Shown in pieces: positions 1 through 32,580 of a stretch of DNA of 32,580 nt. Origin of the DNA: Gammaproteobacteria bacterium (GTDB taxonomy: Bacteria; Pseudomonadota; Gammaproteobacteria; SG8-11); NCBI GenBank assembly GCA_016200445.1, contig JACQEQ010000285.1:1-32580 (forward strand), in the 5' to 3' direction. How positions within the stretch are numbered: the first letter of the stretch is position 1; every line of letters begins with the position of its first letter. Both the position numbers and the translations under genes were made by a program. The notes beneath the pieces were generated by a model that worked only from the letters and a program-made list of their open reading frames with translations, did no database searches and was not told the DNA's origin.

Positions 1-408
1 TACCTCCATTGCGTTGCCCTGCGCGACCACGCGGTTACCCGATTGCAACAGGTACACCGGGCGCAAGTCCGGCTCAAACGCCGCCTTCGCCACCACCTGG
101 ATTGGCCCCGCGCCCACGGAGAATCCAGCGCGCGAATTGCGTTCGTTGTTCGTAAATTGCCGCACCGTACCGGGATCGGCAGGCTTCACCGCCGCCCGCT
201 TCTCCGGCGGCACATCCAAAGCGGCCAACCCATCGAACTCCACCAGAATGGGGCCCGGTTCATACTTGCCGTGAAATCCGCTGTCGAACATTTTCTTTGT
301 CTCCGTTTTTACTGTCGTTGGCTGCGCCGCAGCCGGATTTCCGCCGCACCAAACTCCTGTCGCAATCGCAATGCTGATTCCGGTGAGCCGCCATGAGTAT
401 CGCCGCAC
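1..408 (-). CDS. signal-peptide protein (possible lipoprotein), N-terminal 136 codons only; gene runs off the left edge
   Basis: Absent from the ORF track because it has no stop in the window. The reverse frame is open from 408 to 1 (no tta/cta/tca triplets in plus frame 1). GTG at 408-406 is preceded by TAAGGAG, an SD that overlaps the TAA stop of the upstream ORF at 418-420, with a 5-nt spacer. The N-terminus MRRYSWRLTGISIAIATGVWCGGNPAAAQP looks like a signal peptide; the Cys context is not a canonical lipobox. Confidence 0.6.
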   Translation of the reverse strand, partial: MRRYSWRLTGISIAIATGVWCGGNPAAAQPTTVKTETKKMFDSGFHGKYEPGPILVEFDGLAALDVPPEKRAAVKPADPGTVRQFTNNERNSRAGFSVGAGPIQVVAKAAFEPDLRPVYLLQSGNRVVAQGNAMEV

Positions 409-417
409 AGTAACTCC

Positions 418-2652
418 TTACAACCTTGTCATCGTGGGCGTAATCCCCGGGGCGACGCTCTTGAGAATTGGGATATAAGCGTCTGCCGTGGTGTAGCCGT
501 TTGCGTCCGTCACGTCATCGCTGAGTCCAAGCCCCTTCAGGATTTCCTGGATCGCGTAGTCCGAGGCGGCCGTCAAAGCGGCGTTCCAAGCCACACCCGC
601 CGGCAACTGGCATCGGATCTGCTTTACATCCCCTCCCCAAACCGTCGAGTTCGCCGTGTCGCGCAGCTTGACAAGCATGTGCGCTCCATTAATAAACGCA
701 TCATTGAACCGCAGTACAAAATGCACATAGCACTTGCTGAATTTGCGCGGGTCACCCGGAACCGCCGGGTTGTCGATATTGAATTCAGCAAACACTTTCC
801 GGTTCAATCCGTTATCAAATGCCTGGAAAATCCGGCGGGCGAAATCGTCCCGGCGCGCTGCGTTCGCAGGATCGGCCGCGATGCCTTCAAATAGCAACGC
901 CAAATTTACGAGCACGACCAGAATTCCGTCTACCGGCGCACCGTCCGAAGCATCCGGCAACACCGAGGTCGTGAACGTTTCCTTGCCTAACTTCATCAGG
1001 TACGCGTCGTAGATTACGGTTGCTGGAGTGTGATATCGCGTGTAGGCCGCCATCGGCCAAGTTGCAAAGCTCCGGCCCGGGTGCGCCGCCCCGGTCGGGT
1101 GGTGCGGCAGTTGATAGTTGTTTTCAGTCCCATGGACGATTTTGTAATTATCTTTCAAATCCGTGAAGTTATTCCGCAACCACTCTGTCAGGCCCCAGAA
1201 ATAACGCGGCCGGATCGCCTTGTTATAGACCATCATGGCCTGGGCGGCGGGCTGATCGAGATTAAAGGGTGCGCCGGGAACATGATTGGAGCCCCAGCCC
1301 TGCTGCCCGAAGGCTGCTTCGTTGCTCGGATATTCGTCCGGCATGCCGAAGCCGTGGCCGCTTTCGTGTGCGCCTGGAAAGCCGCGATCCACCACATGCC
1401 GTCCCGCCACACCTCGGCACTGCCCCTTTCCATCATTACTCATCCAGCTGCCACCTGCGCCTGCCTCCGCCACAACCTTGATATCGAAATGGCATTTTGA
1501 CGCTGCATTCGACGCCGTACCCACTTCAAACGATTGTAGAAAATTCACCACCTGCGCCTTGCTCTTCACCGCCCCTAGCGGTATCAGCCACATCCGGTCC
1601 GGATTATGTGTGTCGTTGCCGGACCAGCGGCTGGCGCAGTCCGCCATATAGTCGCTGCGCCACAGCTTTTGCGCAGCCGGGTCACCCGCCACCGTGCTAC
1701 CCGCGTCGGACACAAAATCGAAGGTGTACTTGTGGAACTGGAATACCGCCGTAGTCTCCATGCCCCCATCCGCCTCGCAACAACGGATCAGCGCCAAGTC
1801 CCAGCGGCCACACTTGTTCGTGCCGTCGTCCTCGGCAATCGCACCCGTCCATTCGTCGTAGCGATTGGTTCCGGGCCGCGGCAAATCACGCGCAAAGAAG
1901 CGGTTGGTAAAGTAAGGCTGGACCGCGAAGTAGGGATGCTTGGCATCTTTAACGAGCGCCCGGTTCGGCGGTGCCGTTCCCGCCGCAACGCCAATCCCGG
2001 CCGCCGTCAAATCCTCCCATGCAACAGCCGCGCGCGCGCCCACGGTCGTCTTCGCCCGTGCCGAGTCAAATTTCACGCGTTGGTCGAACACATCGAACAG
2101 ATTTCCCTTGGCCGCCAGCAGTCGCACCCACTGCGCCGTGTCCGCCAAGTAGTTTGTCTTCATCACAATCCGGCTGAAGTACGGCATGTGGTTCTTCCGG
2201 TCGTGCCGGTAAACGCCTTGTGGTGAATGCCAGCGCTCCTTCGACGGAGCTTGCGGTTTCTCCGGCAAATTCAAGGCAGATCGTTCAAGCGCTGGGTCCG
2301 CCTTGGTCCACTTGGTAGCCACCGGCGCGACCGGCGGCGCTGGCGGCGGAGCGGGCGGCACTGGAACTGCTGGCGCAACGGGTGCCACGGGCGGAACCGG
2401 CTCTACGGCGTTCCAAGCATCTCCCACGAAGGTGTTCACAAACACCGCCACACGGTCGTTCGGAGTCGCGTCTACCTCCGCTTCGTTGTAAGTCCAATCG
2501 AGCGGTTTCAGGCTCTTGTCTGTAAGCTGAATATCGTCCAATGAAAAAATCAGCGGCGCGTCTTCCGACGTCGTGCGCAAAGCCAGCCCCTCAAAAAAGT
2601 CTTGATCCTCGACTTTTTCGCTCAACCGGCAAAATACTGCGAAGACCGCCAC
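418..2652 (-). CDS. large zincin-type metallopeptidase-like protein (HExxHxxGxPDEY motif, M6/M64-like) with a proline-rich linker
   Basis: 744-codon ORF. HESGHGFGMPDEY is encoded at 1330-1368. The PVPPVAPVAPAVPVPPAPPPAPPVAPVA linker lies at about 2317-2400. There is no N-terminal signal peptide. The start is uncertain: GTG 2652 has GGAGGA only 1 nt upstream; TTG 2627 overlaps the upstream TGA as TTGA; or the ORF continues the upstream ORF through a frameshift. Confidence 0.75.
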   Translation of the reverse strand: MAVFAVFCRLSEKVEDQDFFEGLALRTTSEDAPLIFSLDDIQLTDKSLKPLDWTYNEAEVDATPNDRVAVFVNTFVGDAWNAVEPVPPVAPVAPAVPVPPAPPPAPPVAPVATKWTKADPALERSALNLPEKPQAPSKERWHSPQGVYRHDRKNHMPYFSRIVMKTNYLADTAQWVRLLAAKGNLFDVFDQRVKFDSARAKTTVGARAAVAWEDLTAAGIGVAAGTAPPNRALVKDAKHPYFAVQPYFTNRFFARDLPRPGTNRYDEWTGAIAEDDGTNKCGRWDLALIRCCEADGGMETTAVFQFHKYTFDFVSDAGSTVAGDPAAQKLWRSDYMADCASRWSGNDTHNPDRMWLIPLGAVKSKAQVVNFLQSFEVGTASNAASKCHFDIKVVAEAGAGGSWMSNDGKGQCRGVAGRHVVDRGFPGAHESGHGFGMPDEYPSNEAAFGQQGWGSNHVPGAPFNLDQPAAQAMMVYNKAIRPRYFWGLTEWLRNNFTDLKDNYKIVHGTENNYQLPHHPTGAAHPGRSFATWPMAAYTRYHTPATVIYDAYLMKLGKETFTTSVLPDASDGAPVDGILVVLVNLALLFEGIAADPANAARRDDFARRIFQAFDNGLNRKVFAEFNIDNPAVPGDPRKFSKCYVHFVLRFNDAFINGAHMLVKLRDTANSTVWGGDVKQIRCQLPAGVAWNAALTAASDYAIQEILKGLGLSDDVTDANGYTTADAYIPILKSVAPGITPTMTRL

Positions 2653-4157
2653 TCCTCCGGCAAATCGTAGTACTCCAAACGCTTCGCGCCCGGATTGAAG
2701 TCAGCGTCGGTCTTCGCCAGCTTTGTGTATTTGCGCTTCTCTTTGTCCTCGGACTGGATAAACCGGTGGTCCTCATCGGTTTGGAATCGCAGCATTGAAA
2801 CCTGCGCCGGCCGGTGCAGCTCTTTGTTCGCTGCATCGGCCCGGATGATCCACGGCAAGGCCTGCAACAGCTTCTGATTCTTTCCCTCCTCGGTCGCAAA
2901 CACCCAGCTCGAAAAGGTGGTGAGTTTCGCCCACGCCGGCTGTTCATCACTGCGCACCTCTTCGGCATACCCCGCCAGCGGCAGCGGTAACGCCGAAATC
3001 GGCTTGTCGCCGTGATCCTTTTTTCCGTAGCGGCGATCAAAGTATTCAAAGCGGGAATACTGCCAATGCGGATCGAGCGTCAGCACGGCGGGAGCGTCTT
3101 CGGCGCCGACCAGCGTATTAAGATTATCCAGCTTTTCGAACTTCGCCTCGAGCGGGGTGTAGGTCGCTGCCCGCTGCACTCGCCAATCGGAGTTCTTCAA
3201 TGTCCATTCGTCTTTCTCATTCGGCAACAGGAACACTCGCTTGCCTTCCCATGCCTTTTTCCTGGCCTCAGCTCCCGGATCGTCATCGAGCAGAATTTCA
3301 TTATTCTCGATTGCCGTCGCGTCCCAAGCCTCGCAAACCACCCAGGAGGGCTTGGGCTGCTTAAACTTCAGAGTGCACCACAGCTTCGAGCGGTCCACTT
3401 CGATATATTTTTTGCCGTCCGGCGCATCCAACACCCGGCCATCGTCGCCCACCACGGCCTCCACCTTCGTGTCGCCCTCGAAGTAGAGCTGTACTTTGAG
3501 CCCCTTGGGCAGCACCCGTTCTTTTTCCTTCGCGTTCTTGCCGGGGTCCTGGAACTGGAGCTTGAGGTAAATGCGGATGCGCGGAGTCACCTTGAACTCG
3601 AGCAGCTTATCGTCATCAGCCGCGAGCGTAATTTCCTGGGTGTCGCCCGGCGCTTCGATCCGGAACAGGGGTGCGACTTTGTCGCGGAACTTGATCTTGA
3701 CTTTATAAGTCCCAGGCACCAGGTCTTCCAACGCAACCTCTTTGTTGCCGTTCGAGTCACGATCCGCGACCGGGGCTTCGATCTTGGTCACGATCATTTG
3801 TGCTCCGGGGACCAAACGCGACGGCTTGTCTTTGTCCGTAACGATAAGGCGGAGCCTGCATAATTTCCTTTGACTGGGCGCGACCTGTTCTTCAAGGGGG
3901 GCTGGCGTATCAACTTGCTTAGCGCTTATCACCGTTGCGTGCGCTTGCTGGACAGGCGTGTACTCGTGCCGCAGGGCAAGTCTGCCGGTTGACCGCAGGT
4001 CCGCCACGTGCGCACGCACTTGCGCGTCGCTCATGCGGCTGATATCCGAAAATCCCGGTCGTGTGGCGAGCTGTCTGCGCAAACTTGCACCGTCTTCTTC
4101 GAACGGGTCGCGCGGCATGAACCGGGCATCGCCTGCGTCGCCAAACGGTTTTGTCAT
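2622..4157 (-). CDS. hypothetical beta-rich protein with a carboxypeptidase-regulatory-like (Ig/beta-sandwich) segment
   Basis: The ORF track gives 2622..4175 with a TTG start. ATG at 4157 is preferred because AAGAGG lies 4 nt upstream (product begins MTKPFGDAGD). The segment LRLIVTDKDKPSRLVPGAQMIVTKIEAPVADRDSNGNKEVALEDLVPGTYKVKIKF resembles CarboxypepD_reg-type beta-sandwiches. No signal peptide. It overlaps the next ORF by 31 nt. Confidence 0.7.
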   Translation of the reverse strand: MTKPFGDAGDARFMPRDPFEEDGASLRRQLATRPGFSDISRMSDAQVRAHVADLRSTGRLALRHEYTPVQQAHATVISAKQVDTPAPLEEQVAPSQRKLCRLRLIVTDKDKPSRLVPGAQMIVTKIEAPVADRDSNGNKEVALEDLVPGTYKVKIKFRDKVAPLFRIEAPGDTQEITLAADDDKLLEFKVTPRIRIYLKLQFQDPGKNAKEKERVLPKGLKVQLYFEGDTKVEAVVGDDGRVLDAPDGKKYIEVDRSKLWCTLKFKQPKPSWVVCEAWDATAIENNEILLDDDPGAEARKKAWEGKRVFLLPNEKDEWTLKNSDWRVQRAATYTPLEAKFEKLDNLNTLVGAEDAPAVLTLDPHWQYSRFEYFDRRYGKKDHGDKPISALPLPLAGYAEEVRSDEQPAWAKLTTFSSWVFATEEGKNQKLLQALPWIIRADAANKELHRPAQVSMLRFQTDEDHRFIQSEDKEKRKYTKLAKTDADFNPGAKRLEYYDLPEEWRSSQYFAG

Positions 4158-4231
4158 GGCGCCTCTTATAGACAATTTTTAACGACGAGAAATACGTAAG
4201 CACACTTACTGGACTGCTTTGGGTACTCAGA

Positions 4232-4307
4232 TGGTGCCGGGTAGAGGAATCGAACCCCCGACCTGCCGCTTACAAGGCGGCTGCTCTACCGACTGAGCTA
4301 ACCCGGC
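4232..4307 (-). tRNA. tRNA-Thr (anticodon UGU)
   Basis: 76-nt cloverleaf read on the minus strand. Acceptor GCCGGGT/ACCCGGC; D arm GCTC-AGTCGGTA-GAGC; anticodon arm GCCGC-CTTGTAA-GCGGC (anticodon TGT); T arm GGGGG-TTCGATT-CCTCT; encoded CCA end. Confidence 0.93.
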
Positions 4308-4343
4308 TAAAAGATACGGCGGCCATTTTAAACGTGATGGGGA

Positions 4344-5273
4344 TTATTTACACGCGCGCTGTTGCTTTTCGACCTTTTCGGTTCCGCTGACCACATCTTT
4401 GATCTGCGCCGCCGTGATACTGCGCCGCGCATTTTCGTCGACATCGACCCAATACTGCGTGGTGCTGTCGAAGTGTTTTTCAACCACCGGCCGAAAACCC
4501 AATTTAACCAGGGCGTTGACGCGTTTGTTGGCCTGCGCCTCCGAATCGTATTTACCCAGCGAGATCATGTTTTCGTATTCGCCGTTGCTGATGATGCTGG
4601 CGTCGGCGACTTTTTTCTTACGCAACTCTTCCAACCTTTTATTCGCAGCGCGTTCATCCTTGGTGGCTTCGATTACCCACCATTGCTGGGTACTGCGGAT
4701 TTCGTGTTCACGGACGGTGGTTCGCAACCCCAAACCCAGACCGACTAGCCTGGCCATGACGCTTTCGGCATTGCTCAATACGCTGAAGGGACCAAGCGCA
4801 AAACAGGCCGTGGCTGCGGGCTCGGCCGCCGGACGCGGGCGTTCGCGAGCGGCGCGTTCTTCGTTTTTACGTGCCGCCAGATTGGCCTCGATGCGTTCCG
4901 CCTGGCGTGCTTCAGCGGCCAAAACCTTTCTTTCGAGCTCGGTGAGCGGCGGCACCGTCTCGATTACGGGAGTTACCGGCGGCGGAGTACGAACGTTATC
5001 TGCATTGCGCGCCGCCCCCGGGCGCAACGCAGCATCGTCCGCTGACGCTCGCGCTGGATCGCGCGTCCGCTGGGCGCTCGTGTTAGCGGGCTCGGAAGTT
5101 TCGGCCGGACTCTTGGTACCGCTTTCGACTTCGTGCAACAGCCGTATCGACTTATTGCCGCCGGGCGATTTTGTCGCCGACACCGCCACCGGCTCGTTGG
5201 AAGGCTGGTGTAATTGATGCCAAATCAGAAACGCGGCATTGACGAACAACAACAGAAAAAATGCCCACCTCAT
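4344..5273 (-). CDS. SPOR domain-containing membrane-anchored protein
   Basis: N-terminal TM helix MRWAFFLLLFVNAAFLIW, then a low-complexity Ala/Pro/Arg linker, then a C-terminal SPOR-like repeat (FALGPFSVLSNAESVMARLVGLGL ... ISLGKYDSEAQANKRVNALVKLGF). It has a 4-nt ATGA overlap with coaX and sits in the usual position downstream of birA-coaX. Confidence 0.8.
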   Translation of the reverse strand: MRWAFFLLLFVNAAFLIWHQLHQPSNEPVAVSATKSPGGNKSIRLLHEVESGTKSPAETSEPANTSAQRTRDPARASADDAALRPGAARNADNVRTPPPVTPVIETVPPLTELERKVLAAEARQAERIEANLAARKNEERAARERPRPAAEPAATACFALGPFSVLSNAESVMARLVGLGLGLRTTVREHEIRSTQQWWVIEATKDERAANKRLEELRKKKVADASIISNGEYENMISLGKYDSEAQANKRVNALVKLGFRPVVEKHFDSTTQYWVDVDENARRSITAAQIKDVVSGTEKVEKQQRACK

Positions 5274-6022
5274 GAGGTACTCCCGAAGACCGCCAAACCA
5301 TCCAATACCAAATAAGGTTCGTGGCGCAGCGTGCCGCGCAGCAAGGGCAATAGCACCGGGGCATCGCCGCCGGTAATCACGCCGCTGACGGGGGCATTTA
5401 AATTACGCTGCGCATCTGTCAACACCCGATCAACAAAGGCGGCTGCGGTGAGGCGCGTGCCGGCCAGAACCCCGGCTTGGGTATCCGTCGCCAGCCAGAC
5501 TTCCGGCGCCGTTAGGTCTTGCTGCAGGCCACCGATCCCGGAGGTGTCGCGCGTCAGCGCACTGCACATCGTCACCAAGCCGGGAGTGATCAATCCGCCG
5601 CGATGCTGTCCACCGGCATCGAACACATCCGCCGTGATGGCTGTGCCGCAATCGATCACACACACCGCCGTATCGGGCAGAATGCGGCGCGCGGCGATCA
5701 TTCCCAGCCAGCGATCCACGCCCAGCCGGTCGGCGCGCACATAGGAATTTGTCACACCATGGCCCTGCTTCTGCGCATGCGCGAATTCGGTGTGCAGTTG
5801 CCAGCGTTTCTGTACCCAGTCGTAGAGCGCATCGGCGATTTTAGTGCCGACCACGTTCGACACCAACACGCGCTCGGGCGCCGCGATCCCGCGCCATTGC
5901 GCATCCAGATTACGCGCGAACAACGCGGGCTCGTGCGCCACCGCGCCCGTGCGGGTGTGCACGCCGCCTTCCCATAAGGACCACTTCATGCGCGTATTGC
6001 CGATATCTGCCAACAGCATCAT
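5270..6022 (-). CDS. coaX: type III pantothenate kinase
   Basis: MMLLADIGNTRMKW N-terminus typical of CoaX, and 250 aa from ATG 6022. The ORF-track start at 6244 is a read-through of the upstream repeat element. GAGG lies 8 nt upstream of ATG 6022. Confidence 0.9.
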   Translation of the reverse strand: MMLLADIGNTRMKWSLWEGGVHTRTGAVAHEPALFARNLDAQWRGIAAPERVLVSNVVGTKIADALYDWVQKRWQLHTEFAHAQKQGHGVTNSYVRADRLGVDRWLGMIAARRILPDTAVCVIDCGTAITADVFDAGGQHRGGLITPGLVTMCSALTRDTSGIGGLQQDLTAPEVWLATDTQAGVLAGTRLTAAAFVDRVLTDAQRNLNAPVSGVITGGDAPVLLPLLRGTLRHEPYLVLDGLAVFGSTS

Positions 6023-6295
6023 CCTAGTAACCTCAGTTGAACGGTCTGCGGAGTGCGACCCGTTGAGTGTAGGGCAAGGCGCAATGAGCGAGGAATAGCC
6101 AGCTATTCCGATGATTCCTATCGCGCTGGTATTTGCGCGAGGTAGGACGAGTTGCAACGCCGCCATGCGCGCAACGGGGCGTGCTCCACAGACCGTAGCG
6201 GGCCTCACGCCGAGGCTGAAGTCTGGAAAAACTAAAAATATCAATACCTGCGCACACTTGCTTATGCCTCGCAGCGGTCAACTGGGGTTTCTAGG
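6023..6295. mobile_element. MITE-like non-autonomous element, copy 1 (273 bp)
   Basis: Termini CCTAGTAACCTCAGTTGAAC (6023-6042) and GTCAACTGGGGTTTCTAGG (6277-6295) are inverted repeats (about 17/19). A perfect 5-bp direct repeat ATCAT flanks the element (6018-6022 and 6296-6300). It aligns along its whole length with 11736-11972 apart from a 36-bp indel. Central hairpin GGAATAGC-CA-GCTATTCC at 6092-6109. No transposase. Confidence 0.85.
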
Positions 6296-6296
6296 A

Positions 6297-7277
6297 TCAT
6301 GTGGGAATTCCTCGCAAGCTCAGTTCTCCGGAAGCATAAGCGCGGGTAGCGCCACCTTCTGCGAATAATAACGCACCCTGCGCGTCGATGCCGTCCACCG
6401 TGCCGCGCAACGTGTGCTGCGGCAAGTGTAGTTCCGCTGCCTTGCCCACGTAAGCATCGCGCGCGCGCCAGCGCGGCAGAAAATTTGCGAAGCCGTCGCG
6501 CTCGAACGTCTGCAACGCTAGTAGCACGTGTTGCAACAGCATCGCCGCCAGATGATTGCGCGCCGGCATCAGGCCGGTAATCGATACGATGTCGACCCAC
6601 GGTTGCTCGATGGCGGACGCCGCCTCGGCTGCCATCGCCACATTGATACCGATACCGGCGACGACATAACATGGCCCGGAAGACTCGCCGGCCATTTCTA
6701 CTAACACACCGGCCAGCTTCCGGTTCTGCCACACGACATCGTTGGGCCACTTCAAGCCAACACCTGGCACCGCAGCGGCGTGCAGGGCTTCGGCGACGGC
6801 AACTCCTAGCGCGAGACTCAAACCGCCCGCCACCGCAGCACCGGAATTAAAACGCCATAACACCGACAAATAAATGTTGCCGCCAAACGGCGATACCCAG
6901 GCGCGGCCGCGCCGTCCGCGGCCCGAGGTCTGCGTTTCGGCCAGACACGCCCAGCCGCCCGGCGCGCCGCGTTGCGCATGTTCCACCAGATAGGCATTGG
7001 TCGACGGCAATTCCAGATGTACGTCTAAACGTTTCAACGCTGTACGCGCCGGCGGCGACAGCGCGTCGAGAATCTCGTTCGCCGCCAGCAACTCTAACGG
7101 TTCCGGCAAGCGATAACCTTTGCCCGCAACTGCATAGGCGTCGATACCGAGGGCTTTAAGTTTCTGCAGATCGTTCCAAATCGTCGCACGCGTCACACCT
7201 AACTCTTCGCCCAGTGCGACCCCGGAATGAAAGCGGCCGTCGGCGAGCAGGCGCAACAACGCATGCGTATTGCTCAT
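6297..7277 (-). CDS. birA: bifunctional biotin--[acetyl-CoA-carboxylase] ligase / biotin operon repressor
   Basis: N-terminal HTH (LGEELGVTRATIWNDLQKLKALGI), the biotin-protein-ligase GRGRRGRAW motif, 326 aa, and synteny with coaX. Confidence 0.93.
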   Translation of the reverse strand: MSNTHALLRLLADGRFHSGVALGEELGVTRATIWNDLQKLKALGIDAYAVAGKGYRLPEPLELLAANEILDALSPPARTALKRLDVHLELPSTNAYLVEHAQRGAPGGWACLAETQTSGRGRRGRAWVSPFGGNIYLSVLWRFNSGAAVAGGLSLALGVAVAEALHAAAVPGVGLKWPNDVVWQNRKLAGVLVEMAGESSGPCYVVAGIGINVAMAAEAASAIEQPWVDIVSITGLMPARNHLAAMLLQHVLLALQTFERDGFANFLPRWRARDAYVGKAAELHLPQHTLRGTVDGIDAQGALLFAEGGATRAYASGELSLRGIPT

Positions 7278-8854
7278 CGTGTCAACAGGCCGCGGGCTGT
7301 GGATTGCAGCAACCAGCCGCGCACGGTTTCACGCAAGCCGGCATCGAAAAAATCCATCGGGTTGTAATCGTCGGTCAGCACCAGGGCATCGGCATCGACC
7401 GGCAGCGGATAGCTACTGCGCAGAAAACTACGCACCTGCGCATTCACGCGCGGATGAATGTCGATTCCTGGAACCTCGCCCAACGGCAGCATATTGCGCT
7501 TACCGTTGTATGCAAAAATCTCCAGATTTCCGACGCCGCCTTCTAGATCGGTCACATCGAATACCGGATAAACATCGACCGATTCGAACACGCTGCGCAA
7601 GGTGCGCACCACCGAACTGGTCATGCGTCGCTGCGCTCCGATGCTGCCGATAAAGTTAACACCGAGCACGCCGCCGGGACGCAGATGTTGCGCGATCAAG
7701 CTAAACATCTCGCGGCTAAGCAGGTGGTAGGGCATCAGATCGCCGTTATAAGCATCGAGCACGATGTAGTCGTACATACGCGCGCTGGTCAGCAGAAAAT
7801 GACGCGCATCGGCTTCGATGACATCGCCATTGGTGGTAAAACCAAAGTAGTCGCGCGCCAATTGCGGGATCAGCGGATCAATGTCGACGACATCGGTGCG
7901 GATGCCGCGCGCGCTGTACCAGCCGGGAATAAAGCCCGCGCCCAAACCCACCACTAAACAATCGCGGCCGTTGGGTTGCAGCCGGTAAGGAATGTACTGC
8001 ATCAAATACGGGTAGCGATTCACAGTCAGACGCCGCTGCAAGTCTTGCCCGCCCTGATGCAACCCGTCGATCAACAACTGGCGGTCTACCGCATCGCCAT
8101 AGTCGACATCGACCACTTTGACGGAACCGTAAAAGGTGTCGCCGGAAAATACTTCGCGCACTTGTGCATCGGGCATGCTCAGCGCGGGCGGTACGATCCA
8201 CTGCGGCGCCAGGACAAGACACAAAACCAATGCTGCACCGGCAATGACCAAACGCCGCAAGGCCGCGAAATAAGCGGCGGCTAGCAGCAACAAGGTGAAT
8301 CCCACCGCGTAAAACGCCTGATTTACGCCCAAATACGCGATCATGAAAAATCCGGTCAGCGCCGTGCCGGCCACACTGCCGATGGTGGATAACGCATAGA
8401 GTCCGCCCACCGTGCGGCCGATGTTATCGACGGCACGCGCCGCGATCTTAACCAGATACGGCGACACGCTGCCCAACAATAACAAGGCCGGGCCGAATAA
8501 AATCATCGAACTTGCAAAGGCGCCGGTGCGCAAACCCAGCGGCAGGCAGGCTTCCAGCACCGGCGCTTTCAACCACGGAATCAGCAACACGCATATTCCG
8601 GCGGCGGCGATCAACGCGTACAGATCGACGCTCTGCCCGCGCCGGTCGGCCAATACGCCGCCGAACCAATAACCCAGCGCCAATGCAATCATCGTGACGC
8701 TGATCAACGAGGTCCAAACAAACAGACTCACGCCGAAAAACGGCCCGATCACGCGCGAACCCAACACCTCGATCACCATCACCGCCGCCCCGCACACCAG
8801 CGCGCTGAACAACAGATAGGCGAACAATAATTTACTGCGACGAGCTTCAGTCAT
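7274..8854 (-). CDS. fused polytopic membrane / spermidine-synthase-like (aminopropyltransferase fold) protein
   Basis: The N-terminal half has about 7 hydrophobic helices. The C-terminal half has a class I MTase/SpeE-like signature (CLVVGLGAGFIPGWY ... YDYIVLDAYNGD ... LRPGGVLGVNF). 4-nt ATGA overlap with birA. Confidence 0.8.
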   Translation of the reverse strand: MTEARRSKLLFAYLLFSALVCGAAVMVIEVLGSRVIGPFFGVSLFVWTSLISVTMIALALGYWFGGVLADRRGQSVDLYALIAAAGICVLLIPWLKAPVLEACLPLGLRTGAFASSMILFGPALLLLGSVSPYLVKIAARAVDNIGRTVGGLYALSTIGSVAGTALTGFFMIAYLGVNQAFYAVGFTLLLLAAAYFAALRRLVIAGAALVLCLVLAPQWIVPPALSMPDAQVREVFSGDTFYGSVKVVDVDYGDAVDRQLLIDGLHQGGQDLQRRLTVNRYPYLMQYIPYRLQPNGRDCLVVGLGAGFIPGWYSARGIRTDVVDIDPLIPQLARDYFGFTTNGDVIEADARHFLLTSARMYDYIVLDAYNGDLMPYHLLSREMFSLIAQHLRPGGVLGVNFIGSIGAQRRMTSSVVRTLRSVFESVDVYPVFDVTDLEGGVGNLEIFAYNGKRNMLPLGEVPGIDIHPRVNAQVRSFLRSSYPLPVDADALVLTDDYNPMDFFDAGLRETVRGWLLQSTARGLLTR

Positions 8855-8901
8855 GCGGTTCTCTTGAAAAAATAAATAATGAAGGAGCGTGGTATTTGCA
8901 A

Positions 8902-10446
8902 TTAAACCGGCGCGTACACCCCGACTTCCTGTTCGCGGCCTTTTACCCGGAATTCGCCGCAGCCGCGCATCGCGCGTGCAAGCTCAGCGGGCAACCGCCG
9001 GTACACTTCGGCACTGATCAGCACGTCGGTGCCCAATTCCTTATTCAGCGTTTCCAGGCGCGATGCGACATTCACCGCATCGCCGATCACGGCGTATTTC
9101 ATGCGCGTCTCGCCACCCAGGCTTCCCGCCACGACGCGCCCGGTATGCACACCGATACGCGCTTTCAGTTGTGCGATGCCGCTTTGCATCCAGCACTGCG
9201 CCAGTCCGCTGGTTTGCCATTCGCCATTCAGCGCCACGAGGCGATCCCGCATTGCCAATGCACAACGCAACGCTTGCTGCGGGTGATCCTCGCGATAATA
9301 CGGTGCGCCGAATACGGCGAGAATCGCGTCGCCGAGAAATTCAATCACGCAACCGTGATGCGCATCGACCAGCACATTCATCGCGCCTAAATACTGATTG
9401 AGCATGTCCAGCAGTTGCACCGGCGGCAGATGTTCGCAGATGGTCGAATAGCTCGACAAATCGCTGAACAAAATCGTCACCTCGCGCTCTTCTGCACCAG
9501 GCGCCGCTGCGTCGCGATGCTCGAGCAACTCGCGCGCGACATCTTCGCTCACGTAACGCCCGAAGGTGGCGCGGATGAATTCGCGGTCTTGCAGGCCTTC
9601 GGCCATTTTATCGAAATGGCGGCTCATCAGCCCGAATTCGTCGCGACGATTAAGGCTCAAACGCGTGGTAAGTTCGCCGCGCGCGACCGCTGCCGTGGCG
9701 TCGATGATGCGCGTCAAGGGTTCACGCACACTGCGCGCAACCGCCAATGAAATCAGACCCAACAGCACGGCGGCGATTCCAAACACCGCCAGCGTGACCC
9801 ACAACACATCGTGTTTCATCACTTCAATCCGCGACGCCTGCACATCGGCACCAACCAGCGCGATACCTTTGCCGCTCGCGTCGCGCACCGGCGCATAGCC
9901 CGACAAGGTCAGGCCGAATTCATCGCGAAACGGTTCGTTCTCGACGGCCGGCGCATCGAACCCGCTTTGCAACACCGGCAATGCTGTGGCGTCGTATTCG
10001 TCGCCCGGCGTGGCAAGGGCGCCGTCCTTGACAAAATCAATAAAAAATCGCAAATGGCCCGGCTGGCCGGTCAAGCGCAACAAATAAATGCTTTGGATGT
10101 CGGAGTCGATTTGCGCCGCTGCGGCAAAACGCGTGCGCAATTCGTTGTGGTAGGCGGTTGCTTCGTGTGCGTCGAGCGCGATTTCGGCCAGCCGTTCGGC
10201 ACTCACCGATGCGGCCAACCCAGTCACGGTAGTGAGCAGGCGCCGTTGCAGATGCGATAACTCGGAATTGACGCTGTAGAAATAGAAAATTGTCGCGATC
10301 AGCACCAACGACAACAACACCGTGCCGCCATACAATCCGGTCAAGCGTAAATGGAAGCGCTGCCAAGCGCGCAAACGCAGCAGCGGGTCAACGGCCGCAT
10401 TGATCTTGGGTGGACCGTCTGGAATCTGTAAGGGTGTCGCAGACAT
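8902..10446 (-). CDS. membrane sensor adenylate/guanylate cyclase (periplasmic domain-HAMP-class III cyclase)
   Basis: Two TM segments flank a periplasmic region of about 180 aa. A HAMP-like segment follows (VREPLTRIIDATAAVARGELTTRL). The class III cyclase core is present (REVTILFSDLSSYSTICEHL ... EFLGDAILAVFGAP ... GIHTGRVVAGSLGG). Confidence 0.88.
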   Translation of the reverse strand: MSATPLQIPDGPPKINAAVDPLLRLRAWQRFHLRLTGLYGGTVLLSLVLIATIFYFYSVNSELSHLQRRLLTTVTGLAASVSAERLAEIALDAHEATAYHNELRTRFAAAAQIDSDIQSIYLLRLTGQPGHLRFFIDFVKDGALATPGDEYDATALPVLQSGFDAPAVENEPFRDEFGLTLSGYAPVRDASGKGIALVGADVQASRIEVMKHDVLWVTLAVFGIAAVLLGLISLAVARSVREPLTRIIDATAAVARGELTTRLSLNRRDEFGLMSRHFDKMAEGLQDREFIRATFGRYVSEDVARELLEHRDAAAPGAEEREVTILFSDLSSYSTICEHLPPVQLLDMLNQYLGAMNVLVDAHHGCVIEFLGDAILAVFGAPYYREDHPQQALRCALAMRDRLVALNGEWQTSGLAQCWMQSGIAQLKARIGVHTGRVVAGSLGGETRMKYAVIGDAVNVASRLETLNKELGTDVLISAEVYRRLPAELARAMRGCGEFRVKGREQEVGVYAPV

Positions 10447-10594
10447 TGCTTGGCGGGCATCACATTATGTGCGGTGGCCATCTTCTTACAATTCACCGGC
10501 GGCATCAATGACTCAGGTTTTAGCGTATTTGTCCGATGTTTTTAACTGGCGTGTAACTACGCGCAGCCCTTAAGAACCGAACCGGTAATGTCCT

Positions 10595-11023
10595 ATGAAT
10601 CGTAACTGCAGCCTGACCGTCCTAACGCTGTGCGCACTGATGCTGTGCAGCGGTGCTCAGGCGGAACTCTATTCGTGGAAAGACAGTAACGGCAAAACGA
10701 TTTTCAGCGACCGTCCGCCGTTGGACTCCGAAAAAAATGTCTCCTCCTCGGGTGGAAAAGCATCGAAAAATGCCGCGCCCGGCGAAAAAAGCGACGATCC
10801 GGCGAGTGCCCAGCTGCGCGAGGAGGCCAAAAAAAAGAAAGTACAGGATAACGACAAAAAATTAATCCAATGGCGCTGCGCCGAACTCGACAAAGAATAT
10901 CAAGCGTTGTTAGCTGCCTATGAAGAGGTGGCAAAAACCAGCATCAAGAAAGCTGCCGCACTAAAAGTGGACGCCGAAAATCATAAAGACACCATTGACA
11001 AGCTGTGTAATTCACCCCCCTAA
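10595..11023 (+). CDS. DUF4124-type secreted protein
   Basis: Signal peptide MNRNCSLTVLTLCALMLCSGAQA, then ELYSWKDSNGKTIFSDRPP, which matches the DUF4124 signature (Y-W-D..G...SD.PP), then a lysine/glutamate-rich C-terminal helix. Confidence 0.75.
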   Translation: MNRNCSLTVLTLCALMLCSGAQAELYSWKDSNGKTIFSDRPPLDSEKNVSSSGGKASKNAAPGEKSDDPASAQLREEAKKKKVQDNDKKLIQWRCAELDKEYQALLAAYEEVAKTSIKKAAALKVDAENHKDTIDKLCNSPP

Positions 11024-11024
11024 T

Positions 11025-11735
11025 TTATTCACCTAAATACGCATGCCGGACCTGCGCATTGGTCAGCAGTTTTTCAGCCGCATCTGTCAACGCAATGGTT
11101 CCGCTTTCCATCACGTAGCCGCGTTGGCTGATTTCCAAAGCGCGCTTGGCATTCTGTTCCACCAGCAGAATCGTTACACCCTCCTGCGCAATAGCGCGGA
11201 TGGTTGTGAAAATCTTTTCCACCATCAGCGGCGCCAGGCCCATGCTGGGCTCGTCCAACAGCAACAGCCGGGGCTGACTCATCAGCGCACGTCCCATGGC
11301 CAGCATTTGCTGCTCGCCACCAGACAAGGTGCCCGCTTGTTGCTTGCAGCGTTCCGCCAGGCGCGGGAATAACGCGAACACGCGTTCCAGATCGTTTTTT
11401 ATCCCGGCGCGGTCCGTACGCGAGTACCCGCCCATGTCGAGATTTTCACCAACACTCATACGCCCGAAGATGCCACGCCCCTCCGGCACCAAAGCCAAGC
11501 CGCAGCGCGCGATCAGGTGCGCAGGTTGATGTGTAATCGCTTTACCATCGTAAAGCACTGACCCGTGTGCGACCGGCAGCAATCCACACAGCGCTTTCAG
11601 CAGGGTGGATTTTCCCGCGCCGTTGGCGCCGATCAGACACACCAGCTCACCGCGTTCGATCTGCAGGTCGACGCCCTTCACCGCTTTGATGCCCCCGTAC
11701 GACACCGCAAATTGTTTGAGTTCGAGCAGGCTCAA
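11025..11735 (-). CDS. livF: branched-chain amino acid ABC transporter ATP-binding protein LivF
   Basis: Walker A GANGAGKST, signature LSGGEQQML, Walker B LLLLDEP. 236 aa if started at TTG 11735 (product SLLELKQFAVSYGG), with GAGG 8 nt upstream. The ORF-track start at 11885 is a read-through of the repeat element. Confidence 0.9.
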   Translation of the reverse strand: MSLLELKQFAVSYGGIKAVKGVDLQIERGELVCLIGANGAGKSTLLKALCGLLPVAHGSVLYDGKAITHQPAHLIARCGLALVPEGRGIFGRMSVGENLDMGGYSRTDRAGIKNDLERVFALFPRLAERCKQQAGTLSGGEQQMLAMGRALMSQPRLLLLDEPSMGLAPLMVEKIFTTIRAIAQEGVTILLVEQNAKRALEISQRGYVMESGTIALTDAAEKLLTNAQVRHAYLGE

Positions 11736-11972
11736 CCTAGAAACCTCAGTTGGACGATCTGCAGAGTGCGTCCCGTTGGACGCAGGGCAAGGCGCAACGA
11801 GCGAGGAATAGCGAGCTATTCCGACGAGTTGCAACGTAGCCATGTGCACAACGGGGCGTGCTCCGCAGGTCGTAGCGGGGCTCACCTTCAGGGTGAAGCG
11901 TCATTTGGCCATGATCCTTAATAACACCATGCACTTGCTTATGCCTTGTAGCGGTCAACTGAGGTTTCTAGG
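11736..11972. mobile_element. MITE-like non-autonomous element, copy 2 (237 bp)
   Basis: Termini CCTAGAAACCTCAGTTGGAC (11736-11755) and GTCAACTGAGGTTTCTAGG (11954-11972) share 17 nt of perfect inverted repeat. The flanks are CTCAA / TTCAG and share the central TCA. Same plus-strand orientation as copy 1. Central hairpin GGAATAGC-GA-GCTATTCC at 11805-11822. Confidence 0.85.
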
Positions 11973-11973
11973 T

Positions 11974-12750
11974 TCAGGCTACGGCTCCGCCCAGATAGGC
12001 TTCGATCACGCGCGGATCACAACGCACCTGCGCCGGAATGCCTTCGGCGATTTTTTTGCCGTAGTCAAGCACTGCTACCCGGTCGCACAAACCCATCACC
12101 AGTTTCACGTCGTGCTCGATCAGCAGCAAGGTCACTCCCAACTCGCTGCGCAGCCGTTGCAGCAACTGCGTCAACGCGGCACGCTCGCTGGGATTCATGC
12201 CGGCGGCGGGTTCGTCCAGGGCGAGCATTTTGGGGTCGGTCGCCAACGCGCGCGCGATTTCCAGGCGGCGTTGATCGCCGTATGACAAATGTTTGGCCAG
12301 CGCACGCGCGTGCGTGCCGATGCCGGCCACGTCGAGCAATTCGTGGGCACGCTTGCGCATCGCCGCTTCTTCGCCGCAGACGCGTGCCGGGCGTGTAATC
12401 GCGCCCCACACGCCGGTGCGGGTACGGCAATGCCGCCCGACCATGACATTTTCCAAGGCGCTCATGTTGGCGAACAGGCGAATGTTTTGAAAGGTGCGCG
12501 CCAAGCCTAAATGCACGATCGCGTGCGGCTTGTGTGCCAGCAACGCCTGCCCGTCAAAATGCACTTGTCCGCCGGTGGCGGTATACAGCCCGGTGAGCAC
12601 ATTAAACAAGGTTGTTTTGCCTGCGCCATTGGGTCCGATCAAACCAAAAATTTCACCGGCGTTGACCGTCAGCGATACATCGCACAACGCGGCCAGGCCG
12701 CCGAAAGATTTGTCGATATGGGCTGCCAGCAGCAGCGGCGGCGCGTTCAT
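11974..12750 (-). CDS. livG: branched-chain amino acid ABC transporter ATP-binding protein LivG
   Basis: Walker A GPNGAGKTT, signature LSYGDQRRLEIA, Walker B LALDEPAAG, and the LivG-type C-terminal extension. 258 aa. ATGA overlap with livM. Confidence 0.92.
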   Translation of the reverse strand: MNAPPLLLAAHIDKSFGGLAALCDVSLTVNAGEIFGLIGPNGAGKTTLFNVLTGLYTATGGQVHFDGQALLAHKPHAIVHLGLARTFQNIRLFANMSALENVMVGRHCRTRTGVWGAITRPARVCGEEAAMRKRAHELLDVAGIGTHARALAKHLSYGDQRRLEIARALATDPKMLALDEPAAGMNPSERAALTQLLQRLRSELGVTLLLIEHDVKLVMGLCDRVAVLDYGKKIAEGIPAQVRCDPRVIEAYLGGAVA

Positions 12751-13871
12751 TTGTCGTACACCGAGGCGCGCTCTTGATCCAGCACGCCGTCATCGGCCTT
12801 GAATTCACGCGCGCGCTGCTTCGAGGGCAGTAAACCTTCCGGGCGCACAATCATCATGGCCACCAGCGCGAGCCCAAAAATCAACATGCGCAAATCGCTC
12901 GGCTCGACCACCACGCGCCCGAACAGCACGCGCTCCAGTTCGCCGATGTAGCGCAGCGCTTCCGGCAACACCGTCAGCAATACCGCGCCCAGAATCACGC
13001 CCGGCAAATTACCCATGCCGCCGAGCACGATCATGCACAGGATCATGATCGATTCGAGCAGATTGAAACTCTCGGGACTGACGAAGCCTTGAAACCCGGC
13101 GAATAACCCGCCGCTCAATCCGGCGAACGAGGCGCCCATCGCGAATGCCAGTAGTTTTATATTGCGGGTGTTGATGCCCATCGCGCTGGCCGCCACTTCG
13201 TCTTCGCGGATCGCGATCCACGCGCGCCCGATGCGCGAATCCTGCAAGCGCATGCAAACGAAAATGATCAGCAAAGTGAATGCCAGGAACACGTAGTACA
13301 ACAAGGTGCCGCCGGTAAATGTCATGCCCAGCAACGTCTGGGTTTGATTTAAGCTGAACTCACCGAACCGCAACGGGTCGATCAGGTTCACGCCTTGCGG
13401 GCCGTTGGTGATGTTGACCGGCGCGTTGAGGTTATTCAGAAAGATGCGGATGATCTCGCCGAAACCCAACGTGACAATGGCCAGATAATCGCCACGCAAG
13501 CGCAATGTGGGCGCGCCCAGCAACACGCCGAAAAATGCCGCGACCAGCGCCCCCAGCGGCAACGTCACCCAGAACGGCAGATGCAAGCCGAAATGCGGCG
13601 ACGACAACAGCGCGTATACATAGGCCCCGACCGCATAAAACGCGATGTAACCTAGGTCGAGCAGCCCGGCAAACCCGACCACGATGTTGAGCCCGAGCGC
13701 GAGCATCACATACAACAACGTAAAGTTAAGCACTCGCACCCAAGCACGCCCTAGACCGGCATCCACCAGAAACGGCAGCGCCGCTAACACAATACCCAAC
13801 GCGATAAATGCCATCCACGCGGCGCGGTGGTCGTGTTTAAAACGGGACCAGTGAAGCGTGAATGCGACCAC
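12747..13871 (-). CDS. livM: branched-chain amino acid ABC transporter permease LivM
   Basis: Polytopic permease of 374 aa with LivM-like motifs (GYIAFYAVGAY, FGEIIR, TNGPQG). GTG 13871 has AGGAA 8 nt upstream. Confidence 0.88.
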   Translation of the reverse strand: MVAFTLHWSRFKHDHRAAWMAFIALGIVLAALPFLVDAGLGRAWVRVLNFTLLYVMLALGLNIVVGFAGLLDLGYIAFYAVGAYVYALLSSPHFGLHLPFWVTLPLGALVAAFFGVLLGAPTLRLRGDYLAIVTLGFGEIIRIFLNNLNAPVNITNGPQGVNLIDPLRFGEFSLNQTQTLLGMTFTGGTLLYYVFLAFTLLIIFVCMRLQDSRIGRAWIAIREDEVAASAMGINTRNIKLLAFAMGASFAGLSGGLFAGFQGFVSPESFNLLESIMILCMIVLGGMGNLPGVILGAVLLTVLPEALRYIGELERVLFGRVVVEPSDLRMLIFGLALVAMMIVRPEGLLPSKQRAREFKADDGVLDQERASVYDK

Positions 13872-13885
13872 CTATATCGTTCCTA

Positions 13886-15634
13886 TCATCGAACGTCACC
13901 TGCCTTGATTAGCGCGATCGTTAACTGCCGACTCCCACCATTTAAACGCGCCACATGCTGTAATAACTCAAGACGCTCGGCATTGGTCATCGCGCTGTTT
14001 AAAAATAGCAGTTCAGCAAACAAATCGGTCATCGGCGTGTCTTCACGATACGTAAGGTACGTCGCCATTTCATACATCAAGCGCGCATAACTCTGCGGGC
14101 GCTGCGCCATAGTACGCAGTACGGCCGCAGGCAACATCGGGTGGAAAGAAAATATCTCATAGCGTTCGATCAACGCGCTGTTTTCAGCCGTGCGGCGCAA
14201 CACCACCACGGCGGATGGTTCCCGATAGATGCGCGCCCATTCGGTGATGGGAAATAAGCGCTCCAATTCTGCCGGTGAACCCACTACCGCATAATTTATA
14301 TTCCACCGCGCTAACTCCTCCGGGTGGTCAAGATAGCGATTGGTGTCGCCAAATACCGTGTGGTGGTTGTATTGAAAAATGCGCCGCTGCGGAGTGATGA
14401 AAAAGGCCAGATAACCGCCAAAATGGCCTGAATTATAGAGGTTGCCCGGCAGGTTCACGTCTTGGATGAAGCGCACCGAACCGGCGGGAAGAAATTCGTC
14501 GCTGATGCGGTAGCCGAACGACTGCGGCGTGTGCGGTCCGGCAAATTTTATAGCGACGATATACGCAGCCAGCGCTAAAGCAAATGCAGACAACGCAAGC
14601 GTTGGCAGTAGTGGGTAACGGCGTTTTACTGCCAGCGCGGAAATAATTTGTGTAGCTAGCGTTGCGAGCAACGCGGCATCGAGCAACGCAAACACGCCGA
14701 TGACGCGCGAGTAGCGCACGGCGAGAATGGCAAACGGTGCAACGACCAGCAGCTGCGTCAGGTCGAGCGTGCGGCGCGCGCCGATGAGCGCCGCAAGCGT
14801 TATCGCCAACAATATCCAAAATAGTTTGTGTTCGCGCCAATTCGCCGGTTGGAATTCCATGACGCCAGCGACCAAGGCGTTGCCGTTGATGAATTGCAGA
14901 AAAATATCGTAGGAGCGCAAACCGTAGGGATCGGCGAGCAGCGCGAGCAATGTGAGGCCACAGACAATATTCAACACCCGCAGCTGTTCGCGCGACATGG
15001 GTACCATTCCGCTCCAATGGGCGAAGCGCGCGCCGAACCAGTGCTTGATATTTTCTCCAGCTACAAATGCAAGCAATACGATCAAACCGAAGATTGCGCC
15101 ATGCAATGAATCCCACAGCACCAATATCCCCGGAATTAAAAAAAGAAATTTAATGTCACAACGCTGCGCCCGGCAGCAATAGAGCAGATAACTGAGCGCT
15201 GCAATACCCAGCAATGAAAATAACTCAGGCCGTTCGATATAGCGGTAAAAACCCGCCGTCACGGCGGCGACCACTAACATGGCGCTCAACGCGGACGTTG
15301 CGCCGTGCACGCGGCAGGTGCGGTAAACAAGCACGGCAATCGCAAGCGTCACTAACACCTTCAGCGCCAACAACCCACTGCCGCCCCACAGATCGTAGAT
15401 CAGGAAAAATAAAATCTGACTCAACCATTCGTGATTGCTAAACGGTGTTCCAAACGCCGTGTACGAAAAACGCTCTTCATTGACGAGGTGGCCGGTGCTT
15501 AACATTTCGCGGCCGTTGGCTAAATGCCAATACATGTCGTAATCGAACACCGGGTATAAAACGACGACTACAACGCTTGCCAGCATTGCGGCGATAACGA
15601 GTAACCGGGAGGAAAAGACGTTCGGGACAACCAT
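13886..15634 (-). CDS. polytopic membrane protein with a C-terminal soluble domain, possibly a GT-C-fold glycosyltransferase-like protein
   Basis: 582-codon ORF with at least 10 hydrophobic segments in the first 370 aa or so. An acidic first-loop motif FDYDMYWHLANGRE ... NHEWL is reminiscent of GT-C enzymes. The C-terminal 200 aa or so are hydrophilic. It is packed between livH (11-nt gap) and livM (14-nt gap). The CDS call is solid; the function is a guess. Confidence 0.8.
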   Translation of the reverse strand: MVVPNVFSSRLLVIAAMLASVVVVVLYPVFDYDMYWHLANGREMLSTGHLVNEERFSYTAFGTPFSNHEWLSQILFFLIYDLWGGSGLLALKVLVTLAIAVLVYRTCRVHGATSALSAMLVVAAVTAGFYRYIERPELFSLLGIAALSYLLYCCRAQRCDIKFLFLIPGILVLWDSLHGAIFGLIVLLAFVAGENIKHWFGARFAHWSGMVPMSREQLRVLNIVCGLTLLALLADPYGLRSYDIFLQFINGNALVAGVMEFQPANWREHKLFWILLAITLAALIGARRTLDLTQLLVVAPFAILAVRYSRVIGVFALLDAALLATLATQIISALAVKRRYPLLPTLALSAFALALAAYIVAIKFAGPHTPQSFGYRISDEFLPAGSVRFIQDVNLPGNLYNSGHFGGYLAFFITPQRRIFQYNHHTVFGDTNRYLDHPEELARWNINYAVVGSPAELERLFPITEWARIYREPSAVVVLRRTAENSALIERYEIFSFHPMLPAAVLRTMAQRPQSYARLMYEMATYLTYREDTPMTDLFAELLFLNSAMTNAERLELLQHVARLNGGSRQLTIALIKAGDVR

Positions 15635-15645
15635 AGTGGCTGCGG

Positions 15646-16575
15646 TTAGGCCCGGTCCACCACGCGCTCGCCCAATAATCCGGACGGGCGAAACACCAGC
15701 ACCAAGATCAGCACGAAGAATGCGAACACGTCTTGATAATGGCTACCGAGGAAGCCGCCGGTGAGGTCGCCGATGTAACCGGCGCCGAGGCTTTCGATCA
15801 CGCCCAGCAGCAAACCGCCCAGCATTGCCCCGGCGAGGTTGCCGATGCCGCCGAGCACGGCGGCGGAAAACGCTTTGAGACCGAGTAAAAATCCCATGTA
15901 GTAATGCGCCAAACCGTAATAGGCGCTGACCATCACGCCCGCGACGGCGGCGAGCGCCGAGCCGAGCATGAAGGTTGCTGAGATCACGTTGTTGACATTA
16001 ACGCCCATCAGGCTGGCGACTTGCGGGGATTGCGCGGTGGCGCGCATTGCCCGGCCGAGTTTGGTTTTTTGCACCAGTAGCATCAAGGCCGCCATCAATG
16101 ACATCGACAACATGACGATGAAAATTTGCACATCGGAAATGGTGGCGCCGCCGATGTCGTGCGCGCCGGTTGGCAGGATCGGCGGAAACGGAATGTATTG
16201 GCGGCCCCAGATCAACATCGCGCCGTTTTGCAATACGATGGATACGCCGATGGCGGTGATCAACGGCGCCAGACGCGGTGCGTGGCGTAATGGTCGATAC
16301 GCGACCCGTTCGATACCGTAACCCAACGCCATGCACACTGGCACGGCGGTCAATACACCGGTCAGCGCGATCAGCACGCCGGGCATGTCAACACCGGTTC
16401 CCACCAACGCGGAAATGACGGCGAGGCTGACCATCGCGCCAATCATGGTGATTTCACCGTGCGCGAAATTGATCAGTTCCAGAATGCCGTACACCATGGT
16501 GTAGCCCAGCGCCACCAGCGCGTATACGCTACCGAGCACCAGGCCGTTGATGAGTTGCTGGAGGAAGATATCCAT
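15646..16575 (-). CDS. livH: branched-chain amino acid ABC transporter permease LivH
   Basis: MDIFLQQLINGLVLGSVYALVALGYTMVYG is the canonical LivH N-terminus, giving 309 aa from ATG 16575. The ORF-track start at 16638 reads through the REP hairpin and overlaps the end of livK. Confidence 0.9.
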   Translation of the reverse strand: MDIFLQQLINGLVLGSVYALVALGYTMVYGILELINFAHGEITMIGAMVSLAVISALVGTGVDMPGVLIALTGVLTAVPVCMALGYGIERVAYRPLRHAPRLAPLITAIGVSIVLQNGAMLIWGRQYIPFPPILPTGAHDIGGATISDVQIFIVMLSMSLMAALMLLVQKTKLGRAMRATAQSPQVASLMGVNVNNVISATFMLGSALAAVAGVMVSAYYGLAHYYMGFLLGLKAFSAAVLGGIGNLAGAMLGGLLLGVIESLGAGYIGDLTGGFLGSHYQDVFAFFVLILVLVFRPSGLLGERVVDRA

Positions 16576-16587
16576 GCGGAGCGGCGC

Positions 16588-16607
16588 GGGCGCGATGAAT
16601 CGCGCCC
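16588..16607. repeat. REP-type palindrome GGGCGCGAT-GA-ATCGCGCCC in the livK-livH intergenic spacer
   Basis: Perfect 9-bp stem with a 2-nt loop, immediately after the livK stop (16608-16610) and followed by CTAC. The same motif recurs at 19611-19634 and, inverted, at 19586-19601. Confidence 0.75.
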
Positions 16608-17780
16608 CTACTGCTTTACGGTCTCCAGCACTGTCCACTTGCCGCCTTTTAATTCGTACAGCGTCACTGGACCACCTTTTAAATCACCCTTGGCATCGAA
16701 GCTGATCTGACCGGTGACGCCGGTGAAATTGACGTTATTCAGCGCTGCCAAATAAGTTTGCGGCTCGACCGAGTTGGCGGCTTTCATTGCGTTGATCATG
16801 GCCCACGCGGCGTCGTAGGCGTACGGCGCATAAAGCTGGATCGCGCCGTATTTCGCAGTGTATTTGCTGATGAAGTCTTTGCCGCCGGGCATGGTGTCGA
16901 TGGGCAAGCCGGGCGATGACGCGATGACGCCTTCGCCATCCGCACCCGCGATACCGACGAACTCGGTGGTTTGCACACCGTCGCCGCCGAGCAGCTTGGC
17001 TTTGAGGCCGAGACGTTTCATTTGCTTGGCCATCGGCGCGCCTTGCGGATACATGCCGCCGAAAAACACCACGTCCGGCTGCTTGCCTTTGATCGACGTC
17101 AAAATCGCGGTGAAGTCATTGGCCTTGTCGCTGGTGTATTCGCGCACCACCACTTGCGCACCGGCGGCTTTGGCGGTTTTCTCGAATTGATCCGCCAGCC
17201 CTTGACCATACGCTGTGCGGTCATCGATCACGGCGATTTTTTTCGCGCCCATTTTGGTCGCGGCATAATTGCCAAGCACCGCGCCCTGCTGTTCGTCGTT
17301 GGCCATCACGCGGAACGCGGTTTTATAACCCTGGCCGGTATACGGTATCGCGGTGGCCGATGGCGAAATTTGCGGAATGCCTGCGTCGGAATAAATTTTC
17401 GACGCCGGAATGCTGGTGCCGGAGTTCATGTGGCCGATCACGCCTTTCACTTTTTGATCCGCCAGTTTTTGCGCAACCACGGTCGCGGTGCGCGGATCGG
17501 TTTGATCGTCCTCGCTGATCATTTCGAATTTAACTTTCTTGCCGCCGATCACCAACCCTTGTGCGTTGGCTTCATCGAAGGCCAGGCGTGCGCCGTTTTC
17601 GTTGTCTTTACCCAGCGACGCTTGCGGCCCGGTGAGCGGCGCGACTGAACCGACACGGACTACATCTTCACTTGCGGCTTGTGTCGCAACAGGCGCTGCG
17701 TTGGTAACGGGCTGCTCTTTTTTTCCACATGCGGCGGCGGCACAACATATGGCGATCAATAGCGGGTGATGGAGTTTCAC
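16608..17780 (-). CDS. livK: branched-chain amino acid ABC transporter substrate-binding protein (lipoprotein-type signal)
   Basis: Signal MKLHHPLLIAICCAAAACGKK, then a type I periplasmic-binding fold of the Leu/Ile/Val family (VRVGSVAPLTGPQASLGKDNENGARLA ... GHMNSGTSIPAS). It is the first gene of the liv operon. Confidence 0.9.
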   Translation of the reverse strand: MKLHHPLLIAICCAAAACGKKEQPVTNAAPVATQAASEDVVRVGSVAPLTGPQASLGKDNENGARLAFDEANAQGLVIGGKKVKFEMISEDDQTDPRTATVVAQKLADQKVKGVIGHMNSGTSIPASKIYSDAGIPQISPSATAIPYTGQGYKTAFRVMANDEQQGAVLGNYAATKMGAKKIAVIDDRTAYGQGLADQFEKTAKAAGAQVVVREYTSDKANDFTAILTSIKGKQPDVVFFGGMYPQGAPMAKQMKRLGLKAKLLGGDGVQTTEFVGIAGADGEGVIASSPGLPIDTMPGGKDFISKYTAKYGAIQLYAPYAYDAAWAMINAMKAANSVEPQTYLAALNNVNFTGVTGQISFDAKGDLKGGPVTLYELKGGKWTVLETVKQ

Positions 17781-17890
17781 GGCAGTTCTCCCTTATTTTT
17801 GGACGAAACGTGTGGGTGTAGTGTAGCTCAAATTTTTCGTAAGAGCCGTCGCGCCTTGACCCGCTGCGACAGTTCTTCTAGCGTGCGCAG

Positions 17891-18466
17891 ATGATAAAAA
17901 CTCCCGCCCCTCTCGACCCCGCCGTGACTGACGCAGCGCGCACGTTATGCGCAGGCGGTATCGTCGCCTATCCAACGGAAGCAGTGTATGGATTGGGTTG
18001 CGACCCACGCAACGCTGAGGCAGTGCAGCGCCTGCTCGAAATTAAACAACGCGACCCGCTCAAGGGGCTTATTTTGATTGCCGCGTCGTTCGATCAACTT
18101 AAACCCTACCTGGTTGCGCTTGATGACAACACCCGCGCCCGCGTGCTGCCTACCTGGCCCGGGCCGGTCACGTGGCTGCTGCCCGCGCGCGATGCAGTCT
18201 CGCCGTTGTTGCGCGGTGCGCACCCCACGCTGGCGGTACGTGTGACTGCGCATCCGTTGGCGGCGGCGTTGTGCCGCGCGTTCGGCGGTGCACTGGTTTC
18301 CACCAGCGCCAATCGCAGCAACGAACCACCGGCACGCACGGCGCAGCAAGTGCGCGCGCAACTCGGCGCGGACCTGGACTACCTGTTGGACGGCGTGGTC
18401 GGCAGCGCGGCGAATCCTACCGAAATCCGCGACGCCGCGACAGGCGCCGTGCTGCGCCCGGCCTAA
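17891..18466 (+). CDS. tsaC: L-threonylcarbamoyladenylate synthase type 1 (YrdC/TsaC)
   Basis: GGIVAYPTEAVYGLGCDP, RLLEIKQRDPLKGLILI and ALVSTSANRSNEPP are hallmark YrdC-domain motifs. 191 aa. Confidence 0.9.
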   Translation: MIKTPAPLDPAVTDAARTLCAGGIVAYPTEAVYGLGCDPRNAEAVQRLLEIKQRDPLKGLILIAASFDQLKPYLVALDDNTRARVLPTWPGPVTWLLPARDAVSPLLRGAHPTLAVRVTAHPLAAALCRAFGGALVSTSANRSNEPPARTAQQVRAQLGADLDYLLDGVVGSAANPTEIRDAATGAVLRPA

Positions 18467-18578
18467 CACTCCTTATGCACCCCCACAATATCGATGTAAC
18501 CCGGCATTACTTCCCCGGTTGCGACGCCGTTTGCTATTGTTTTCTCAACCCCTCCTGAAACCCCCCTGTTTCAGCTCC

Positions 18579-19583
<1,005 letters not shown>

Positions 19584-19585
19584 GT

Positions 19586-19634
19586 GCGCGATTCATCGCG
19601 CCTTCACTGCGGGCGCCATGAATGGCGCCCCTAC
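19586..19634. repeat. pair of REP-type palindromes in opposite orientation (BIME-like) between hemF and rsmD
   Basis: GCGCGAT-TC-ATCGCGC at 19586-19601, and GGGCGCCAT-GA-ATGGCGCCC plus CTAC at 19611-19634. Same family as 16588-16607; the loop ATTCAT is the complement of ATGAAT. Confidence 0.7.
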
Positions 19635-19647
19635 AAGGTTCGAACGT

Positions 19648-21011
<1,364 letters not shown>

Positions 21012-21036
21012 CAGCTAACTTGCTGTAGCAAACAAT

Positions 21037-21066
21037 AAGGCCCTGCTCGCAGGGCCTTTTGTTTTT
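21037..21066 (+). terminator. rho-independent terminator after the ferredoxin gene
   Basis: AAGGCCCTG-CTCG-CAGGGCCTT stem-loop followed by TTGTTTTT. It ends right at the ggt start codon. Confidence 0.8.
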
Positions 21067-22746
21067 ATGCGCGCAGCTATACTGAGTTTCATGCCCCGCT
21101 TACTCGCACCGGTCATTATCCTACTGCTGTCTATTCCGGCCCACGCGGCGCACCCGCCTGCGGCGGCAATTGCAAGTGCCCATCCGCTCGCTACCGATGC
21201 CGGCATGGAGATTCTGAATGCGGGCGGCAATGCCTTCGACGCCGCCGTTGCGGTCACCGGTGCGTTGGCGGTGGTGGCACCGATGAGCTGCGGTCTGGGC
21301 GGCGGCGGATTCTGGCTGTTACATCGCGCGAAAGATAATTTCGAAACCATGATCGACGGGCGTGAAACCGCTCCGCAAGCGGCACGTAACAATATGTATC
21401 TGGATGAGCAAGGCAACGTGGTGCCAAATTTGTCACTGGATGGCCCCTTATCGGCCGCAATTCCCGGCACGCCGGCGGCATTGGTCCATCTCGCCAAAAA
21501 ATACGGCCGATTGCCGCTGGCACGCTCACTCGCACCCGCGATCCGGCTGGCGCATGACGGATTTGCGACCGACGAATTTTATCGGCGCGTGGCTGAGTTT
21601 CGGCTGACCGCATTGGCGAACGCGCCGGGGTTGCTGGAGCAAGGAAAACCGCCGCAACCGGGCTTCGTGTTGCGGCAACCCGATCTCGCCGCAGTATTAA
21701 TCTCGCTGGCTAAACAGGGCACAGCAGGCTTTTATCACGGCGAGGTCGCCAGCAAATTAGTCGACGGCGTGCGCCACGCGGGCGGTATCTGGACACTGAA
21801 TGATTTAGCCAACTACAAAATCATCGAACGCACCCCGCTACGCGGTGAATACCACGGCACACGCATCACCTCGGCGCCGCCGCCGTCCTCGGGCGGCGTG
21901 GCCTTGATGTCCATGCTCAACATTTTGAGCGGTTACCCGCTGACGACACTGGATGCATCGACGCAAACGCATCTGCTTATTGAAGCCATGCGCCGCGCCT
22001 ATCGCGACCGTGCCGAATACTTGGGTGATCCCGGTTTCGTCAGCGTCCCTGTTAAACAATTGCTGCATCCGTTTTATGCCGCCGGATTACGCGCCTCGAT
22101 CCGCCTCGACCGCGCCACTCCCAGCAGCGCCTTACCCACTGAAATCCCTGTGCAGCAAGGCCCAGACACCACGCATTTTTCAATTCTAGATCGCGACGGC
22201 AACCGCGTTGCTGCCACGGTTACTGTCAATTACGCATTCGGTTCGGCATTTATTCCTCCGGGCACTGGCGTGTTACTCAATGATGAAATGGACGACTTCT
22301 CGGCCAAACCCGGTGCGCCGAATGCTTATGGCTTGGTCGGCGCGGAAGCCAATGCAATTGCGCCCGGCAAGCGCCCGCTGTCGAGCATGACGCCGACCTT
22401 TCTTGAAAACCAACGCGGCGTTGCGATTCTCGGCACCCCCGGCGGTAGCCGCATCATCAGCATGGTGTTGCTCGCGACATTAGAATTTGCGCGGGGTGGC
22501 AATGCCGCAAACATGGTCGCGCTACCGCGTTTGCATCATCAATTTGTGCCCGACCAAGTGTTCTACGAAGCAGATGCACTGAACCCCGGACAACGCGCCA
22601 TGCTGGAAAAACGTGGTCACCGTCTGGAGCAAACCGCTGACCGTTTCGGCGACATGCAAGCGATCGTGTGGGAGCGCGATACCGGCGTGAATGCTGCCAG
22701 CGATCCACGCGGACGCGGCGCAGCACGGGTGCAAAATCCACCTTGA
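21067..22746 (+). CDS. ggt: gamma-glutamyltransferase
   Basis: Signal peptide present. GGNAFDAAVA; the autoprocessing/nucleophile site GPDTTHFSILD; LNDEMDDFS; SSMTPT; GTPGGSRII. 559 aa. Confidence 0.93.
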   Translation: MRAAILSFMPRLLAPVIILLLSIPAHAAHPPAAAIASAHPLATDAGMEILNAGGNAFDAAVAVTGALAVVAPMSCGLGGGGFWLLHRAKDNFETMIDGRETAPQAARNNMYLDEQGNVVPNLSLDGPLSAAIPGTPAALVHLAKKYGRLPLARSLAPAIRLAHDGFATDEFYRRVAEFRLTALANAPGLLEQGKPPQPGFVLRQPDLAAVLISLAKQGTAGFYHGEVASKLVDGVRHAGGIWTLNDLANYKIIERTPLRGEYHGTRITSAPPPSSGGVALMSMLNILSGYPLTTLDASTQTHLLIEAMRRAYRDRAEYLGDPGFVSVPVKQLLHPFYAAGLRASIRLDRATPSSALPTEIPVQQGPDTTHFSILDRDGNRVAATVTVNYAFGSAFIPPGTGVLLNDEMDDFSAKPGAPNAYGLVGAEANAIAPGKRPLSSMTPTFLENQRGVAILGTPGGSRIISMVLLATLEFARGGNAANMVALPRLHHQFVPDQVFYEADALNPGQRAMLEKRGHRLEQTADRFGDMQAIVWERDTGVNAASDPRGRGAARVQNPP

Positions 22747-22859
22747 TATGCGGCTACGGATCGACGCTTGCGCAGCATTGGGGGTTCAGCTAGACTGGCC
22801 CGGCTTTTCAGGTTCCTTAGTTGGGGAAATTGTTGGGGAAGGTTACTCGGGAGATCAAC

Positions 22860-22976
22860 ATGAATATGGCATTTTTAGTTCCTATCGTTATTTACAGCTT
22901 ACTGGCAATTTTCGCCACAATTCTTGGCGGCAAAGGATGTGACATTCTGGCTCAACGCCGCGCCAACCAGAAATAA
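22860..22976 (+). CDS. candidate 38-aa single-TM membrane peptide
   Basis: Below the ORF-track size cutoff. ATG 22860 is preceded by GGGAG 6 nt upstream. The product is MNMAFLVPIVIYSLLAIFATILGGKGCDILAQRRANQK: a hydrophobic helix followed by a basic tail. An intrinsic terminator lies 35 nt downstream. Confidence 0.45.
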   Translation: MNMAFLVPIVIYSLLAIFATILGGKGCDILAQRRANQK

Positions 22977-23010
22977 GCTTAAACGCGATCCATTGTCCGC
23001 GTCGCTCTCA

Positions 23011-23036
23011 AAGCCCGGTTCACCCCGGGCTTTTTA
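23011..23036 (+). terminator. rho-independent terminator/attenuator after the small ORF
   Basis: AAGCCCGG - loop - CCGGGCTT followed by TTTATT. Only about 22 nt separate it from the next start codon, so it may act as an attenuator. Confidence 0.65.
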
Positions 23037-23058
23037 TTCATAGCGGTTTTTGTTGTCC

Positions 23059-23616
23059 ATGTCTGACTCCAGCGATACACGTTACCTCGTCAAGTTTCTA
23101 GTTACCTCGGCCGCATGCTTTTTTATCGGCACGATACATGGCGTATTGCAGGTGATACGCCCGGTGCGTGCGTGGCTTGATGCAATCGGCAGTCCCTACG
23201 GCGGCCCCGGCCACATGATCGATCCGCTCGCGCATGCGCACATCAACACCGTCGGTGGCGTGGTGATATTCCTGATGGGCGCGACCTACTTCCTGCTCCC
23301 ATTAATGCTTGGCAGACCGCTCTACTCAAAAAAATTGGTGAATCACACCTACTGGTGGACCACCTTAGGCATTGCCGGCTTTTACAGCACACTGATGATT
23401 TTTGGCACGATTGAAGGTTATTTGCTACTTAACGAACCGGAACGTATGGCCGATGTGCACCGCTACTACGGACCTGTGATCTCAGTCGTATCGTCAGTAA
23501 TGGGCATCGGCTTCTGGGTGTTTTTGCTAACCTATTTTTTACCGTCAAACGCCGCACATGAGACTGGCGTGCGGTTGCCCGGATACGTTTCCCGACTGGA
23601 ACGGGAAAGACGTTGA
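23059..23616 (+). CDS. heme-copper oxidase subunit I-like mini membrane protein (about 5 TM)
   Basis: 185 aa from ATG 23059. TM-rich, with IGTIHGVLQV and PLAHAHINTVGGVV, His-containing helices like those of cbb3/NorB-type subunit I, but only a fraction of the full-length enzyme. Confidence 0.6.
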   Translation: MSDSSDTRYLVKFLVTSAACFFIGTIHGVLQVIRPVRAWLDAIGSPYGGPGHMIDPLAHAHINTVGGVVIFLMGATYFLLPLMLGRPLYSKKLVNHTYWWTTLGIAGFYSTLMIFGTIEGYLLLNEPERMADVHRYYGPVISVVSSVMGIGFWVFLLTYFLPSNAAHETGVRLPGYVSRLERERR

Positions 23617-23665
23617 TCTGAGCCTGCATCCAGCACACATTCTCCAGGTCACGACATTTTTCCAC

Positions 23666-24070
23666 ATGCCTCTCGCCTATGCGGGCAAGCTTGAGCGCCA
23701 GCATCTTGAGATTGAACAATTGGAACTCCAGGAGCCTTGGCCCGGTTTTGTTCTGACTCAAACCAGCTTCATGTCAGGCCGCATTATCAGCCTGCTGGAT
23801 TCGGCGCAATCGCTTTCGCGTCATGTCGTGTGTTTACCAGCGGCGTTTCATCTCCATGGAAAACTGCACTTCGGCGGCATCAACACGCTACGTACCAGCG
23901 CACGTGAACTGCAATCCACGCTGTTCGACGCCGGGCGTATGCCCAAAGACTTGTTTCTTGCGCACATCACCTGCCCTCGCTGCGCCGCCCAACGTGGCGG
24001 TGAAAAAATCCTGCTGCTGCGCCGTTGGATAGATAGTCCACGCTTGAAACAGCGCCAGGCAAATCGTTAA
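23666..24070 (+). CDS. hypothetical protein with a CPRC motif (start uncertain)
   Basis: The ORF is open from ATG 23558 (overlapping the previous gene by 59 nt) and has an internal ATG at 23666. Third-position GC bias looks like coding sequence. No recognisable family and no clear SD. Confidence 0.4.
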   Translation: MPLAYAGKLERQHLEIEQLELQEPWPGFVLTQTSFMSGRIISLLDSAQSLSRHVVCLPAAFHLHGKLHFGGINTLRTSARELQSTLFDAGRMPKDLFLAHITCPRCAAQRGGEKILLLRRWIDSPRLKQRQANR

Positions 24071-24367
24071 TGCACGACTGGTTCCGCAGCAGTTACTGGC
24101 GTACGCAAAGTACAAACATCCACCACTGCGTCACACCTATGCCAACTCACTTGCGCACTAAAACAGCGGATGTATCTTTTTAAATCAATATGTTAAGAAA
24201 ATAACGCTTGTCGGCTCCTGGCGTTTTTACATAAAATGATCGTGTTCCATCGCATGATCATGCGGCCAAAACCCTCATACAGCCGCAGCAGCTGTCTGGT
24301 TCGCAGCGATCATCCACACACCCATGTGCAATAGTTCGCCAGTGCGTAAGCCGAGAAGGTACCGTGT

Positions 24368-24688
24368 ATGTCCTCTGATGGAATTGAGTCACCCTATGTA
24401 CGCTTTATGGGTGGGTTAGCTGACAAGCTCGCACTCGCTCCGGCAGAAACCAGCGCCTTAGTGAACTCGCTGCGCGATACGCCGGCTCGTTCAGCAACCG
24501 ATCCGCTCGACCATGCCGAGTTGTTGTTGGCAGTATCGTTGAACGCGCAGATTCGCAACGCACATGACGATTTCCGCTGCAAAAAACTCAAGTTCCTATT
24601 ACGCAACAATAATGATCGCGCCATTAAAATCGCGACACAGTGGATCGACCAAAAAGTCACCTTTGAAGCCATGCTGGCTGCGGTTTGA
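24368..24688 (+). CDS. hypothetical protein (106 aa)
   Basis: An isolated ORF after an AT-rich non-coding stretch of about 300 bp. GAGAAGG lies upstream of the ATG. No recognisable motif. Confidence 0.5.
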   Translation: MSSDGIESPYVRFMGGLADKLALAPAETSALVNSLRDTPARSATDPLDHAELLLAVSLNAQIRNAHDDFRCKKLKFLLRNNNDRAIKIATQWIDQKVTFEAMLAAV

Positions 24689-24826
24689 CGCCGATCTACC
24701 CTTCCGAAATAACGAGCAGGCTTTTTTAGTAGCACCTCAAGCTCGCTGTCGCAGCCGCCGATAAATCTGAGTCCCAACGACCTGCCAAAATTTTACGGTG
24801 CCAATGGCACCGCAATTGGACCCCAC

Positions 24827-25291
24827 ATGCACGCGCATTATTCTCGGCATCACGTAGTAGTAATGCTATTCATAGCGCAAGGGCTGTCGTCCGCACTCTG
24901 TCAAGCCGAAGAGTCTGCGCCACCGTTACCTGAATCGGTGCCGGGCATAACGACCATCAACGCTGAAAATTTGGCCAGTATGCTGGATGGTAATACTCCA
25001 CCCATTGTCATTGATGCACGCACTGCAACGGGTCGCAGACACGGTTACATTGAAGGCTCCCTACACCTCGCCGACGTCGACACGAATTGTGTCTCGCTTG
25101 CGAAGGTGATTCGCAGTCGCGAAACGGCAGCGGTGTTTTATTGCACCTCGTCGAAATGTGGTCGCAGCCTGAATGCCTTGAAAATCGCGCAGGCCTGCGC
25201 GTATCGCAATATATATTGGTTCCGTGGCGGGTTGGAGGAATGGCAAAACAAAGGCTATCCCTACGTTAGTGCCAACGTGCCGGCGCGCTAG
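24827..25291 (+). CDS. periplasmic rhodanese-like (sulfurtransferase) domain protein
   Basis: Signal peptide VVVMLFIAQGLSSALCQA. Rhodanese fold signature PPIVIDARTATGRRHGYIEGSLHL ... AVFYCTSSKCGRS ... WFRGGLEEWQNKGYP, with an active-site-loop Cys. Confidence 0.8.
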   Translation: MHAHYSRHHVVVMLFIAQGLSSALCQAEESAPPLPESVPGITTINAENLASMLDGNTPPIVIDARTATGRRHGYIEGSLHLADVDTNCVSLAKVIRSRETAAVFYCTSSKCGRSLNALKIAQACAYRNIYWFRGGLEEWQNKGYPYVSANVPAR

Positions 25292-25294
25292 CAT

Positions 25295-27709
25295 ATGCAT
25301 CCGCGTCGATCACTACGCGGGAGACTCAGTCTGATGATCGGGCTGATGGGCTTGTTCGCACTGATTCTCACCCTGACTGCCGCCAAAGTATTTGAGCACA
25401 AAACCCTCGATAATCAGCGCACGCTACTAGAGCAACTGCTCGCACGCAAAGTCGAAGGTATTTATCAACAGCTTCGAATCGAGATCGCCGACCTTGCGCT
25501 TGCACTGCAAGCCGAGACCGAATTTCGGCACGCGTTTTCAAGTCAACTTCCAGAATTGATTACCGCAACACTGGCCAAACAGTTTCAGCGCCAATTCGCC
25601 AATGACGGCATCATCCGCTTACAACGCATCGGTCTCTATGATCAAAATCTGATACCGCTAGGCCGCACTGCGGATCCGATGTTAAAAATCGAACCCGACA
25701 TCGCTTGTGGTTCCCTCGTGGAACAAGCGGCAACGCGCATGGGTACCGAGCGTAGCAAAATTCTATATGCCCTGTGTGCGGCGCGCGGCCACGCCTATTT
25801 TTCTCTGCTTGCGCCCATCGGCGGATTGCGCCCGTTGGGGTTTGTACAACTTGAAGTTGACCCGATTATTGCGTTCGCCCATCTGGAAACGGAAATGGGC
25901 ATGCCGATACGGATTGTGGCACCGACAGGACAAGCTGCATTTCAGTCGCCTGACTGGCCCAATATGACCGCAAGTACGCACGCGGTATTTGCACAACATG
26001 TGGTCTATGCCGCCAGCTACGAACCGGTGTTTACGATCATCGCCGCCTATAATGTCGAAACCCTGAACCAGAATCTAGATCGCACCTTGTTATTGCTATT
26101 ACTCAGCGCAGCTGTCATCACCTTGATTGTGATAGTGACCATGCGCGTGATGCTAAGCCGCTCACTCGTCACACCGCTCGAACGTCTGGTCACTCATCTG
26201 CAAGTTGCGCATCACGACAAGCAGCGTTTGGGTGAACCGATCGAGGTTAAAGGCGATTTGGAGTTACGGCAGCTTGCGACGACTTTTAATGTCATGACTG
26301 CCGAATTGCGCAGCTTATACGGTACGTTGCAATACATGGCGTTTACCGATCCGCTCACCTGCCTGCCCAATCGTCTGCAACTACAGGAAAATCTTAATTA
26401 CTTACTCACGCTATACGCAGACAAAGGCTTATCGTTCGCGCTATTTATCATTGATGTTGACCGCTACAACGGCGTGGACAACGCGAATGACGCAGTAAGT
26501 AATGCGTTGCTCAAGATTGTTGCTACGCGCCTGCAAGAGGCATTGCGCTCAACAGATTTTCTAGCGCATATCCCCCAGGATCACATTAATGTCAACGTCG
26601 ATAATGTTGCGCGCCTGGGTGGTGATGAATTCGCAGCGTTACTCCCTCTGGTCGGCGATACAGACCAAGCCAAGCGGGTCGCTACTAACGCACTAGACGT
26701 CATGCGTACACCGTTTGAATTAAATGGAAGCAGAATAAAGGTAGACATTAGCATCGGCATCGCTCTGTTTCCATTGCACCGTAGCGACGCTGCGGGTTTG
26801 TTGCGTTGCGCCGATATCGCCATGTACGAAGCCAAACGCCAAGGACGTGGCTGCGTTGTATTCGAAACCGGCCAGGAACAAGACAGCGTACGTCAGTTCG
26901 ACCTCGAACGCGATTTACGTCAAGCCTTGGCGCGCGGACAGCTCGACTTGCATTATCAACCTCAAGTACACATGAAGTCGCGCCGTGTCGTGGGCGTTGA
27001 AGCCTTAATGCGCTGGCATCACCACGATCAAGACATGATACCGCCGGATTTCTTTATTCCGCTCGCCGAACAAATCAACATGATCCGGCCGCTGACTTTC
27101 TGGGCGCTGGAACAAGCCATCCGCGATTGCGCGCGCTGGCGTCGCGTTGGCCGCGACTTGGGTGTGGCCGTGAACATTACGCCGATGTGCCTGCACGACC
27201 CCAGCTTTGTGACCACCGTGTTGCGCTTACTGGCTCAATGGCAGGTCAGCCCCAGCGCGCTAACGCTCGAAATAACTGAACGCGGGCACTACGGCCAATT
27301 ACCGAATGCATTACCGGCAATTGCCGAACTCAACCAAGCCGGCGTTCAGTTATCGGTAGACGATTTTGGCGTGGGTTATCCTACTTTGGCGCAGCTCAAA
27401 AACTTACCAGTACACCAACTCAAAATCGACCGCAGCTTTGTGCTAGACATGTTGCTTGATGCCAGCGACGCCGGCATCGTGCGCGCCACCATCGATATCG
27501 CCCGGCATCGCAATCTGGAAGTCGTCGCTGAAGGCGTCGAGTTGCAATCCCACTGGAACGCGCTCGCTGACTACGGTGTTGACATTGCCCAGGGCTACCT
27601 GATTGCACGCCCCATGTCGCACGCCGATCTACTGCATTGGCTAGAAGCAAATACGGCAGGCGAAAGCGTGTGGATTCCCCTTTCATCCGCAATTTCAGCG
27701 ACCGACTAA
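25295..27709 (+). CDS. membrane sensor diguanylate cyclase/phosphodiesterase (periplasmic domain-HAMP-GGDEF-EAL)
   Basis: Two TM segments flank about 240 aa of periplasmic sequence. The HAMP region is followed by an intact GGDEF motif (RLGGDEFA) and EAL-domain motifs (EALMRW, DDFGVGY, QLKIDRSF, AEGVE). It starts 4 nt after the rhodanese stop. Confidence 0.92.
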   Translation: MHPRRSLRGRLSLMIGLMGLFALILTLTAAKVFEHKTLDNQRTLLEQLLARKVEGIYQQLRIEIADLALALQAETEFRHAFSSQLPELITATLAKQFQRQFANDGIIRLQRIGLYDQNLIPLGRTADPMLKIEPDIACGSLVEQAATRMGTERSKILYALCAARGHAYFSLLAPIGGLRPLGFVQLEVDPIIAFAHLETEMGMPIRIVAPTGQAAFQSPDWPNMTASTHAVFAQHVVYAASYEPVFTIIAAYNVETLNQNLDRTLLLLLLSAAVITLIVIVTMRVMLSRSLVTPLERLVTHLQVAHHDKQRLGEPIEVKGDLELRQLATTFNVMTAELRSLYGTLQYMAFTDPLTCLPNRLQLQENLNYLLTLYADKGLSFALFIIDVDRYNGVDNANDAVSNALLKIVATRLQEALRSTDFLAHIPQDHINVNVDNVARLGGDEFAALLPLVGDTDQAKRVATNALDVMRTPFELNGSRIKVDISIGIALFPLHRSDAAGLLRCADIAMYEAKRQGRGCVVFETGQEQDSVRQFDLERDLRQALARGQLDLHYQPQVHMKSRRVVGVEALMRWHHHDQDMIPPDFFIPLAEQINMIRPLTFWALEQAIRDCARWRRVGRDLGVAVNITPMCLHDPSFVTTVLRLLAQWQVSPSALTLEITERGHYGQLPNALPAIAELNQAGVQLSVDDFGVGYPTLAQLKNLPVHQLKIDRSFVLDMLLDASDAGIVRATIDIARHRNLEVVAEGVELQSHWNALADYGVDIAQGYLIARPMSHADLLHWLEANTAGESVWIPLSSAISATD

Positions 27710-27730
27710 CCACGTCTGCAGGAACGCCGC

Positions 27731-29758
27731 CTATGCAAATGTTTGTAATAAAGTCTTGCCTTCGAAAGTGCACCGTCCGATTTGATAACCCAATTCCCGA
27801 TAGGCCTCGAATTGCGTCTCGTCGAAAAACTGGTCGGCGGTAGGCTCGTCCGGAAAACTGCTGTGGGCGCGATGATAGCCGTAAATATCCTCCGATAATC
27901 CAGAAATCAGACTGGTGTTGACATAAAGCAAGCGGGCTTCGGTGCCATCCACATAACGGATGCGTCCAGTGACGCTGGCTGCGGCGGAAATTTCTGTATC
28001 GCCTTGCGGGCGCAGCGGCCGCGTGTCGATATCGATCGCCGCGCCGAAATCGACACGCACTTTTTCAATCACGTTGACTAGATCGGCGAACGACCACGTG
28101 GGATCGGCCGCTGCGTCGCACACCACGATGTAACGGCACTTACGCCGGATCAACTCGTATAACGCAAGATTTTCAAAGTGCCCTCCGTCCGACAGATGCA
28201 CATGTTTGCAATTTTCATCCATGCGCAGGCCCAGCATTTCGCGCAACGCATAGGTATGCCACAGCGGTCGCGAACGCATGAGCTTGAATTTCGGCGGATG
28301 CCTTGGATTCCGCGTCCAGTAACCTAGGCGCGCATTGAATAATGTCATGACCGCCGCCAATGACCGCGAACGTGTCACGCCGGTATTGGGATTCACCGCA
28401 GCACCGGAGATAGTCAAGGCGGTGGCGAGGTTCATGGTGCCGTCGAGATATTCATCGGTTGGTGCAAATCCGGTGGCGCTACTGCCGCACACCAAGGGTG
28501 AAAAGATAAAGTTGTCGGCACCGCGTGCACGGCGCTTGGAGTTCGGCGAATCCAGGGTCAGCAAATTGGTATTGATAATGTGGTACGGCGCGGCAGTTTG
28601 CTTCAAATCCTTCAAATAACAACGATTGGGATCCTGCTCCTGGGTAAAATGCGGGTGTGCCGGCAAAAACGCGGCGAGTAACCGGTCGCGGTAGTAACGA
28701 TGCATGGATACATGATTGATGTTCGCCAGTACGCCGAATATAAATGACAATATCAGGCCCGGATAAATCAAAAAACGCCACCAGGTCTCAAGCTTGGCAT
28801 AATACAAAAAGGCGCCGTTGTATAACCACAATACCAAGCCGTAGAGCAATAAACCCAAACCGGCAGACAGTAGCAGTGCACGCATACCCTGCGCTTCGTT
28901 AGTACGAGAACGCCCACTCCAGCCTGCCCACACCGCAGCCGCACCGCTGAGCAGTGACAAGGTGCCGTTGACTGAAAATGCCGAATAATTCTCGGCGCCG
29001 AATAATTGCGGCCAGAGGCGCACTTCGACAAATTGCTGCACCAGCGGCAAACTACCGAGCACCACCAACGCCACGCCAGCTTTCAGAAGACGCCCGAGAA
29101 TGACATTTGCACGTTTCCGCAACCATGCATGCTGCACCAGCTTGAAGCCCGAACATAGCGCGTAGCACATGAAACCGAACGCCATAAATTCCCAACAGAT
29201 CAAACCCAGCGCGAACAACCAGGTAAACAGACTATCGGGCCAGCTATGCAACAAGCCTGGCGCGCGCACACTGGTTTGCACCATGAAATACATCACGCTG
29301 AAAAACAGCGGCACTAGGATCAGCAGGTTGATAAAAATTCCCCGCAACACGGCTGCTGCCAACGCCCATCGATCCAACCCGTCGCCGGGAGTCAGGTAGT
29401 TGGCATGTTCGCGTAACCACGAAATCAAATCGCCGCCGGCTTTGTTATGATCGCTGCGTCGCGTGCCGAACGGAAATTCGCTGCAACGCGACATTAACCA
29501 AGTGAGCGACGACCCAATGTAACCGCCGCCTGAGACGGTCGACAGGTAGTCAACGCGCCGTAAAAATCCAAAGCGATGCATTGCCTGCAACATGCCGAGA
29601 TTGAATGTTGCGGAACGTATTCCGCCGCCCGACAACGCCAGCCCCACTGCATCCTCGGACGGGTTGCCTGGCTCCACTTGCGCCACGGCGCGGCGCTGTG
29701 CGATGCGCGCGTGTTCTAGAGCAATGAATTGATCGATATCCTCATAACACTTCGTCAT
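27731..29758 (-). CDS. patatin-like phospholipase with an internal multi-helix membrane insert
   Basis: ATG 29758 has AAGGGGAGGGG upstream; the ORF-track start at 29833 is TTG. Oxyanion motif LSGGGIRS, nucleophile motif TVSGGGY (Ser codon 29531-29533), catalytic Asp in HLSDGGHFENL (28187-28189). About 5-6 hydrophobic helices lie between the two. Confidence 0.85.
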   Translation of the reverse strand: MTKCYEDIDQFIALEHARIAQRRAVAQVEPGNPSEDAVGLALSGGGIRSATFNLGMLQAMHRFGFLRRVDYLSTVSGGGYIGSSLTWLMSRCSEFPFGTRRSDHNKAGGDLISWLREHANYLTPGDGLDRWALAAAVLRGIFINLLILVPLFFSVMYFMVQTSVRAPGLLHSWPDSLFTWLFALGLICWEFMAFGFMCYALCSGFKLVQHAWLRKRANVILGRLLKAGVALVVLGSLPLVQQFVEVRLWPQLFGAENYSAFSVNGTLSLLSGAAAVWAGWSGRSRTNEAQGMRALLLSAGLGLLLYGLVLWLYNGAFLYYAKLETWWRFLIYPGLILSFIFGVLANINHVSMHRYYRDRLLAAFLPAHPHFTQEQDPNRCYLKDLKQTAAPYHIINTNLLTLDSPNSKRRARGADNFIFSPLVCGSSATGFAPTDEYLDGTMNLATALTISGAAVNPNTGVTRSRSLAAVMTLFNARLGYWTRNPRHPPKFKLMRSRPLWHTYALREMLGLRMDENCKHVHLSDGGHFENLALYELIRRKCRYIVVCDAAADPTWSFADLVNVIEKVRVDFGAAIDIDTRPLRPQGDTEISAAASVTGRIRYVDGTEARLLYVNTSLISGLSEDIYGYHRAHSSFPDEPTADQFFDETQFEAYRELGYQIGRCTFEGKTLLQTFA

Positions 29759-29964
29759 GTGCCAACCCCTCCCCTTGAAACCTATAATCAGTTGCGCTCT
29801 TTGAAAGACGCATGGCTTTACGCAGCACAGCAATTGTAAACATTTAATAATTATCGGTAGTGGTACTTTTCCTACTCTCGAACGTGCCGTAACTTACGGC
29901 GTCCCTAGTGCAAGGGCGGTAGTCCAGGCAGTGGCAACACGATAGCGGATCAGGTACACGCACT

Positions 29965-30162
29965 ATGAATTCGATACTTACACGTTTCAAACATCACTGT
30001 GAACGCTGGCATCAAGAACGCGACACCCATAACTACCGCGGCCGCGCCAACGTGATAGCGTATCTGTCTGACCGCTACGGCGTCGACTCCGTCAAACGCC
30101 ACAAGAAGTGGATCATCCGTGCACTTAACAATGTCGAAGGTGTGCACGTCTCCGATCATTAA
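29965..30162 (+). CDS. small hypothetical protein, paralog A (65 aa)
   Basis: MNSILTRFKHHCERWHQERDTHNYRGRANVIAYLSDRYGVDSVKRHKKWIIRALNNVEGVHVSDH aligns colinearly and without gaps to paralog B at roughly half identical positions. Confidence 0.6.
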   Translation: MNSILTRFKHHCERWHQERDTHNYRGRANVIAYLSDRYGVDSVKRHKKWIIRALNNVEGVHVSDH

Positions 30163-30386
30163 TTACAAAACATTTCTGCATTCTCTGCTTTCTGCCCTTC
30201 GCCCTACACTGTCTATTCGGCTCTTGTAAACATCGGCTTGCATTCGCGATGCCAGCTTGCGTGCCATTGGTAGACATTTAATACACTTTCTCGCGGCACT
30301 AATACACTCCTGCTGTGTGTCGCACCGTACCGCGCCAGTGGCGTCATCGTGATCAAATTCTACAAACGAACACGAGGGCTACTCCC

Positions 30387-30584
30387 ATGAACACGATGCT
30401 TCTTAAATTCAAGGCGCACAGCGACCGCTGGCATCAATGCAGTAATGGTCATGACTATCGCGGCCGCACTAATGTCGTTGCGCATCTCACCTCGCTCTAC
30501 GGCGTGGATGCAGTGATTCGGCACAAAAAATCCATCGTACGCACCCTGAACAAGGCGGAAGGCGTATACGTTACCGAGGCGTGA
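30387..30584 (+). CDS. small hypothetical protein, paralog B (65 aa)
   Basis: ATG 30387 has GAGGG 8 nt upstream. MNTMLLKFKAHSDRWHQCSNGHDYRGRTNVVAHLTSLYGVDAVIRHKKSIVRTLNKAEGVYVTEA has the same length as paralog A. The ORF-track start at 30315 is an upstream extension. Confidence 0.65.
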   Translation: MNTMLLKFKAHSDRWHQCSNGHDYRGRTNVVAHLTSLYGVDAVIRHKKSIVRTLNKAEGVYVTEA

Positions 30585-30927
30585 TTCCTAGCCCATACAC
30601 CGACCTGCCGCTGACTTCAATAACAACACGCTGCAAAGAAAATCCCAAACATGGCCCGTAGATACAATAGCCGTCGTGGATGCGGAACTGCGCGGCATGA
30701 ATCGAGCATTGAATGTAGTAGTTATCGAAACTCATGAATTGGCCGGGTTGAAAGTTGAGTGTAGCCCCGGTGTGGGGGCAGGAGTTAACATAAGCGAAGA
30801 CGCTCTCGCCGCGCCGCACCAAAAAAATGTCACGCTCAACTCCCTCTGCGAGTAATATCGCCCCTCTACTGCCGCCGTCGGGAATGGCGTCCAGCTCGCA
30901 AAGATATTGCCGGAGCATAGAAAACAA
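30571..30927 (-). CDS. small Rieske [2Fe-2S] domain protein
   Basis: CPHTGATL ... CSIHAAQF gives the CxH...CxxH Rieske ligand pattern at typical spacing. About 115 aa. The start is either TTG 30927 or ATG 30918. Its 3' end overlaps paralog B convergently by 14 nt. Confidence 0.8.
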   Translation of the reverse strand: MFSMLRQYLCELDAIPDGGSRGAILLAEGVERDIFLVRRGESVFAYVNSCPHTGATLNFQPGQFMSFDNYYIQCSIHAAQFRIHDGYCIYGPCLGFSLQRVVIEVSGRSVYGLGITPR

Positions 30928-31204
30928 TCACCCTTCTTATTCGTTCAACTGTTTGCGGCAGCCATAGTTCAAGCCTGCGTCGGTCTCGGAAACAAGCCGA
31001 ACACCTGTACGTCGAGCACCAAAGTGTTAGCCGGCGTCATCCCGTCACAATGGTCATCGTCCGATCCGGCATATTCTTGTCCTGGAGCGCGCTGCATGTT
31101 AGTTCCCTCATATTTTGGTTAAAGCGACCGACATAATAGAGCATCGCAACCCCATCATGCCGTTAGTTACGATTTCTTTATACGCAATTTTATTCAGGCG
31201 CATC

Positions 31205-32580
31205 ATGGCGGATGACACCAGCAAACGAGAATTAGAACCCTGGAAGGTTAAATACAATGAACAAAAGGAAATTCTCAAACAAAAAGACAAGGAGTGGCGC
31301 GATTCCGATACCATACTGCGCCGCGGCATCTCACGCCTGACGTTTGCCATCGGCGGCATCGATCCAAAACTGGACAGACTATTGAACGAGTTGCGCGATG
31401 CGATTCGTGAAAACGAAACTACCGGCACTGTGGCCGAATTAATCAACGATATTGCCAGCCTCGTAAAACGGCTCGACGATCGCACCAACGCCGATACTGG
31501 CAGTAGCGAACCTGGTCATGAACTGGCGATAAAAATCCTTCAAACTTTGGCGTTTCCAGACACGCAACGCAAGCACGTTAAGAAACTCACGCAACGTTTC
31601 GAAGTTAATAAAGAGAATGCTGATGACCTGCACGAGGAACTGATGCGGTTACTGCAGGCTTGTTTTACCGCTACACCGGGCAACGCCGCGAGCGGATGGC
31701 TGAATCGCTTGGCCACACGACTTTCCAACCAGTCAAGAACACCTGCTGTTCCAATCGCGGTGGATTCGGTTGCAGTGTCCTCGAGCGACCCTGCAGCATC
31801 GGCTGCGTCGGCATTGACGGTCGCCAAACAAATACTGATCGATCTGATTCGACGCATTCAGGTGCGCGAAGAAGATGCTTATGCCGTGAAATCACTTACT
31901 ACCCGCCTAGAACGCGCCGCCGACGAACCCGAGATCGACGCGATCACCACCGAGTTTTCCGAAATCGTAAACGTGACACACCGGGCACGACCCGTTCCGG
32001 TGAGCACAGAACCTGGCGTACAAAATGTCAACGTTCCTAGTATTCAGGATGTTTTGATCCAGTTTGTGGACGAATTGGCAATACCGTCTGAGTTTGTCAA
32101 CGAGTCCAGCCGCATAAAAAACTGCCTGGCCGACAACGCCACCGGATCGGATTTCACCGCCGCGTTCAAATCCATCGTCGATCTTGTCGTCAACATGCGT
32201 AAAACTCTGGTGCAAGAAAAGCACGAGCTGGAAGATTTTCTGCGCCAACTCACGCAACGCTTGCAGGAAATGGATCAACACCTAGGCGGTACGCAGTCGC
32301 ATCAACAAACCTGGGCCGAGCAAGGCCGCAAATTGGAAGCGGCGGTGCAGACCCAAGTGCGCGAAATTAAATCCACGGTGCACGAAGCTTCGGATTTGCA
32401 GCATTTAAAAACCAACATCAGCGAACGCCTGGATGTGCTGCAAACGCACTTTATGGCCGATCTTTACAACTTGCTGCCCGCATCGCGCCTGGCCGATGTG
32501 AGGTGGATTAAGATCATTAAGGAAAAGCGCGCTACTTTTGCATGCACGCCAGCGGCGGAAGGGATCCGGTTCGGGCCCGA
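31205..32580 (+). CDS. long coiled-coil protein, partial (open to the right edge); the last 40 codons or so look foreign
   Basis: Absent from the ORF track because it has no stop in the window. The frame is open from 31103, with ATG candidates at 31157 and 31205. The product MADDTSKRELEPWKVKYNEQKEILKQKDKEW ... is heptad-rich and resembles the N-terminal regions seen in some signalling proteins such as diguanylate cyclases (low confidence). Confidence 0.65.
   Translation, partial: MADDTSKRELEPWKVKYNEQKEILKQKDKEWRDSDTILRRGISRLTFAIGGIDPKLDRLLNELRDAIRENETTGTVAELINDIASLVKRLDDRTNADTGSSEPGHELAIKILQTLAFPDTQRKHVKKLTQRFEVNKENADDLHEELMRLLQACFTATPGNAASGWLNRLATRLSNQSRTPAVPIAVDSVAVSSSDPAASAASALTVAKQILIDLIRRIQVREEDAYAVKSLTTRLERAADEPEIDAITTEFSEIVNVTHRARPVPVSTEPGVQNVNVPSIQDVLIQFVDELAIPSEFVNESSRIKNCLADNATGSDFTAAFKSIVDLVVNMRKTLVQEKHELEDFLRQLTQRLQEMDQHLGGTQSHQQTWAEQGRKLEAAVQTQVREIKSTVHEASDLQHLKTNISERLDVLQTHFMADLYNLLPASRLADVRWIKIIKEKRATFACTPAAEGIRFGP
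32456..32580 (+). pseudogene. possible 3' fragment of an HpnE-type (squalene-associated FAD-dependent desaturase) gene, fused in frame
   Basis: DLYNLLPASRLADVRWIKIIKEKRATFACTPAAEGIRFGP resembles the conserved C-terminal (V/I)xEKRATFxxTP...RP block of HpnE/amine-oxidase-fold desaturases. No matching N-terminal FAD-binding region lies upstream. Confidence 0.3.

Follow-up and report, generated by a model that had tools for sequence, protein, structure and literature searches.

A family of probable MITEs recurrent in start/stop overlaps of proteobacterial genes

In the window (the whole stretch of 32,580 nucleotides analysed here), a non-coding block of 273 bp lies between the essential genes birA and coaX, exactly at the position of their 4-base overlap. 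This raises the questions of what the block is and how an essential operon tolerates it. A first-pass annotation had described it as a MITE-like element, and the coordinates given there for birA, coaX, the 273-bp block and the ATCAT repeats were all verified on the sequence (Table 1). It is very probable that this block and a related one at livG/livF are both copies of a non-autonomous DNA transposon (MITE), since terminal inverted repeats and a target duplication in the absence of a transposase are what operationally defines such elements.

Table 1. Features of the two element copies and their neighbouring genes (positions in the window).
Feature	Positions	Strand	Remarks
coaX (type III pantothenate kinase)	5270-6022	-	Downstream of copy 1; ATG 6022-6020; TIGR00671, 97 bits (cutoff 58)
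Left 5-bp target duplication, copy 1	6018-6022	.	ATCAT (gene strand ATGAT); holds coaX start codon 6022-6020
Copy 1 of the element	6023-6295		273 bp, non-coding; bounded by inverted termini
Left terminal inverted repeat, copy 1	6023-6040	+	CCTAGTAACCTCAGTTGA
Long rod-like internal hairpin, copy 1	6041-6196	+	Stems covary across the family; conserved loop motifs GGCAAGGCG, CAACGNNGCCATG
Extra hairpin module, 36 nt	6110-6145	+	Separates the 273-bp subfamily from the 237-bp form; also in L055 and L077
Small conserved hairpin	6202-6216	+	Family consensus CTCACC-N5-GGTGAG
Variable A-rich stretch, copy 1	6217-6254		Directly after the small hairpin
Right terminal inverted repeat, copy 1	6278-6295	-	Reverse complement CCTAGAAACCCCAGTTGA
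Right 5-bp target duplication, copy 1	6296-6300	.	ATCAT; holds birA stop codon 6299-6297
birA (bifunctional biotin ligase and repressor)	6297-7277	-	Upstream of copy 1; TGA stop 6299-6297; NF008847, 325 bits (cutoff 293)
livF-like ABC ATPase	11025-11735	-	Downstream of copy 2; best NCBIfam match LivF, 291 bits (below 441-bit cutoff)
Left duplication, copy 2, decayed	11731-11735	.	CTCAA (gene strand TTGAG); holds livF TTG start 11735-11733
Copy 2 of the element	11736-11972	+	237 bp; termini 11736-11753 and 11955-11972; internal hairpin 11754-11873
Right duplication, copy 2, decayed	11973-11977	.	TTCAG (gene strand CTGAA); holds livG TGA stop 11976-11974
livG-like ABC ATPase	11974-12750	-	Upstream of copy 2; best NCBIfam match LivG, 276 bits (below 362-bit cutoff)

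Two insertions and their empty sites

The inverted termini claimed for copy 1 are present as 18-bp sequences with CC...GG ends, complementary at 16 of 18 positions, and a perfect 5-bp direct repeat surrounds them. A 17-nt terminal motif occurs four times in the window, versus 0.05 occurrences expected by chance, and all four ends of the two copies match it. The TCAT overlaps reported for uninterrupted gene pairs were found at 5270-5273, 7274-7277 and 12747-12750. It had also been proposed that the birA stop and the coaX start are kept after insertion, and the duplicated ATGAT does carry both signals: the pentamer spans stop and start, and therefore the upstream gene keeps its stop and the downstream gene its start. 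In the window, copy 1 gives rise to a spurious ORF (6033-6281, minus strand), and the element also leads to false extension of coaX and livF at the N-terminus.

The predicted empty site exists. At the birA/coaX junction about seven related contigs have a single ATGAT or GTGAT pentamer, namely ATGAT at a 4-nt overlap in L124, L127, L128, L129, L130 and L131, and GTGAT in L125 and L126. The BLAST alignment of L129 breaks exactly at window positions 6293/6022; these breakpoints are the element ends, overlapping by the duplicated bases. One empty-site relative has 91% DNA identity to the window, and copy 1, which this relative lacks, is a recent insertion.

The same junctions bear on the view that no insertion took place and that the 273 bp are an ancestral intergenic spacer or regulatory leader, or a repeat of the REP/BIME or attC type. 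Such an origin would suit a block that is highly structured, repeated, extragenic and palindromic. However, the direct overlap with a single pentamer in these relatives contradicts a block shared by orthologous junctions, and constant termini are combined with perfect, variable 5-bp duplications at dozens of unrelated sites. We know of no REP or attC element that makes target duplications. This explanation is refuted by the empty sites and has practically no chance of being correct.

The block at 11736-11972 had been regarded as a second copy of the same repeat family, which is borne out by its sequence (about 85% identical to copy 1, without the 36-bp module). Like copy 1, it is placed in a start/stop overlap, here of livG and livF, a point that was absent from the first-pass annotation; both gene names are best-match assignments because the scores are below the family cutoffs. 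Unlike those of copy 1, the flanks of copy 2, CTCAA and TTCAG, form an imperfect repeat with the central TCA alone in common. The livG/livF junction is empty in two related contigs, which have a single GTGAG or GTGAA there. BLAST revealed that the L129 contig begins within copy 2, and copy 2 is therefore common to the window and L129. Copy 2 is the older insertion, being shared with the same 91%-identical relative and having a decayed duplication.

A widespread family with a simple target rule

That the two copies belong to a repeat family was confirmed by scans of sequence collections, in which the termini recurred at no fewer than 240 loci of Beta-, Gamma- and Zetaproteobacteria (at least 119 loci in the genome scan and at least 120 in the metagenome scan). 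Among the matches listed, single MAGs hold dozens of copies, and hundreds are spread over the taxa. The plasmid collection contained no match to the terminal sequence, and the viral collection gave only four chance matches, which had neither partners nor W-T-N-A-W flanks. The terminal sequence was not found in a literature search, nor was the element family in the literature or databases searched.

The terminal inverted repeats are 17-18 bp long with the consensus CCTAGAAACCTCAGTTGR and CC...GG ends. Among the matches listed, all copies end in CCTAG...CTAGG, about 200 paired copies have a conserved far end, and the elements range from 118 to 681 bp with no conserved and no transposase-like ORF. 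The element also breaks metagenome assemblies at contig ends.

Among the matches listed, the 5-bp repeats were perfect in 66 of 120 distinct insertions and had one mismatch in 34 of 120, and the next five bases outward, taken as a control, showed no repeat. All the perfect duplications (66/66) follow the pattern W-T-N-A-W, the second base being T and the fourth A. A 3-bp TNA duplication in the style of IS5/Harbinger was ruled out, as the variable outer W bases are also duplicated. The TNA core of the target is a stop codon (TAA or TGA) on one strand, and ATGAW and TTGAW targets coincide with the bacterial start/stop overlap. Such overlaps hold 16 of the 120 insertions in the pooled set of matches listed. 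With crude ORF-based gene calls and loci picked for holding an element, overlap insertions made up 10 of 64 elements, whereas overlaps account for 0.73% of the WTNAW sites that are unoccupied and for 2.9% of the non-coding-plus-stop sites (p = 1.4e-5). The family inserts into overlaps repeatedly. This tendency, the target rule and the covarying internal hairpin described below go beyond the first-pass annotation.

The internal hairpin

In the family alignment, 96.3% of the cells are paired, versus 34-40% with partners slid, and 29 pairs change on both sides, versus 18.6 +/- 1.8 in shuffles. Double changes affect 25 of 32 pairs of the internal helix and none of the helix formed by the terminal repeats. 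The termini are thus constrained in sequence and the long internal hairpin in structure. The forward strand folds more stably in 39 of 40 long copies, by a mean of 13.7 kcal/mol, and the same asymmetry holds for all 28 copies in the 163-bp class. Loop motifs of the hairpin are conserved, and so is a tandem U.G/G.U step. Size variants consist of added hairpin modules with basal stems and motifs kept; L200 (681 bp) and L252 (485 bp) are expansions of this kind and not ISs. The better-folding strand is antisense to genes in 27 of 35 gene-adjacent copies (p = 0.002) and by 12:1 in overlaps, and, because the copies are phylogenetically related, neither these counts nor those of covariation represent independent events.

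These features could be taken to mean that we are dealing above all with a mobile module of structured RNA or ssDNA, with the hairpin as payload and the termini only as vehicle; the RNA might then act in mobilisation in cis or trans, or as an antisense or regulatory RNA. Strong covariation, the conserved loops and U.G/G.U step, the strand asymmetry, the retention of basal stems and motifs in size variants and the orientation bias relative to genes all speak for it. On the other hand, no Rfam family matched the window at gathering score, and none matched 5900-12100 even at E <= 5; no promoter-like or terminator-like site was found inside either window copy; and the better-folding strand has no obvious transcription source because it is usually antisense to neighbouring genes. 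Moreover, template switching can drive the co-evolution of palindrome arms that have no role as RNA, and the hairpin could be a 5' untranslated region inherited from a parent IS. We consider it unlikely that the hairpin is the payload.

A coding role was also weighed, in which the element would encode a small protein on the gene-sense strand, its frame being closed by the TGA in the duplicated pentamer, whereby a stop/start overlap with the downstream gene would be re-created. Consistent with this, in 33 of 40 copies the reverse-strand frame ending ...CUA GG/A UGA stays open through 60% or more of the element, and the modules are 12, 36, 42, 57 and 99 nt long, all multiples of three. However, GC-rich stems are naturally poor in stop codons, the peptides shift frame between subfamilies with nothing conserved upstream of the apical loop, the variability of alignment columns has no consistent 3-base periodicity, and both window copies contain stops in that frame. 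A small protein is therefore most improbable, and it was ruled out by the unconserved frames and the stops in the window copies.

Mobilisation, known relatives and tolerance by the operon

A non-autonomous element of this kind may be mobilised in trans by a DDE transposase of the IS1380/piggyBac type encoded elsewhere. We infer such an enzyme from two features, the CC...GG ends and the 5-bp duplication. For comparison, piggyBac has the target TTAA and the ends CCCTAGAAAG. Termini of the form 5'-CC...GG-3' are a hallmark common to IS1380 and piggyBac (PMC10045372), and 5-bp repeats are made by ISEcp1 (PMC6061673) and IS1247 (PMC3281130), both of the IS1380 family; the element resembles this family in both respects. 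Of their first 12 positions, the ISEcp1 ends CCTAGATTCTAC and CCTAAATTCCAC share 8 and 9, respectively, with the element end CCTAGAAACCTC, the left end CCTAGA... being identical to the first six bases of the element and the pattern CCTA-R-A-WW-CC-W-C being common. Targets of IS1380, piggyBac and the element are likewise AT-rich and centred on T..A. However, the quoted ISEcp1 duplications (ACTCA, TAATA and TAAGA; PMC6061673) break the W-T-N-A-W pattern, so the target rule of the element is stricter. IS1380-family ISs also differ in being about 1.6 kb long with a transposase, whereas the element measures 160-680 bp with no transposase inside or, in the loci listed, nearby, and the covarying internal hairpin is a feature of the element.

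A search of about 1.6 Mb surrounding the at least 240 copies among the matches listed revealed no autonomous partner that shares their termini, and no IS1380-like ORF was present in any locus listed (phmmer, E <= 10; the ISEcp1 transposase had no homologue). In the genome loci listed, ORFs beside unpaired termini yielded no recurrent protein; the one protein that recurs in the pooled loci listed is a peptidase of the S9 type, not a transposase. Where long terminal pairs in the loci listed had matching duplications, they were all composites of neighbouring MITEs.

The lack of an IS1380-like gene near any listed copy is compatible with a MITE moved by another transposase, such as one of the IS701 family (ISAba11-like), the Tn3 family or an unknown enzyme that duplicates 5 bp in AT-rich targets. 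Tn3-type ends begin with GGGG, and those of the element begin with CC. ISAba11 makes characteristic 5-bp repeats, e.g. TATAG and ATTTA (PMC7885321), with which the repeat length of the element is compatible, and the Tn3-derived TIMEs, which are non-autonomous like the element, produce 5-6-bp duplications in AT-rich targets (PMC4133298). However, TIMEs have 38-bp Tn3-type terminal repeats and the element has 18-bp termini starting with CCTAG, by which identity with TIMEs was ruled out. The CC...GG hallmark named for IS1380/piggyBac (PMC10045372) and the six bases shared with the left end of ISEcp1 also point away from these enzymes, and mobilisation by one of them appears improbable to us.

Among other small elements, Correia and RUP have the target duplication TA. 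Correia, ERIC and RUP-type MITEs are short intergenic inverted-repeat elements that are co-transcribed with their neighbours and form RNA hairpins with orientation-dependent effects (PMC3184786, PMC2229807). The element resembles them in its intergenic position, inverted repeats and folding, whereas its termini and target duplications are different, and neither a W-T-N-A-W rule nor an enrichment at start/stop overlaps has been reported for them. Chunjie, a MITE of Geobacter uraniireducens, is described as a similar kind of element of up to 235 bp with a very stable hairpin and an insertion within an operon (PMC3184786, PMC10969869), and the title of the original paper (Chen et al. 2008) claims that operon structure is undisturbed. 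Chunjie is A+T-rich and has 21-bp termini and 9-bp direct repeats such as ACGACCGGT (PMC3184786, PMC6042816). Identity with Chunjie was ruled out, as the element has a 5-bp W-T-N-A-W duplication, a GC-rich hairpin and other end sequences.

With regard to the operon, the gene-strand reading of the left terminus of copy 1 is ...CTGAGGTTACTAGG, and GAGG is thereby located 8 nt 5' of the coaX ATG. The outward GAGG in each terminus may act as a substitute ribosome-binding site, located 8 nt ahead of the start codon that is regenerated. In the predicted mRNA-sense fold, stop, SD and start are within one helix; the two termini and the duplicated pentamers would pair in the operon mRNA, enclosing the birA stop together with the coaX SD and start. 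Termination of a ribosome on birA would thereby make the coaX start accessible, and translational coupling would be largely preserved.

A further, tentative and rather doubtful reading is that the MITE family does not just survive passively at gene ends but is adapted to live within operons through its targets at stops and overlaps, its outward ribosome-binding site and its rod hairpin. The W-T-N-A-W rule would pick stop codons and ATGA-type overlaps, and a selected, strand-specific rod might tuck the insert away, with the upstream stop and the downstream start paired in a single helix, so that coupling is re-created across 160-680 nt. In a variant of this reading, the hairpin would be an RNA or ssDNA cofactor needed by the IS1380/piggyBac-like transposase.

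The filled and empty sites at 91% genome identity provide a clean, dated example of an essential operon that tolerates a transposon, and a repeat family that is widespread in proteobacteria and follows a simple target rule is now defined. Genome annotation would benefit from knowledge of the family, since the element gives rise to spurious ORFs and false N-terminal extensions. If the IS1380/piggyBac link is true, this would be the first bacterial MITE family tied to that superfamily in the literature searched. In addition, the hairpin, with its covariation and strand asymmetry, offers a testable candidate cis-acting RNA by which translational coupling may be restored.

Insertions at the birA/coaX and livG/livF junctions

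Re-inspection of the sequence agreed with how the first-pass annotation had described the birA/coaX block (stop, start, 273 bp and ATCAT on either side), and the three uninterrupted TCAT overlaps that it named were all confirmed in the window. This element (copy 1) ends in CCTAGTAACCTCAGTTGA on one side and the reverse complement of CCTAGAAACCCCAGTTGA on the other. The proposed second copy, between genes assigned by best match as livG and livF, could be aligned to copy 1 over its full length with ~85% identity, except for a 36-nt module. The 17-nt terminal motif occurred four times in the window (0.05 expected), and a family HMM search detected no additional copies there.

CoaX homologues with 83-97% identity were followed to their contigs. 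The predicted empty site was present at the birA/coaX junction of these relatives, with a 4-nt overlap and a single ...ATGAT... in L124, L127, L128, L129, L130 and L131; in L125 and L126 the junction pentamer was GTGAT. The BLAST alignment of L129 (91% DNA identity to the window) was interrupted at window 6293/6022, and its two segments shared the duplicated bases as overlap. Relative to L129, the window has gained exactly 273 + 5 bp at copy 1, and with both filled and empty sites observed, the element is mobile.

For copy 2, livG and livF overlap by 4 nt in L124 and L125, with one GTGAG or GTGAA only. The L129 contig starts within the same element, adjoining livF; therefore, this insertion is common to L129 and the window, and older. 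The decayed flanks of copy 2 (gene strand: CTGAA and TTGAG) agree with this age, and the changed positions are those released from start or stop duty by the duplication.

Coordinates of the elements, neighbouring genes and other features (L-numbers, contigs of relatives or family-carrying loci)
Feature	Position	Strand	Remarks
birA	6297-7277	minus	TGA stop 6299-6297; passes NCBIfam cutoff
coaX	5270-6022	minus	ATG start 6022-6020; passes NCBIfam cutoff
Copy 1	6023-6295		273 bp, between birA and coaX
Copy 2	11736-11972		between livG (stop 11976-11974) and livF (TTG start 11735-11733)
ORF inside copy 1	6033-6281	minus	82 aa, mechanical
ORF inside copy 2	11746-11958	minus	70 aa, mechanical
coaX with in-frame upstream extension	5270-6244	minus	from element
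livF with in-frame upstream extension	11025-11885	minus	from element
tRNA-Thr(TGT)	4232-4307	minus	directly after the SPOR-domain gene, which itself follows coaX
GCGGGCGCGATGAATCGCGCCCCTAC repeats	16586-16611, 19580-19602, 19609-19634		direct and inverted, 92-96% identity
Giant variants	L200:205-885; L252:1392-1876		681 bp; 485 bp
Three-element array	L098:90-2357		335, 167 and 236 bp, ~930-bp unit spacing
Solo or degenerate termini	L020:1721-1737; L199:9208-9224		no recognisable partner
Unpaired termini beside S9-family peptidase genes	L240:8123 region; L222:99 region; L189:12814-13011		metagenome contigs

Relatives diverge beyond the tRNA-Thr gene (below window 4200), in what looks like a variable spot for island integration: L127 and L128 encode a phage-type integrase there, L124 a HigB/HTH toxin-antitoxin pair together with catalase, and L125 catalase. 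The short GC-rich palindromic repeat GCGGGCGCGATGAATCGCGCCCCTAC, unrelated to the element, resembles a REP-type extragenic palindrome.

Distribution and target rule of the family

The terminal motif was found in at least 119 loci when one genome per species was scanned and in at least 120 metagenome loci, which bears out the earlier claim of a repeat family. Among the matches listed, the main hosts were Betaproteobacteria (Sulfuricella, Gallionellaceae, Thiobacillus, Rhodocyclaceae and Dechloromonas), Gammaproteobacteria (Thalassocella, Marinagarivorans and Lysobacterales) and Zetaproteobacteria, and some single MAGs supplied at least 12 loci. The subfamily of copy 1 also occurs in 'Gammaproteobacteria bacterium' MAGs (L043, L055 and L077). 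Sizes cluster at ~163 bp and ~236 bp; longer variants (273, 293 and 335 bp, up to 681 bp) have extra hairpin modules.

Among the matches listed, 66 of 120 distinct insertions had perfect 5-bp flanking repeats and 34 had one mismatch, and the next five bases outward, used as control, showed no repeat. Position 2 was T and position 4 was A in all 66 perfect repeats, and positions 1 and 5 were A or T with three exceptions only; the target is therefore W-T-N-A-W (W, A or T). For any N its core gives TAA or TGA on one strand, and ATGAW/TTGAW are start/stop overlaps. Besides obeying this rule, the element is bounded by inverted termini and duplicates its target, and the duplicated pentamer keeps both stop and start.

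Based on ORF-based gene calls in loci sampled for containing an element, the duplicated core terminated an ORF of 100 codons or more in 17 of the first 64 elements and lay in a start/stop overlap in 10, versus 4.2% and 0.73% of the 6,823 W-T-N-A-W sites of these loci that carry no element. When the background was narrowed to stops together with sites lying outside long ORFs (16% stops, 2.9% overlaps), overlaps were enriched ~five-fold against this crude 'tolerable site' set with ORF-based calls (p = 1.4e-5), and stops alone only marginally (p = 0.04). Of the pooled 120 insertions among the matches listed, 16 fell in overlaps, 14 coincided with a stop only and 13 with a start only.

Several unusual loci were also observed. 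The giant variants have several tandem extra hairpin modules and retain the basal stem, conserved motifs and termini; neither contains a transposase ORF. In L098, flanks recur (gttccattat...; ttcaatggtt/ttgaatggtt), as though a gene unit had been tandemly duplicated with one element per junction; the 167-bp member is bounded on both sides by 'right-type' ends (ACCGC) and its flanks do not match, suggesting recombination between copies. The solo termini are probably remnants left by decay or truncation. In a Rhodanobacteraceae MAG, one precedes a birA homologue by ~150 nt; the other immediately follows the stop codon of an ispB-like gene. Terminal motifs on contigs binned outside Proteobacteria (L030 Gemmatimonadales and L036 Terriglobales, both with complete paired elements; L008 Prosthecobacter, L052 Anaerolineales and L041 Nitrospiraceae) could reflect mis-binning, horizontal transfer or, for unpaired ones, chance. 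The S9-family (prolyl oligopeptidase-like) peptidases beside unpaired termini share 37% identity between lineages, and insertion close to the same kind of gene is probably coincidental.

Structure and relationship to known elements

Across 40 oriented copies the termini are invariant. A long rod-like hairpin adjoins the left terminus, with conserved loop motifs GGCAAGGCG, CAACGNNGCCATG and CGTAGCG, followed by a small hairpin (CTCACC-N5-GGTGAG) and an A-rich variable stretch ahead of the right terminus. In the 26 copies without large insertions, standard pairs filled 96.3% of pair cells (83% in column shuffles, 34-40% with slid partners), and 29 of 58 pairs had changes on both sides (18.6 +/- 1.8 in shuffles). 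No pair of the terminal helix was doubly changed, and this helix is therefore constrained in sequence, as expected of a protein-binding site, whereas 25 of 32 internal pairs were doubly changed, implying structural constraint; most copies retain a tandem U.G/G.U step. In 39 of 40 copies the aligned strand (window plus strand) gives a more stable fold than the complementary strand (mean difference 13.7 kcal/mol), and the 163-bp class is likewise asymmetric (28/28). Of 35 gene-adjacent copies, 27 have this strand antisense to the gene (p = 0.002); in overlaps the split is 12 antisense versus 1 sense. Both window copies conform. A small protein on the gene-sense strand was tempting since the frame is open in 33 of 40 copies, but this reading fails because subfamilies differ in frame, the window copies contain stops and a consistent 3-base periodicity is lacking.

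The family is a MITE. Its terminal sequence had no match in the literature searched, Rfam contained no matching family and the plasmid collection no copy; viral-collection matches to the terminal motif were chance matches. Chunjie, an operon-borne MITE of 178-235 bp, offers a functional precedent, but its 21-bp termini and 9-bp repeats make it a different family (PMC3184786, PMC10969869, PMC6042816). TIMEs have a similar 5-6-bp AT-rich duplication but 38-bp Tn3 ends (PMC4133298); ISAba11 (IS701 family), compared by description, also has 5-bp repeats (PMC7885321). IS1380 and piggyBac are said to have common CC..GG termini (PMC10045372), ISEcp1 and IS1247 of the IS1380 family make 5-bp repeats (PMC6061673, PMC3281130), and ISEcp1 ends read from pCTX-M3 have CCTAGA and the pattern CCTA-R-A-WW-CC-W-C in common with the element. 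A mobilising transposase of IS1380/piggyBac type is put forward only tentatively, because searches of the family's loci found no autonomous partner among the matches listed.

Possible effects on coaX and significance

The original SD of coaX is now 278 nt upstream, within the end of birA. Either terminus, read outward, is CTGAGGTTTCTAGG, placing GAGG 8 nt ahead of the regenerated start, where it may provide a new SD for the downstream gene. In the predicted mRNA-sense fold, pairing of the termini extends into both pentamers as one helix. This helix would enclose the birA UGA, the putative SD and the AUG of coaX, and a ribosome terminating on birA would melt it. That this shared helix keeps coaX translation coupled to that of birA is possible, though less likely than not. 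No site resembling a promoter or terminator was seen in either window copy, as would fit an insertion tolerated within an operon.

The element-made ORFs and extensions could be mis-annotated by gene callers as hypothetical proteins or longer N-termini. Two properties go beyond the usual description of MITEs: a target rule favouring stop codons and start/stop overlaps, and an internal hairpin that is covarying and strand-asymmetric.

Follow-up and report, generated by a model that had tools for sequence, protein, structure and literature searches.

A miniature transposable element with IS1380-like ends at stop/start overlaps, and its terminal GAGG as a probable replacement Shine-Dalgarno sequence for coaX and livF

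Co-transcribed hairpin MITEs, repeats that bring a ribosome-binding site (RBS) with them, and a MITE tolerated in an operon are already known. In Neisseria and Borrelia, the dispersed repeats REP2 and IR-A/IR-B lie just upstream of genes and supply the RBS (PMC3184786). Chunjie, a MITE found in Geobacter uraniireducens that is approximately 235 bp long and has a very stable fold, resides in an operon that is reportedly undisturbed (PMC3184786, PMC10969869); these two reviews report neither a Shine-Dalgarno (SD) sequence in its terminal inverted repeat (TIR) nor any regeneration of stop and start codons, and the MITE reviews of 2008 and 2024 (PMC2229807, PMC10969869) mention no SD in a TIR. The Correia/NEMIS and ERIC/YPAL elements are co-transcribed, form TIR hairpins and affect adjacent genes (PMC2229807). 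Finally, ISEcp1, of the IS1380 family, has the IRL CCTAGATTCTACGT and is flanked by 5-bp AT-rich direct repeats (PMC6061673), and piggyBac has its prokaryotic sister group in IS1380 (PMC10813416).

The window analyzed here, a stretch of DNA of 32,580 nucleotides, contains two copies of a MITE-like element, both with the minus strand as the sense strand. Copy 1 (273 bp, 6023-6295) is located at the stop/start overlap between birA (biotin-protein ligase/repressor, 6297-7277, minus strand) and the downstream gene coaX (type III pantothenate kinase, 5270-6022, minus strand), and copy 2 (237 bp, 11736-11972) at that between livG (11974-12750, minus strand) and the downstream gene livF (branched-chain amino acid ABC transporter ATPase, 11025-11735, minus strand). 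Both are bounded by 17-bp TIRs, and the element proper runs from CCTAG to CTAGG. With at most one mismatch, the 17-mer TIR occurs four times in the window, compared to a chance expectation of 0.03, and these four occurrences are the two ends of the two elements. The copies align end to end, except for a 36-bp block found only in copy 1. The 23 bases at 6023-6045, to which the initial annotation drew attention, are one TIR of a non-autonomous transposable element (MITE).

On the minus strand, the copy 1 junction reads ...CAACTGAGGTTACTAGG / ATGATG, the TIR being followed by ATGATGCTG (coaX), and the copy 2 junction reads ...CAACTGAGGTTTCTAGG / TTGAGC, the TIR being followed by TTGAGCCTG (livF). 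In the 3' TIR of copy 1 (CAACTGAGGTTACTAGG, 6023-6039, minus strand), GAGG occupies positions 6031-6034, exactly 8 nt ahead of the coaX ATG (6020-6022); in the 3' TIR of copy 2 (CAACTGAGGTTTCTAGG, 11736-11752, minus strand), it occupies positions 11744-11747, exactly 8 nt ahead of the livF TTG (11733-11735), as first proposed for both genes. On the other side, the 5' TIR of copy 2 (11956-11972) reads CAACTGAGGTTTCTAGG outward on the plus strand, with GAGG at 11961-11964, while the 5' TIR of copy 1 (6279-6295) reads CAACTGGGGTTTCTAGG outward on the plus strand and CCTAGAAACCCCAGTTG on the sense strand, its SD tetrad having decayed to GGGG. The initial annotation also placed an outward SD-like motif at this other end; this holds for copy 2, and such an end is used once, at a further locus (L034), where a DUF2201 gene on the opposite strand starts at the first base (+1) beyond the 5' end.

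A genome scan with one genome per species was made with a 20-base internal pattern, so that the TIRs did not enter into ascertainment. It yielded 22 loci, all within three MAGs named "Gammaproteobacteria bacterium", and the same pattern recovered 17 further loci from metagenome contigs. BLAST and motif extraction brought the collection to 33 full copies and about 10 partial ones, with 5-bp duplications that match. The copies, about 40 in all, come from a clade of uncultured groundwater Gammaproteobacteria (the three MAGs) and from metagenome contigs. Every copy starts CCTAGAAAC and finishes GTTTCTAGG, and the 17-bp TIRs (CCTAGAAACCTCAGTTG) are present in all 33 full copies. The length ranges from 237 to 371 bp, and the build is modular: the core measures 237 bp, a 36-bp hairpin (6112-6147, minus strand, in copy 1 and not in copy 2) and a block of about 52 bp may be added to it, and a single form reaches 371 bp. 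The length variants differ by 36 and about 52 bp, the latter not being a multiple of 3. A second, conserved internal hairpin, GGAATAGCTGGCTATTCC, lies at 6092-6109 (minus strand) in copy 1.

The target duplication is 5 bp long in all complete copies, with the consensus N-T-N-A-N. Its sequence differs between copies but agrees on the two sides of a given copy (ATGAT, TTGAA, TTTAA, GTAAC, ATAAC, TTAAC and others), and mismatches fall mostly at the outer positions of old copies, with few at the central base. A 3-bp TNA duplication with a variable terminal A/T was considered and rejected, since the outer positions agree in 16/21 and 19/21 copies and the duplications GTAAC, ATAAC and TTAAC are non-palindromic. 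An IS630-like TA or an IS5-like CTAG duplication was likewise rejected, as CCTAG is constant and it is the flanking pentamer that is variable and repeated. A known RNA family was also discarded as the identity of the element, which has no Rfam match at the gathering threshold or at E<=1. No plasmid relatives were found by blastn, and at the loci examined no transposase gene lies inside the element or adjoins any copy; the Y1_Tnp gene in L045 adjoins no copy. The element is thus small, multicopy and non-coding, with TIRs, a variable but matched duplication, and empty sites that equal a single duplication copy, as is typical of bacterial MITEs.

The ends and the 5-bp duplication resemble those of the IS1380 family (ISEcp1), and on these sequence features the element may be described as a MITE with IS1380-like ends. 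The terminal CCTAGA is common to both, the present element starting CCTAGAAACCTCAG, and both make a 5-bp A/T-rich duplication; however, the target has a T-N-A core here, a more narrowly defined sequence than the general AT-richness that is reported for ISEcp1. ISEcp1 is known for its outward promoter and not for an SD set against the junction. The ends of piggyBac likewise begin CCCTAGAAAG, and its target is TTAA. Neisseria REP2 is different, in that it has no TIRs or target duplication and carries the promoter, RBS and ATG all inside the repeat; the present element has both TIRs and a duplication, no promoter is predicted in it, and the start codon belongs to the duplicated target. Chunjie, with 21-bp TIRs, 9-bp duplications and an A+T-rich composition, is also unlike the element described here. 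Correia/NEMIS and ERIC/YPAL exert their effects via promoters, IHF sites, RNase III processing and mRNA stability; moreover, Correia/NEMIS, ERIC and RUP generate TA duplications, in contrast to the 5-bp N-T-N-A-N duplication and unrelated TIR found here (PMC2229807). The REP/BIME/REPIN sequences, which are short imperfect palindromes linked to RAYT and without duplications, differ from the present element in its clear TIRs and 5-bp duplications. What is new is the combination of IS1380-like ends, a 5-bp duplication that restores stop and start, and an optimally spaced SD in the TIR that is enriched at overlaps.

To establish where the host genes begin, N-termini were compared with NCBIfam/Pfam profiles for CoaX, LivF, RapZ, FixJ, RNase HI, Def, HisZ and DUF2201. 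Residue 1 of CoaX aligns to profile position 1 and residue 3 of LivF to position 5, and the orthologues are equal in length to the window proteins when these are counted from the junction starts. These alignments indicate that the junction ATG of coaX and TTG of livF are the true N-termini. The mechanically called coaX ORF is 324 aa long and begins at a TTG inside the repeat, compared to the true 250 aa. The 20 nt ahead of both starts are wholly element sequence; consequently, neither gene has another SD, as the initial annotation had concluded. The native SDs, GCGAGGAA for coaX and GGCGGAG for livF, are now contained in birA and livG, respectively, at the 3' end of each gene, about 240-280 nt upstream of the coaX and livF starts.

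By using CoaX homologues to reach syntenic contigs of relatives, the sites before insertion can be compared with those in the window. The genes birA and coaX overlap by 4 nt in L040, L045, L047, L049 and L051 (...GGGAGGTCGCGGC ATGAT CTTG...), and livG and livF overlap by 4 nt in L040, L041, L045, L047 and L049 (...GGAGGAGCGGTGGC GTGAG CTTG...), where the empty pentamer is GTGAG or GTGAA. The proposal that the element lies between translationally coupled genes is therefore borne out at both sites. All empty-site orthologues of coaX and livF have a strong native SD (-5.8 to -11 kcal/mol). Both window insertions struck an NTGA stop/start overlap, birA/coaX at ATGAT and livG/livF at G/TTGAG, and because the duplicated pentamer holds both TGA and NTG, the upstream stop is kept in the 5' duplication copy and the downstream start in the 3' copy. 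In copy 1, the 3' duplication copy ATGAT (6018-6022, minus strand) provides the coaX ATG, and the 5' copy ATGAT (6296-6300, minus strand) provides the birA stop TGA (6297-6299). In copy 2, the 3' copy TTGAG (11731-11735, minus strand) provides the livF TTG, and the 5' copy, now CTGAA (11973-11977, minus strand), provides the livG stop TGA (11974-11976). The start codon is accordingly the first 3 nt of the 3' duplication copy and not untouched host DNA. Both insertions regenerate a stop and a start since the empty sites of the relatives are 4-nt overlaps contained in the 5-bp duplication, and the fixed SD distance of 8 nt follows from the geometry of the TIR and this duplication.

The history of the two sites differs. 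In L051, in which CoaX is 97% identical and the flanks are 92-94% identical to the window, the birA/coaX site is empty and the livG/livF site is occupied, so copy 1 would be young, or would have been precisely excised in L051, and copy 2 would be older. Precise excision is typical of piggyBac-type transposases. The birA/coaX pentamer carries a copy in the window (273 bp), in the VAR_43 MAG (L008; 237 bp) and in L037, a contig from a soil or sediment metagenome (325 bp); all three copies are of the GAGG type and in one orientation. L051 and L047, the closest relatives of the window and of L037, respectively, have no copy there, which implies either three gains or precise excision on repeated occasions. 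One ancient insertion at birA/coaX is a less parsimonious account than three gains, the occupied lineages not being each other's closest relatives. In groundwater community DNA, read depth on the element reaches 61 compared to 3-5 on the flanks, a ratio of up to approximately 12; when four groundwater runs were examined at the level of DNA contigs, copy 1 showed no empty allele, just the raised depth of the repeat. A search for RNA runs that contain the sequence gave none.

Two main TIR alleles, whose arms covary, can be distinguished in the family: CCTC...GAGG in about 55% of the copies and CGGC...GCCG in about 45%, with a third type, TCTC/GAGA, in a single copy. The expectation that GAGG would be conserved across copies and above its neighbors was not borne out by the consensus, as the GCCG copies lack it altogether and, within the GAGG subfamily of this sample, the tetrad is no more conserved than the surrounding bases, with GTGG, AAGG, GAGA and CCCC variants. 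Among these, GTGG occurs in L008, at a +1 site, AAGG in L002/L029, and CCCC in the unused arm of copy 1. Nor is the used TIR arm better preserved than the unused arm in this sample. Measured by the refuting condition set in the initial annotation, the missing conservation of GAGG speaks against its proposal.

The alleles do differ in where they lie relative to genes. Genes were called by ORF length and a codon-usage score trained on these contigs, and key cases by alignment of the N-terminus to profiles. At 7/17 independent GAGG-type sites versus 0/14 GCCG-type sites, the base that follows the element is the first of a gene (Fisher two-sided p=0.0087); these counts are small and drawn from fragmented MAGs and metagenomes. 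The seven genes are coaX, livF, a BatB-like gene, rapZ, a fixJ-like gene, rnhA (starting with TTG) and the DUF2201 gene, and GAGG and the start position are separated by 8 nt in the two window copies as well as at the seven independent +1 sites. Within the VAR_43 MAG alone, +1 starts are found at 5/6 GAGG sites versus 0/4 GCCG sites (p=0.048), and duplications beginning with NTG are used as a start in 7/8 GAGG versus 0/5 GCCG cases (p=0.005). Further GAGG copies precede starts at +4 (four copies) and +8 (one), and many GAGG copies in the Ga0137447 metagenome lie away from start codons. GCCG copies precede starts at +4, +5, +8 and +8, including lpxA and a DAHP-synthase-like gene, and in these cases the terminal UAGG is the sole possible SD. 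The predicted duplex with the anti-SD is -6.3 kcal/mol for the UGAGG end versus -3.1 kcal/mol for the GCCG end, calculated with a generic anti-SD that may not be the one of the host. Over all sites, genes start near the 3' end rather than the 5' end of the element in a ratio of 20:5 (p=0.004), a bias that sits oddly with a motif carried on both element ends.

Based on these comparisons, it is likely that the GAGG in the TIR is the replacement SD of coaX and livF, and that this is the reason why insertions at such junctions can be tolerated; because of the 7/17 versus 0/14 split at starts, the data fit a role of this kind. With the element in the NTGA overlap, the native SD is left 240-280 nt upstream and the TIR GAGG, always 8 nt away, is the sole SD-like sequence in range; GAGG would now take over as the SD for coaX and livF. 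This supply of an SD would let the subfamily with the GAGG allele persist at stop/start junctions, and the GCCG allele, which offers the terminal UAGG only, is absent from +1 sites.

In the RNA, the predicted fold of the element is much more stable than that of shuffled sequence (z = -5.5 and -7.2), and the two TIRs are predicted to pair in the transcript at -28 to -36 kcal/mol; because of this predicted pairing, the TIR SD would be hidden. In structure-mediated translational coupling, a downstream SD is paired with upstream sequence and is freed when ribosomes translate the upstream cistron or terminate there. Here, by contrast, the putative sequestering partner would be the other TIR, 200-300 nt away. 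Where a gene starts at +1, the stop codon of the upstream gene lies, in nearly every case, right against the 5' arm of the element. In addition, at ATGAT sites the duplicated ATG (6298-6300, minus strand, in copy 1) is still placed behind the native SD and opens an ORF of 12 codons. In copy 1 this mini-ORF (6262-6300, minus strand), which would encode MILETPVDRCEA if translated, opens at the ATG of the 5' duplication, crosses the 5' TIR arm and closes at the conserved TAA of GGCATAAGC. Access to the SD would therefore probably be gained via ribosomes terminating at the stop that abuts the 5' arm, or via ribosomes translating the mini-ORF into the arm; either route would melt the TIR stem and keep a form of translational coupling. 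Such ribosome-driven opening of the stem would be a plausible, though conjectural, mechanism. On the sense strand, each of the three frames meets a stop within 34 nt (TAG, TGA and TAA at sense positions 3, 16 and 32), and these are kept in variants as CCTAA in L007 and GCATAGGC in L003. The first of them is the TAG that the initial annotation read in the terminal CTAG, and in L002/L029 the upstream ORF indeed ends on it.

Several observations weigh against GAGG as the SD: the GTGG at a +1 site in L008, the GCCG copies placed 4-8 nt before starts, the absence of a recognizable SD from about half of the genes of this lineage, the lack of conservation over the family, the predicted occluding TIR stem, the small samples, and the possibly different target preferences of the alleles.

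On a second reading, considerably less probable than the replacement of the SD, GAGG is a mere part of the TIR bound by the transposase, and a start codon adjoins it through target preference. ATNAT/NTGAN pentamers would concentrate at stop/start overlaps in a GC-rich compact genome, copies between coupled genes would accumulate because they resist imprecise deletion, and the downstream genes would initiate without help from an SD or via the terminal UAGG. The covariation of the arms as whole alleles (CCTC/GAGG, CGGC/GCCG, TCTC/GAGA) is what recognition by a transposase would lead one to expect, and target sites are very common, with 4-nt overlaps in 27/49 co-directional gene pairs of this lineage. 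An SD-like motif is recognizable in 32/66 lineage genes, so about half manage without one; GCCG copies lie directly ahead of lpxA and other genes; and GAGG shows no extra conservation. The duplication types differ by allele as well, ATNAT being frequent with GAGG and TTNAA with GCCG; each allele may have a transposase of its own, with its own target preference, and copies wedged between coupled genes may be harder to lose. However, every coaX and livF orthologue with an empty site has retained a strong SD, which suggests reliance on an SD. Moreover, the alleles coexist in VAR_43 and yet split as described at +1, and TTGAA duplications occur with both alleles, yet TTG serves as a start with GAGG only.

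A stronger reading, which appears unlikely, goes beyond the replacement of an SD and holds that the GAGG subfamily has evolved to colonize NTGA overlaps and re-creates coupling across the insert: the duplication would restore the stop and start, the TIR would give the SD, and three frames would be shut within 34 nt, while strong secondary structure would avert Rho polarity and the TIR stem would tie downstream initiation to upstream translation. The GAGG subfamily might then be a specialist of the 4-nt NTGA overlap, which is the most frequent gene junction in its hosts, and a mobile "operon-safe" translation adaptor, though this is doubtful; equally tentative is the model in which the specialist joins four parts, namely a codon-rebuilding duplication, a spaced SD, three conserved stops and a translation-dependent TIR stem. 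All of the support is circumstantial. The stops in three frames and their retention in variants agree with such a design, as do the upstream stop abutting the 5' arm, the mini-ORF through that arm, the strong folding, the 20:5 orientation bias and the recurrent occupation of the birA/coaX junction. The enrichment of GAGG copies at +1 (7/17) over a site availability of about 10% also agrees with it (binomial p=0.0008), although this baseline is only a rough estimate. The palindromic architecture is being preserved, as is evident from compensatory changes in the internal stems; the optional hairpin has such changes too. On the other hand, departures from Watson-Crick pairing in the stems are G-U in 33 cases versus A-C in 32, with no sign of selection on the sense RNA over the DNA palindrome; many of the Ga0137447 GAGG copies are away from start codons; and the stops are possibly due to chance in AT-rich ends.

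It is very improbable that the element carries an outward promoter that places the downstream genes on a new transcript, with the SD merely part of a mobile expression cassette as in REP2/Correia: a directional promoter would suit the bias toward genes at the 3' end, but a sigma-70 consensus scan predicted no promoter or terminator inside either copy, so that an internal promoter or terminator was rejected, no sigma-54-like spacing was seen by eye in the element, and the insertions lie inside conserved operons that are already transcribed.

The results support only in part the suggestion of the initial annotation that the element is built to be translationally neutral. The allele with the SD is enriched at starts, as this suggestion would have it; however, GAGG is not conserved, and the SD would be occluded by pairing of the TIRs. 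The statement that the element is tolerated because it brings an SD is better supported than the statement that it is built to be neutral.

An insertion into an operon tends to be polar and deleterious, and transposons find little neutral space in a compact genome. If the SD is irrelevant, what remains is a MITE of the ordinary sort whose target preference is well defined. The element extends the known MITEs by an IS1380-like family from uncultured groundwater bacteria. It also carries a warning for annotation, as ORF callers can stretch genes of the coaX type into the element. Should the specialist reading be true, translational coupling would have been transplanted across a 240-330-nt insert, and the recurrent occupation of one junction in the same orientation in separate lineages would be explained. 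The two copies and their relatives provide a natural system for weighing the SD against long-range mRNA structure in translational coupling. If the TIR SD works, a stop, an SD and a start would be rebuilt in one insertion, which would open a large niche for the element at about half of the co-directional junctions.

In every copy, each of the three reading frames that enter the element at its 5' end meets a stop within 34 nt (TAG, TGA and TAA, at sense positions 3, 16 and 32). A stop is retained despite variation, as CCTAA in L007 and as GCATAGGC in L003, both loci from related genomes or metagenomes. At ATGAT sites, a mini-ORF arises whose duplicated ATG sits behind the native SD; in the window, it is opened by this ATG and runs for 12 codons through the 5' TIR arm (6262-6300, minus strand). 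Over all loci, 20 sites have a gene start within approximately 45 nt of the 3' end of the element, compared with 5 that have one within this distance of the 5' end (binomial p=0.004), and this orientation bias is present despite the identical outward motif on both ends. As for the genomic background, an overlap of exactly 4 nt (NTGA) joins 27 of the 49 adjacent co-directional gene pairs in five contigs from relatives (L040, L043, L045, L047 and L049), and only about half of the genes on these contigs carry an SD-like motif.

Three lineages, none of which is the closest relative of another, carry the element at the birA|coaX pentamer: those of the window (6018-6300), of the VAR_43 MAG (L008:1916-2152) and of a metagenome contig (L037:3208-3533), with copies of 273, 237 and 325 bp, respectively. 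The syntenic contigs L040, L045, L047, L049 and L051 lack the element at this junction. Either birA|coaX is a hot spot for insertion, or precise excision has occurred there repeatedly. In L042, a more distant relative whose CoaX is 69% identical, birA and coaX do not overlap and are divided by an unrelated A/T-rich spacer of 106 nt (4420-4525). In the window, the mechanical ORF of coaX (5270-6244, minus strand) begins with a TTG at 6244 and includes 74 codons inside the element; gene callers could over-extend genes such as coaX in this way, and it is the 250-aa form of CoaX that is backed by homologues and profiles. Downstream of coaX come a SPOR-domain gene and, beyond it, a tRNA-Thr (TGT) gene (4232-4307, minus strand). 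In L037, the coaX gene that follows the 325-bp copy (minus strand) is frameshifted near codon 170, which may be an assembly error or the mark of a pseudogene.

A third TIR allele, CCTAGAAATCTC...GAGATTTCTAGG, was found in L028 (1516-1843), where the change again affects both arms together; this copy has the TSD TTAAA, and an era-like GTPase gene lies 45 nt downstream of it. At three contig ends of the VAR_43 MAG (L015, L021 and L022), a 20-nt 5' flank is common to all while the 3' flanks differ; the repeat has been collapsed in the assembly, and therefore the TSD of L015 is not trustworthy. L045 also carries a PF01797 transposase gene (Y1_Tnp; IS200/IS605 or RAYT-type; 19339-20061), which is flanked on both sides by permease genes belonging to a second liv-like ABC transporter cluster and adjoins no copy of the element.

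The element is modular, as seen in copy 1 of the window and in L011, L027, L030, L037 and L009. About one third of the copies, with either of the two main TIR alleles, have an optional 36-bp hairpin block, TCCTACCTCGCGC...GCGCGATAGGA (window 6112-6147, minus sense), in which compensatory substitutions are seen from copy to copy. A further optional block measures approximately 52 bp, and there is also a form of 371 bp. The contigs L026 and L034 (6569-6805), from two different metagenomes, share the same insertion site, and one of the two holds an internally deleted 147-bp derivative of the 237-bp copy. The modularity of the element suggests recombination between copies, or a hairpin structure under selection.

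Follow-up and report, generated by a model that had tools for sequence, protein, structure and literature searches.

The segment at positions 11736-11972 of the window, the whole 32,580-nucleotide stretch of DNA that was analyzed, is by all indications of its sequence a MITE, a non-autonomous element that derives from an insertion sequence of the IS1380 family. We consider it probable that a single explanation joins the observations reported here, namely that an IS1380-derived MITE entered the livG/livF overlap, that both the stop codon and the start codon were rebuilt, and that translational coupling, we infer, was restored. An insertion at a stop/start overlap would be expected to be harmful, yet this family has split such junctions repeatedly and independently, and the genes on either side are intact.

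An element between livG and livF

Both genes lie on the minus strand and encode ABC ATPases. The livG gene (11974-12750; 258 aa; NF008449, E = 2e-82) ends in a TGA at 11976-11974, and livF (11025-11735; NF008626, E = 4.6e-87) encodes 236 aa when read from a TTG at 11735-11733, which is the LivF start position in relatives. The original prediction placed between these two codons a MITE of 237 bp whose 17-nt inverted termini are perfect, and the open reading frames and the LivF relatives bear this placement out. Sequence comparison and a terminal repeat scan set the limits of the element at 11736 and 11972, and its termini, CCTAGAAACCTCAGTTG and CAACTGAGGTTTCTAGG, show inverted complementarity at 17 of 17 nt, as predicted. 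Four matches to the terminus occur in the window at three or fewer mismatches, as compared to 0.01 expected by chance. The flanks are CTCAA (11731-11735) and TTCAG (11973-11977), which are identical at 3 of 5 positions and share the TCA that had been noted. On the minus strand, which is the coding strand, they correspond to a downstream copy of the target duplication, TTGAG, that includes the livF TTG, and an upstream copy, CTGAA, that includes the livG stop.

We refer to this element as copy 2, to its plus strand, which has the stable fold, as the A strand, and to its minus strand, which is transposase-sense and is carried in the liv mRNA, as the B strand. Read along the plus strand, the element begins with the terminal inverted repeat on the livF side (11736-11752; CAACUGAGGUUUCUAGG on the mRNA strand), within which a GAGG (11747-11744) is positioned 8 nt upstream of the TTG. 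A long internal hairpin module follows (11753-11873). Its two arms occupy 11753-11779 and 11849-11873; between them are internal loops that are conserved (11786-11801 and 11823-11844) and an apical hairpin that varies (11805-11822). Covariation supports the module, with compensatory changes in 28 of 33 pairs. Beyond it lie a small hairpin of the form CTCACC-loop-GGTGAAG (11881-11898), a variable spacer (11899-11949), and the terminal inverted repeat on the livG side (11956-11972). No conserved open reading frame was seen in the MITE family, and its alignment gaps are not multiples of three.

Another copy, copy 1 (6023-6295, plus strand, 273 bp), occupies the overlap between the birA stop and the coaX start. 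It is flanked by the birA stop codon (6299-6297) and the coaX ATG (6022-6020), and its target duplication is perfect (5/5), with ATCAT present at both 6018-6022 and 6296-6300. Sequence comparison confirmed that the two copies lie in the same orientation and indicated that they are 82% identical. The extra 36 nt of copy 1 (6110-6145) are located at the apex of the hairpin.

Comparison of livG-livF junctions in relatives had been proposed with the original prediction, and we made this comparison for seven relatives whose LivF homologues are 236 aa in length and 85-92% identical in amino acid sequence. All seven show an empty site, gc[G/C]TGA[A/G]cctgctcgaactc, in which the genes overlap by 4 bp and no element is present. 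Because these relatives keep the uninterrupted 4-bp overlap, the element represents a true insertion. The pentamers of the relatives are GTGAA, GTGAG or CTGAA, such that position 1 is never T and position 5 is A in five of the seven. The flanks had been interpreted as an older 5-bp duplication of a TTGA-type overlap in which both mismatches drifted in the upstream repeat. The 5-bp length and the NTGA stop/start overlap stand, but the relatives' pentamers favor neither a TTGAG ancestor nor drift in the upstream repeat only. An ancestral CTGAA, with both changes downstream (CTG to TTG), would be at least as parsimonious as TTGAG, as would an ancestral TTGAA with one change in each copy. As we read the junction, the insertion hit the livG/livF NTGAN pentamer, and its duplication left the TGA upstream and the TTG downstream with both reading frames intact.

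The MITE family and its autonomous partner

The same termini are found in Beta- and Gammaproteobacteria, at no fewer than 120 loci in each of two genome-collection scans. Cultured carriers include Thiobacillus denitrificans RG, Pseudothauera lacus D20, Denitromonas iodatirespirans IR-12 and Microbulbifer magnicolonia GG15. Among the matches listed, the MITEs fall into size classes of about 163 and about 235 bp, and approximately two thirds of the insertions are plainly intergenic. Of 98 paired elements among these listed matches, 57 have a perfect 5-bp duplication and 21 have a duplication identical at 4 of 5 positions. The target consensus among them is W-T-N-A-W with an invariant T at position 2 and an invariant A at position 4, and the cores of the 57 perfect duplications are TGA (18), TTA (17), TAA (15) and TCA (7). 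The TGA/TCA core originally proposed as the target must therefore be widened to T-N-A, since more than half of these 57 listed copies have neither TGA nor TCA. Non-palindromic pentamers, including ATAAA, TTAAT, TTCAC and CTGAG, are duplicated directly, which indicates that the duplication is 5 bp long. For the same reason, we rejected the alternative that only 3 bp (TCA) are duplicated and that the termini extend one base further, in the style of the IS1031 group.

Copy 2 is short and transposase-free, with inverted termini, dispersed copies and an autonomous partner. A target duplication of fixed length is evident at the level of the family, with copy 2 itself matching at 3 of 5 positions and copy 1 at 5 of 5. 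Length, termini, duplications, dispersed copies, empty sites and termini shared with an insertion sequence all uphold its proposed identity as a MITE. Matches in viral contigs look unrelated, a BLAST search of the terminus against plasmids returned nothing useful, and full-text literature searches for the terminus string returned unrelated primers only.

The autonomous elements among the matches listed (L157, L162, L185, L228, L152 and L146/L178) are 1625-1655 bp in length. Their left end reads CCTAGAAACC[G/C]CAGTTG, and its 17-nt IRL, the counterpart of the livG-side repeat of copy 2, is identical to the MITE terminus. The open reading frame of the autonomous element matches PF13701 (E = 8.6e-36). 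The L162 transposase scores 181.2 bits against NF033539, 'IS1380 family transposase', for which the cut-off is 180; the L157 transposase scores 127 bits, which is below the cut-off, yet NF033539 is its best match. The IS and the MITE each have a CTCACC-loop-GGTGA hairpin some 75 nt from the end, and in the autonomous elements this small hairpin, about 75 nt from the IRL, holds the transposase ATG. The small hairpin of copy 2 is its positional counterpart, and the variable spacer is the positional counterpart of the autonomous element's 5' untranslated region. IS and MITE align over the 17-nt terminus only, the correspondence of leader and hairpin being positional. The MITE consists of one IS left end (the IRL, a leader of about 55 nt and the start-codon hairpin), followed by the hairpin module, which measures about 120 nt here and is longer in some relatives, and a second, inverted copy of the IRL. 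The shared termini suggest that the MITEs are mobilized in trans by an IS1380 transposase.

No transposase gene of the IS1380 kind is present in the 32.6-kb window. A 582-aa open reading frame between livH and livM was considered as a candidate and rejected, since its product spans the membrane several times and matches no family. A 584-aa open reading frame of L059 is unrelated to it and looks like a secreted repeat protein, and the open reading frames that adjoin solitary termini are all host genes among the matches listed, which come from at least 120 genome loci. The hairpin module was likewise rejected as a part of the autonomous IS: the transposase reading frame of the IS extends into its right end, and when the module was searched as an nhmmer profile, only MITE copies matched. 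The MITE family provides a large set of non-autonomous derivatives for a poorly understood IS1380 group.

Stop/start overlaps, livF expression and the hairpin

Overlapping stop and start codons are the commonest device for translational coupling within bacterial operons. It had been suggested that insertions of this element are enriched at such overlaps, and a census of insertion sites supports the suggestion: among the matches listed, overlap insertions account for 8 of 57 perfect duplications as compared to 22 of the 6016 other pentamers (Fisher test, 2e-10), a denominator that takes in pentamers possibly inside genes, such that the real figure may be closer to 8-fold than to 35-fold. For TGA/TCA cores only, the corresponding counts among the matches listed are 8 of 28 and 22 of 2850. 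Overlaps make up approximately 0.4-4% of the available pentamers. Gene calls for the census relied on a home-made codon-usage score; the eight junction cases among the matches listed involve different gene pairs, and Pfam supports them as real genes. The split junctions include livG/livF, birA/coaX, pyrB/dihydroorotase and a pair ending in holA. The T-N-A rule within the 5-bp duplication fits NTGA overlaps, and overlaps are presumably over-represented among surviving insertions because of tolerance combined with this target rule.

When the mRNA is folded, the termini pair together with their flanks, and the stop comes to lie across from the start (-110.8 kcal/mol; z = -7.2). Within the liv mRNA, a helix of about 20 bp would form between the two termini, with UGA face to face with UUG, and this helix would bury both the UUG and the GAGG upstream of it. 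A ribosome terminating on livG would melt the terminal helix and expose the livF start, such that translational coupling from livG to livF would be rebuilt rather than lost. We infer from this fold that livF is translated by coupling through the terminal stem. If the terminal stem does restore coupling, then these elements are natural experiments on the spacing of coupled genes. The idea that the terminus generally provides a Shine-Dalgarno sequence was rejected, since position 11 is mostly G rather than T, which changes GAGG to GCGG; among the matches listed, GAGG is found at the downstream end of four of the eight junction insertions, and the other four read GCGG.

The original prediction took the TTG to be the only plausible livF start, and this was overstated. 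The livF frame is open into the element, where an ATG (11843-11841) and a GTG (11885-11883) are in frame. Judging by the relatives, the TTG is the ancestral livF start position, but it is no longer the sole in-frame start on offer. LivF could start inside the element at either codon and would then be longer by 36 to 50 residues at its N terminus, and the frame is indeed open from 11885 across the terminus into livF, as a similar frame is into coaX at copy 1; moreover, ATG initiates better than TTG. However, the ATG at 11843 is buried in the long hairpin and has no purine-rich Shine-Dalgarno sequence upstream, whereas the TTG has its GAGG at a distance of 8 nt. In addition, the close relatives all begin M[N/S]LLELKQF, and an open frame of about 50 codons is unremarkable in 57% G+C DNA, and we consider an internal start quite unlikely. 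Automated gene callers are likely to stretch livF and coaX into the element. Alternatively, the insertion might be polar, with livF (and coaX at copy 1) poorly expressed or being lost and the intact frames reflecting only a recent event. Formerly coupled genes are now 237 nt apart with highly structured untranslated RNA between them, and none of the seven relatives carries the element, as this alternative would have it. We find it improbable given that livF, livG, birA and coaX are all full length with end-to-end family profile matches and that eight independent junction insertions in other genomes have intact flanking genes. The insertions are not very recent either, because the two sides of the duplication now differ at 2 of 5 positions and copy 1 shares only 82% identity with copy 2.

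Pairing in the hairpin is found in 95.7% of cells, as compared to 78.7% in shuffles and 31-41% when partners are slid, and 34 of 58 hairpin pairs show double changes. There are 217 G.U cells and 11 A.C cells, the A strand is the more stable strand in 35 of 36 elements, and extra DNA is tolerated at the hairpin apex only. Between co-directional genes, the A strand is antisense in 19 cases and sense in 2 (p = 2e-4; among the matches listed). Judging by these patterns, selection maintains pairing in the hairpin of the ~235-bp class on a single strand, and this hairpin may act in a single-stranded DNA step in transposition or as RNA. As an origin of the G.U excess, C-to-T mutation biased to one strand was rejected: the asymmetry would then run the other way, the exposed (coding, lagging-template) strand being B, and many pairs have changed on both sides. 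We can offer only tentatively the further proposal that this is an operon-compatible mobile element rather than a passive remnant, with a coupling-preserving terminal stem and a cis-acting one-strand hairpin for IS1380-type transposition or its control; the strong excess at overlaps would then arise because the terminal stem preserves coupling. We know of no hairpin requirement for transposition in the IS1380 family or its piggyBac relatives. The strand-specific structural constraint offers a concrete handle on the mechanism of IS1380 transposition.

The strong covariation, the G.U-specific strand asymmetry, an apex that alone accepts extra DNA, and the orientation bias of 19 to 2 among the matches listed would also suit an element that is primarily functional, either a structured RNA gene or a regulatory module (such as an A-strand antisense or small RNA), that is mobile by chance and whose operon position reflects its function. 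This seems unlikely to us. Consensus scans of copy 2 and its flanks detected neither a sigma-70-like promoter nor a terminator, host transcription yields the B strand in nearly all operon copies, and Rfam 15 gave no match to the element at the gathering score in a scan of the window and none for copy 2 or L003 even at E values up to 10. Furthermore, a trans-acting RNA alone would not favor the spread of copies that keep their pairing, and the termini, duplications, empty sites and autonomous partner suffice without a function. Because the whole element folds as a hairpin with one strand favored, as in REPINs, one might also imagine a repeat that spread without a transposase, either REP/REPIN-like or as a recombination-spread palindrome, with a coincidental likeness to IS ends. 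That idea is already contradicted by the 57 of 98 copies that show clean 5-bp duplications under an unvarying T-N-A rule (among the matches listed), by a 17-nt terminus identical to that of IS1380 elements and by precise empty sites, and we regard it as extremely improbable. An IS1380-derived MITE is the reading that we prefer.

Comparison with known mobile elements

The IS1380 family, as described in ISfinder, has ends that begin with CC and direct repeats of 4-5 bp. The MITE ends are likewise CCTAG...CTAGG, and its duplications are 5 bp in length. It differs from the family in that it has no transposase gene, in that a copy of the IRL forms each of its ends, where the autonomous elements have a degenerate IRR (TAACTGCGGTATTTAGG) on the right, and in its interior hairpin module, which is missing from the IS. 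Within the family, ISEcp1 also has ends that begin with CC, its IRL being CCTAGATTCTACGT as compared to CCTAGAAACCTCAG for the MITE, and it makes 5-bp direct repeats (PMC6061673). However, its reported repeats, ACTCA, TAATA and TAAGA, differ from the strict T-N-A target of the MITE family.

IS1380 is the prokaryotic outgroup to eukaryotic piggyBac (PMC10813416). The piggyBac terminus, CCCTAGAAAGATA, has CCTAGAAA in common with the MITE, a string that is present in piggyBac papers; this resemblance may be due to chance. Both also use a short palindromic T..A target (TTAA in piggyBac, W-T-N-A-W here). However, piggyBac duplicates the 4-bp TTAA, as opposed to 5 bp of which the central base is free in the present family, and the MITE is bacterial with no piggyBac-type transposase involved.

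Like the MITE, ERIC and Correia (NEMIS) elements are small, bounded by inverted repeats and co-transcribed with neighboring genes, and they form long RNA hairpins with orientation-dependent effects on flanking mRNAs (PMC2229807). They differ in that they duplicate TA, relate to other IS families and are mostly intergenic. The same review describes neither a preference for overlapping stop/start codons nor one-strand-only covariation for these elements (PMC2229807). RUP of Streptococcus pneumoniae, which is derived from IS630-Spn1, was likewise assigned to its IS by shared termini and target (PMC2229807), but it is 107 bp in length, has a TA target and has no reported structured module. In place of the TA duplication of the IS630-type MITEs (ERIC, Correia and RUP), the present family has a 5-bp W-T-N-A-W duplication. 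In REPINs, which are RAYT-mobilized REP doublets, and in IS200/IS605 derivatives, strand-specific single-strand hairpins are thought to be the active form. Those elements have neither target duplications nor DDE-type termini, and HUH tyrosine transposases insert them beside a fixed tetra- or pentanucleotide, whereas the family described here has target duplications, DDE-type termini and a partner that encodes a DDE transposase.

Insertion of copy 2 into the livG/livF overlap

The window carries two copies of the repeat in the same orientation, one of 273 bp at 6023-6295 (copy 1) and one of 237 bp at 11736-11972 (copy 2), which are 82% identical, copy 1 having 36 additional bases. The 17-nt inverted termini of copy 2, CCTAGAAACCTCAGTTG, are perfect, those of copy 1 carry one mismatch each, and the terminus is matched four times within the window against a by-chance expectation of 0.01. 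All of the adjoining genes lie on the minus strand and were identified with NCBIfam: LivG (11974-12750) and LivF (11025-11735) flank copy 2, and BirA (6297-7277) and type III pantothenate kinase (coaX, 5270-6022) flank copy 1. On the coding strand, copy 2 lies between ...GTA GCC TGA A and TTG AGC CTG CTC..., and copy 1 between ...CAC ATGAT and ATGAT GCTG.... The coordinates, lengths, flanks and codons in the original prediction for copy 2 are all correct on the window sequence. The sole Rfam match in the window is a tRNA gene (4235-4307, minus strand); the MITE has no Rfam match, and no consensus promoter or terminator was found in or beside copy 2.

We fetched the contigs of seven LivF relatives for comparison. 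All seven lack the element and have a 4-bp overlap of livG with livF, which bears out the prediction that copy 2 was inserted where a stop and a start codon overlap, and in contig L122 synteny with the window extends to both sides of the site. Close relatives of LivF (85-92% identity) are 236 amino acids long, the length predicted from the window TTG; a protein search returned no exact 236-amino-acid entry for the window LivF. The overlap reads gc[GTGAA]cctgctcgaactc in four relatives; two others, copies of a single sequence, have the pentamer GTGAG, and the last has CTGAA. These relatives confirm the empty site, the duplicated pentamer and the ancestral LivF N-terminus, M[N/S]LLELKQF.

They do not confirm the proposal that both mismatches between the copy 2 flanks arose in the upstream repeat, since position 1 of the pentamer is T in none of the seven and position 5 is A in five. 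An ancestral CTGAA requires two changes, both in the downstream copy, with CTG becoming TTG; TTGAA, also the commonest target of the family, requires two, one per copy; TTGAG, the version originally proposed, likewise requires two, and GTGAA three. CTGAA, TTGAA and TTGAG would thus be equally parsimonious ancestral pentamers.

Two further observations concern the liv operons. In contig L124 (2940-2960), the overlap with the livG stop gives livF the start codon CTG (gcCTGAAcc), and therefore the gene caller picked a GTG 18 codons downstream; this CTG is possibly a natural start kept by coupling. In the window, the permease genes livH and livM are divided by a 582-amino-acid multi-pass membrane ORF (13886-15634, minus strand) with no Pfam or NCBIfam match, which has a 566-amino-acid counterpart at the equivalent place in L122 and is absent there in L121 and L124.

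Target sites and the excess at stop/start overlaps

A scan for the terminus in one genome per species returned at least 120 loci, listed from Rhodocyclales, Burkholderiales, Thiobacillus, Gallionella, Sulfuricella, Cellvibrionaceae, Lysobacterales and other groups, and a metagenome scan returned at least 120 more. Among the matches listed, paired termini fall into size classes of ~163 bp and ~235 bp. The 5-bp flanks of 98 paired elements from these matches are identical in 57 and agree at four of five positions in 21, so the predicted 5-bp duplication is real. A 3-bp duplication with longer termini is ruled out by the direct duplication of ATAAA, TTAAT, TTCAC and CTGAG. In the duplicated pentamers among the matches listed, position 2 is always T and position 4 always A, and A or T predominates at positions 1 and 5. 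Any base may stand in the centre, as the 57 identical-flank elements show (TGA 18, TTA 17, TAA 15, TCA 7), and hence the target core originally put forward, TGA/TCA, is too narrow and fails under the refuting condition set with it; its broader form, T-N-A, stands.

At position 11 the terminus has T or G, always matched at the opposite end (G-C 23, U-A 11; n = 36; alignment A2, columns 11 and 274); therefore, the two ends of one copy change together. In viral contigs (L248-L275), the degenerate terminus pattern occurs 28 times, mostly with C or T at position 6 and never with a partner terminus; these occurrences may represent chance or a distant family.

For the enrichment test, empty sites were rebuilt, coding frames were scored by codon-usage log-odds trained on the loci, and each W-T-N-A-W pentamer was classed by whether a coding frame stops within it, a start lies within it, or both apply. 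The predicted enrichment was found: overlaps account for 8/57 insertions and 22/6016 other pentamers not confidently intragenic (Fisher 2e-10), and, for TGA/TCA cores only, 8/28 insertions and 22/2850 pentamers. Where the TGA core ends a gene, a start overlaps it in 8/8 insertions versus 22/109 available sites. Read cautiously, the enrichment is roughly 8- to 35-fold, the denominator probably still including intragenic pentamers. The eight junction insertions lie in different, Pfam-confirmed gene pairs (among them pyrB/amidohydrolase, DUF2201/Hsp33, a pair ending in holA, and deacetylase/FAD oxidoreductase) and therefore represent independent events, although two thirds of all insertions lie plainly between genes. 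The excess may reflect targeting or survival.

A strand-specific hairpin and livF translation

Interiors of the ~235-bp class have strongly diverged, yet they keep their length and their set of conserved blocks. The consensus structure from 36 members has 58 pairs, 34 of them with changes on both sides. Paired cells amount to 95.7%, versus 78.7% in column shuffles and 31-41% with partners slid, and the covariation score is 0.471 versus 0.157, none of 500 shuffles reaching 0.471. Covariation is seen in 28 of the 33 pairs of the long hairpin, and the extra DNA of longer members (36 nt at 6110-6145 in copy 1; larger insertions in the 304- to 408-bp members at loci L007, L097 and L101) always sits at its apex, leaving the base of the structure intact.

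This pairing is confined to one strand, with 217 G.U cells versus 11 A.C. The A strand (the plus strand in the window) is the stabler in 35 of 36 elements, with a mean fold energy of -126 kcal/mol versus -107 kcal/mol for the transposase-sense B strand. A C-to-T bias on the exposed strand was rejected as the cause, as it predicts the reverse asymmetry. Of the elements between co-directional genes, 19 have the A strand in antisense orientation and 2 have it in sense orientation (p = 2e-4), and it is antisense in all eight junction insertions, both window copies included. Therefore, host mRNAs carry the weaker B strand. Selection among copies that keep transposing would point to a cis-acting single-stranded form as the role of the hairpin; the orientation rule may instead reflect selection by the host against operon transcripts that contain the highly stable strand.

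Folded as mRNA, copy 2 plus flanks has a predicted energy of -110.8 kcal/mol (z = -7.2), with a closing helix formed by both termini and the duplicated pentamers in which the livG UGA faces the livF UUG; GAGG lies 8 nt 5' of this UUG, within the predicted helix. A ribosome finishing livG would have to open the helix, and the livF start would be freed only on livG translation, as in classical coupling by unmasking. From this model we infer that livF would be produced through helix opening by livG-terminating ribosomes. The insertion mechanism itself produces the stop-facing-start geometry, which therefore holds for every junction insertion; GAGG is not general, four of the eight having GCGG. 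Alternative in-frame livF starts exist inside copy 2 (ATG 11843-11841 and GTG 11885, minus strand), within the long hairpin and with no recognisable ribosome-binding site before them. A similar open frame in copy 1 (6023-6262, minus strand) runs from an internal ATG into coaX, and gene callers likely annotate extended LivF and CoaX proteins.

The original finding is real, and most of its interpretation holds. It goes beyond a routine repeat in its demonstrable overlap excess, its one-strand structural constraint and its near-fixed operon orientation.

An IS1380 origin and comparison with known elements

No transposase adjoins a solitary terminus among the genome loci listed (at least 120). A search of metagenomes for termini with a following base unseen in the MITE yielded elements of 1625-1655 bp with an identical 17-nt left repeat, a degenerate right repeat (TAACTGCGGTATTTAGG) and flanking pentamers of the MITE kind (e.g. 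TAGAA/TAGAA in contig L157). Their single ORF of 514-524 amino acids matches Pfam PF13701 (E 8.6e-36) and NCBIfam NF033539, 'IS1380 family transposase' (181.2 bits; cut-off 180). In metagenome Ga0308414, more than 20 contigs (L128, L130, L132, L145, L148, L150, L157 and others) stop ~100 nt into the left end of an L157-type element, implying that its copies are numerous enough to break the assembly.

In these insertion sequences, the left repeat is followed by ~58 nt and then by the hairpin CTCACCC-AATG-GGTGAA with the transposase ATG in its loop; on the MITE B strand, the terminus is followed by ~55 variable nt and then, at ~75 nt, by CTCACC-loop-GGTGAG. This correspondence is positional, because BLAST aligns only the 17-nt terminus. 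What is left of the MITE, the long hairpin module, is missing from the insertion sequence, whose transposase ORF reaches into the right repeat. The 163-bp class (L001, L005, L038, L063, L067 and others, from Cellvibrionaceae-like genomes) consists of the left end simply folded back around the start-codon hairpin, with termini in common with the ~235-bp class. Its stability is strand-asymmetric in 23 of 23 members, and on our reading its six co-directional cases (3 antisense, 3 sense) have no orientation bias.

The repeat thus belongs to a new family of IS1380-derived MITEs, and a literature search gave no paper that describes such a family. In ISEcp1, the best known IS1380 family member, the left repeat is CCTAGATTCTACGT and the repeats generated are of 5 bp (PMC6061673), the latter as in the window MITE family. 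IS1380 is also the prokaryotic outgroup of piggyBac (PMC10813416), whose terminus, CCCTAGAAAGATA, has CCTAGAAA in common with that of the window MITE.
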